Assembly (NCBI GenBank): GCA_951406725.2
Contig: OX597821.1
Location: forward strand, 992,001-1,056,000
DNA length: 64,000 bases
Origin: Octopus vulgaris
Taxonomy: Eukaryota
Reading direction: 5' to 3'
The notes beneath the pieces were generated by a model. It made no database searches. It was not told the DNA's origin and worked only from the letters and a program-made list of their open reading frames with translations. Both the position numbers and the translations under genes were made by a program. Of the stretch, positions 1 to 64,000 are shown piece by piece. Each line of letters begins with the position of its first letter. The first letter of the stretch is position 1.

Positions 1-15150: not shown

Positions 15151-15723
15151 TATATATATATACATATACATATATATATATATATATATCCATTATGCAA
15201 TCCATGCACACACACGCAAACGCACACACACGCAAACGCACACAAACACATCCATACATATCTATACATGTACAGGCGTATATGAATACTTTGTATAAAT
15301 GCAAATATACTGACATATGAATCTATATAGAATGCCATCTATCTACATATTTATATATCTATCTATGAATATGTGTGTATATTCACACACACACATACAC
15401 ACACACAGACACACATACACATACACATACAAAATACGTACGTGTCTGTGTCTGTGTAAGTATGTATACATGTGTGTGTGTGTTCGATTTTGTGTGCTAA
15501 TTATCTCGTTTGACGCAATACGTTTGACAACTGTTAATAGTACTCGCTCGCATCCACCAAACAGTTAGCAACACTCAGTCACACAAACTGTTAATTGTTG
15601 ACTTTATTTCCATTACGGTAAGCAAAATATAACACCGCACACCTGCGGCCCTCCACTCTGTGTAGATGTCATTGTTCACTTTCACGTATGTACATACACA
15701 CATACACACGTAGAGACACGTGC

Positions 15724-15766
<43 letters not shown>

Positions 15767-15771
<5 letters not shown>

Positions 15772-16147
15772 ATATAAACGGCAGTTTGTCTGTGCGTGTT
15801 TCTGTGTGTCTGTTTTCTCGTACCCTCACTCTGACCACGGCTTTCAACCGATTCTGATGAAACTTGACACACACATAGCCCAATGTCATAATTCAAAACT
15901 AACGCAGCGAAAATTTTGAAAAGTTCCCCCAGTTCTGAAAAAAATCGATAAATTCGACATGGGGTCGAGAATGAGAAACCCAAACCACAGACCGTCTAGG
16001 GGACGCAACTCCACCTGTTTTAACTCTCAAAAAAAAATTACCATCATTTTTTTCCCATTTTTTTGCTATTTTTTGGCTATAACTCTCTAAAAATGCTTTA
16101 TAGTTATTTCCCTTACAAACCTGAGCAACGCCGGGCGATACTGCTAG
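15767..16147 (+). mobile_element. Non-autonomous Helitron (related subfamily)
   Basis: A|TCTCTATATAAACGGCAGTTTGTCTGTG..CAACCGATTCTGATGAAACTTG.., 3' hairpin CCTGAGCAACGCCGGG, then CTAG|T. Inserted in (TA)n. Confidence 0.8.
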
Positions 16148-16178
<31 letters not shown>

Positions 16179-16182
16179 ACGA

Positions 16183-16225
<43 letters not shown>

Positions 16226-16392
16226 GCACAAAGGTTATAAAAATATATATTCATACACGTATATATACGTCTCTCTCTCTCTCTCTCTCTGCACGCGTGT
16301 ATATATATATAGCTAGATACATATCAACATACATCAATGTGCAGACTTCTGCATGCATATTTGCTTAAACACAAACATTCGCAGGATATACA

Positions 16393-16474
<82 letters not shown>

Positions 16475-16912
16475 CATACAATTTCACAAGACTGCTAGCA
16501 ATGTGTGACTTGTGTATTCATAAACATGCATTTCCAGGATACAGACGTGCACGCGCACAGCCAACAAAGTCACGCATCTACCCCCCCCCACAGTATATCC
16601 ATCTACATATGTGTAAAATAGCAAGTACACATACGCACATAAATGTACAAGGCACACAACTATTGTTATGCAAGAAGCCTTGTTTGTATAACCTTATGCA
16701 GATATAGTGTTGTATGGTGTTGCAGCGCGTGTATTCGCCTCAATTTCTATGCACTTCCATGCATATCCATGCATGTGAGGATAGCTAAAAAGCTTGCAAG
16801 CCAGCTATATAGCAAGCAAGGCACCTAGCCTACAATCGCCATCACACTGATGCGATTTGTAATGTTATAATTGGCACGGTGTGTTATTATTGTCTCCCTC
16901 TGCGCCATATCC

Positions 16913-16998
<86 letters not shown>

Positions 16999-17102
16999 TT
17001 ATATACACTCATACACACACACACAGTACATGTACACACACAGGCGGACAAGCTGCCAGATACATACATATATACATATAAGAAATATAAATTTATAATA
17101 TC

Positions 17103-17152
<50 letters not shown>

Positions 17153-17366
17153 CGCATACACACACACACACATACACACATGGATGATGGAAGTGCTACT
17201 AGCTGCTGAAGCAGAACAATAATACTTCTGGAGTACACTTTACTGCACTGAACGAAGTTTCACATATCCCAGTGTCAAAGACTCAATACTCCAAGGAGAA
17301 GACGGAGCTTGTCATAGTCTTTGTTTTAGTTTACAAGAATAACTCACGAACGCACGCACGCACACG

Positions 17367-17420
<54 letters not shown>

Positions 17421-17510
17421 TGCACGCATACATACGGGGCTCAAAATAATGAACTGGTATTACTAGTGTTAAAGCACAGTGAGTCGTTTTCACTGACATT
17501 TCGAAGCCGA

Positions 17511-17573
<63 letters not shown>

Positions 17574-17745
17574 CACCACCACCACCATCACCACTACTAC
17601 TAATTGCATAATAACTTTGATTAGTGGTCTGAGAGAGGGAGAGAGAGAGGATTGAGAGAGGTAGAGAGAGATAGGGGGAGGGAGAGATAGAGGGAACGAG
17701 TATGGGAGAGAGACAGAAGGAGTGAAAGGAAGTGAGAGGGTGGGA

Positions 17746-17783
<38 letters not shown>

Positions 17784-18338
17784 AAGAGATTGGTATCGGA
17801 GAATACTTTTGGTTCCACTTCCTGCTCCTGCAATGGCAGTGAACAAACGCGTCCATAAAAGAACCAGACACACACACAGACCTATGTCCATAGAGCCTCA
17901 TGCTCAACAGACACCTAAATACACACACAAACACACTCATGGAAACACTTGCACGCCCAGAGCACGCAAAAAATAACAAAACCCCAACAACAAATGAACA
18001 GCGATCCAGGCATCTTTGTTTCCCGGCTGCACAAGTTTAATATTTTGGTGCTAATTTACAGCAAGGGAAAGAATAAACGACTCCACATCCACGATACATC
18101 CGGCTGGAATCAATATCTCTGGCAATCGTTATACGGATTACTTGATTACAGGATTGACGATAGACTCAGACGCGTAACAGTGTTCACACACATACACAGA
18201 CACACACATTAATGTCTATGATAATATGTGTGTGTGTATGCATACACAAGTGTTCACACACGCACACACACCTATATATATTAGACTATTTTCTTCAGTC
18301 TATATATATACGGTGATCACTTACAAGCGACCCCCCCC

Positions 18339-18463
<125 letters not shown>

Positions 18464-18467
18464 GTGT

Positions 18468-18802
18468 GGAGGCGCAATGGCCCAACGGTTAGGACAACGG
18501 ACTCGCAGTCATAGGGTCGCGGTTTCGATTCCCAGACCGGGCGTTGTGAGTGTTTATTGAGCAAAAATGCCCAAATTTCCACGGGGCTCCGGCAGGTGTG
18601 TGTGTGTGTGGCGAACCTTGTTGTATTCTTTCACCACAACTTTCTCTCACGTGTTCTTCCTGTTTCTGTTTCAAAGGGCCAGCCCGTGTCACGCTGAATC
18701 TCCCCGAGAACTACGTTGAGGGTACACAGTGGAGTGCTCAGCCACTTACACGTTCATTTCACGAGCAGGCTGGAACCCTTGTTGTCGTAACCGACGAAGT
18801 GC

Positions 18803-18805
<3 letters not shown>
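18468..18805 (+). mobile_element. SINE with family B head and a different 3' module
   Basis: Matches family B to about 18665, then has an unrelated tail (AAAGGGCCAGCCCGTGTCACGCTGAATCTCCCCGAG..CCGACGAAGTGCCAC). Confidence 0.8.
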
Positions 18806-18877
<72 letters not shown>

Positions 18878-19041
18878 CACATACACATACACATATTTAA
18901 ATATGCAGATATGTACGCGCGCGTGTGTATGTGAATGTTAATTATCCACAGTTCAGGTATTAAATTTACGTATATACTTAATTTCAATACATGTATTAAT
19001 ATCTAGTTTAGCGGAATCCTCCGACGAAGATGGATTACTTG

Positions 19042-19140
<99 letters not shown>

Positions 19141-20026
19141 GCTTTATAACTGTTTTTGTTGATAACTGGCAAGGTGCGACTTCGTTGAAACATTGATTTT
19201 AATTAAGAATGCTTTTGCAGTTTTTCTTCCTATATCGATATATACGGACCACCCCTCACTCCCTCCCTTTCTTCCTTTCTTTCTCTCTCTCTCTCTTTCT
19301 TTCTCTTTCTTTCTCTCGCTCTCTCCCGGTGTGTGTGTGTGCGTATATTTGTAAGTGTGTGTCTGTATATTTCTTTAAGTATGGCCCAATTCCAGACGGT
19401 GATACACACATTTCCCACACATGTACACACACACACACACGTATATGTACATACATACATATACACGTACGCATGTACACATGTATACATGGACACATGC
19501 ATTCATACACACATCCATACACATTTCCATACACACATAAATACATATATACCACACCTTGTGATAAACTCACCCATACACGCACACACACACACACACA
19601 CACACAAACAGATGTGCACACACATGCAGGCAATGATAAACGCATGCACATACAACACACATGGATGCAAGTGTCTCATACGCAGCTAGAAGCATGCATA
19701 TTTTCTGCTATAAAAGGAAATATTTCATGGCCATATAGTCATACGCGCGCGCGTCTGCACCTGTGTGTACGTGAGTGGGTGCGTGTGGCATTGCTCGCCT
19801 GCACACACGCAAACACACCCACACCCACACGTGTGTGTGCATATATATATGTGTGTGTGTGTGTGTATATATGTATGTATACATCTATATCTATATGTGT
19901 GTGTGTTGGTGAAAGATAGAACTCAGACAGAAGTATGTATTTTTCAATAAACGAAACTCTCAGCCGTTGAGTCACTCAGTAACGTCAGCCGGTTAGAATA
20001 ATAACAATAATACTCACATACATACA

Positions 20027-20086
<60 letters not shown>

Positions 20087-20496
20087 CATACAAACATACA
20101 AACATACATGCATGCATACATATACATACATACCTACACACATACACACACACATATACATACATATCTATACACACATACACACAGATACACACACATA
20201 TACGCACTTATGTATATAAGTACGTATATGTCTGTATGTGTTTCTGTGTGCGCTGGTGTGTGCATGCCTTTAATGCACGTGTGAAGGTATGTAGAGACAA
20301 TAATTTCACAGACAATGGTTCCTGGAATTACGAAGAGACTAGAAATAAAAGGAAAGTACTTGGCATCGCACCGTTCTGGATGTGTCATAGAAATAATAGC
20401 GCCTTAGCCTCGTCGTCGCAGCCGTCGTGGAGCAGCTAAAGTGAAACTAACGTGATTGCTCTGAATTACAGAAATGGCAGCTAAATCTCCTTCATC

Positions 20497-20690
20497 TTTA
20501 ATAGTTTACTTGTTTCAGTCATTAGACTGCGACCATGGTGTGGCAGCGCCTTGAAGAATTTTAGTCGAGAGAATCGACCGCGCGGTATTTATTTTGTTTG
20601 GCCTGATACCTATTCTATTGGTTTCTTATTGTCGAACCGTTAATGTTACCGAGACATACATAACCACGCCAACATCGTTTGTCAGACACA
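20497..20690 (-). mobile_element. Degenerate SINE family A 3' half
   Basis: TTTACTTGTTTCAGTCATTAGACTGCGACCATG..GTCGAGAGAATCGAC. Confidence 0.75.
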
Positions 20691-20829
20691 ATCACACACA
20701 CACACGCACACCAATATATGTGACTGCGTATACATATATATGGATGTGTGTATATGTATATATATATGTATGTGTGCGTGTGAGTATATATATATATATA
20801 AATATTAAATAATTATTTCTAATATTAAC

Positions 20830-21200
20830 GATTGTTTCAAATCAGATAGAAGGATAGTAATTTTGAAGGGTGGTGATGGAGTGGGGTTGATTAAATCGAC
20901 CCTAGTATTTTACTGGTATCATTGCTAACAACTTTATGAACAAAAGACGAAAAGCAAAGTTGTTCATAGACGGGTTTGAAATCATAATGTAAAAAATAGC
21001 TGAATATGACAAGATATTTCGTCCGTCGCTTTGGTTATTCTACCAACACGTAGATCCAAATTAAATCTATAAGTATTTCTAATATGACCACAATTCCTGG
21101 GATTTGGGGGAAAGAGTTAATTGATTAAACCGATACAAGTTCATGACAGGTATTCTTTATCGACCAATGGAGGGATGAAAGGCAAAGTGTTTCTCAATTG
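20830..21200 (-). mobile_element. Two decayed copies of SINE family D (TCGACTTTGCCTTTCATCC..GTCGATAAA..GTACCAG motif)
   Basis: ATCGACCCTAGTATTTTACTGGTA and TTTATCGACCAATGGAGGGATGAAAGGCAAAGT match the copies at 46995-47120 and 47705-47848. Confidence 0.6.
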
Positions 21201-21329
21201 GACCGTCACTGCAAAAGAGCTCAGTAAATAACTGGTACTTAATTAACTCCAGAAGAATAAAAAGCAAGACCTGTATTTCCGTTTCCAGATCTTCATATTG
21301 TTTCATTGCGTGAAACCGTGATTGTGTCT

Positions 21330-21700
21330 CCGATTTCTCTCCATAGTTTTAAGGCTGTTTAAAAGTGTAACGCTGTAACTTGCTTCATTAGGTTAAAGAT
21401 TATAAATGTTTTGATTATGTCATCGATTTCGTTCCATAGTTTAAAAACTTTTCAAGGCGTATCACTCGATTATATTTCATCATTATGCAAAATATATTAC
21501 GAACGCGATGTATTTCTATTGTTAAAGTCAGCACTCCAATAGATTTCATTATGTTACAAATTTCGATTATGTTCTCGATTTCCTTCCATAGTTTAGTTAG
21601 ATTTGTTTCATGCACAGCACTGGCGTACATTTCCCCGTTAAAAATTTCGATTGTGACTACGATTTCCTTCCATCGTTAATACTGTTTAAAGCGTAACAGG
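21330..21700. repeat. Degenerate ~80-90 bp tandem repeat
   Basis: CGATTTCCTTCCATAGTTT-like motif recurs at about 21331, 21424, 21576 and 21660. Confidence 0.6.
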
Positions 21701-21906
21701 CGAACACATGAACCTCATGTCGAGCAGAAAAATATACACATATAGATTACGTCGCAGATTGACTTTTATTTTATTTGCCACAAGGACAAATAAAATAATA
21801 TGGAAGAAAATATTTAAATATAAAGAGTAACTATTGATATCTAATTTTCAAGTGTAACTATTTAACTTTCATGGTGCTTTAACACAAGGCAGGGAATGTT
21901 GATCAT

Positions 21907-22335
21907 TCGTCGTTGCCGGGTCATAGTGCATGTATATATGTGTATATATTACATTGATGCAATTTTATACCAATTGCTATTTTTACTTTTGTATGTTACG
22001 ATTATATTATACTTTAGTTTGATTTTAATTATTACTTACTACATATAATTCAATTGTTATTATTTTTTTATTGTTAAAGTGAAAGCATCTGACATAAAAT
22101 AGAGAAATATTTTTGTTTCACTTTTAACACGTAATAACTGAAATAGTGGAGAAGATATGATATTGCTATGGGCTCGCTCTAGGCAAGAAGTTGAACATTT
22201 TTTTTGCCGATGACACTCCCCGGACCCTAAGTAAGGCATGTGTAAAATTTGAATGAAATTGGTTGTGTAGTTCTCAGGTTTTAGGGAAACACACAGACAG
22301 ACAGACAGACACACATTCTCAGTTTTATATATATG
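21907..22335 (-). mobile_element. Non-autonomous Helitron, 3'-terminal CTAG lost
   Basis: Shares CGTCGTTGCCGGGTCATAGTG and the ~150-bp 5' module (GGACCCTAAGT..GAAATTGGTTGTGTAGTTCTCA..CATTCTCAGTTTTATA) with 2358-3006. Confidence 0.78.
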
Positions 22336-22352
22336 TATATATATATATATAT

Positions 22353-22635
22353 GGAGGCGCAATGGCCAAGTGGTTAGGATCGCGGTTTCGATTCCCAGAC
22401 CAGGCGTTGTGAGTGTTTATTGAGCGAAAACACCTAAAAGCTCCACGAGGCTCCGGCAGGGGGTGGTGATCCCTGCTGTACTCTTTCACCACTCTTTCTC
22501 TCAGTCTTTCTTCTGTTGGCCTGCTCGCTTAGCCAGCGGGGTGGCGTCATTCGAAGGCTAAAACAATGCGAACGCATTGTGACCAGCGATGTGTAACAAC
22601 ATCTGATGGTCTGGTCGGTCACTTGATCACGTGAT
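22353..22635 (+). mobile_element. SINE family B (anticodon-arm region deleted)
   Basis: Closely matches the reverse complement of 10716-11024 apart from a ~20-nt deletion in the head. Confidence 0.9.
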
Positions 22636-22658
22636 ACATACATACATACATACATACA

Positions 22659-22692
<34 letters not shown>

Positions 22693-23128
22693 CATACATA
22701 CATACAAACACGTGTGTGTATTTGAAGACCAGTTTAACTCTGGATCTGACCTAATCGATCACAGTTGACCTAGGGCTGAACAACATTAACAACAACTGCA
22801 ATGGAACCGACCGAGAAATGAATCTACGCGTTGTTTCGATCTGCTAGATATCGGAACCAATTCCCCTTCAAATCACAGTCTATCCAGCATAAAAAAAACC
22901 ATTGAAGAATATAAACCTAAATATAATATGATTTTATTTTTTAAAAATAAGACAACATCGGACATAATGGTCATACTGAAATGCTTTCGATTAGTCATGG
23001 CTGTCTACCGTATTAGTGCTTAGCAACAGCTGTAGCAGTTATAGCAACAACTACAACAACGATAATAGACACACACACACACATACACACACACAAACGC
23101 ATTCACACACACACACAGACACACACAA

Positions 23129-23159
<31 letters not shown>

Positions 23160-23391
23160 AACGCATTCACACACACATGCACAGTTACACACACGGAAAT
23201 ATCAAACAGTCTGTTATCTTCAATAATCTAAGTAGGAGAATCGGAGGGAAATAGTGAAGCTTAGCGTCGGCTAAAAGCACGACAAATAATAATCCAGATA
23301 GTGGAATATGCTTTATAGGGAATGGAAAAGAGAAATTTAATTGTTTTGAGCAGACCATTTATTGCAGACAGAGGTGAATTGTATTGGGGTT

Positions 23392-23486
<95 letters not shown>

Positions 23487-23507
23487 CCTACCTACCTACC
23501 TACCTAC

Positions 23508-23564
<57 letters not shown>

Positions 23565-24012
23565 CATCTATCTATCTATTCATCTGGCACGTATGAATGA
23601 CGAAGCCACCTTGAGCATAATCCTATGAACCCTGAAATTGAAAACAGAGGGTTACCCACTTGCAAACAAATGTGGTAACATATAACAATATTGACCGAGG
23701 TTACCGTGGTCTTTTTCGTAGGCTTTTCCTCCCACGGATAAACCTTATCTGCTTCCCCCTTTACACCGTACATCATGACACTGTGATACATGATCCCTAT
23801 TGATCGCTTTTTTTCCTCTTTTTTCTTCTTTTTTCTTTTCTTTTGTTTCTTTTCCCTTCTTTCTTTTTTTCTTTTTTCCCTTTTACGATCCTTTTGATCG
23901 AAAACCTACGCCACTTTTATGTTTTCATCTCCAAAAAGAAAAGCTCTACCTTGTAATTTGTCCCATCTGTGTGCAGCCCTGTGTGGCCAATAAAGAAACT
24001 TATCTATCTATC

Positions 24013-24184
<172 letters not shown>

Positions 24185-24576
24185 GTCTATCTATCCGTCT
24201 GCCTGTGATGACGAGTCAACGAAGAATCGTTTTCAGAAGTTTTATCCAACTTGCTAGACATAGTAGTTGATGTACTTCCTCGCATCGCAAATTAACCGGC
24301 GTAGAAAATGAAGAGCACATTCGCAAATGTAATCACGGATATCTGAAATATAGACTTCGTTCATAAGCTCTGGCTGTCTTAATACCACCAGAATCACCAG
24401 TGCTACCGGTATCATCATCATCATCATCGTCATCTTCATTATCATCGTCATCATCGTCACTACCAAGGCACACACTCGCACATATACGTGTTCACCTGCC
24501 TACCTACCTACCTACCTACCTACATACATACATACATGTGTATAATGCCCAGTTTACATAATTTGCCATGTACAAG

Positions 24577-24638
<62 letters not shown>

Positions 24639-25179
24639 CGTCTTTACATATACTTACATACATTGATGCATAGAGCTATACTTACATACATACATACATA
24701 CACATGGGCCTACACAAAATACACATATATATGCATACATGTAGAGGTACATCAACATACAAAATAATATATCTCTACACACATATATACACGGACATAC
24801 CTCTTCATATATATACATGCTTACATACGTATATACATATCCCTATCTACATCCATAAACATACACATATATGCAAATACGTATGTATAGCCACATAGAC
24901 AACCATGTAGGCAAGCACACACATAGACACACGCACTTGCACATAGATGCACAAAAGCTAATGCATATCCACACAAGCACACATACATAAATAAACATAT
25001 ATACACACATATTCACGTACACATATATACACGCATAAATATACATACATAAATATCGATATAGACAAGCATACACGCATGCAGACACTTAAACACATAC
25101 ATTATATACATACATGCATGCACAAATATGCATATATATATCCACATACAGACAAGCGTACACACAAATATAGACTCCC

Positions 25180-25223
<44 letters not shown>

Positions 25224-25237
25224 GTGTGTGTGTGTAT

Positions 25238-25315
<78 letters not shown>

Positions 25316-25700
25316 ATATACGCACAAATATGCATATACACACATATATAGAGTCCCCCACCATATATATACATATGTATATATATATACACACAGAGAC
25401 ACACATAAACATACACACACATAAAAACATACACGCACTCACACACATGCATCATACATATATGCACACATTCACAAACACACACTTGCACATACCCACA
25501 TATACACAGACTTATATAGCCACATATACACCGTAACCCACACACACTTACACAAATTATGCTTATCGCTGTGAATACACACGTTCTACACTCGAGAACA
25601 TGTTTCAACGATAAGTCGAGAAGGCAACAGAGATTTCTGCCACGAACCGGGAGGTTTCCTTGTTGATTTTACCACTGTTATCTTATTGTTTATACAAACT

Positions 25701-25714
25701 GTTGCTATGGTAAC
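25701..25714. promoter_or_regulatory. RFX X-box consensus site
   Basis: GTTGCTATGGTAAC fits GTNRCY-N0-3-RGYAAC and lies in a non-repetitive island of the CELF intron. Confidence 0.35.
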
Positions 25715-25785
25715 TATTTAGCTAGACTTCTGGGCATATTATTTGAGATATGTCACTAGTTCTGTCTTTTATCTCTTATCCGTTA

Positions 25786-26155
25786 TCTTTCACTTGTTTT
25801 AACTCGTTCAGACTGCGGCCATGCTGGGGCAATACCTTAACGGATTTTAGCCGAAGGACCCCACTACGTATTTTTTTTTAAAGCCTCGTACTTATTCTAT
25901 AGGGCTTTTTCGCCGAACCGCTAAGTTACGGGGACGTGAACACACCAACACCGGCTGTTATGCGGTGAGGAGAACAAACTCACGTGCACACACACACACA
26001 CACACGACAGGCTTCTTTCAGTTTCTGTCTACAAAATCCACTCACAAGGTTTTAGTAGGCTCGACGCTGTAATGGACGACTATTGCCCAAGGTACCACGC
26101 TGAGGGACTGAACCCGGAACCATGTGGTTGGGAGGCAAACTTCTTACCACACTGT
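25786..26155 (-). mobile_element. SINE family A, near full length
   Basis: Reverse complement of head (GGGACTGAACCCGGAACCATGTGGTTGG), body and tail. Confidence 0.85.
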
Positions 26156-26823
26156 CACATTATTTTGTGAGTTGTTGTTTTGCTTGTGTCGTTGTTGTTG
26201 TAGTTGTTGCGGATTGTGGCCCCTTAGTCAACCCGGGAGTAAAATAGAAAAGGAGAAAGAGGAAAGAAATGAAAAGGTTCAAGGAATGGCCTACATGTAC
26301 ATAGTATGTCAGTGTTAAATAAAAAGATGTGGTGGTCGTGGCAGGGTTGTTTTGCGATCATAAATTTCATTGATAAGGATACTAATGTTAAACGACAAAA
26401 TCTAGACGTGTTAAGTAGATTGTTTCACTGGACGTGTGTTTATGCGCGCGCGCGCGGGTGGGAGAGAAAGAGAGAGAGAGTGTGTGTGTTGTCGTTTGCA
26501 CCCCGATTAAAGGTGTAGAGCTAGGGATTATCCCGTCTCATATTTAGACATTAAATACATATACATACATACATACATACACTAACACACACACACATAT
26601 ATATATACACATACGCACAAATATATACTGATATATGTTAGGAAGAGTAATAAATGAGAAAGCCTATAAACAATGTCATCGCTTGCTGCTTGTCTATATA
26701 TCCTTAACTTTCTGTTCCAAAACTGTTGATATTTCTCCAAATAAATATGTCTCTCTCTTTATATACATATATACACACACACGCATATGTGTGTCTATAC
26801 ATATCTAAATATGTGTATATGCA

Positions 26824-26865
<42 letters not shown>

Positions 26866-27081
26866 GTGTGTTGTGTGTGTATTTGTATATGTCTCTCAAT
26901 CTATCTATCTATATATCTATCTATCTATAGGGGAAGTACTCAATACAAAAGAAGTGTGGAATAATTATTTATGCCGAACTAACGGCTTGTTTTTTGCAGA
27001 GTTTCCCCAGAGCAACAGACCTAACTGGTTACACACAAGAAAGAATAAATTCCACGACTTTTTTATCTAGTTCAAAACGCC

Positions 27082-27137
<56 letters not shown>

Positions 27138-27499
27138 TCCTTCCTTCCTTTCTTTCTTTCTTCGTGGAGTCAGATTTGCTTTTATCCTTTTAAAGGATCA
27201 AGAAAATAAGGAACACTGATGTACTGATTGCAATGTATAAACATGGCCCTCCTGTCGAGGCGGGTCAAGCTTTGTGCTGAGTTCAAATGTCTCTTGGTTG
27301 GGTTTCGCCTTTCACGACTCCCTACCAGCTTAGATGTGCGGTTTGCAAGTTTTCGGTGCAACCGTTTGGTTCCGTGTCCAATCAATGCAAATTACACCTG
27401 TAATACACAGGTGGTAAATTCGAAGTGGCCTCTTGGCAAATTTATAAACTATTAAGAAATCTTTCTCTCCCTCCCCTCTCTTCCTCCTCCTCCTCATCA

Positions 27500-27625
27500 T
27501 CATGACTGGCAGAACCGTTTCTTTAAGTTCTACGTTCAAATCCCGCCCACGTCGACTTTACTTTACATTTATTCGGAGTCGATAAAATGGAGAACCGGTT
27601 GAACACTAAAGGTCGAGTAAGTGCA
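27500..27625 (+). mobile_element. Decayed SINE family D
   Basis: GTTCAAATCCCGCCCACGTCGACTTTACTTTACATTTATTCGGAGTCGATAAAATG: a B box plus the family D core. Confidence 0.6.
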
Positions 27626-28044
27626 ATAACGGGATGTTGATACGCATTCCGAAGCTTGCAAGATCTAATCTATCAGGTGTCAAGTCAAATTTGTTTAAAG
27701 ATAGTCTACAGTTCTTAAAATATACACCTGGCTCTGTTTGTGTGTGTGTCTGAGAGAGAAAGAGAGAGAGAGAACGTTTTCTCACTCCATGAAGAAGGAC
27801 TTTCTCCGAAATGTCAAAAAATCTACTTTTGACGGTAAAGTTACTTAAGAAATACAGATACACACACACACACACGCATACATCTATACAAACATAATGC
27901 ATACACGCACGCACACACACGCATACGCATACACGCACAGATATAGATGTATGTAAGTTGCTCCAGCTTGGCAGCAATCTAATGACTGAAACGAGTAAAA
28001 GATAAAAGTTGCACTCAGACTTAAATATATATGTGAGTGTATAG

Positions 28045-28138
<94 letters not shown>

Positions 28139-28284
28139 GTCTGTCGGTCTGTCTGTCTGTTTGTCTGTTCGTCTATGGTTGAAGATAATGTACTCGATTC
28201 GACGACAGTTCGGAAGAAGAAATGGGAATTTCATAATTTACACACACACACACACACGTACAACTATCTCTCTCTCTCTCATTC

Positions 28285-28321
<37 letters not shown>

Positions 28322-28548
28322 TGCAATCCCAAAGAAATGTCTTTATATAATAACGACGATTCTTGTCCAGCCGCCGGATTCGATCCATATGTCGAGTGTA
28401 GAATTTACTACATTTTGTAATCAACTTCGATCTGTCTGCGAGTATGTATTTAATGCTTGAATAAGCGATACACACGTCGACACTTCGAAGTCATTAATAT
28501 GTGTATAGATAAATATATTTAGAACGCACGTGTGTGTGTATGTATGTG

Positions 28549-28580
<32 letters not shown>

Positions 28581-28645
28581 ATTTTTTTTTCATTTTGTCT
28601 AGTTTCAGCTCACGAGCTGTGGTCATGCTGGGGCACAGCCACAGC

Positions 28646-28705
<60 letters not shown>

Positions 28706-29724
28706 ATATATAAAATATAATATTGTGTAATGTATATACATACATACATACATATATTATATTGTATAATACCTATATATATATATGTTGTATAATATAT
28801 ATTTATATATATGTATATGTATATACATATATATATATATATATGTATATATGTATATATATATGTGTGCGTGTGTGTGTAACTATGCATGTAAAATTGC
28901 ACATGTACATACACACTAGCACCTACATATACACTCGTATGTGCATACACTGTTATACACATATGTTGACGTTCATGAACCATACAGACCCACATAAAGA
29001 GAGAGGTTACGAAACAGAAGAACACGCAACGGCCAAAATAAACAGCTTGTACGACAACAACAACAACAACAAAAAACGAGAAAAGACAGAAGAAAAAGAA
29101 GTACAATAACAACAAAAAGAGGAAGTAGAAGAAAGAAAAGGAGAAAGAAGAAAAAGAACAAGAGGAAGAGGAAGGAAAAGAAGTACAACAACAGAAACAA
29201 GAAGAAGATGAAGAAGGAAAAGAAGAGCCAGAACAACAACAACACAACAACAACAAGACGCATGAACATATTAGCATTAATCGTATGGAATATGAGGAAA
29301 TACCCAAACGCGATGGATTGGCAGCAGAGGGTGGAAGTGGATCGGGTGGGCGGGTGGTCATGTGTGAAGGAACTACACTGAGGGTATATTGGAATGGGTG
29401 ATGCTGGCTGAGGAATCTCGGTGGATGGGAGGGAGGGAGGGAGAGGGAGGGACGGAGGGTTGAGAATGGGGCTGAAGGAGGTGGGGGGAGGGGAATGTAA
29501 CTCCGACGGTGGGAAACTGGGGTCGGGTATGAGGAGTGTTGGAAGCATTTAAGTCGCACCCGTTTACACATGCCGAAAAATTCGAAATTTTTACACGCAC
29601 AAACATACACACATGCGCGTGCGCGCACACACAAGTAGTTTCTCTCTCTCTCTCTCTCTCCCTTCCTCTCTCATTCTCTCCTTTTCTATCTCTCGCTCAT
29701 AAAAACGTACTCACTTACATATAG

Positions 29725-29758
<34 letters not shown>

Positions 29759-29897
29759 TCTAGTAATGGAATACAGAAGGTAAGAATTACATGGTTACGT
29801 ATAAAAGAGGAGTATTGCGCGCACGCCAGTGTGTTGTATGCTTGTGAATGAGCGCATGTGTGTGTGTGTGTGTGTGCGAGATCAGAGTTGCATAAAA

Positions 29898-29980
<83 letters not shown>

Positions 29981-30740
29981 ATAGCCATCTATATGTATGT
30001 ATACAAGTGTATGTGTATATCTACATATATTCATACATGCATATGTGTGTATGTATGTGTGTGGGAGTATATATATATACATTTATATATACATATATAT
30101 ATTTGTGAATACACACATATATACAGTATATATATACATTTGCATATACATACATTGCTCGTGTACACCGCACATACAGGTATGCATATACTCAGCTATA
30201 TGTTTGTATGTTCATTGTTGAATTTTGAAGAATTCTGTGAATATATTCTTAAATGGGGAAAACTGGTACCAAAGAAGCCGTTCTACATCTGTCTGTGTGT
30301 GTGTGTGTGTGTGTGTGAATGTGTGCAAAACGAATGTGTTTGCATATGTCTGCGTGTGTGATTTCGTGTGTATGGGAGCGTATGTATGTGTGTGCATTCA
30401 TGCATGTGTATCTGAGTATGCACGTGTTGCGTTTATATAAGTGTGTGTGTGTGTGTGTGTGTAAGTTATAAGACACCCCTCACACACACGAGTCGAACTA
30501 TGAATATAACAAATTATATAGTTATCTCCATGCAAACACTGTCGTTTTATACACAAGTGTATATACACATATATTCAGAAACGGATTGTATGCATGATAC
30601 ATATATAAATATATATACACGCACACATACACAAGTATAGTTACGTGCATACAAATTATATACAAACATATACGCACATACACATACGAACACACACTAG
30701 TATATATATATGTATATATATATATATACACACACATATG

Positions 30741-30828
<88 letters not shown>

Positions 30829-30919
30829 AGGAAAGAAAGAAAGAATGTGCGAGAAAAAGTGAAATTAGATTCACGCACGGACATGCATAAATAGAGGCAC
30901 AAAAATACAGGCGCGCGCG

Positions 30920-30978
<59 letters not shown>

Positions 30979-31489
30979 GATCTATCTATCTATCTATCTT
31001 GCATGCACGCTATTATGTGAGTGCATTTATATCTGAATATGTGCCATACACAGAAAGAGGAAGAAGCACATAGATACGAATCAACCTCATTTATACACAA
31101 AAGAAGCCTGCGTGTTTATATATATATGCATGTGTGTGTGTGTGTGTGTGTGTGTGCGCGTGTGTGTATAAATGTGACAAAGAGTGAGTTTATATGGAAT
31201 AAGCGGAAGAGCGAGGTGTGAAGCGATATAACACAGAGCGCGAAAAACACGCACACACAGAAAGGTAAATAGAATTACGTCTATAAAAAGGTATACACAC
31301 ACACACACACACGTGCGCGCAGGAATTGCACATATACATACAGAAAAACCACACACACACACACACACATGGAGGCGTAAAGACTAAGCAGAAATCACGC
31401 TCCGCGCACGTACACACATGCAAATGCATACACACACAATACATGTGTATAAGAATATGCGGATATTTCGAAATATAGATATAAAGATC

Positions 31490-31549
<60 letters not shown>

Positions 31550-31752
31550 ACAGAAGAGAAAGAGAAAGAGAAGAAGACCGTAATACATATGGCAAATGTT
31601 GTTTGGTTGTGCATATAATGAACAATGTTGGACAATTTCCAATATTTGTCAACCAATTCCATCTCGGAATTTTAGCATTCTTCGCTCTTTCTTTCCAAAA
31701 CGCTAATAAACAGGGATTACAGCTCTCGCTCTTTCTGTCTTACACACCCATT

Positions 31753-31813
<61 letters not shown>

Positions 31814-32339
31814 ACACACACACACACACAACACACACACACACACACACACGTATCCTTGAAAAATGAATGTACAGGTATAAAATTGTGTATCTGTGCG
31901 TGTGTGAATTTACAGTTTCGTAGCCATATCTTGTAAATGTGCGTACTGACGTGGTATACATACATACATGCATATATGCATACATACATATAGACATACA
32001 TACATACATACATATATGCATACATACATACATACATACATACATACATACATACATACATACATACATACATACATACATACATACATACAATATGCTC
32101 ATATAGATATGCACATATGTACATACACACACCTCTATCTATACGGACAAGTACAAATACAAAAATACACACACACATGTATATATGTATATATGTATGT
32201 ATGTATGTATGTATATATGTATGTATCTATCTAAATTTGAACGTATGTTTGTATATATACATACATACATAAGCATATGTATATATACAAACACACACAC
32301 ACACATATGTATATATTCATACATATATACATATACGTA

Positions 32340-32370
<31 letters not shown>

Positions 32371-32592
32371 GCATACACGCATAAATGAATTTGTGTATCT
32401 TTCTATCAATCAATCAATACATACATATATATGAATATATACACGCCACATACATATACACACATCCACATTTACATGCACTCACAAACACACCCGCACA
32501 CACACATGAAGTATTTATGAAATAATCCATATGCACGCGACAAATACGTGATAAGCATTTGTATGCATATATGTATGTATGCTTGTGTGTGC

Positions 32593-32642
<50 letters not shown>

Positions 32643-32680
32643 ATATATATGTATATATATGTATGTATGCTTGTGTGTGC

Positions 32681-32724
<44 letters not shown>

Positions 32725-32741
32725 ATATATATGTATATATA

Positions 32742-32793
<52 letters not shown>

Positions 32794-32954
32794 CATGCAC
32801 TCATAAATACCGCACATTGAATAATGTCGTTTTGCATCCCTAACCGTAGCTATACAAACTCATCCACGCATATACGACTGTATATACACACGTATAAACA
32901 AATGCACACACAGGTGCCCGCACACACAGGTGCCCGCGCACACACACACACATG

Positions 32955-32986
<32 letters not shown>

Positions 32987-33008
32987 TGTATGTATGTATG
33001 TATGTATG

Positions 33009-33081
<73 letters not shown>

Positions 33082-33405
33082 ATATATATATATACTCCAA
33101 TTCTTAGTGCGTTTCTGGGTATTGTATACGGATATAAGAACACATATGTTCATATATATTTTAAGTTATTCACATATATTCACATACATGTTGCATTACA
33201 CGCTCTCTCACACATACACACACACATACCGAAATACACACATACAAATAAACTCATATGTGTCATATATATATGTGTTGACACAAAATGACAGTCATAT
33301 GATGTAATTACGATTCGAATGCTCACTACACACACACACACACATACTCATATATACATGTAAATATGTATATACACATATAAACCTACGCACAAATACA
33401 CACAC

Positions 33406-33457
<52 letters not shown>

Positions 33458-33598
33458 GCATACGCATACATACGTACATGTATAAACGTATGTGTATATG
33501 AGCCAAAAAACCAAAGTAGTACACGTGAAATTTAAATTATCTCATGAAATATGTATGTATATGTGTGTATTTGTGTGATTCAGTGCATGTGTCGGTAC

Positions 33599-33676
<78 letters not shown>

Positions 33677-33921
33677 TTTAGGCATTATGTGCGTACATAT
33701 ATACATATATACATATACAGATAGTCGTGTATGTATAAATACATATATATGTATATATACACACAAATATACATATTCACTCATAAATACCATATATACA
33801 TGCATGTATATATATATATATATATATATTTATATTATATAGAGGGCATTATTACACATAAATGCCACACGCTAGGAGGGACTTTCAAAGTCATTACTAC
33901 CAAAAATAAACGGATCGTACC

Positions 33922-33967
<46 letters not shown>

Positions 33968-34447
33968 ATGTGTGTGTGACATCTTAATATATATGACACG
34001 AATTTATTTTCGGCTTGCTTTTCAATGGCCATCATTGCTTTTCCTTTTATTGTCTTTAAATATTACTACATTCTTTGTTCATCGAGCTCTTTGCAAAATC
34101 CTTTACACGAGAAAATTATGTTGGAAAGAGAGAGACACTTTACACATTTATATTTCCTTTCTGTGTGTGTGTGTGTGTGTGTTTGTATACTTATTTAAAT
34201 ACACACACATACATGATCACATATCTATGTAAATAGATCTACTTTCTTGTGTTACATAGGTCCCTATTATTGTTGTATAAATACGTACATACATCCATAT
34301 ATACTCACGTACATATATACATCTATGTGTGTGTGTGTGTGCGTGTATATATATGTATCTATCTATCTAGCTACATATATATGTATGTATGTATACACAC
34401 ACATACATATCTACATATATATATATGTATACACGCACATACATATC

Positions 34448-34506
<59 letters not shown>

Positions 34507-35141
34507 CGAGAGAAACATACAAATGTTTACACGCACACATATTCATAGATACATAATTGTGTGAGTATGTAATTATACATTTGTGTATTTGTGTATTTAC
34601 ACACGTTTAAAAACGTTTCTACAACGCGTTAAAAAAACGATGTTTTACAAACGCAAATTTTTCTAATCGAGTTTATTACGATTCCAGAAAACAAAAGAAA
34701 AAAATAAAGAAGTGCACATCATATATATATATATATAAAACAACAGAATGTGAAGTAAGAAATAAAGAAGTGTAATACAATAAGAATTACAAGAAAGAAC
34801 AGAAAATTATTTGAAAACCACAAACAGCTAAAACAAATGGGATTGTTTGCTGTATAAATTCTTGTGTGCGATTACAAAATTGCAGCGCGCACCATTATGC
34901 ATGCCTCCGTTTGTTTCTCTCCATACAAAAGCAAGCACTGTGCCACAATCGAGGACAGCCAATGCAGCAGTGTCCTCCTCGTCATGCATAGTTTTGCATT
35001 TGCATTTGTAGAAGATCTGTCTCCTTCTTCTTCTTCTTCTTCCTCTCAACAATCTACAGATGCACATGAGCTACATTTAACAGTTGTTAAATAGCTGCTG
35101 CACCGCTATTTTTACTCCACACTGTATTACACAAAACGCAA

Positions 35142-35191
<50 letters not shown>

Positions 35192-35713
35192 GTGTGTGTG
35201 TGTGTATATATGCATATATTGAACCATGCCAATAACATACTGAGCATCATTATCGCGCACCTGTGCAAATTTAGACATGCCTCCATGCATGTCTATGTGT
35301 ATGTATACGCGCACGCACACATGCACACACTTATATATAATACATTCCTTTCTTTCTCTCTCTCTCTCTATATATATACATATATACACACTTACATACA
35401 CACATTTATAACGCTCTATGTACACATTCACACACACACACATATGCACAGATACAGAAGCACGTGTAAACATATGCACACTCAAGATTGCAGATGTAAC
35501 ATGCACACCTCCATAACCGCTTCGCCGTGTCTCCAAGAATCTGTCCCTAAATAGTACGTTTCGCGAACATATATATATATCAGAGTTTTTACTGCACACA
35601 TATATACACACACCCATATGTATATACACACACACTCACACACACATATGTAGGTATGTACATACACTCATTCATGTATACCTACATAGTCATTTACATA
35701 TATGTATATATAC

Positions 35714-35755
<42 letters not shown>

Positions 35756-36551
35756 CACACATGCATATGTGTACATACACACAACACTCATATATAAACA
35801 TATATAGAATACTCGTATACTTGTAATTAAATAATCGTGATTAGAAAACAAAATATTTAAGAAACTTTGATTTTCATTTTCCTGAAAACCCATAAATAAT
35901 TTCAACCCTCCCCCAAAGAAATCTCCCCCCCCCCACAAAAAAGACAAAAGAGACATTTATATCTATATTATCAATAAAATAAAATTTTCTCATTATTCAA
36001 AACGTTTTTCGTTCTGGCTATTATTATTACTTGCCCCTGTGGCTAATAACAGAAATTATTATAATAATTATTATTATTATTATTATCATAACCGTATTCC
36101 GTCGGCGGTAAATAAATCACAGATGAACCACTGTATACAGTGACATACTTTGGTTCAATTCAATGGTGGTGGTCACTTGGACTCTCACAAAGTTTCTAGA
36201 TAGAAAGAAAGCTTCTCTTGCATAAATCCGTAGAACATTTTTCATGCTTTATTTTGTTATTTTGTAATTGTTTTGTGTGTTTTATAATTAATATCACAGT
36301 TAACCATAACCATTTGTAATTATCATGAATGATTAATTATTAATATTAATATCTGGGGTTGTTTTGAAATCTTTCATTATTGGTAAGAACGGCGATAACG
36401 AGTTATAATATCAGAAAAGTTTGTTTAAGAAAATGTTTTGCCGCAAGGGCAGAACACAATACATGCAGAGACATATTCGATACGGTTGACTGATCGATGA
36501 CGGCGACGACGATGATGATGATGATGATAATTAATAATAATAATAATAATA

Positions 36552-36603
<52 letters not shown>

Positions 36604-36894
36604 TAATAATAATAATAACAACAACAACAATAACACATCAACAACTTGTCTTGGTGGTTCTATTAATAATGATAAAATAATGTTGTTGCTGATGATAACG
36701 GTGAGAATATTCGTTCGTAACACACATAATGAAAACAATAATAATAATGATGATGATGATGATAATCGTCATCATCATCGTCGTCAACGTTGTGATGCTC
36801 CCTTATCGATAGATACATAGTGATGGTTTGTGATGTGTTATGGTCACAGTTGTACGAAAAGAGTTAAAGTTTATCACAATATATATATATATAT

Positions 36895-36954
<60 letters not shown>

Positions 36955-37199
36955 CAAAATACAAAAGCAAAGAAAAAACCAAAGCCCGACGATTCCTTCC
37001 CGCAACCCCTGCGCACCCTGCGCACCCCGCACAACAAGATCTGGAACAATATATATACATATATAAAGAAATATAATTATAATAAAACCTGAAAAAGTAG
37101 AAGAAGAGGAAGAAGAAAACGAAGACCAACAACAACAACAACATCAGCAACAGAGTCGAAGTATTAATTCAAATGCAATAATGTATTATATAATAATGT

Positions 37200-37270
<71 letters not shown>

Positions 37271-37306
37271 GTTTGAGTAGATATATGTATATCTACTCAT
37301 ATAAAT

Positions 37307-37345
<39 letters not shown>

Positions 37346-37362
37346 CTATGCATGTATACATA

Positions 37363-37403
<41 letters not shown>

Positions 37404-37796
37404 GTGTTAAAACACGTATGCATGGGATTTTATTGTTTTGTATAGTTTTGAATATTTTTTTAAAGTTTTTTTTAGAAATACATTTAAAAAGTAATGGAAA
37501 AGAGAAAAAGAAAGAAAAAATATATACATCCATCGTTAGTAAAATGATAGACATGCTGTGTGCAAAAGGTATGTATATGCAATGAAATATACACACCTGT
37601 CTGCTAACGTCTACAGACATACGTGTGTATATACGTGTATGTGTGTGTGTAAATATCTATAGCTATTTGTCCATACTTACACACGCACACCCATAAATAC
37701 ATACATATATATACATATATACTTACATAGATGACTATGTGTGTGTGTGTGTGTGTGTGCGCGTCTGTAGACATATATATATATATGTGTGTGTGC

Positions 37797-37827
<31 letters not shown>

Positions 37828-37911
37828 CGTAATAATGTACCTAAATCACATTTATAGTTAAACGGAAAATATGTATGTGCGCGTGTATGTGTGTAAGTGT
37901 GTGTGTGTATT

Positions 37912-37954
<43 letters not shown>

Positions 37955-38723
37955 CCACATACAGTGCGTATAGGCACATCTGTAATAATATTGATGTAAG
38001 TAAATAAATATGAATTCCAGTGTATATATGTACATATATATTTACATCTGTAGCACTACCTTGCTCTCTTAATAGCCTTTCGATTCCCAGGCGTGTATAT
38101 TTATTCACATTTATACACATATATATGTGCGTATGCATGTATAAAGGTAGGTATTAAACTCTATCCATTTCGTTTAATCTGTATCCAAAATAAACATACA
38201 TATTTATGTAGTCGTATGTATGGCGTAGATTTTTCGACTCTTGTTTCACTGCACAGGTGTGTATATTGTACATAAGCAGCGCTCCTGTATTTATTCACAT
38301 ATATGCATTGTGTACCCTCTATTTTTTTTTTGTTAGTATATATAAGTATGTATAATAAATATAAACACGCGTAAATATATTTATATAAAATTTCTTAATA
38401 ATAATTCAATAAATATGTATGCTCATACACATACATTTACACGTGTGTATATGTATACTGAGATATGTACGTAATCGTATATTATATATATCATACACTT
38501 AGTGTGTTTATGTTTGTGTGTATATATGTGTTTATGTGTGTATGTGTGTATTGTACATCTGCTTCCTTATTTTTTTACCATCGGAGGTTTGTGTATATAT
38601 TGTTGCACACATATACATATATATATCTATATATTTACATGTATGAATTTATGTATGTATATATGTATATATGCATGTATGTATATATATACATATATGA
38701 GATTTCAAAGATTTTTATGGTAA

Positions 38724-38729
38724 GCCTAC
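38724..38729 (-). other. 5' splice donor (G|GTAGGC) of the CELF first coding exon; the intron runs toward the window start
   Basis: Minus strand reads ATG CAT AAG G|GTAGGC. Protein similarity stops exactly here. Confidence 0.85.
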
Positions 38730-39015
38730 CCTTATGCATTCCTGTAAAACGATCCTTTAAAACCGTCAACTCATAGATTTGCCCATATTCCTCAAATATC
38801 GGTCGTAGGTCTTTTTCTTCCAAATTCCTCGGAATTTGCCCCACAAATAATTTGATCGCATCTTGGTCCTTCATGGGTATTGTATTAGGGTGTGATGAGT
38901 TAGCAGATGATGGTCCGTTGACAACTTGCAGATTTTGAGTCGGTATTGTATGCTCACTGCTTGTACCCGGCATTAAAACTCCGTTATGATGCGCTAGAGC
39001 AGAAACCGCTGCCAT
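38730..39015 (-). CDS. CELF: First coding exon of a CELF3-6 / Bruno-like (CUGBP Elav-like) RNA-binding protein: N-terminus plus first half of RRM1
   Basis: [49 protein letters not shown] is nearly identical to RRM1 of CELF3/4/5/6 (RNP2 LFVGQI, start of RNP1 KG). Strong Kozak context AAGATGG; phase-1 GT donor after HK-G. Confidence 0.93.
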
Positions 39016-39723
39016 CTTGTATGGACTTGTCTATCTATCTGTATATTACTGTCTGTATATTTCTATGTGTATTTCTCAGTGCGTGTGCTGCGTGTGCGTG
39101 TGCGTGTGTATGTATGTGTATGTGTGTAAGTCTCTGTCTGTCTGAATGTATCTGTGTGTCTGTGTCTGTGTTTATGGCTATGTCTCTCTCTCTCTCTCAC
39201 TCACTCACTCCCTTTATCCTTCATTCGCGTTCTCCCCTCCCTCTTATTTCCTTACCGCGCTCTCTATCTTTCACTCACTCGCTCTCTCACTCTCTCAGAC
39301 GCACATACTCTCACCGTTCCCCCTCTCTCTCCTTTTCTTTCTATCTATCTCTCGTACACGCTCTCTGCCTGTGTGGATGTTGCTCTATGTGGGTGTATGT
39401 ATGTGTATTCTTCTCTCTATCACTATGTCTATATCTCTACATCTCTACGTCTAAATGTATGCGTATTCACTGCGCGACTCTGCTTGTTTCTGTATCTGTG
39501 TATCCGTATTATGTGTGTGTGTATATGTGCACATATATAATCATATATATGTAGATATATACATATAAATTTACGAATACATCACATATGTACGCACTTG
39601 AATGCGCGCGCGTGGATGCGTGTATATATGTTCGTGCGCGTGGCTGTTTTTGAGTGCTGTTTCACGTTTGCGCGTGTATATATTTGTATATGCGTATATA
39701 TATGAACTATGCTTCCATATATG

Positions 39724-39768
<45 letters not shown>

Positions 39769-40214
39769 ATCTATATGCGTGTGGGTATGTGTGATTGTGT
39801 ATGTATATTTGTACGTGTGTGAGTGTGTGTGCCTATTTTGTGTATACGATCTAGTATGCTTACGTATGTGTGCAGTTCTTCCCGTGCGTGTATGTATGTG
39901 TATTTCGCGTTTGTCTATGTATGTGTTTATGTAGTGCGTGTTTATGTGTGTACACGCATGCGTGTGTATGAATATATGTGTTCCGACATGTATGTAAATA
40001 TGTTATTCAGCCAATGTGTATGAGTTTATGTTTTTGCGTAATGCTTCTAGTTTCGTGTAACACTTGGCTTTAGTGTGAATGCGCGTGAGCGCGTCTATAT
40101 GGAAACATGTGCGTGTCGCTCTGTGCATGCGTTTGCATGTATGTGTGCATGCGTTTGCATGCACATGTGTGCCACTTCTAAGCGTGTGACTGCCGTTGAT
40201 TCGGCGACACGGTC

Positions 40215-40273
<59 letters not shown>

Positions 40274-40279
40274 TATACA

Positions 40280-40345
<66 letters not shown>

Positions 40346-40494
40346 CGTATGTATGTGTATGTATGTCACCTTATATGTGTGTATATGTATGTATACACCT
40401 AAATGAATATAGAATGTGTGTATGTGTATTTATTCAGATCGTAATGTTCGCATGTGTATTAAATGATATCTAAATCATACACACACGCACACAG

Positions 40495-40533
<39 letters not shown>

Positions 40534-40622
40534 AACACACACAATATATATATATATATTTCGCTATCTATCGCTCTATATGTGTGTATGTATGTACCTA
40601 TCTATATACATGTGTTCGTGTG

Positions 40623-40662
<40 letters not shown>

Positions 40663-40694
40663 CACGCTCGTGAACGACCGTGCTTTCTTTCTTC

Positions 40695-40733
<39 letters not shown>

Positions 40734-40752
40734 TCAGTCGCATCCTTTCGCC

Positions 40753-40789
<37 letters not shown>

Positions 40790-40895
40790 GTTTTACCCTT
40801 TTGCTAATACTTCTCCCTCTTACTATATCTGTCTCCCTATTTCTGTTCTCTATCTCTTTCTCTCACCCACTCTCTCTCTTTCTTTCTCTCTCTCT

Positions 40896-41084
40896 CAGTA
40901 TGGCTACATCTGAAAGCGTCTGTACATGTAGCATTATACGTGTGCAAATATTTATATTTAAGAATGTATTCATGCTCTGTTTTTACTCCTCACACTTCTC
41001 TCCTCACTCCACCACCACCACCACCACCACCACCACCACCACCACCACTTTTCTTTTCCCCTCTCACCACACCTTTTAACGACT

Positions 41085-41129
<45 letters not shown>

Positions 41130-41444
41130 TACACGTGTGTGTGTGTGTATACACATCACACTTCCACGTTATCTTACTATGCAGGTGCTTGCGCGCGCGT
41201 GCTTGTTCGGCATGTTTTAATGTTTGTGCGCGTGCGTATGTGCGCTCGTGCGTGCTTGCATGCTCGTGCGCGCCTCGCTCTGATGTCTGCGTATGTGCGT
41301 TGACGCACACGTACATATATATATGTATACATATATATGTGTTTATATATGTACATATATGAAATTCCACAGTATGGCTACATCTGAAAGCGTCTGTACA
41401 TGTAGCATTATACGTGTGCAAATATTTATATTTAAGAATGTATT
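40896..41444. repeat. 75-bp exact direct repeat pair (40896-40970 and 41370-41444)
   Basis: CAGTATGGCTACATCTGAAAGCGTCTG..TTAAGAATGTATT occurs twice. Confidence 0.9.
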
Positions 41445-41682
41445 ACTCGTACGTGCATGTATGTATATACTCACACACACACACACACACACCCTTAAGC
41501 GCGCACACACACCTCCACACCCTCCCACCCACGCACACCCACCCACCCACACACACATTTATCAAAAATATGTATGAATGTATAAATATGCGCGGATAGG
41601 TGTGCAAAAACATATACATCTGGTATACACACACACACATACACACAAACACACATACACGTGTGTGTGTGTGTATACACAA

Positions 41683-41718
<36 letters not shown>

Positions 41719-41822
41719 AAACATTGGACATGTGTATTGAAGGAATTGTGTTTTGTTAATAGGTGAGAATTTGTATGTCTATACATCTATACGCAAATAC
41801 ATACAAATATATACATATTTGA

Positions 41823-41853
<31 letters not shown>

Positions 41854-41859
41854 AACACC

Positions 41860-42256
<397 letters not shown>

Positions 42257-42612
42257 GGTACATATATGTATGTATCTGTATATATTTATGAAAGTTTAGT
42301 TTACAGAAATGATGAATGTGTGAGGATGTGTGTGTGTTTACGTGAGCATGTTTACGGGAATGTTTGTATATGTATGTGTGTATGCGTATGTAGAGAAGAG
42401 AGAGAGAGAGAGGGAGAGAGAGGGAGAGGGTGGGGGAATGAATGAGATAGAGAGAAAGAGAAAAGGAGAGAGAATGAGAGAATGTGAGGTGTTTGAATAT
42501 AAAGGGAGAATATGAAGGTATGACAAAATCAAGGAATGAATAAAAGAATGTATGTATGTATGTATCTCTATGCACACACATGTATGTATGTATGTATATA
42601 CTATACTATCTA

Positions 42613-42691
<79 letters not shown>

Positions 42692-42707
42692 ACGTATACA
42701 TACATAT

Positions 42708-42765
<58 letters not shown>

Positions 42766-43101
42766 TTTTTTCGGATTAAACTAAATAAACCAGTGTGCTC
42801 AATACTACACGTAGAGTAAAATTTCTACATATTTAGTAGAAGTTGGTAACTCCGAGGTTTTGCTTCTGACTCTCGATTCGATAATCTCAGAGTGATGAAA
42901 GAAACGCTTACAGCTCCCGGTATATGTTTGTAATTAACAACATATGTGTGTGTCGAAACGCAGAGTAGATGAAGCCATGACGACTGAAGAAGGGGAATTT
43001 TCCTTGTGTTATTTGTCCTGTACTCTATTTTTTCGTTGTTTAAGAAAAATGTCCAGTTCCTTGGTTTTGTGTTTATGTTTTCGTTTCTCATTGTGTTCGA
43101 C

Positions 43102-43124
43102 GTCTTTGCAGCTTTATTAATGAA

Positions 43125-43200
<76 letters not shown>

Positions 43201-43361
43201 TTCATTAATAAAGCTGCACAGACATCGCAGAAACTGTTACTCAGAGTTTCACTTTCCCGTTCGTTATATGTGTAAGAATACATACAACCTTATTTCCGAC
43301 GAAAGGGAACGGAGAAACTCTGAGTAACAGTTTTTGTGGTGTCTTTGCTGCTTTGTTAATA
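43102..43361. mobile_element. Fold-back remnant (probable Penelope-type terminal sequence) with degenerate hammerhead motifs in both orientations
   Basis: 43102-43128 is inverted to about 43197-43223, and 43203-43263 is inverted to 43299-43361. CCGACGA..GAAACTCTGAGTA lies at 43296-43326. Confidence 0.55.
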
Positions 43362-43456
43362 AGGCATATTACTCTATCTCCGGTATTCGAGTACTATTTT
43401 TTGCACCTTGTTTCACATTTATGTATACCCCGGTATACACACACACACACACACAC

Positions 43457-43508
<52 letters not shown>

Positions 43509-43515
<7 letters not shown>

Positions 43516-43605
43516 GGGTAGGTTTATGGGGATTACGACGTAAGGCTAAACCCCTTATGAACAAGAAATCCAGGGTAACCCCATAAACCGGCTTACCCCA
43601 CTATA
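43509..43605. mobile_element. 97-bp hairpin / MITE-like element
   Basis: TATAGTGGGGTA-GGTTTATGGGG pairs with CCCCATAAACC-(GGCT bulge)-TACCCCACTATA; TA at both ends. Confidence 0.55.
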
Positions 43606-44057
43606 CTATTAACGGTACAACATCCTAGAGTGTGCTTCTCTTCCGGATTCATGTATTTCTACAAACAAACAATCCTATATATATTCAAATATTCGATATT
43701 GTTTATATATATATATACTTGCGTGTGTGTGTGTATTTGTGCATTTATTTATGTGTAAGTACGTACCCCGGGATGAAACTTCTGTTGACCACGATGTATT
43801 GAACCTCACGATAGTTCCAATCTGTCTTTTCTCAATAAACCTACTGAGTTCTTTCAATGTCTGAGACAGCATTATGCAGTCCAGTAGTCCAGTTTAATTA
43901 CACCTACAAGCGCGCCTGCGTGCACTCATAGAGATAAAGCCATAATATGCACACTCTTTTGTTCTAATCACTGGACAGCAGCCATTCTCTCTATATATAT
44001 GTATATACTTGCGTATGTGTGTACGTACATAAATACATTATATATACACAAATATAT

Positions 44058-44393
44058 GGGCGTGGGAGTGGCTGTGTGGTAAGTAGCTTGCTTACCAAAT
44101 ACATTGTTCCGGGTTCAGTCCCACTGCGTGGTACCTTGGGCAAGTGTCTTCTATTATAGTCTTGGGCTGACCAAAGCATTGTGAGTGGATTTGGTAGACA
44201 GAAACTGAAAGAAGCCCGTCGTATATATGTATATGTGTGTGTGTGTGTGTATTTGTGTGTCTGTGTTTGTCACCCCAACATCGCTTCACAATCGATGTAC
44301 AAGACTTCCAAAGAATAAGACCTAGGGTCGATTTGCTCTAGCATGGCCGCAGTCAAATGACTAAAACAAGTAAAAGATTAAAAGAGTAAAGAG
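44058..44393 (+). mobile_element. SINE family A with internal deletions
   Basis: Head, body and (AAAAGAGT)n tail present. Confidence 0.88.
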
Positions 44394-44481
44394 TATTATC
44401 TATGCATACATATAACATCTACACATGTATATATATATATATATATACTATATACTATATATATATATATGTATATATATA

Positions 44482-44530
<49 letters not shown>

Positions 44531-45303
44531 CACTCGCACATATTTGTATACATACAAAAGTACCTAGATACCTAGATACACAGGTACGAACACATTGCTT
44601 CATACATACATAAATACATACATACATACATACATACATACATCCACAAACATACATACATACATACATACATACATACATACATACATACATACATACA
44701 TACATACATACATCCACAAACATAAACCGGGCTGCTTTTATACATTTTATATTTTTTGGCAGATTTGCTATTTGTCTTTGAGTGAAGATGTAGATAGATA
44801 GAGGTTGTTGACATCTTGTGTGGAGTGAGAGAGTAGAGGAATGGTCTAAAGGAGGAATAGCGCTAACCAGAACATCGGAAGGATCACAGAGGCAGCAGAC
44901 AGATAGCGCTGCCAGAGTCTCCTATGTGTATGATTCTATGTGTGTTTGCATGCATGTATGCATGTATGTATGCATGTATGTATGCATCTATGTATGTATG
45001 CATGTGTGTATGTATGTATGTATGTATGTATTTATGTATTTATGCATGTATGCACGGTTGTATGTATACATGCATGTGTGTATATATATTTTATGTATAT
45101 ATGTATGTGTTATGTATGTATGTATGTATGTATGTATGTATCTGTGTCTGTACGTAGATAGATACTTACACTGGCATATTTACACAGATACATATACCCA
45201 TGGAGCATAAATATACATGCATACATATGTATACACACACACACATACAAACACACACGTAGATCCATCCATGCACTACGCAAAGACGCACATACATGTT
45301 TAT

Positions 45304-45382
45304 TGTGTGAGTGTGTGTGAGTGTGTGTGAGTGTGTGTGAGTGTGTGTGAGTGTGTGTGAGTGTGTGTGAGTGTGTGTGAGT
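45304..45382. repeat. (GTGTGTGA)n octamer repeat
   Basis: Direct reading, about 9-10 units. Confidence 0.9.
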
Positions 45383-45599
45383 GGTGTGTCGTGATTTGTA
45401 AGGTCAGAGAACTAATCTGGTATTCCGCCAGAATAAGAAGCCACAACTTAGTACTTAAACACACACACACACACACACAACACACACACACAATACACAC
45501 ACACGTATGTATGTCTGGTTGACAGAGAGTAACAGACGTAGATATGAGTATATCGATAGACAAATAGATAGGTTAGCAGATAGATGAGGAATATACCGA

Positions 45600-45651
<52 letters not shown>

Positions 45652-45959
45652 GTGACGCTTAGATAACCAGTCAGGTAAATAGATAGATAAACAGATACAT
45701 GAACAGATAGATAAAATATATTAGTAAATATATAATCAGGCAGATAGACGGATGGATGGATTTATAGATAGGCATGTAAACAATTAGACAGGCACACACA
45801 CAAACACATACATACATACATACATTCACATATATACGTACACACGTATATGGGGAGAGATGGGGTAGATAGACAGTTAATATATACAAGGCTTGATAGA
45901 CTGGCAGACTGATAAATAGATAGACTGTTAATTAATTAGTTCGATAGACAGATAATTGC

Positions 45960-46031
<72 letters not shown>

Positions 46032-46065
46032 CTGATTGATTGATTGATAGATAGATAACTGACTG

Positions 46066-46182
<117 letters not shown>

Positions 46183-46704
46183 CAGACTGAAGTTGTGACG
46201 CCGTGAGGTTGACTGTGACGCCGTGAGCGCAGAGTTAGACACAGGCAAAGAAAAAGAACGGACAGATGATATAGAATTTTGAAATGGGGTCGTTGGAATG
46301 GTTTAGGGATCTCTGGAGAGAAAGAATGACAAACGAGAGAGGAAGAGAGAGAAGAGTAGGAAGTGATGGGCAAGGATGTGTTGGGAGAATAATAAGAATG
46401 GGAGAGAGAGAAGGGAAGGGTTGTTTAAAATACTATTGTGATGGAGTAAGATTGATGGGGTGGAGGGAGGAAAGATGAAAGGTATAAGAATTGAAAGAGA
46501 CTAAAAGATGCGTAGAAGAACGCGAAATGGTATTGTGGAGGAATGAGAGCGTGAAAGATTCAATATATGGGAAGAGGTGAAAAGCGGATAAGACGGGATT
46601 TTTGAAGAATTCGAGATGGGATTGGTAGAAAGGAAGTATAGATGATTGAAAGACGCAGTAAAGAATTGCTTCTAACAAAAGCGCAAAGCTTGGAAAGTTT
46701 GGAG

Positions 46705-46739
<35 letters not shown>

Positions 46740-46749
46740 TCTAGCACTT

Positions 46750-47120
46750 GGTTGGTACTTCATTATATCGATCTTGGGAGGTATCGATAAAATTAAACGA
46801 ACGAAAGTTGGATGCCTGTGAGATTTGAACTCAATACGTGAAGGATCGAAAGAAATACGACAGCAAAAGAATTTTGTCGACTCTTTAATGATTCTAATCT
46901 ATCACTATAAGCAAAAACAAAAAAAAACTCCACAAAAACAACAAAAAACAACAACAAAACAAACAAAAAGAGAAAAAAGGATAATAATAATTATATCGAC
47001 CCCGAAAGGATGAAAGGTAAATTCGACCTCGGCGGAATTCGAACTGTGAACGTAGAGACGTGAGAAATGCCGCAAAGCATTTTGCCCGGCATTGTAACTA
47101 TTTTGCCAGCTCGTCGCCTC
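46750..47120 (-). mobile_element. SINE family D copies (decayed at 46750-46900; clearer at 46995-47120)
   Basis: Minus strand GAGGCGACGAGCTGGCAAAATAGTTA..GTTCGAATTCCGCCGAGGTCGAATTTACCTTTCATCCTTTCGGGGTCGAT. The core resembles the Deu/Nin-type SINE central domain (from memory). Confidence 0.7.
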
Positions 47121-47188
47121 GACAACAACAACAACAATAATGATAATGATAGTAGTAGTAGTAGTAGTAATAATAAATAATAATAATA

Positions 47189-47270
<82 letters not shown>

Positions 47271-47303
47271 TTAATAATGATAATGATAATAATAATAATA
47301 AGA

Positions 47304-47640
47304 GAAGGCGCATGGCTCAGTGGTTAGAGCGTCGAGCTTACGATCGTGAGGTTGTGAGCTCGAATCCCGGACCGGGCTGCGTGTTGTGTTCTTGAGCAAG
47401 ACACTTTATTTCACGTTGCTCCAGTTCACTCAGCTGTAGAAATGAGTTGCGACGTCACAGGTGCCAAGCTGTATCGACCTTTGTCTTTCCCTTGGATTAC
47501 ACTGGTGGCATGGAGAGGGGAGGCCGGTATGCATGGGCGACTGCTGGTCTTCCATAAAACAACCTTGCCCAGAATTGTGCCTCAGAGGGTAACTCTCTAG
47601 GTGCAAACCCATGGTCACTCATGACCGAAGGGAGTCTTTA
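47304..47640 (+). mobile_element. tRNA-derived CORE-like SINE family C
   Basis: A box TGGCTCAGTGG, B box AGCTCGAATCC, CORE-like GTGTTGTGTTCTTGAGCAAGACACTT..CAGCTGTAGAAATGAGT; inserted in (AAT)n. Confidence 0.85.
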
Positions 47641-47646
47641 ATGATA

Positions 47647-47677
<31 letters not shown>

Positions 47678-47704
47678 TAATAATGATTATAATAATAATA
47701 ATAA

Positions 47705-47848
47705 TCCTTTCTACTATAGGCACAAGGACTGGAATTCTTGGGAGGGCCGGATAATCGATTACATCGATCTCGTTATCCAACTGGTACACATTTTATCGAC
47801 TCCGAAAGGATGAAAGGCAAAGTCGACCCCGATGCAATTTGAACTCAC
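47705..47848 (-). mobile_element. SINE family D, 3' part
   Basis: TTTTATCGACTCCGAAAGGATGAAAGGCAAAGTCGACCCC. Confidence 0.75.
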
Positions 47849-47879
47849 GAACAACAATAGTAGTAGTACCACTATCACC

Positions 47880-47884
47880 ACCCC

Positions 47885-47916
<32 letters not shown>

Positions 47917-47929
47917 CACCACCACCACC

Positions 47930-47994
<65 letters not shown>

Positions 47995-47999
47995 CACTA

Positions 48000-48079
<80 letters not shown>

Positions 48080-48110
48080 GCTGCTGCTACCACCACTACC
48101 ACCACCACCG

Positions 48111-48153
<43 letters not shown>
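47880..48153. repeat. Compound (CTA)n/(CAC)n/(CTG)n trinucleotide array
   Basis: Direct reading. Confidence 0.95.
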
Positions 48154-48155
<2 letters not shown>

Positions 48156-48212
48156 TTTCTGCTGTTTAAATATAAGAACGAGAGTTCTTAGTTGACTGTG
48201 AACGATGAATTC

Positions 48213-48258
48213 GCTGTCTGATGAAGCGTAACGACGCTGAAACACAGTGTTCTACGGT
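48213..48258 (+). ncRNA. Type I hammerhead ribozyme-like motif
   Basis: gctgt-CTGATGA-agcgt(aacg)acgct-GAAA-cac(a)gt-GTT-ct-acggt: perfect 5-bp stem II and near-palindromic stem III. Stem I needs a 2-nt bulge at the cleavage site. Confidence 0.6.
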
Positions 48259-48474
48259 CTGATGACGTCTTTCATGGTTCAGTGTTGTGTTCTTTTTTTT
48301 TTACATGCAGTGTCCATAAAGAGAATCTCTCTCTGAAGACTAATTCCGCAGCGAAAATCTTTCTAGGTCCGAGTGCACAGGAGCGTGTGAAATATAATTG
48401 TATGCGCCTTTATAAAAATAATTTGGATTTCTTTAAGGATCCAGATATAAAAGGAAAACAAACAACAACAAAAA

Positions 48475-49070
48475 ACTAGGGAGGGGCATTTTAATCGGTT
48501 AAAATAGGGCTTATTTCGAATCGAAAGATGATTTGCATTGAGTAAGGGGTTTATATAAGGCAAAAGACATTCACATCAGTAAAAAATGTTTATAGGGAGA
48601 AAAGAAACATCTTATTAGGGGCAAATGGGAAGCTACAAAATGTAGCAAAAGGATTCTTATGGAATAAAAGGACACATGAAAAAATAAAAAAGGGGTTTTA
48701 TGTTGAATAAAAAGAGGATTACATGGAGTAATAATAGGACATACATGGAGTGACATGGGATTTTCATGGAGTAAAAAGGGCACTTACGAAGATTAACATG
48801 GGTGAAAAGAGTTTACGTTGAATAAAACGAGGATAAACAGGGAGCAAAAGAGAATCCTTATTCAGTAAAAAGGGATTTGCATCGAATAAAATGGAGCTAT
48901 CCTGAATAAAATAAGTCTATTCATGGAATAAAAAGGGATTTACTTAGGGTACAAGAGATAATTTACACGGAATAAAATGATTTGCATGGAATATAAAGAG
49001 CATAATCATGGAGTAAAAAAGGGTTTTACGTGAAGTAGAAGAGGGGTTTACATGGAATATTTAACTGGTA
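48475..49070. repeat. Degenerate ~25-27 bp minisatellite (CATGGAGTAAAAAGGGATTTA-like unit)
   Basis: CATGGA(G/A)TAAAAA..GG..TTTAC motif recurs about 20 times. Confidence 0.75.
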
Positions 49071-49429
49071 CTTATATCTCACCGTCCTGGATATAATCAG
49101 AAGAGAACTTCTACAAGGCCGTTTAGCCTGCTAGAAATAGTAGCTAAGTCTCCTTCACAACCGTCTTTAAAAACTGGAAGGTGATGTTGGAAAATGAAAG
49201 AAAAAAATGAGAAAGAAAAAAAAAGTATGGAAGATGATGGTTGGAATATGGCTTATAATAAATCTATTGTAGAAAGGCTGACCTGGGACCAAACAAGAAC
49301 CCCTCTTCCTATTTCCACTCACCCCGACATCATCCCCAGTATCGTCACAGCAACACTCCGTTGACAACAGTTCAAGAACTGTTAGTGACTGAATGATAAA
49401 AACTGCCTTCGCTTGGTGGAATAAAATCA

Positions 49430-49885
49430 CTGAAAAATCAAAAGAGATAAGTGAATGAGGGATGAAACGAAAGAATGAATGTAAGATAAAAGAAATGAAA
49501 GAGGAAAGGAATGAAAAACAAGAAAAGAAGGGAAGATAAAAAGACATGAAAGATGAAAGGAAGAAGAATAAAAGGAATGAAAGTTAAAAAACAATGAAGG
49601 AAAATAAAGAAAAGATGAAATGAATCAAAGTTCAAATAAATTCAAATAAATGGAATGAAAGATAAAAGGAATGAAATTTAAAATAAATGAAGGATAAAAG
49701 GAACAAAGGATGAAACGAATGAAAGATAATCAACAGATAAAAGAAACGAAAGATGATGGGAATTAAAGATGAAAGAATGAAAGCTAAAAGCTGAAATAAT
49801 TTCCAGAAGAAAGAAAAGAGCGATGATAGGAATGAGAGATGGAAGAATGAATGATAAAAGGGCTCAAAGAAACGAATGAAGGATA
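49430..49885. repeat. Purine-rich (GAAAGAAT-like) low-complexity tract
   Basis: Direct reading. Confidence 0.8.
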
Positions 49886-49918
49886 ACCAAACAAAAACGT
49901 ATGCATGCATATATATAC

Positions 49919-50650
49919 CTGGCCCGCCTGTTCAGGCATCGAGGATACCCACCTACCCTGGTCTTGAACGCCCTCGCCCGCGCTCGTCACATCGACCGCA
50001 CCACCGCCCTTTCTCCTTCCTCACCTTCCCCCCACCGCACCCCCTTTTCCCTCCTTTTCCACCCCTCTACTCTACCCCATCGTCGGAAGATACTACGTGC
50101 CTTCCGTCGTCTCCAGCTCGATCCCACAACCCGCCCCATTTTCCCCAACCCACCCCTGTTCTCCTTCAATTGAGCCCGGAATCTACGCGACCTCCTGGTC
50201 CGTAGCACCCTCTCTTCTTCCCCCTCAGCCCCACACGGATCCTTCTCGTGCTCCAGATCCCGCTGCAACACCTGCCCCTTCATCACCAACACCACTGCTG
50301 TCACCGGTTCCAACCAGCGAACTGTACGTATTAGACATTCTTTTACGTGTACTTCGTCTAGTCTCATATACTGCATTAAATGCAACCTCTACGGAATGCT
50401 GTATATAGGACAGACGGGACGCCGGTTGTTAGACCGATTCGCCGAACATCTAAGGGATTTTGGTCTACGGTCCAATTCTCCCGTCGCACGTCACTTCCGC
50501 TCGGCCAGCCATTCCCCCGATGACATCTCTGTGTTTGGTCTCGCCCCACACAACGGTCCTCCACAATCCAGGCTTCACTTGGAGCAACGTTTCATTTTCA
50601 CTCTACAGACCAATACCCCACACGGACTCAACACAGCCCCATCCTCTTAG
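49919..50650 (+). pseudogene. Penelope-like element ORF C-terminus: RT thumb end (RGYP), Cys-rich linker, GIY-YIG endonuclease; one in-frame stop at 50171-50173
   Basis: One reading frame: ..FRHRGYPP..FN*ARNLRDLLVRS..CSRSRCNTCPFI..FTCTSSSLIYCIKC..LYIGQTGRRLLDRFAEH..VARHF..RLHLEQRFIFTLQT..PHGLN. Confidence 0.92.
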
Positions 50651-51395
50651 TGACAGCGCTCCACCTCTCCCCACTAGCAACTTTTTTTAAAATATTTTGT
50701 CCTTATACAGTTACACACACACACACACATACTCACGTGTCCACGAACACACATACTTCCAACACACCACACACATACAACCTACATGCACATGTACGCA
50801 CACATACTTCCACACATATACACACCCACACACACCAACACACCCCCACGCGCACACACACACATGCCCGTGCACACACACCAGCAAAAAACACTCATAC
50901 AGATACGCACACTCTTATAAACACCTAGCAGACACACACACACACATACACGCACGTAAGCGCACACACGCACGTAAGCGCACACACGCACACAAGCACG
51001 CGCATGTACATTACGCCCACACAACTCCAGAACCCCCCCCACACACACACACGCATACATTCACACACATACATACGTACACACACATACATACATACAT
51101 TCATACATACATACACACATACACACACATACACACATACATACACATACAAACATACATAGATACATACATACACACACACATACACACACACACACAT
51201 GCACACATACATACATACATACACACACACATACACACACACATACATACATACATACATACATACATACACACACACTTACACACATACACACATACAT
51301 ACATACACACGTACACACATACACACACATACATACATACACACATACACACACACATACACACACACACACACATACATACATACATACATACA

Positions 51396-51426
<31 letters not shown>

Positions 51427-52439
51427 GGGGTTGGCTGTATTGCAGCCGTGCGTCAGTGTATGTATGTGTGTGCCTGTGGATTCACATACCCCCACACCAA
51501 TTTTTTTCCATCAATCTTTCAATTATAAAGTGTGTGCTTGCATACATATATATACACACATATAAACATATAAACACATATTAAACCTCTACATTTGTAC
51601 ACACACGCACATATATACATACATTCACTCGCACGCACGTACACACACACGCACACACACACACATATTTACACATATATACTATACACGCACACACACA
51701 TACACACCGACACATATACATACACACAATATATACCTACACGCGTACGCACACATACACATACGTACACACACACATACAAACGCACACATACACGCAC
51801 ACACAACTACACGTACATACATACACACACACTCACACATAAATGAACCCACACATACATCCCATACACACGGCACACAATTATACATACACGCACACAA
51901 TTATACATACCTATATATACACACACACGCACCTACAAGCACACACGCACACATACACTAAGTTAAGCACAGTTACTCGCCACACACCCAAACTCTACGC
52001 ATACACACACGAACACACACATACACACACACACACTACAAACAAAATCACAAACACGATACATATACATACACGCACACACACATACCTCTTTGTTTTT
52101 GACCTGTGTTGGACACAAAAATCACCACTCATTATTCTTACAAACTGGCCAGCTACTAGCCAGTTGTTCGCCATGCACACATACACACACATACGCACCC
52201 CCACACACACGTGTCATCATTGCACACATACACACACACGCGCACCCGCAGACCTTCGCACACGCACACATCTACACACATTTCCTTGTCCTTACCATAC
52301 TGTCTTTGAAACACTCCTGTCTTTAAAAAACATTATTCTTCCACCTTTCAACTTTCGGTCTTTCAATATGTGACCTCGTGAGTACCGCCAGCGATTTTTT
52401 CCCTCTGTCTTCCCTTCTCGGGATCTTTCCTTCTCCTAT

Positions 52440-52474
52440 GTTTCCGACGAAGAGCTCCGCTCGAAACGTTAAAC
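52440..52474 (+). ncRNA. Minimal type I hammerhead ribozyme (CCGACGA core variant) at the Penelope 3' end
   Basis: gttt-CCGACGA-a-gagc(tcc)gctc-GAAA-C-GTT-aaac: 4-bp stem I, 4-bp stem II and palindromic ACGT stem III, as typical of PLE hammerheads. Confidence 0.7.
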
Positions 52475-52725
52475 CCTCCTTCTTCCCTTCTTTCCTGAGC
52501 GTCCAATAATACTTTATTTGTTCCATGTCCTCGCGTTGCTGTGTTTTTTTGTGTTTTCTTGTTTGGATTAACAATATATATATATATATATGCGTGTGTT
52601 TGTGTTAGACTCCCAACGTGAAGCTTGTGTTCGATTTGTTCGAGTAATACTTTAAGTCGAAGCCCCAGCATGGCCACTGTGCAATGACTGAGACAAATAA
52701 TCTCTCTCACTCTCCCCTCTCTCTC

Positions 52726-53093
52726 AGGAGTGGCTGTGTGGTAAGAAGCTTGTTTCCCAACCACATCGTTCCAGATTCAGTCCCACTGCGTGGCACCTTG
52801 GGCAAGTATCTTCTGCTATAGCCTCGGGCCGACCAAAGCCTTGTGAGTGGATTTAGTAGACGGAAGCTGAAAGAAGCCGGTCATATATATGTATTTGTGG
52901 GGATGTCTTTGTTTCCCTCACGATCGCTTGGCAACCGATGTTGGTGTGTTTACATCTCCGTAGCTTAACGGTTCAACAAAAGAGACCGACAGAATAAGTA
53001 CCAGACTTACAGAGAATAAATCCTGGGATCGATTTCTTCAACTAAAGGCGGTGCTCCTGCATAGCTACAGTCAAGTGACTGAAACAAGTAAAA

Positions 53094-53096
<3 letters not shown>
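52726..53096 (+). mobile_element. SINE family A, near full length
   Basis: CAGGAGTGGCTGTGTGGTAAG..GACTGAAACAAGTAAAAGA. Confidence 0.9.
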
Positions 53097-53154
<58 letters not shown>

Positions 53155-53204
53155 AGAATGAGAAGATACATAGTAGAACTGTTATTTTAACAAGTTGTGT
53201 CTAT

Positions 53205-53315
53205 TTGACACCTGATGAAACACATCTACACCGCCGGATGCTCCTGAACCAGTTGTTGAGTGTCCCATCCGTGAGGGGTCGATGCTAGATGTGTCGAAAC
53301 AATTGTCGTGATTAA
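53205..53315 (+). ncRNA. Type I hammerhead ribozyme with long, further-paired stem II insertion
   Basis: ttgacac-CTGATGA(53212-18)-a-acacatcta..tagatgtgt-c-GAAA(53296-99)-caatt-GTC-gtgattaa; palindromic ACAATTGT stem III; inner helix CGGATG/CATCCG. Confidence 0.8.
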
Positions 53316-53335
53316 TAATAAATTCTCGTATTTAC

Positions 53336-53377
<42 letters not shown>

Positions 53378-53563
53378 GGGTTTGCCAAAAGTCACCTGAC
53401 AGTAAATCAAAAACCGATTTAATCTTAAGATTAAAACAAAAAATTATTTTATATGAGACTTCGCTAATAACGAGACAAATGTTGAAAATGTAAACATTTA
53501 CGTCAGCGTTCAGTGGTTGAAACAGTTTTAACACCGAACACTAGATTTTTTAGTGCTCCTCAA

Positions 53564-53634
<71 letters not shown>

Positions 53635-53637
<3 letters not shown>

Positions 53638-55251
53638 TTGCGGCCAAAATGTTCAGAACGGCATTGTTTTCGTCAGAAAAGTAGGTATAAGTTTTTATCA
53701 AAGTTGTTTTATATTCTATAATTTTCACAGACAATAAAACAGTATTAATTGTTATTGTCTGAGATTTTGGTGTAATTTGAGAGGATAATACAAAAGTTAT
53801 GGATGATTTAGGGATTTACTGCAAAACCCATGGCGGCCAAAATAATCAGAACGGTTGAAAAAATAACAAAATAATCAAAAATAATAGAGAATACTGGAAT
53901 TATTTAATATTTAGTGTGAAGCCCTTTAGCTTCAATCACACTCTCTGACATCTTCGATTGCATGAGGAAATTAAATTTTCAATTTCTTGCTGGGTGATCT
54001 TATTCCATTCTTCTTGAAGGGCATTCCATAATTGTTCAGTTGTTTTAGGATTTCTGGCTTTCGAACGTTCTCCTAGAATATTCCACACATTTTCAATAGG
54101 ATTGAGATCTGGGCTTTGAGCTGGCCAATCCATAACAATAACCTTTTAAGCCTTGAGGAAGTTAATGATCACCTTAGCCTCTTGACATGGGGCATTGTCC
54201 TGCATGAATATGGGTGGTCGCTTAGTTGAATTTCTCAGCACAGGCAAGGCATGATCTTTTACAAGTTGTTTATAAACTCCTGCATTTAACTTTCCATGTA
54301 ATCGCATCAAAGGGCCCACACCATCTCCAGATATCATTCCCCAAACCATGACACTTCCTCCACCGAATTTAACACTAGTCTTAAGGCATTTTGGCAACAA
54401 TTTTGGCAACAATTTTTCACCTACTTTTCTACGAAATAGCATAAACTTAGATTCCTCACTGAAATGCACCGTTTGCCATTTTTCTTGAGACCACAACACA
54501 TGTTCGGTTGCAAAGGTAAGACGACACTTTTTATTCTTGGAGCTGATCAGTGGCTTCACTGCAGGTGCTCTTGCTTGTAGGTCATGTTCAACTAAACAAT
54601 GAGACACAGTTTTTCGAGATAAAGTTTTCTTCAATACAATGCTCATTTTCCGAGAAACAGCAGCAGCAGTTTTAAATCTGTCCTTTTTAACCAACTTTAC
54701 CATAGCACGATCTTCTCTCTTGGTCGTTTTTCTTGGCCTACCTGTAAACTTTCTTGCTTCACACGATCCACAATCATCGTAGACCTTAAGTATACCGTGT
54801 ACAACACTTTTTGACTTGTTAACAATCTTTACAATAGATCCAATACTTAAATTATCCTTCCTTTGAAGGTTAATAATCTGCTGACGAATTGGTAACGGAG
54901 TAAGTGGCATTATATTAACAAAGAACACTGCAAATATTCTTACTAATGTTTAGTAAACGAACCGTCACGTAACAAATTCAAAACATTAGAGTTCGCCGGT
55001 TAAATATACTAAAACACGGAGTAAAAGCAACCGTTCTGATCATTTTGGCCGCCATGGGTTTTGCAGTAAATCACTAAATCATCCATAACTTTTGTTTTAT
55101 CCTCTCAAATTACACCAAAATCTCAGGCAATAACAAATAATATCGTATTTATTGTCTGTGAAAATTATAGAATATTAAACAGCTTTGATAAGAATTTATA
55201 TCTACTTTTCTGACGAAAACAATGCCGTTCTGAACATTTTGGCCGCAACTA
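53635..55251 (-). mobile_element. Full-length (1617 bp) Tc1-like transposon with IR/DR ends
   Basis: ~223-bp inverted repeats at 53635-53857 and 55028-55251, each with two GCGGCCAAAAT..TCAGAACGG direct repeats. Left end TA|CAGTTG inside (TA)n; right terminal base mutated. Confidence 0.95.
53904..54910 (-). pseudogene. Tc1 DD34E transposase pseudogene
   Basis: GRPRKTT linker, HFSEESKF (first catalytic D changed to E), VKFGGGSVMVWG, FMQDNAP, WPAQSPDLNPIE (34 residues between D and E). In-frame TAA at 54146-54148 and a frameshift before the terminal VIEAKGLHTKY*. Confidence 0.95.
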
Positions 55252-55260
55252 TTTATATAT

Positions 55261-55864
55261 ATCAGAAATATTAAATTTCTAAATGTCTCAAAGAGACATG
55301 AGCGGTGGTGGAACGATAGAGTGGTTGTATACTGTCACCCTAACGTGACAGTCCCGTAAAGGGAATTACACCACCGCTGTTTAGCCCTAGGAAGCATCGA
55401 ACGCTTCCTGTCGGCCTTGACACATGGTCTGTGTCCTTATATTTGTGAAGGGGAGGCAAGCACCCCTAACAGCCAAGATTCACACCTGAGGACATGCATG
55501 TTTCTGGGTCTTAACCCGTCATCAGCCCAGGATAGTGAGATCTGCTGACTGAGGTGCCATACGAGAGTGTCACGTTAAGTTGACAGTATACAACCACTCT
55601 ATCGCTCCACCACCGCTCATGTCTCTTTGAGACATTTAGAAATTTAATATTTCTGATTACGGTGACCAGTGAATAGATTTCACTGTAAATATATATATAT
55701 TTGTGAAGGCTAGACAGGCACCTCAACCAGCAGATTTCACTATCCTGGGCTTGCCTCCCCTTCACAAATATAAGGACATAGAAAATGAGTCAAAGCCGAC
55801 AGGAAGCGTTCGATGCTTCCTAGGGCTAAACAGCGGTGGTGTCACGTTAAGTGACAGTATACAA

Positions 55865-55870
<6 letters not shown>
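55261..55870. mobile_element. Non-coding fold-back element built from inverted copies of a hammerhead-bearing module
   Basis: Inverted pairs: 55261-55350 with 55568-55657; 55368-55461 with about 55749-55842; 55525-55558 with 55717-55750. Confidence 0.75.
55476..55543 (-). ncRNA. Type I hammerhead ribozyme
   Basis: Minus strand: agatctcac-tat-cctggg-CTGATGA-c-gggt(taag)accc-a-GAAA-catgcat-GTC-ctcagg-t-gtgaatct. 6-bp stem I plus extension, palindromic CATGCATG stem III; the stem II closing pair is a C-A mismatch. Confidence 0.8.
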
Positions 55871-55954
<84 letters not shown>

Positions 55955-55957
<3 letters not shown>

Positions 55958-56293
55958 TAGTAAAAAAACACCTTTTATCAATTCAAAATGAACAATTAAA
56001 TTATACCATCTTGAAAATTACATATAATAGAAATATTAAAATTAAAATAACAATAAAATATGAATAATTATGTAAATTGTAAAAAGAATAATAAAAGCGT
56101 ATATAATAGGTACCTATTATTATTTTTTATTATTTTTTATTATTATTATTTTATTTTATTTTTTTGCAATTTACTTAATTACTGATATTTTATTGTTATT
56201 TTAATTTTGATATTTCTATCATATGTAATTTTCTAGATGGTGTAATTTAATTGTTCATTTTGAATTGATAAAAGGTATTTTTTTCTAATAATT
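55955..56293. repeat. ~340-bp AT-rich imperfect palindrome centred on ATAATAGGTACCTATTAT
   Basis: CCTTTTATCAATTCAAAATGAACAATTAAATTATACCATC is mirrored by GATGGTGTAATTTAATTGTTCATTTTGAATTGATAAAAGG. Confidence 0.9.
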
Positions 56294-56385
56294 ATTTATA
56301 TATTATATTGTGTGAAATTTGATTTAGTATTTCTAAATTGAATTTTTTTCCCCTGTAAGTTTGGATTAATATTCCTTCAAATAAT

Positions 56386-56459
<74 letters not shown>

Positions 56460-56478
56460 ATATATATATATCTATCTA

Positions 56479-56539
<61 letters not shown>

Positions 56540-56540
56540 A

Positions 56541-56823
56541 TAATCTTTTGATGGAATTTATAAACATTTAATGCATCGCTACACGAATCTCGACAAAACT
56601 CGTTTAACATTCATGCTGGTAAAATGGTATATTAATGTTACATCTGTCGTACATCAATGTTATGTCGCCTGAAGAAATGAATCCATTAAGATCAATCCGA
56701 TGCTCACGGATACCACAGATTGCACTGTAATCATCCCAGGAATACGGGCCGTGATCTTAAGAGACATGCGGTTTGTGGAAAAGCGATGCATTAAATGTTT
56801 ATTAATTCCATCCAAAGATTATT
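56541..56823. repeat. 40-bp inverted repeats enclosing ~200 bp
   Basis: TAATCTTTTGATGGAATTTATAAACATTTAATGCATCGCT versus AGCGATGCATTAAATGTTTATTAATTCCATCCAAAGATTA. Confidence 0.8.
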
Positions 56824-56971
56824 ATTATTGTTATTTTTACATTTATCCTACATTATATCGGTACAGCTCGATGCGACCCCGAAAAACTGGTTCACCAGTC
56901 AGCATCATTAGACTGTGGCCAGCCTAATAGAATAAGAGCTTTATTTGCATATTCAAGACGTTTCCCATACC

Positions 56972-57012
<41 letters not shown>

Positions 57013-57409
57013 GCACACACTCCTATAAGGCGGACCCCACAAGATTAACCGTCTCCCCCAATACATATCCCTTCACATAAATTGTAGCCTCCACACATGC
57101 ATAGATCCTTCCATTGCACACATTACACACCACACGCTAACATAACCGCTCACGACGACTTTTTCCTTTACAGAAAGAAAACAAACCAACAAACACAGCT
57201 ATATATACTTACACCCCAGAAAAAATTATACATATGACCCCGATGCGCATACCACATACCTCTTATCACATCCCCATCCCCACAGGAGTACCACTTTAAT
57301 AATACACACTTTTCCCCATTCCAAGATAATTCTTGCCGTCTTCACAGCATACCCAACCAAGGGAAATAACTCCTAAACTAATCTGGCACTTTTTGTCGCC
57401 GGATTCCCT

Positions 57410-57512
57410 TCCATATCGGCTAACTCTGATGAGCGTAAAGTTACATAATCGGACTGTGACCTAACACTCCATTGTATTCTTTACGCGAAACCGTAAGACC
57501 AGCCGTGATGGA
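57410..57512 (+). ncRNA. Extended type I hammerhead ribozyme
   Basis: tccat-at-cggct-aa-ct-CTGATGA(57426-32)-gcgtaaag..ctttacgc-GAAA(57487-90)-cc-GTA-ag-acc-agccg-tg-atgga: intact core, perfect 8-bp stem II, stem I with internal loops. Confidence 0.85.
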
Positions 57513-57975
57513 TATTTAATACTATACATCTAGGATAATATATATATCATATTTACATTTATTCCCTTCTTCCTTTATGTGTTTCATACTAGGGCATCAT
57601 CAGTAACATCACCTTTTCAGCAAGCATTGCTATTTGGTTGGCTTTCGATGAATGAGGTAATTCGATATTGCTGCCCTCAATTGAGTTTCTTGCCGTGGTA
57701 TTAGCTTATCTGGGATCTTGGGCCGCAGAAGATTTTAAACCATTGTAACTCTCTTAGAAGTCAATTATTACATAAAGATAATATCTTTTAAATGCAGGAT
57801 CAGTGAATTGATTAGAGTCCTGTAATGAGTTCCACATATGAAAAGATCCTAGCTATTACTGATAATCTACTCAACTGAAGGCAAACGATATGCAGAAATA
57901 CCAAAATCATTTCTTGATCTCTTGGTACAAATTTTAGCGGCCACATTATCTACTGTCTGGAGAATATGGTTGCAA

Positions 57976-58195
57976 ATATAAAACGAACAGAAGTGACTGC
58001 CAGGAAGACCAACAACATTTCTTGATTTAAATTCGAGCATTCGCTTTGCTTGTTGTCTGCGGTATGTTGTTACGAATATAAAACGAACAGAAGTGACTGC
58101 CAGAAAGATCAAATCAACAATATTTCTTGTTATCTTGGTCTAAATTCTAGAATCCACCTTGTCTATTGTCTGCAGTGTGTTGTTGTGAATATAAC
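57976..58195. repeat. ~100-bp degenerate tandem duplication
   Basis: AATATAAAACGAACAGAAGTGACTGCCAG occurs at about 57976 and 58075. Confidence 0.85.
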
Positions 58196-58298
58196 CGGAT
58201 TACTCTACTCGATTTATATTTTTTCGATCTCGGTTAAACAAAAAGTAAAGATGATTTCGACGTGATTCGAAAACAGAATATCGCTAAATATTCTTATA

Positions 58299-58775
58299 GG
58301 CGCAGTAGTGGCTGTTTGGTAAGTAGCTTGCTTGCCAAAAACATGGTTCCGGGTTCAGTCCCACTGCGGGGTACCTTCGGCAAGTGTCTTCTACTATAGC
58401 CTCGGGCCGACCAAAGCCTTTTGAGTGGAAGAAGCCCGTCGTATATGTATATGTATGTGTGGGTATATGTTTGTGTGTCTGTTTGCCCCCCCCCTAACAT
58501 CGCTTGGTAGACGGAAACTGAAAGAAGACCGTCGTATATATGTATATGTACATAGATGTGTGTGTTTGTGTGTCTCTGTTTGTCCCCCAACATCACTTGA
58601 CAACCGATGCTGGTGTGCTTACGTCCCCGTAACTTAGCGGTTCGGCAAAAGAGACCGATAGAATAAGTACTAGGCTTACAAAGAATAAGTCCTGGGGTCG
58701 ATTTGCTCGACTAAAGGCGGTGCTCCAGCATGGCCGCAGTCAAATGACTGAACCAAGTAAAAGAGTAAAAGAGTA
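58299..58775 (+). mobile_element. SINE family A with internal deletion and duplication
   Basis: The AAGAAGCCCGTCGTATATG..CCCCAACATC segment is present twice; tail (AAAAGAGT)n. Confidence 0.9.
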
Positions 58776-59332
58776 AATATGGCAAGGTAGGCATTATTTC
58801 GTTCCTCTACCGATTCTTGCAGTTCGCTGTTTTGTATAACATGAGATAATATGTCGTTATACGTTTGAATTTCAGGTTACATAATGTTTCTCGTACCACG
58901 GTTGCAATGTTTCCTGGTGCTGTGCATATCCGGTGCACAGGCATGCTATTATTTTGTACTGTGGGCGTTTGTTATGTACTTCCTAGAGGTATGTACGCAT
59001 ATCAGACTTGCCCTTGTCACTTGATATACTGACGATGCTAATTCTTTGTATGCTCAACTCCTGATGGAGCTAGCTTTAGGGCAGCTGTCGTAACAGACGG
59101 TGTATCATGGGTACTTTAAACCTATCAGAGCCATCATCTCTCTAAAACTGTGACCTAGGTTATAAGTTTTTAGCGGGTCAATAGCAGTGTGCCGGAAGCT
59201 GTCTAGAATTGAAATGAATCTTGATTTCTCTCGTTTGTAGTTTGCCGATATCATTCAGGTTATAATATCGACATGATATCAAATATGAAAGGAATGAAAG
59301 TGAAAGTAACTTTTCATTTCTTTTATCTACAG

Positions 59333-59490
59333 ATGGCAAGTTGAAAGATTTTTTAAAGAGCAGAATAGAATTCCTCGTCGAATTCATTCCTGCTTGGTTC
59401 GTTCAGAGTTCGAAATCTATCGATGTCAGTTTTGCCCCTCAGCATTTTTGAACCGATAGATAAAATACCATCCAATACTGGTATCAATTC
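59333..59490 (+). mobile_element. Decayed SINE family D
   Basis: GTTCAGAGTTCGAAATCT..GTCAGTTTTGCCCCTCAGCATTTT..CGATAGATAAAATACCA..ATACTGG. Confidence 0.5.
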
Positions 59491-60033
59491 TTTCAATTCT
59501 TTTCACTCACTCACTCTGTTTGTCACTCATCATTTCTCTTTTTGATGGCTAAACGCATTTAAAGTTTGATATTGTATTACTATTATTTCTAAATGCAAAC
59601 GAATAGGAGTGTTACGTGAAACTAATTTTCAAAGTATTGTCGTTCAACCCACTCTACACTTGTCAATATGCGGTCTACCGATTTTTCTTTTGAGTTCTTT
59701 TCTCTCTCTCTCTCTTCCCCTCTCTCTCTCTTTTTATATATGTCTCCGAAACGATAACTGTCGCTAGTATCATCACTAGCAAAGAATCAGTCCTGTTAAC
59801 TATAATTTGTATGTATAAATACTGTCAGTAACTCCAATCACATCATTTAGAAGAATATGAAGCGAAGATTAGGATTCGAAATAAGATTAGGATTCCAAAG
59901 AAATTACGCGGAAATAAAACAGAACTTCAATAAAAGATAAAGATAAAAAACAAAACTCAGTTGTTCTTTCAATATATATTTAAAGGAACAGCTTTTTCTC
60001 TTCCTCTCAACCCATCTTTGTATGTACTATATT

Positions 60034-60075
<42 letters not shown>

Positions 60076-60110
60076 GCGGCTTACGTACACTTTGTTCTCT
60101 TATATATATA

Positions 60111-60530
60111 GGCGCAGGAGTGGCTGTGTGGTAAGTAGCTTGCTTACCAACCACATGGTTCCGGGTTCAGTCCCACTGCATGGCACCTTGGGCAAGTATC
60201 TTCTACTATAGCCTCGGGCCAACCAAAGCCTTGTGAGTGGATTTGGTAAACGGAAACTGGAAGAAACCCGACGTATATGTGTATATATACATGTATATGT
60301 ATGTGTGTATATGTTTGTGTGTCTGTTTGTCCCTCCTCCCAACATTGCTTAACAACCGATGCTGGTGTGTTAAAGTCCTCATAACTTAGCGTTTCAGCAA
60401 AAGAGAAGGATAGAATAAGTACTAGGCTTACAAAGAATAAGCTCTGGGGTCGATTTGCTCGACTAAAGGCGGCACTCCAGCATGGCCGCACTCAAATGAT
60501 TGAACAAGTAAAAGAATAAGAGAGTAAAGA
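60111..60530 (+). mobile_element. SINE family A, full length
   Basis: Complete head (A/B boxes), body, internal microsatellite and tail. Confidence 0.92.
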
Positions 60531-60537
60531 TATATAA

Positions 60538-60577
<40 letters not shown>

Positions 60578-61788
60578 TTCACATACATACACACACATGT
60601 ATTTACATATACCTGTATACATTAAAAGACATACACCTGCACTCCTAATTCCTCTATACAGAGTAGATAGGCAGGTGGGCTATCAATACTTAAGAAGAGC
60701 AAGATTAAAGCATCAGTCATATCTTTAATTCTTAACACTTCGAAGTAATTCATCCAAGATTCAGTTTTTTACTGAAGAAATCTGTCTCTTGTGTAGAGAT
60801 ATGCGTAATGTACGCCAGGTATAACCTGGAATATATTACATCAATATCAAGCAGTATAAAGTAGATGATATGAGATTCTTCGATTTACGCAATTACGCAC
60901 ACACACATATACACACACAAACACACACACGCTCACAATGCATCCATTAAAACATGCATGCAACAATTCCATTTATTCCATCATCGCAAGTCCTTCTCAT
61001 CACTTATATACATTTGCAGCTGAAAAGATAAAAAGAAGAAACGACCAGCATCACTTAGTGAATATTATAAGCTTGACTCGTATTATTTTGGAATGTTCCT
61101 GCAAGTGATACGAACATTCTGAAATGCTGAAATTTGTGTCTCACAGAGAAACGTCATATTTTTAACCCCCTACATCGTAGTCTTAAACAAAAGACCCGAA
61201 CTTATTTCGGAGTGTAAGCAGTGCTCTAAGTTTCTTTCCTTTAAACACACACTCCTGCTGCGTAGCGGTGAATGAGAGTTAAGATCATAAACGACAGGGC
61301 TACTTGCTTCCACCAAGTACAATTTAAAACATTTAGCATCAATCAATATTGTCTTTTTAATCCAGAGATAGATGGAGAGACTTTCAAAAAACGATATCTT
61401 CAGGCATCGCTTACGAAATCCTGATTATCTTAAAACAAGAGAGCCACCTACAGACACATATAAATGCACACAGATCAGCTTTGTCAAGCTTTTCTAATTC
61501 GTTGATGCAAATTTTCTCCGGCAGATGACCTTCCTGTTGCCAAGCGTCATTTGTTTTGCTATGTGAAGAAAAAGAAGCAAAAATACACACACATGCATGT
61601 GTTTGTCTATATATATATATACATACATATATGCTAATGTGCACAGACACTCACGAACACACACGCACACATATATAAGTTTAAAAGTATATATATATAT
61701 ATGTTCTGAATATAAGTGTGTGCATATATATAAATATACGTATACAGATAGATACACACACACAAACACACACGTATGTATGTGTATG

Positions 61789-61849
<61 letters not shown>

Positions 61850-61943
61850 GAATATATATCTATATGTATGTATGTGTATATATATGAGTGTGTATGTTTT
61901 TATGTACCTATCATTATATCTATATATATGTATCTATTTATAT

Positions 61944-62003
<60 letters not shown>

Positions 62004-62479
62004 ATATATATAAATACATGCGCATATACACACACACATATATATAGATACATACATGCATATATATATATATACTCATTTATACATATATACATATGTG
62101 TATATATATATATATATATATTTGTGTGTGTGTTTGTGTTCGCCTGTGCCCCCGAGTGTGTGTACACATAAAAGAAGGTAGTGTTGCAACATGTCCGTCA
62201 TAATAGCTTTATTAACCTGAAGAAAATACCAACGAGATAATACCGATGTATTTCTATATCTTCTTTATGTCAGTATCTCATCATATCTCCTTTGATATTA
62301 TTTCCTCCATTCTTTTATATTTGTGTTCCGTTCATTCCTTTAATTATGATACAATGTATTTCATTGCTATATTCAGTTTCACTTTCACTCTCTTGTCATT
62401 CAATCTCCTTTTTTATATTTTATTCTCTCCTGCATTCATGCATTTCCTCTTCCGTTTTTTCGTTACATACACATTTAGT

Positions 62480-62562
62480 ATTTATAAATGTGTATGTAAA
62501 TACATATATACATACATACATACATATATATGTATAATGTGTGTCTCTGTATGTATGTATGT

Positions 62563-62596
<34 letters not shown>

Positions 62597-62621
62597 CTGT
62601 GTATGTATGTATGTATATATA

Positions 62622-62666
<45 letters not shown>

Positions 62667-62697
62667 GTATATATATATGTATATATATATGTATATA

Positions 62698-62744
<47 letters not shown>

Positions 62745-63020
62745 GTATATATATATGTATATATATATATATACATATATATATATACATATATATATAC
62801 ATATATACATATATATATACATATGTATATATATCTATATATATATGTATATATATATATATATGTATATATATATGTATATGTATATGTATATATATAT
62901 ATGTATATATATATGTATATATATGTGTGTGTGTATATGCACATATATATATATATACATACGTACACATATTACGTATATATATACTTATAATTATATA
63001 TATACTTATAAGTATATATA
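62480..63020. repeat. Compound (TA)n/(TATATATATG)n array
   Basis: Direct reading. Confidence 0.95.
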
Positions 63021-63277
63021 AAACTGTGTACTTACATATAAGAGACCAAAGTGTACGTACGCCAAATATACATATATATATAATACAAATTGGACAAGAA
63101 TGAATAACATCCAGGGACAACAAAACATCCAGATAGACGATACAAAGAAAACAAGGACGGGTCATTGGCAGCCCTCTATCCTCACTCAAGCACAAGGTTA
63201 TCCTCGCAATTTCGGTTGATTATTCTTGAGATTGCTTTAATCTGGCAAGTCCCAAGGAAAAACAAGCTAAGATTATT

Positions 63278-63767
63278 GCAGATCCTTCTGAAGTTCCAAG
63301 TGTTATGCATATAAAATTTCCTGCTACTGCCATGGTTTCAAGAGTTGTCAGCGACGAAGGACATGTGATGCCTCCTTGTTTCTTTCCACAAGCCCTTAGA
63401 GTTAACTCTGCCGCCTACATTGATGTCCTGTTAATAATTGTAAAGCCAGTGTTTGCAATGGGAGGCCTTATATGTTTCAGTAAGACTCTGCACTAACACA
63501 CATGGCTCTTGTAACACAGGAATGGATGGTTGAACATTTTTAAGATCACATAACCTCTAACATTTGGCCTCCTAATTCCTCAGATCCCATTGGATTATTA
63601 CATGTGGAGTGTTGTTAAGAGAGAGGTCAATGAACACGCCTATAACACCAGATTCTTTGAAAGCTACCATAGTCATAGTAATGTCCAAAATGAACCAGAA
63701 CCACTTGATTCGAGTATGCAGATGATTTAGCTCTCACGTTGAAGCTGAAGGTGGTTTTATTGAATAG
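63278..63767 (+). pseudogene. DD37D (maT-like) mariner-superfamily transposase C-terminal remnant
   Basis: ADPSEVPSVMHIKFPA..VVSDEGHVMPPCFF..LRVN..; GRPYMFQ*DSA..WPPNSSD-(5-nt deletion)-PLDYYMWS..EGGFIE*. Restoring LN gives 37 residues between the two Ds. Confidence 0.85.
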
Positions 63768-63837
63768 CATTACAGAAAAGAATTTATTTTTATACTCATA
63801 GTATTTTATGATAAATAAAGGAATGGCTACAAGATGT

Positions 63838-64000
63838 AGGAGTGGCTGCGTGGTAAGTAGCTTGCTTACCAACCACATGGTTCCGAGTTCAGTCCCACTG
63901 GGTGGTACCTTCGGCAAGTGTCTTCTACTATAGCGTCGGGCCAACCAAAACCTTGTGAGTGGATTTGGTAGACGGAAACTGAAAGAATCCCGTCGTATAT
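63838..64000 (+). mobile_element. SINE family A, 5' half (runs off the window end)
   Basis: AGGAGTGGCTGCGTGGTAAGTAGCTTGCTTACCAACCACATGG..GAAACTGAAAGAATCCCGTCG. Confidence 0.9.

What the first reader, a model, noticed from the sequence alone, without database searches (positions are those of the whole stretch)
57410..57512. Intact extended hammerhead with 8-bp stem II and a ~38-nt insert
Seen: perfect core CUGAUGA/GAAA/GUA, canonical G-C closing pair, stem II GCGTAAAG/CTTTACGC extended by TACA/TGTA, and a three-segment stem I with internal loops (CT/AG, CGGCT/AGCCG, TCCAT/ATGGA). Stem III is only AC/GU with a 1-nt loop, so it probably needs a dimeric fold. This is the best candidate for an active ribozyme; predicted cleavage is after 57495. 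No PLE ORF lies next to it.
Basis: partly seen in the sequence, partly recalled or inferred. Interest (0 to 1): 0.72.

Follow-up and report, generated by a model that had tools for sequence, protein, structure and literature searches.

The report
Broken hammerhead copy from abundant retroelement
This is a real hammerhead self-cutting RNA motif, but it is one worn copy of a very abundant repeat, likely the end of a Penelope-like jumping gene; it lacks five bases of one helix that its sibling copies carry, so it is predicted to cut poorly or not at all and is ordinary.

Summary
It is not intact. Contigs from four public runs (three species labels) show a high-copy, dispersed family: summed depth is hundreds-fold above the unique flanks. 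All 14 listed pieces that cross helix III are longer than the window copy, 8 of them by exactly 5 nt. In siblings helix III is a 10-nt palindrome (3 bp + tetraloop: -1.9 kcal/mol as monomer, about -15 as dimer). The window copy lacks GATTG, which leaves +5.4 as monomer and -0.8 as dimer, with a C·C mismatch. The 1-nt loop is therefore most likely a lesion, and a dimer would barely rescue it. The 38-nt insert is a family feature that folds as a long hairpin. The layout (C/A-rich strand, hammerhead, about 40-nt tail, (TA)n) matches a Penelope-like 3' end, as in a separate PLE remnant 5-7 kb away. No ORF is linked to this copy. Verdict: a decayed member of a known kind, PLE/retrozyme type I hammerheads.

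The parts
56975..57010 (.). (TA)n tract 5' of the element (likely target microsatellite)
   Evidence: sequence
57101..57402 (+). C/A-rich upstream part of the repeat family, diverged and rearranged in this copy; 57383-57403 is replaced or shortened relative to siblings
   Evidence: depth up to about 6000 vs 55-65 in X2; joints and loose ends at 57383/57403; A 0.33, C 0.33, G 0.10 over 57011-57409
57410..57425 (+). helix I 5' strand (TCCAT, CGGCT, CT segments)
57426..57432 (+). catalytic core C3-A9, CUGAUGA
57433..57486 (+). helix II: 8 bp (57433-40 / 57479-86) extended by a 38-nt imperfect hairpin shared with siblings
   Evidence: pair probability 0.99-1.0; 6 listed sibling pieces cross it with only 5 gaps in all, net +5
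57487..57490 (+). core G12-A15.1, GAAA
57490..57494 (+). remnant of helix III; siblings carry 5 more nt behind 57492, giving a 10-nt palindrome
   Evidence: tables 4, 7, 8; energies
57495..57495 (+). N17 (A of GUA); predicted scissile bond after it
   Evidence: hammerhead consensus; sequence
57496..57512 (+). helix I 3' strand (AG, AGCCG, ATGGA); siblings read T at 57499 where the window has C
   Evidence: table 7
57513..57547 (+). short 3' tail of the family, ending in an (AT)n tract that starts 42 nt after the cut site
   Evidence: depth falls to single-copy level by 57574

Best explanation
This is a worn solo copy of a high-copy dispersed repeat family that carries a type I hammerhead, likely the 3' end (pseudo-LTR region) of a Penelope-like retroelement or its non-autonomous derivative, and this copy lacks 5 nt of helix III that siblings carry, so it is predicted to be nearly inactive. 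SHOWN: the motif; high copy depth in three species labels; the longer palindromic helix III in siblings; the (TA)n flanks; no tandem partner and no ORF near this copy. INFERRED: in an intact family member, the element's transcript folds helix II and the bulged helix I. It then closes helix III either weakly in cis (3 bp + tetraloop) or strongly between two copies (10-bp duplex) in a tandem or pLTR-bearing precursor, and cuts after GUA to process the precursor RNA. A PLE reverse transcriptase/GIY-YIG protein would have inserted a 5'-truncated copy into (TA)n. After insertion this copy would have drifted 8-17% from the listed siblings and lost GATTG. Its core is now predicted to mispair with 57492-98.
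For:: 1308, 866, 1178 and 225 contigs laid in X2, X5, X7, X8, mostly under 95% alike. X2 summed depth is 30,468-54,555 over 57402-57530 vs 55-65 in unique flanks; X5 1,381-4,495 vs 6.9; X7 4,947-11,083 vs 11.7. GATTG is put in behind 57492 in 11, 6, 9 and 2 contigs. Loose ends at 57493 read the long form in all four runs (behind: 39, 28, 26, 5 contigs). 14 of 14 listed pieces crossing the site are longer than the window (+1 to +6, eight exactly +5) and 83-92% identical; helix III hairpin -1.9 (siblings) vs +5.4 (window); self-duplex -14.4/-15.0 vs -0.8; the active monomer fold of the window copy is 9.2 kcal/mol above the ensemble. An unrelated hammerhead at 55525-55491 (-) in the same window has the same design, a 10-nt palindromic helix III. 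A PLE remnant at 49919-50650, whose relatives are RT + C-terminal GIY-YIG proteins, is followed by a C/A-rich tract of like composition, a minimal hammerhead at 52444 and (AT)n 103 nt later. PMC4209133: D. virilis-type PLE hammerheads have a large helix II, a 2-bp helix I and a small palindromic helix III, and most S. mansoni minimal motifs occur as single elements, probably truncated PLEs. PMC8557442: hammerheads lie near PLE 3' ends, a 30-40 bp tail is common, and (TA)n is a preferred target.
Against: No ORF or full-length element could be tied to this family (no genome held; read laying gives no flanking sequence far enough out), so the PLE assignment rests on architecture. The tables are cut (178 substitution rows, 90 indel rows, 66 joints, 769 loose ends and 3698 pieces not shown), so the share of copies with the short helix III was not counted, and a small short-form subfamily is not excluded. 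No contig identical to the window across 57421-57601 is among the rows shown, so the deletion is not confirmed in reads. Summed depth is not a copy number (tool caveat). Compensatory changes in helices I and II could not be counted. Rfam does not recognise the motif.
Confidence: 0.72

Rival explanations
1. The family is a non-LTR retrozyme (a tandem 150-400 nt non-autonomous repeat spreading through circular RNA), and this is a decayed monomer. The copy is just as broken; only the parent differs.
For: Type I hammerhead; family span here about 450 nt with no ORF; monomer copies of retrozymes are common (bioRxiv 10.64898/2026.07.22.740005); mussel retrozymes lack the canonical loop 1-loop 2 contact residues (PMC7229834).
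Against: No second copy in 64 kb; no head-to-tail joint among the 15 joints shown of 81; the family ends in an (AT)n tract with a short tail, like the PLE remnant in the same window.
Confidence: 0.15
2. One reading: the short helix III is a functional design and this copy self-cleaves as a dimer.
For: The core is perfect and helices I and II are strong; minimal PLE hammerheads with no helix III do cleave weakly in dimeric constructs (PMC4209133), and protein can assist (PMC11167929).
Against: 0 of 14 listed spanning pieces has the window's length; the dimer duplex is -0.8 kcal/mol with a C·C mismatch vs -3.7 for a plain 4-bp palindrome; there is no partner copy nearby; the core is predicted to mispair.
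Confidence: 0.07
3. The 5-nt loss is an assembly error and the true locus is an intact long-form hammerhead.
For: No identical contig across the site is among the rows shown; X1 and X2 hold 0.82 of 45 sampled words.
Against: X2 contigs are identical to the window on both sides (57015-57420 and 57602-58280); this copy also differs from siblings at many other places; a clean 5-nt loss outside a homopolymer is an unusual consensus error (own knowledge).
Confidence: 0.05
4. Chance resemblance to a hammerhead.
For: No Rfam hit; the loose descriptor hits 118 of 1000 shuffles.
Against: The strict descriptor hits 4 of 1000; siblings complete helix III as a palindrome exactly where the model needs it.
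Confidence: 0.01

Closest known systems
PLE hammerheads with a small palindromic helix III (D. virilis Penelope type; Cervera and de la Pena 2014, PMC4209133)
   Same: Type I fold, large helix II, 2-bp proximal helix I, palindromic helix III allowing a dimer, mostly solo copies, near an element end
   Different: The family has a 3-bp helix III + tetraloop, a 38-nt hairpin extension of helix II, two further 5-bp helix I segments, and no extra base between A9 and helix II; this copy has lost 5 nt of helix III
Non-LTR retrozymes (Cervera and de la Pena 2020, PMC7229834; Li et al. 2026 bioRxiv 10.64898/2026.07.22.740005)
   Same: Type I hammerhead in a non-coding high-copy animal repeat; monomers scattered through the genome
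   Different: No tandem arrangement seen; helix II far longer than the canonical 4 bp; ends in a short tail at (AT)n
Canonical type I hammerheads (Schistosoma Sm-alpha type; Rfam hammerhead families)
   Same: Conserved core and three-way junction
   Different: Canonical geometry is helix I of 6 bp and helix II of 4 bp with loop contacts (PMC4209133); here helix II is 8+ bp, so that contact cannot form in the usual register; no Rfam match

Membership tests
Type I hammerhead ribozyme | Core CUGANGA ... GAAA ... UH with G10.1-C11.1 | tested here: met
   57426-32, 57433/57486, 57487-90, 57494-95
Type I hammerhead ribozyme | Helix II and an open-ended helix I | tested here: met
   Helix II p about 1.0, distal helix I p 0.66-1.0; the proximal 2 bp only p about 0.05 in this copy
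Type I hammerhead ribozyme | Helix III able to form, in cis or as a dimer | tested here: not met
   This copy: +5.4 monomer, -0.8 dimer. Met by sibling forms: -1.9 and -14.4/-15.0
Type I hammerhead ribozyme | Self-cleavage after N17 | not testable with these tools
   Needs an in vitro assay
Type I hammerhead ribozyme | Match to an Rfam hammerhead model | tested here: not met
   None at gathering score or at E up to 10
Type I hammerhead ribozyme | Compensatory base changes among homologues | tested here: inconclusive
   Sibling 3' helix II strands differ (one base in the main form; a different 12-nt strand in 27-33 contigs per DNA run), but the matching 5' strands are not shown
Penelope-like element pLTR / 3' end | Linked ORF with RT and GIY-YIG endonuclease | tested here: inconclusive
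   None next to this copy; full-length members could not be fetched
Penelope-like element pLTR / 3' end | Hammerhead near the 3' end with a short tail | tested here: met
   Cut site 42 nt before (AT)n; family depth ends at about 57547
Penelope-like element pLTR / 3' end | Dispersed high copy number, with more 3' ends than 5' parts | tested here: met
   Depth 30-54k on the hammerhead, up to about 6k upstream, 55-65 in unique flanks (X2); higher conservation of the hammerhead could also cause the step
Penelope-like element pLTR / 3' end | Insertion at (TA)n microsatellites | tested here: met
   (TA)n at 56975-57010 and 57538; such tracts are common in this genome, so the evidence is weak
Penelope-like element pLTR / 3' end | Partial tandem or inverted pLTR arrangement | tested here: inconclusive
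   Solo in the window; one opposite-strand joint 57403/57493 in 3 contigs, unexplained
Non-LTR retrozyme | Head-to-tail tandem repeats, each with a hammerhead | tested here: not met
   No second copy in 64 kb; no such joint among 15 of 81 shown; not tested genome-wide
Non-LTR retrozyme | Circular RNA expression | not testable with these tools
   Only contigs were available

The most novel reading that the evidence does not exclude
The family, not this copy, is an undescribed PLE/retrozyme hammerhead variant in a genome that looks like an octopus's. It has a 10-nt palindromic helix III that can close in cis or swap into a dimer, a helix II extended into a hairpin of about 20 bp whose basal stem is wholly exchanged between two subfamilies, and a three-segment helix I that may make a non-canonical tertiary contact. 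Intact members would then cleave efficiently as monomers, unlike most animal PLE hammerheads.
Probability: 0.2. Interest if true: 0.4.

Novelty: new member of a known kind. Interest (0 to 1): 0.14.

Why it matters
Little for this locus: it is a fossil copy. It shows that an apparently minimal helix III in a single genomic copy can be a deletion, so dimer-type claims need the family checked first. The family adds a high-copy hammerhead with an unusually long helix II to the PLE/retrozyme catalogue. Four searches (listings, plus passages of two of the listed papers) found no description of octopus hammerhead families; the giant squid paper reports only a count of 235 hammerhead 1 loci (PMC6962438). 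Subscription papers and supplements were not seen, and Repbase-type libraries may already hold the family.

Tried and rejected
No genome is held, so there was no census or full-length element. Rfam: no hammerhead. A core + sibling helix III pattern gave 47 metagenome and 3 viral matches; 0 of these 50 has a helix II of 4 bp or more together with a helix I of 2 bp or more, and none matches the element by blastn, so they are chance. An exact 24-nt family motif gave 0 hits in genome contigs and in viral contigs. No related copy in the window (blastn, nhmmer). Six-frame translation of 56531-58300 shows no long ORF, and tblastn with 29 PLE-like proteins finds nothing there. Expression: no RNA holder listed; run X8 (RNA only by guess) holds sibling contigs but none of this copy's sampled words; this is no evidence either way. 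Earlier-finding look-ups by place and by sequence were blank. The paper on PLE hammerhead dimers that I recall (Lunse et al.) is not held under the DOI I tried. That GUA is a tolerated triplet is recalled (NUH rule); searches did not confirm it. An effect on the neighbouring CELF/Bruno-like gene was rejected: its RRM exon (38635-39030) is on the minus strand about 18 kb away, so the motif would be antisense in any such transcript.

Full report
Observation. The 121-nt region folds at z = -4.07. A descriptor with helix II of 8 bp or more finds only this site in the window and occurs in 4 of 1000 dinucleotide shuffles; the looser one occurs in 118 of 1000. The 8-bp threshold was chosen after seeing the site. 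Rfam has no hammerhead match. In the ensemble of this copy helix II and the two distal helix I segments form (p 0.66-1.0). The proximal CU/AG pairs (0.04-0.05) and helix III (0.00) do not; the core pairs with 57492-98 instead. TACA/TGTA forms with p about 0.4. The 38 nt fold as an imperfect hairpin that extends helix II.

Host. No genome is held. The window is microsatellite-rich eukaryotic DNA. I recall its SINEs as those of octopuses; no call tested this label. Seven public runs under three species labels hold words of 57015-57535 (three hold half or more).

The family. I laid 4 of the 24 listed runs (X2 label A, X5 label B, X7 label C, X8 label A, RNA by guess) on 57015-58280 at 80% likeness. 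1308, 866, 1178 and 225 contigs were laid, most under 95% alike. Summed depth in X2 is 55-65 on unique flanks, up to about 6,000 on 57101-57401 and 30,468-54,555 on 57402-57530. It falls back to single-copy level by 57574. X5 and X7 show the same profile. The tool warns that this is not a copy number, but a ratio of several hundred marks a high-copy dispersed repeat from about 57101 to 57547 that ends in an (AT)n tract. A label-B contig matches 57065-57257 with 2 differences in 193, so this insertion probably predates the split of A and B (inference).

The key result. Siblings carry GATTG behind 57492 (11, 6, 9 and 2 contigs), and the loose ends at 57493 read the same long form in all four runs. 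Of the 32 piece rows shown (3698 not shown), 14 cross the site. All 14 are longer than the window (+1 to +6, eight by exactly 5) and 83-92% identical to it. Helix III of the family is thus ACC-GAUU-GGU or ACC-AAUU-GGU, followed by A17. That is 3 bp with a tetraloop (-1.9 kcal/mol) and also a 10-nt palindrome that pairs between two copies at -14.4/-15.0. The window's ACCGU gives +5.4 in cis and -0.8 as a dimer, with a C·C mismatch, against -3.7 for a plain 4-bp minimal palindrome. The active monomer fold of this copy lies 9.2 kcal/mol above the ensemble. The 1-nt loop is therefore best read as a deletion in this copy. Six pieces cross the region with just 5 gaps and net +5, so the 38-nt extension and the lengths of helix I are family traits. 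This copy differs elsewhere too: siblings read T at 57499 and have a longer stretch at 57383-57403. A second group of contigs (31, 27 and 33 in the three non-RNA runs) has a different 12-nt 3' strand of helix II. Its 5' partner is not shown, so covariation is untested. Limits: the tables are cut, so I could not count short-form copies or see a contig identical to the window across the site.

Parent element. No ORF lies beside the motif. The window holds a PLE remnant at 49919-50650: weak Pfam GIY-YIG (E 0.0027, below cut-off), with relatives that are RT + C-terminal endonuclease proteins (29 hits of 854 candidates; two read). It is followed by a C/A-rich tract (A 0.38, C 0.34, G 0.08), a minimal hammerhead variant at 52444 and (AT)n 103 nt after its cut site. 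The finding's element has the same layout: A 0.33, C 0.33, G 0.10 upstream, then the hammerhead, then (AT)n 42 nt after the cut site. The two are not homologous in sequence. Another hammerhead at 55525-55491 (-) has a perfect 10-nt palindromic helix III and sits in an inverted-duplicated element, so that design recurs in this genome.

Literature. PMC4209133 (parts 1-2 of 4 read): metazoan type I hammerheads have short palindromic helices III and act as dimers; PLE motifs have large helices II, occur mostly as single copies in S. mansoni, and cleave weakly; the D. virilis type has a 2-bp helix I. PMC8557442 (passages): hammerheads near PLE 3' ends, a 30-40 bp tail, (TA)n targets. PMC11167929 (passages): an Anolis PLE hammerhead is protein-assisted and dispensable for insertion in vitro. 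PMC7229834 (passages) and bioRxiv 10.64898/2026.07.22.740005 (part 1 of 5 and passages): retrozymes are tandem, PLE-derived, with many monomers. PMC6155905 and PMC6962438 (passages). I opened no supplements; those of PMC4209133 and PMC8557442 may list related motifs.

Mechanism. In an intact member, the transcript would fold helices I and II, close helix III weakly in cis or strongly between two copies in a tandem precursor, and cut after GUA to process the precursor (inferred). A PLE protein would have inserted a 5'-truncated copy at (TA)n, which then decayed (inferred). This copy is solo and lacks half of helix III (shown), and it is predicted to be close to inactive. If the nearby CELF-like gene (RRM exon 38635-39030, minus strand) is transcribed through here, the motif is antisense.

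Verdict. A real hammerhead, not intact, and ordinary: a decayed member of the PLE/retrozyme type I hammerheads. It works like (once worked like) a PLE hammerhead; membership in a PLE is likely but unproven for lack of a linked ORF. Interest 0.14. The family's long helix II and three-part helix I are the only points worth a follow-up.

Noticed in passing
window 55531-55485 (- strand), in element about 55261-55874: Type I hammerhead: CUGAUGA at 55525, 4-bp helix II with a C·A mismatch at its base, perfect 10-nt palindromic helix III (55501-55492), GUC with cut base 55491, 6-bp helix I. It lies in an inverted-duplicated element (arms 55261-55358 / 55560-55657, 95% alike), a PLE-like arrangement. 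Its helix III is complete, so it may be a better ribozyme candidate than the finding.
   Followed up: partly
window 49919-52575 (+): 5'-truncated Penelope-like remnant: C-terminal GIY-YIG region with a CxxxxCxxC linker like that of Neptune/Nematis elements, long C/A-rich tract, minimal hammerhead variant with core CCGACGA at 52444 and cut triplet GUU at 52470, then (AT)n.
   Followed up: partly
window 48214-48247 (+): Hammerhead-like motif with core, 5-bp helix II and CTGT/ACAG helix I but no UH after GAAAC; probably decayed.
   Followed up: partly
window about 53636-55252: Tc1/mariner-type element with inverted ends and a 267-aa transposase frame at 54146-54949 (-), Pfam HTH_Tnp_Tc3_2 E 3.9e-18.
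   Followed up: partly
window 38635-39030 (-): Frame with a methionine and the start of an RRM (Pfam RRM_1 E 9e-08), recalled as the first coding exon of a CELF/Bruno-like gene.
   Followed up: partly
window 56545-56818: Small element with imperfect inverted ends of about 35 nt (MITE-like), just upstream of the (TA)n tract; seen by eye.
   Followed up: no
window 57617-57745: A separate repeat fragment (depth up to 4,214 vs 65 in X2) downstream of the hammerhead element.
   Followed up: no
window 57403 / 57493: Opposite-strand joint between the two ends of the hammerhead in 3 contigs (2 in X2, 1 in X7); unexplained.
   Followed up: no
window 1813-1881 (+): Weak tRNA match at Rfam gathering score (29.6 bits), likely a tRNA-derived SINE head.
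   Followed up: no
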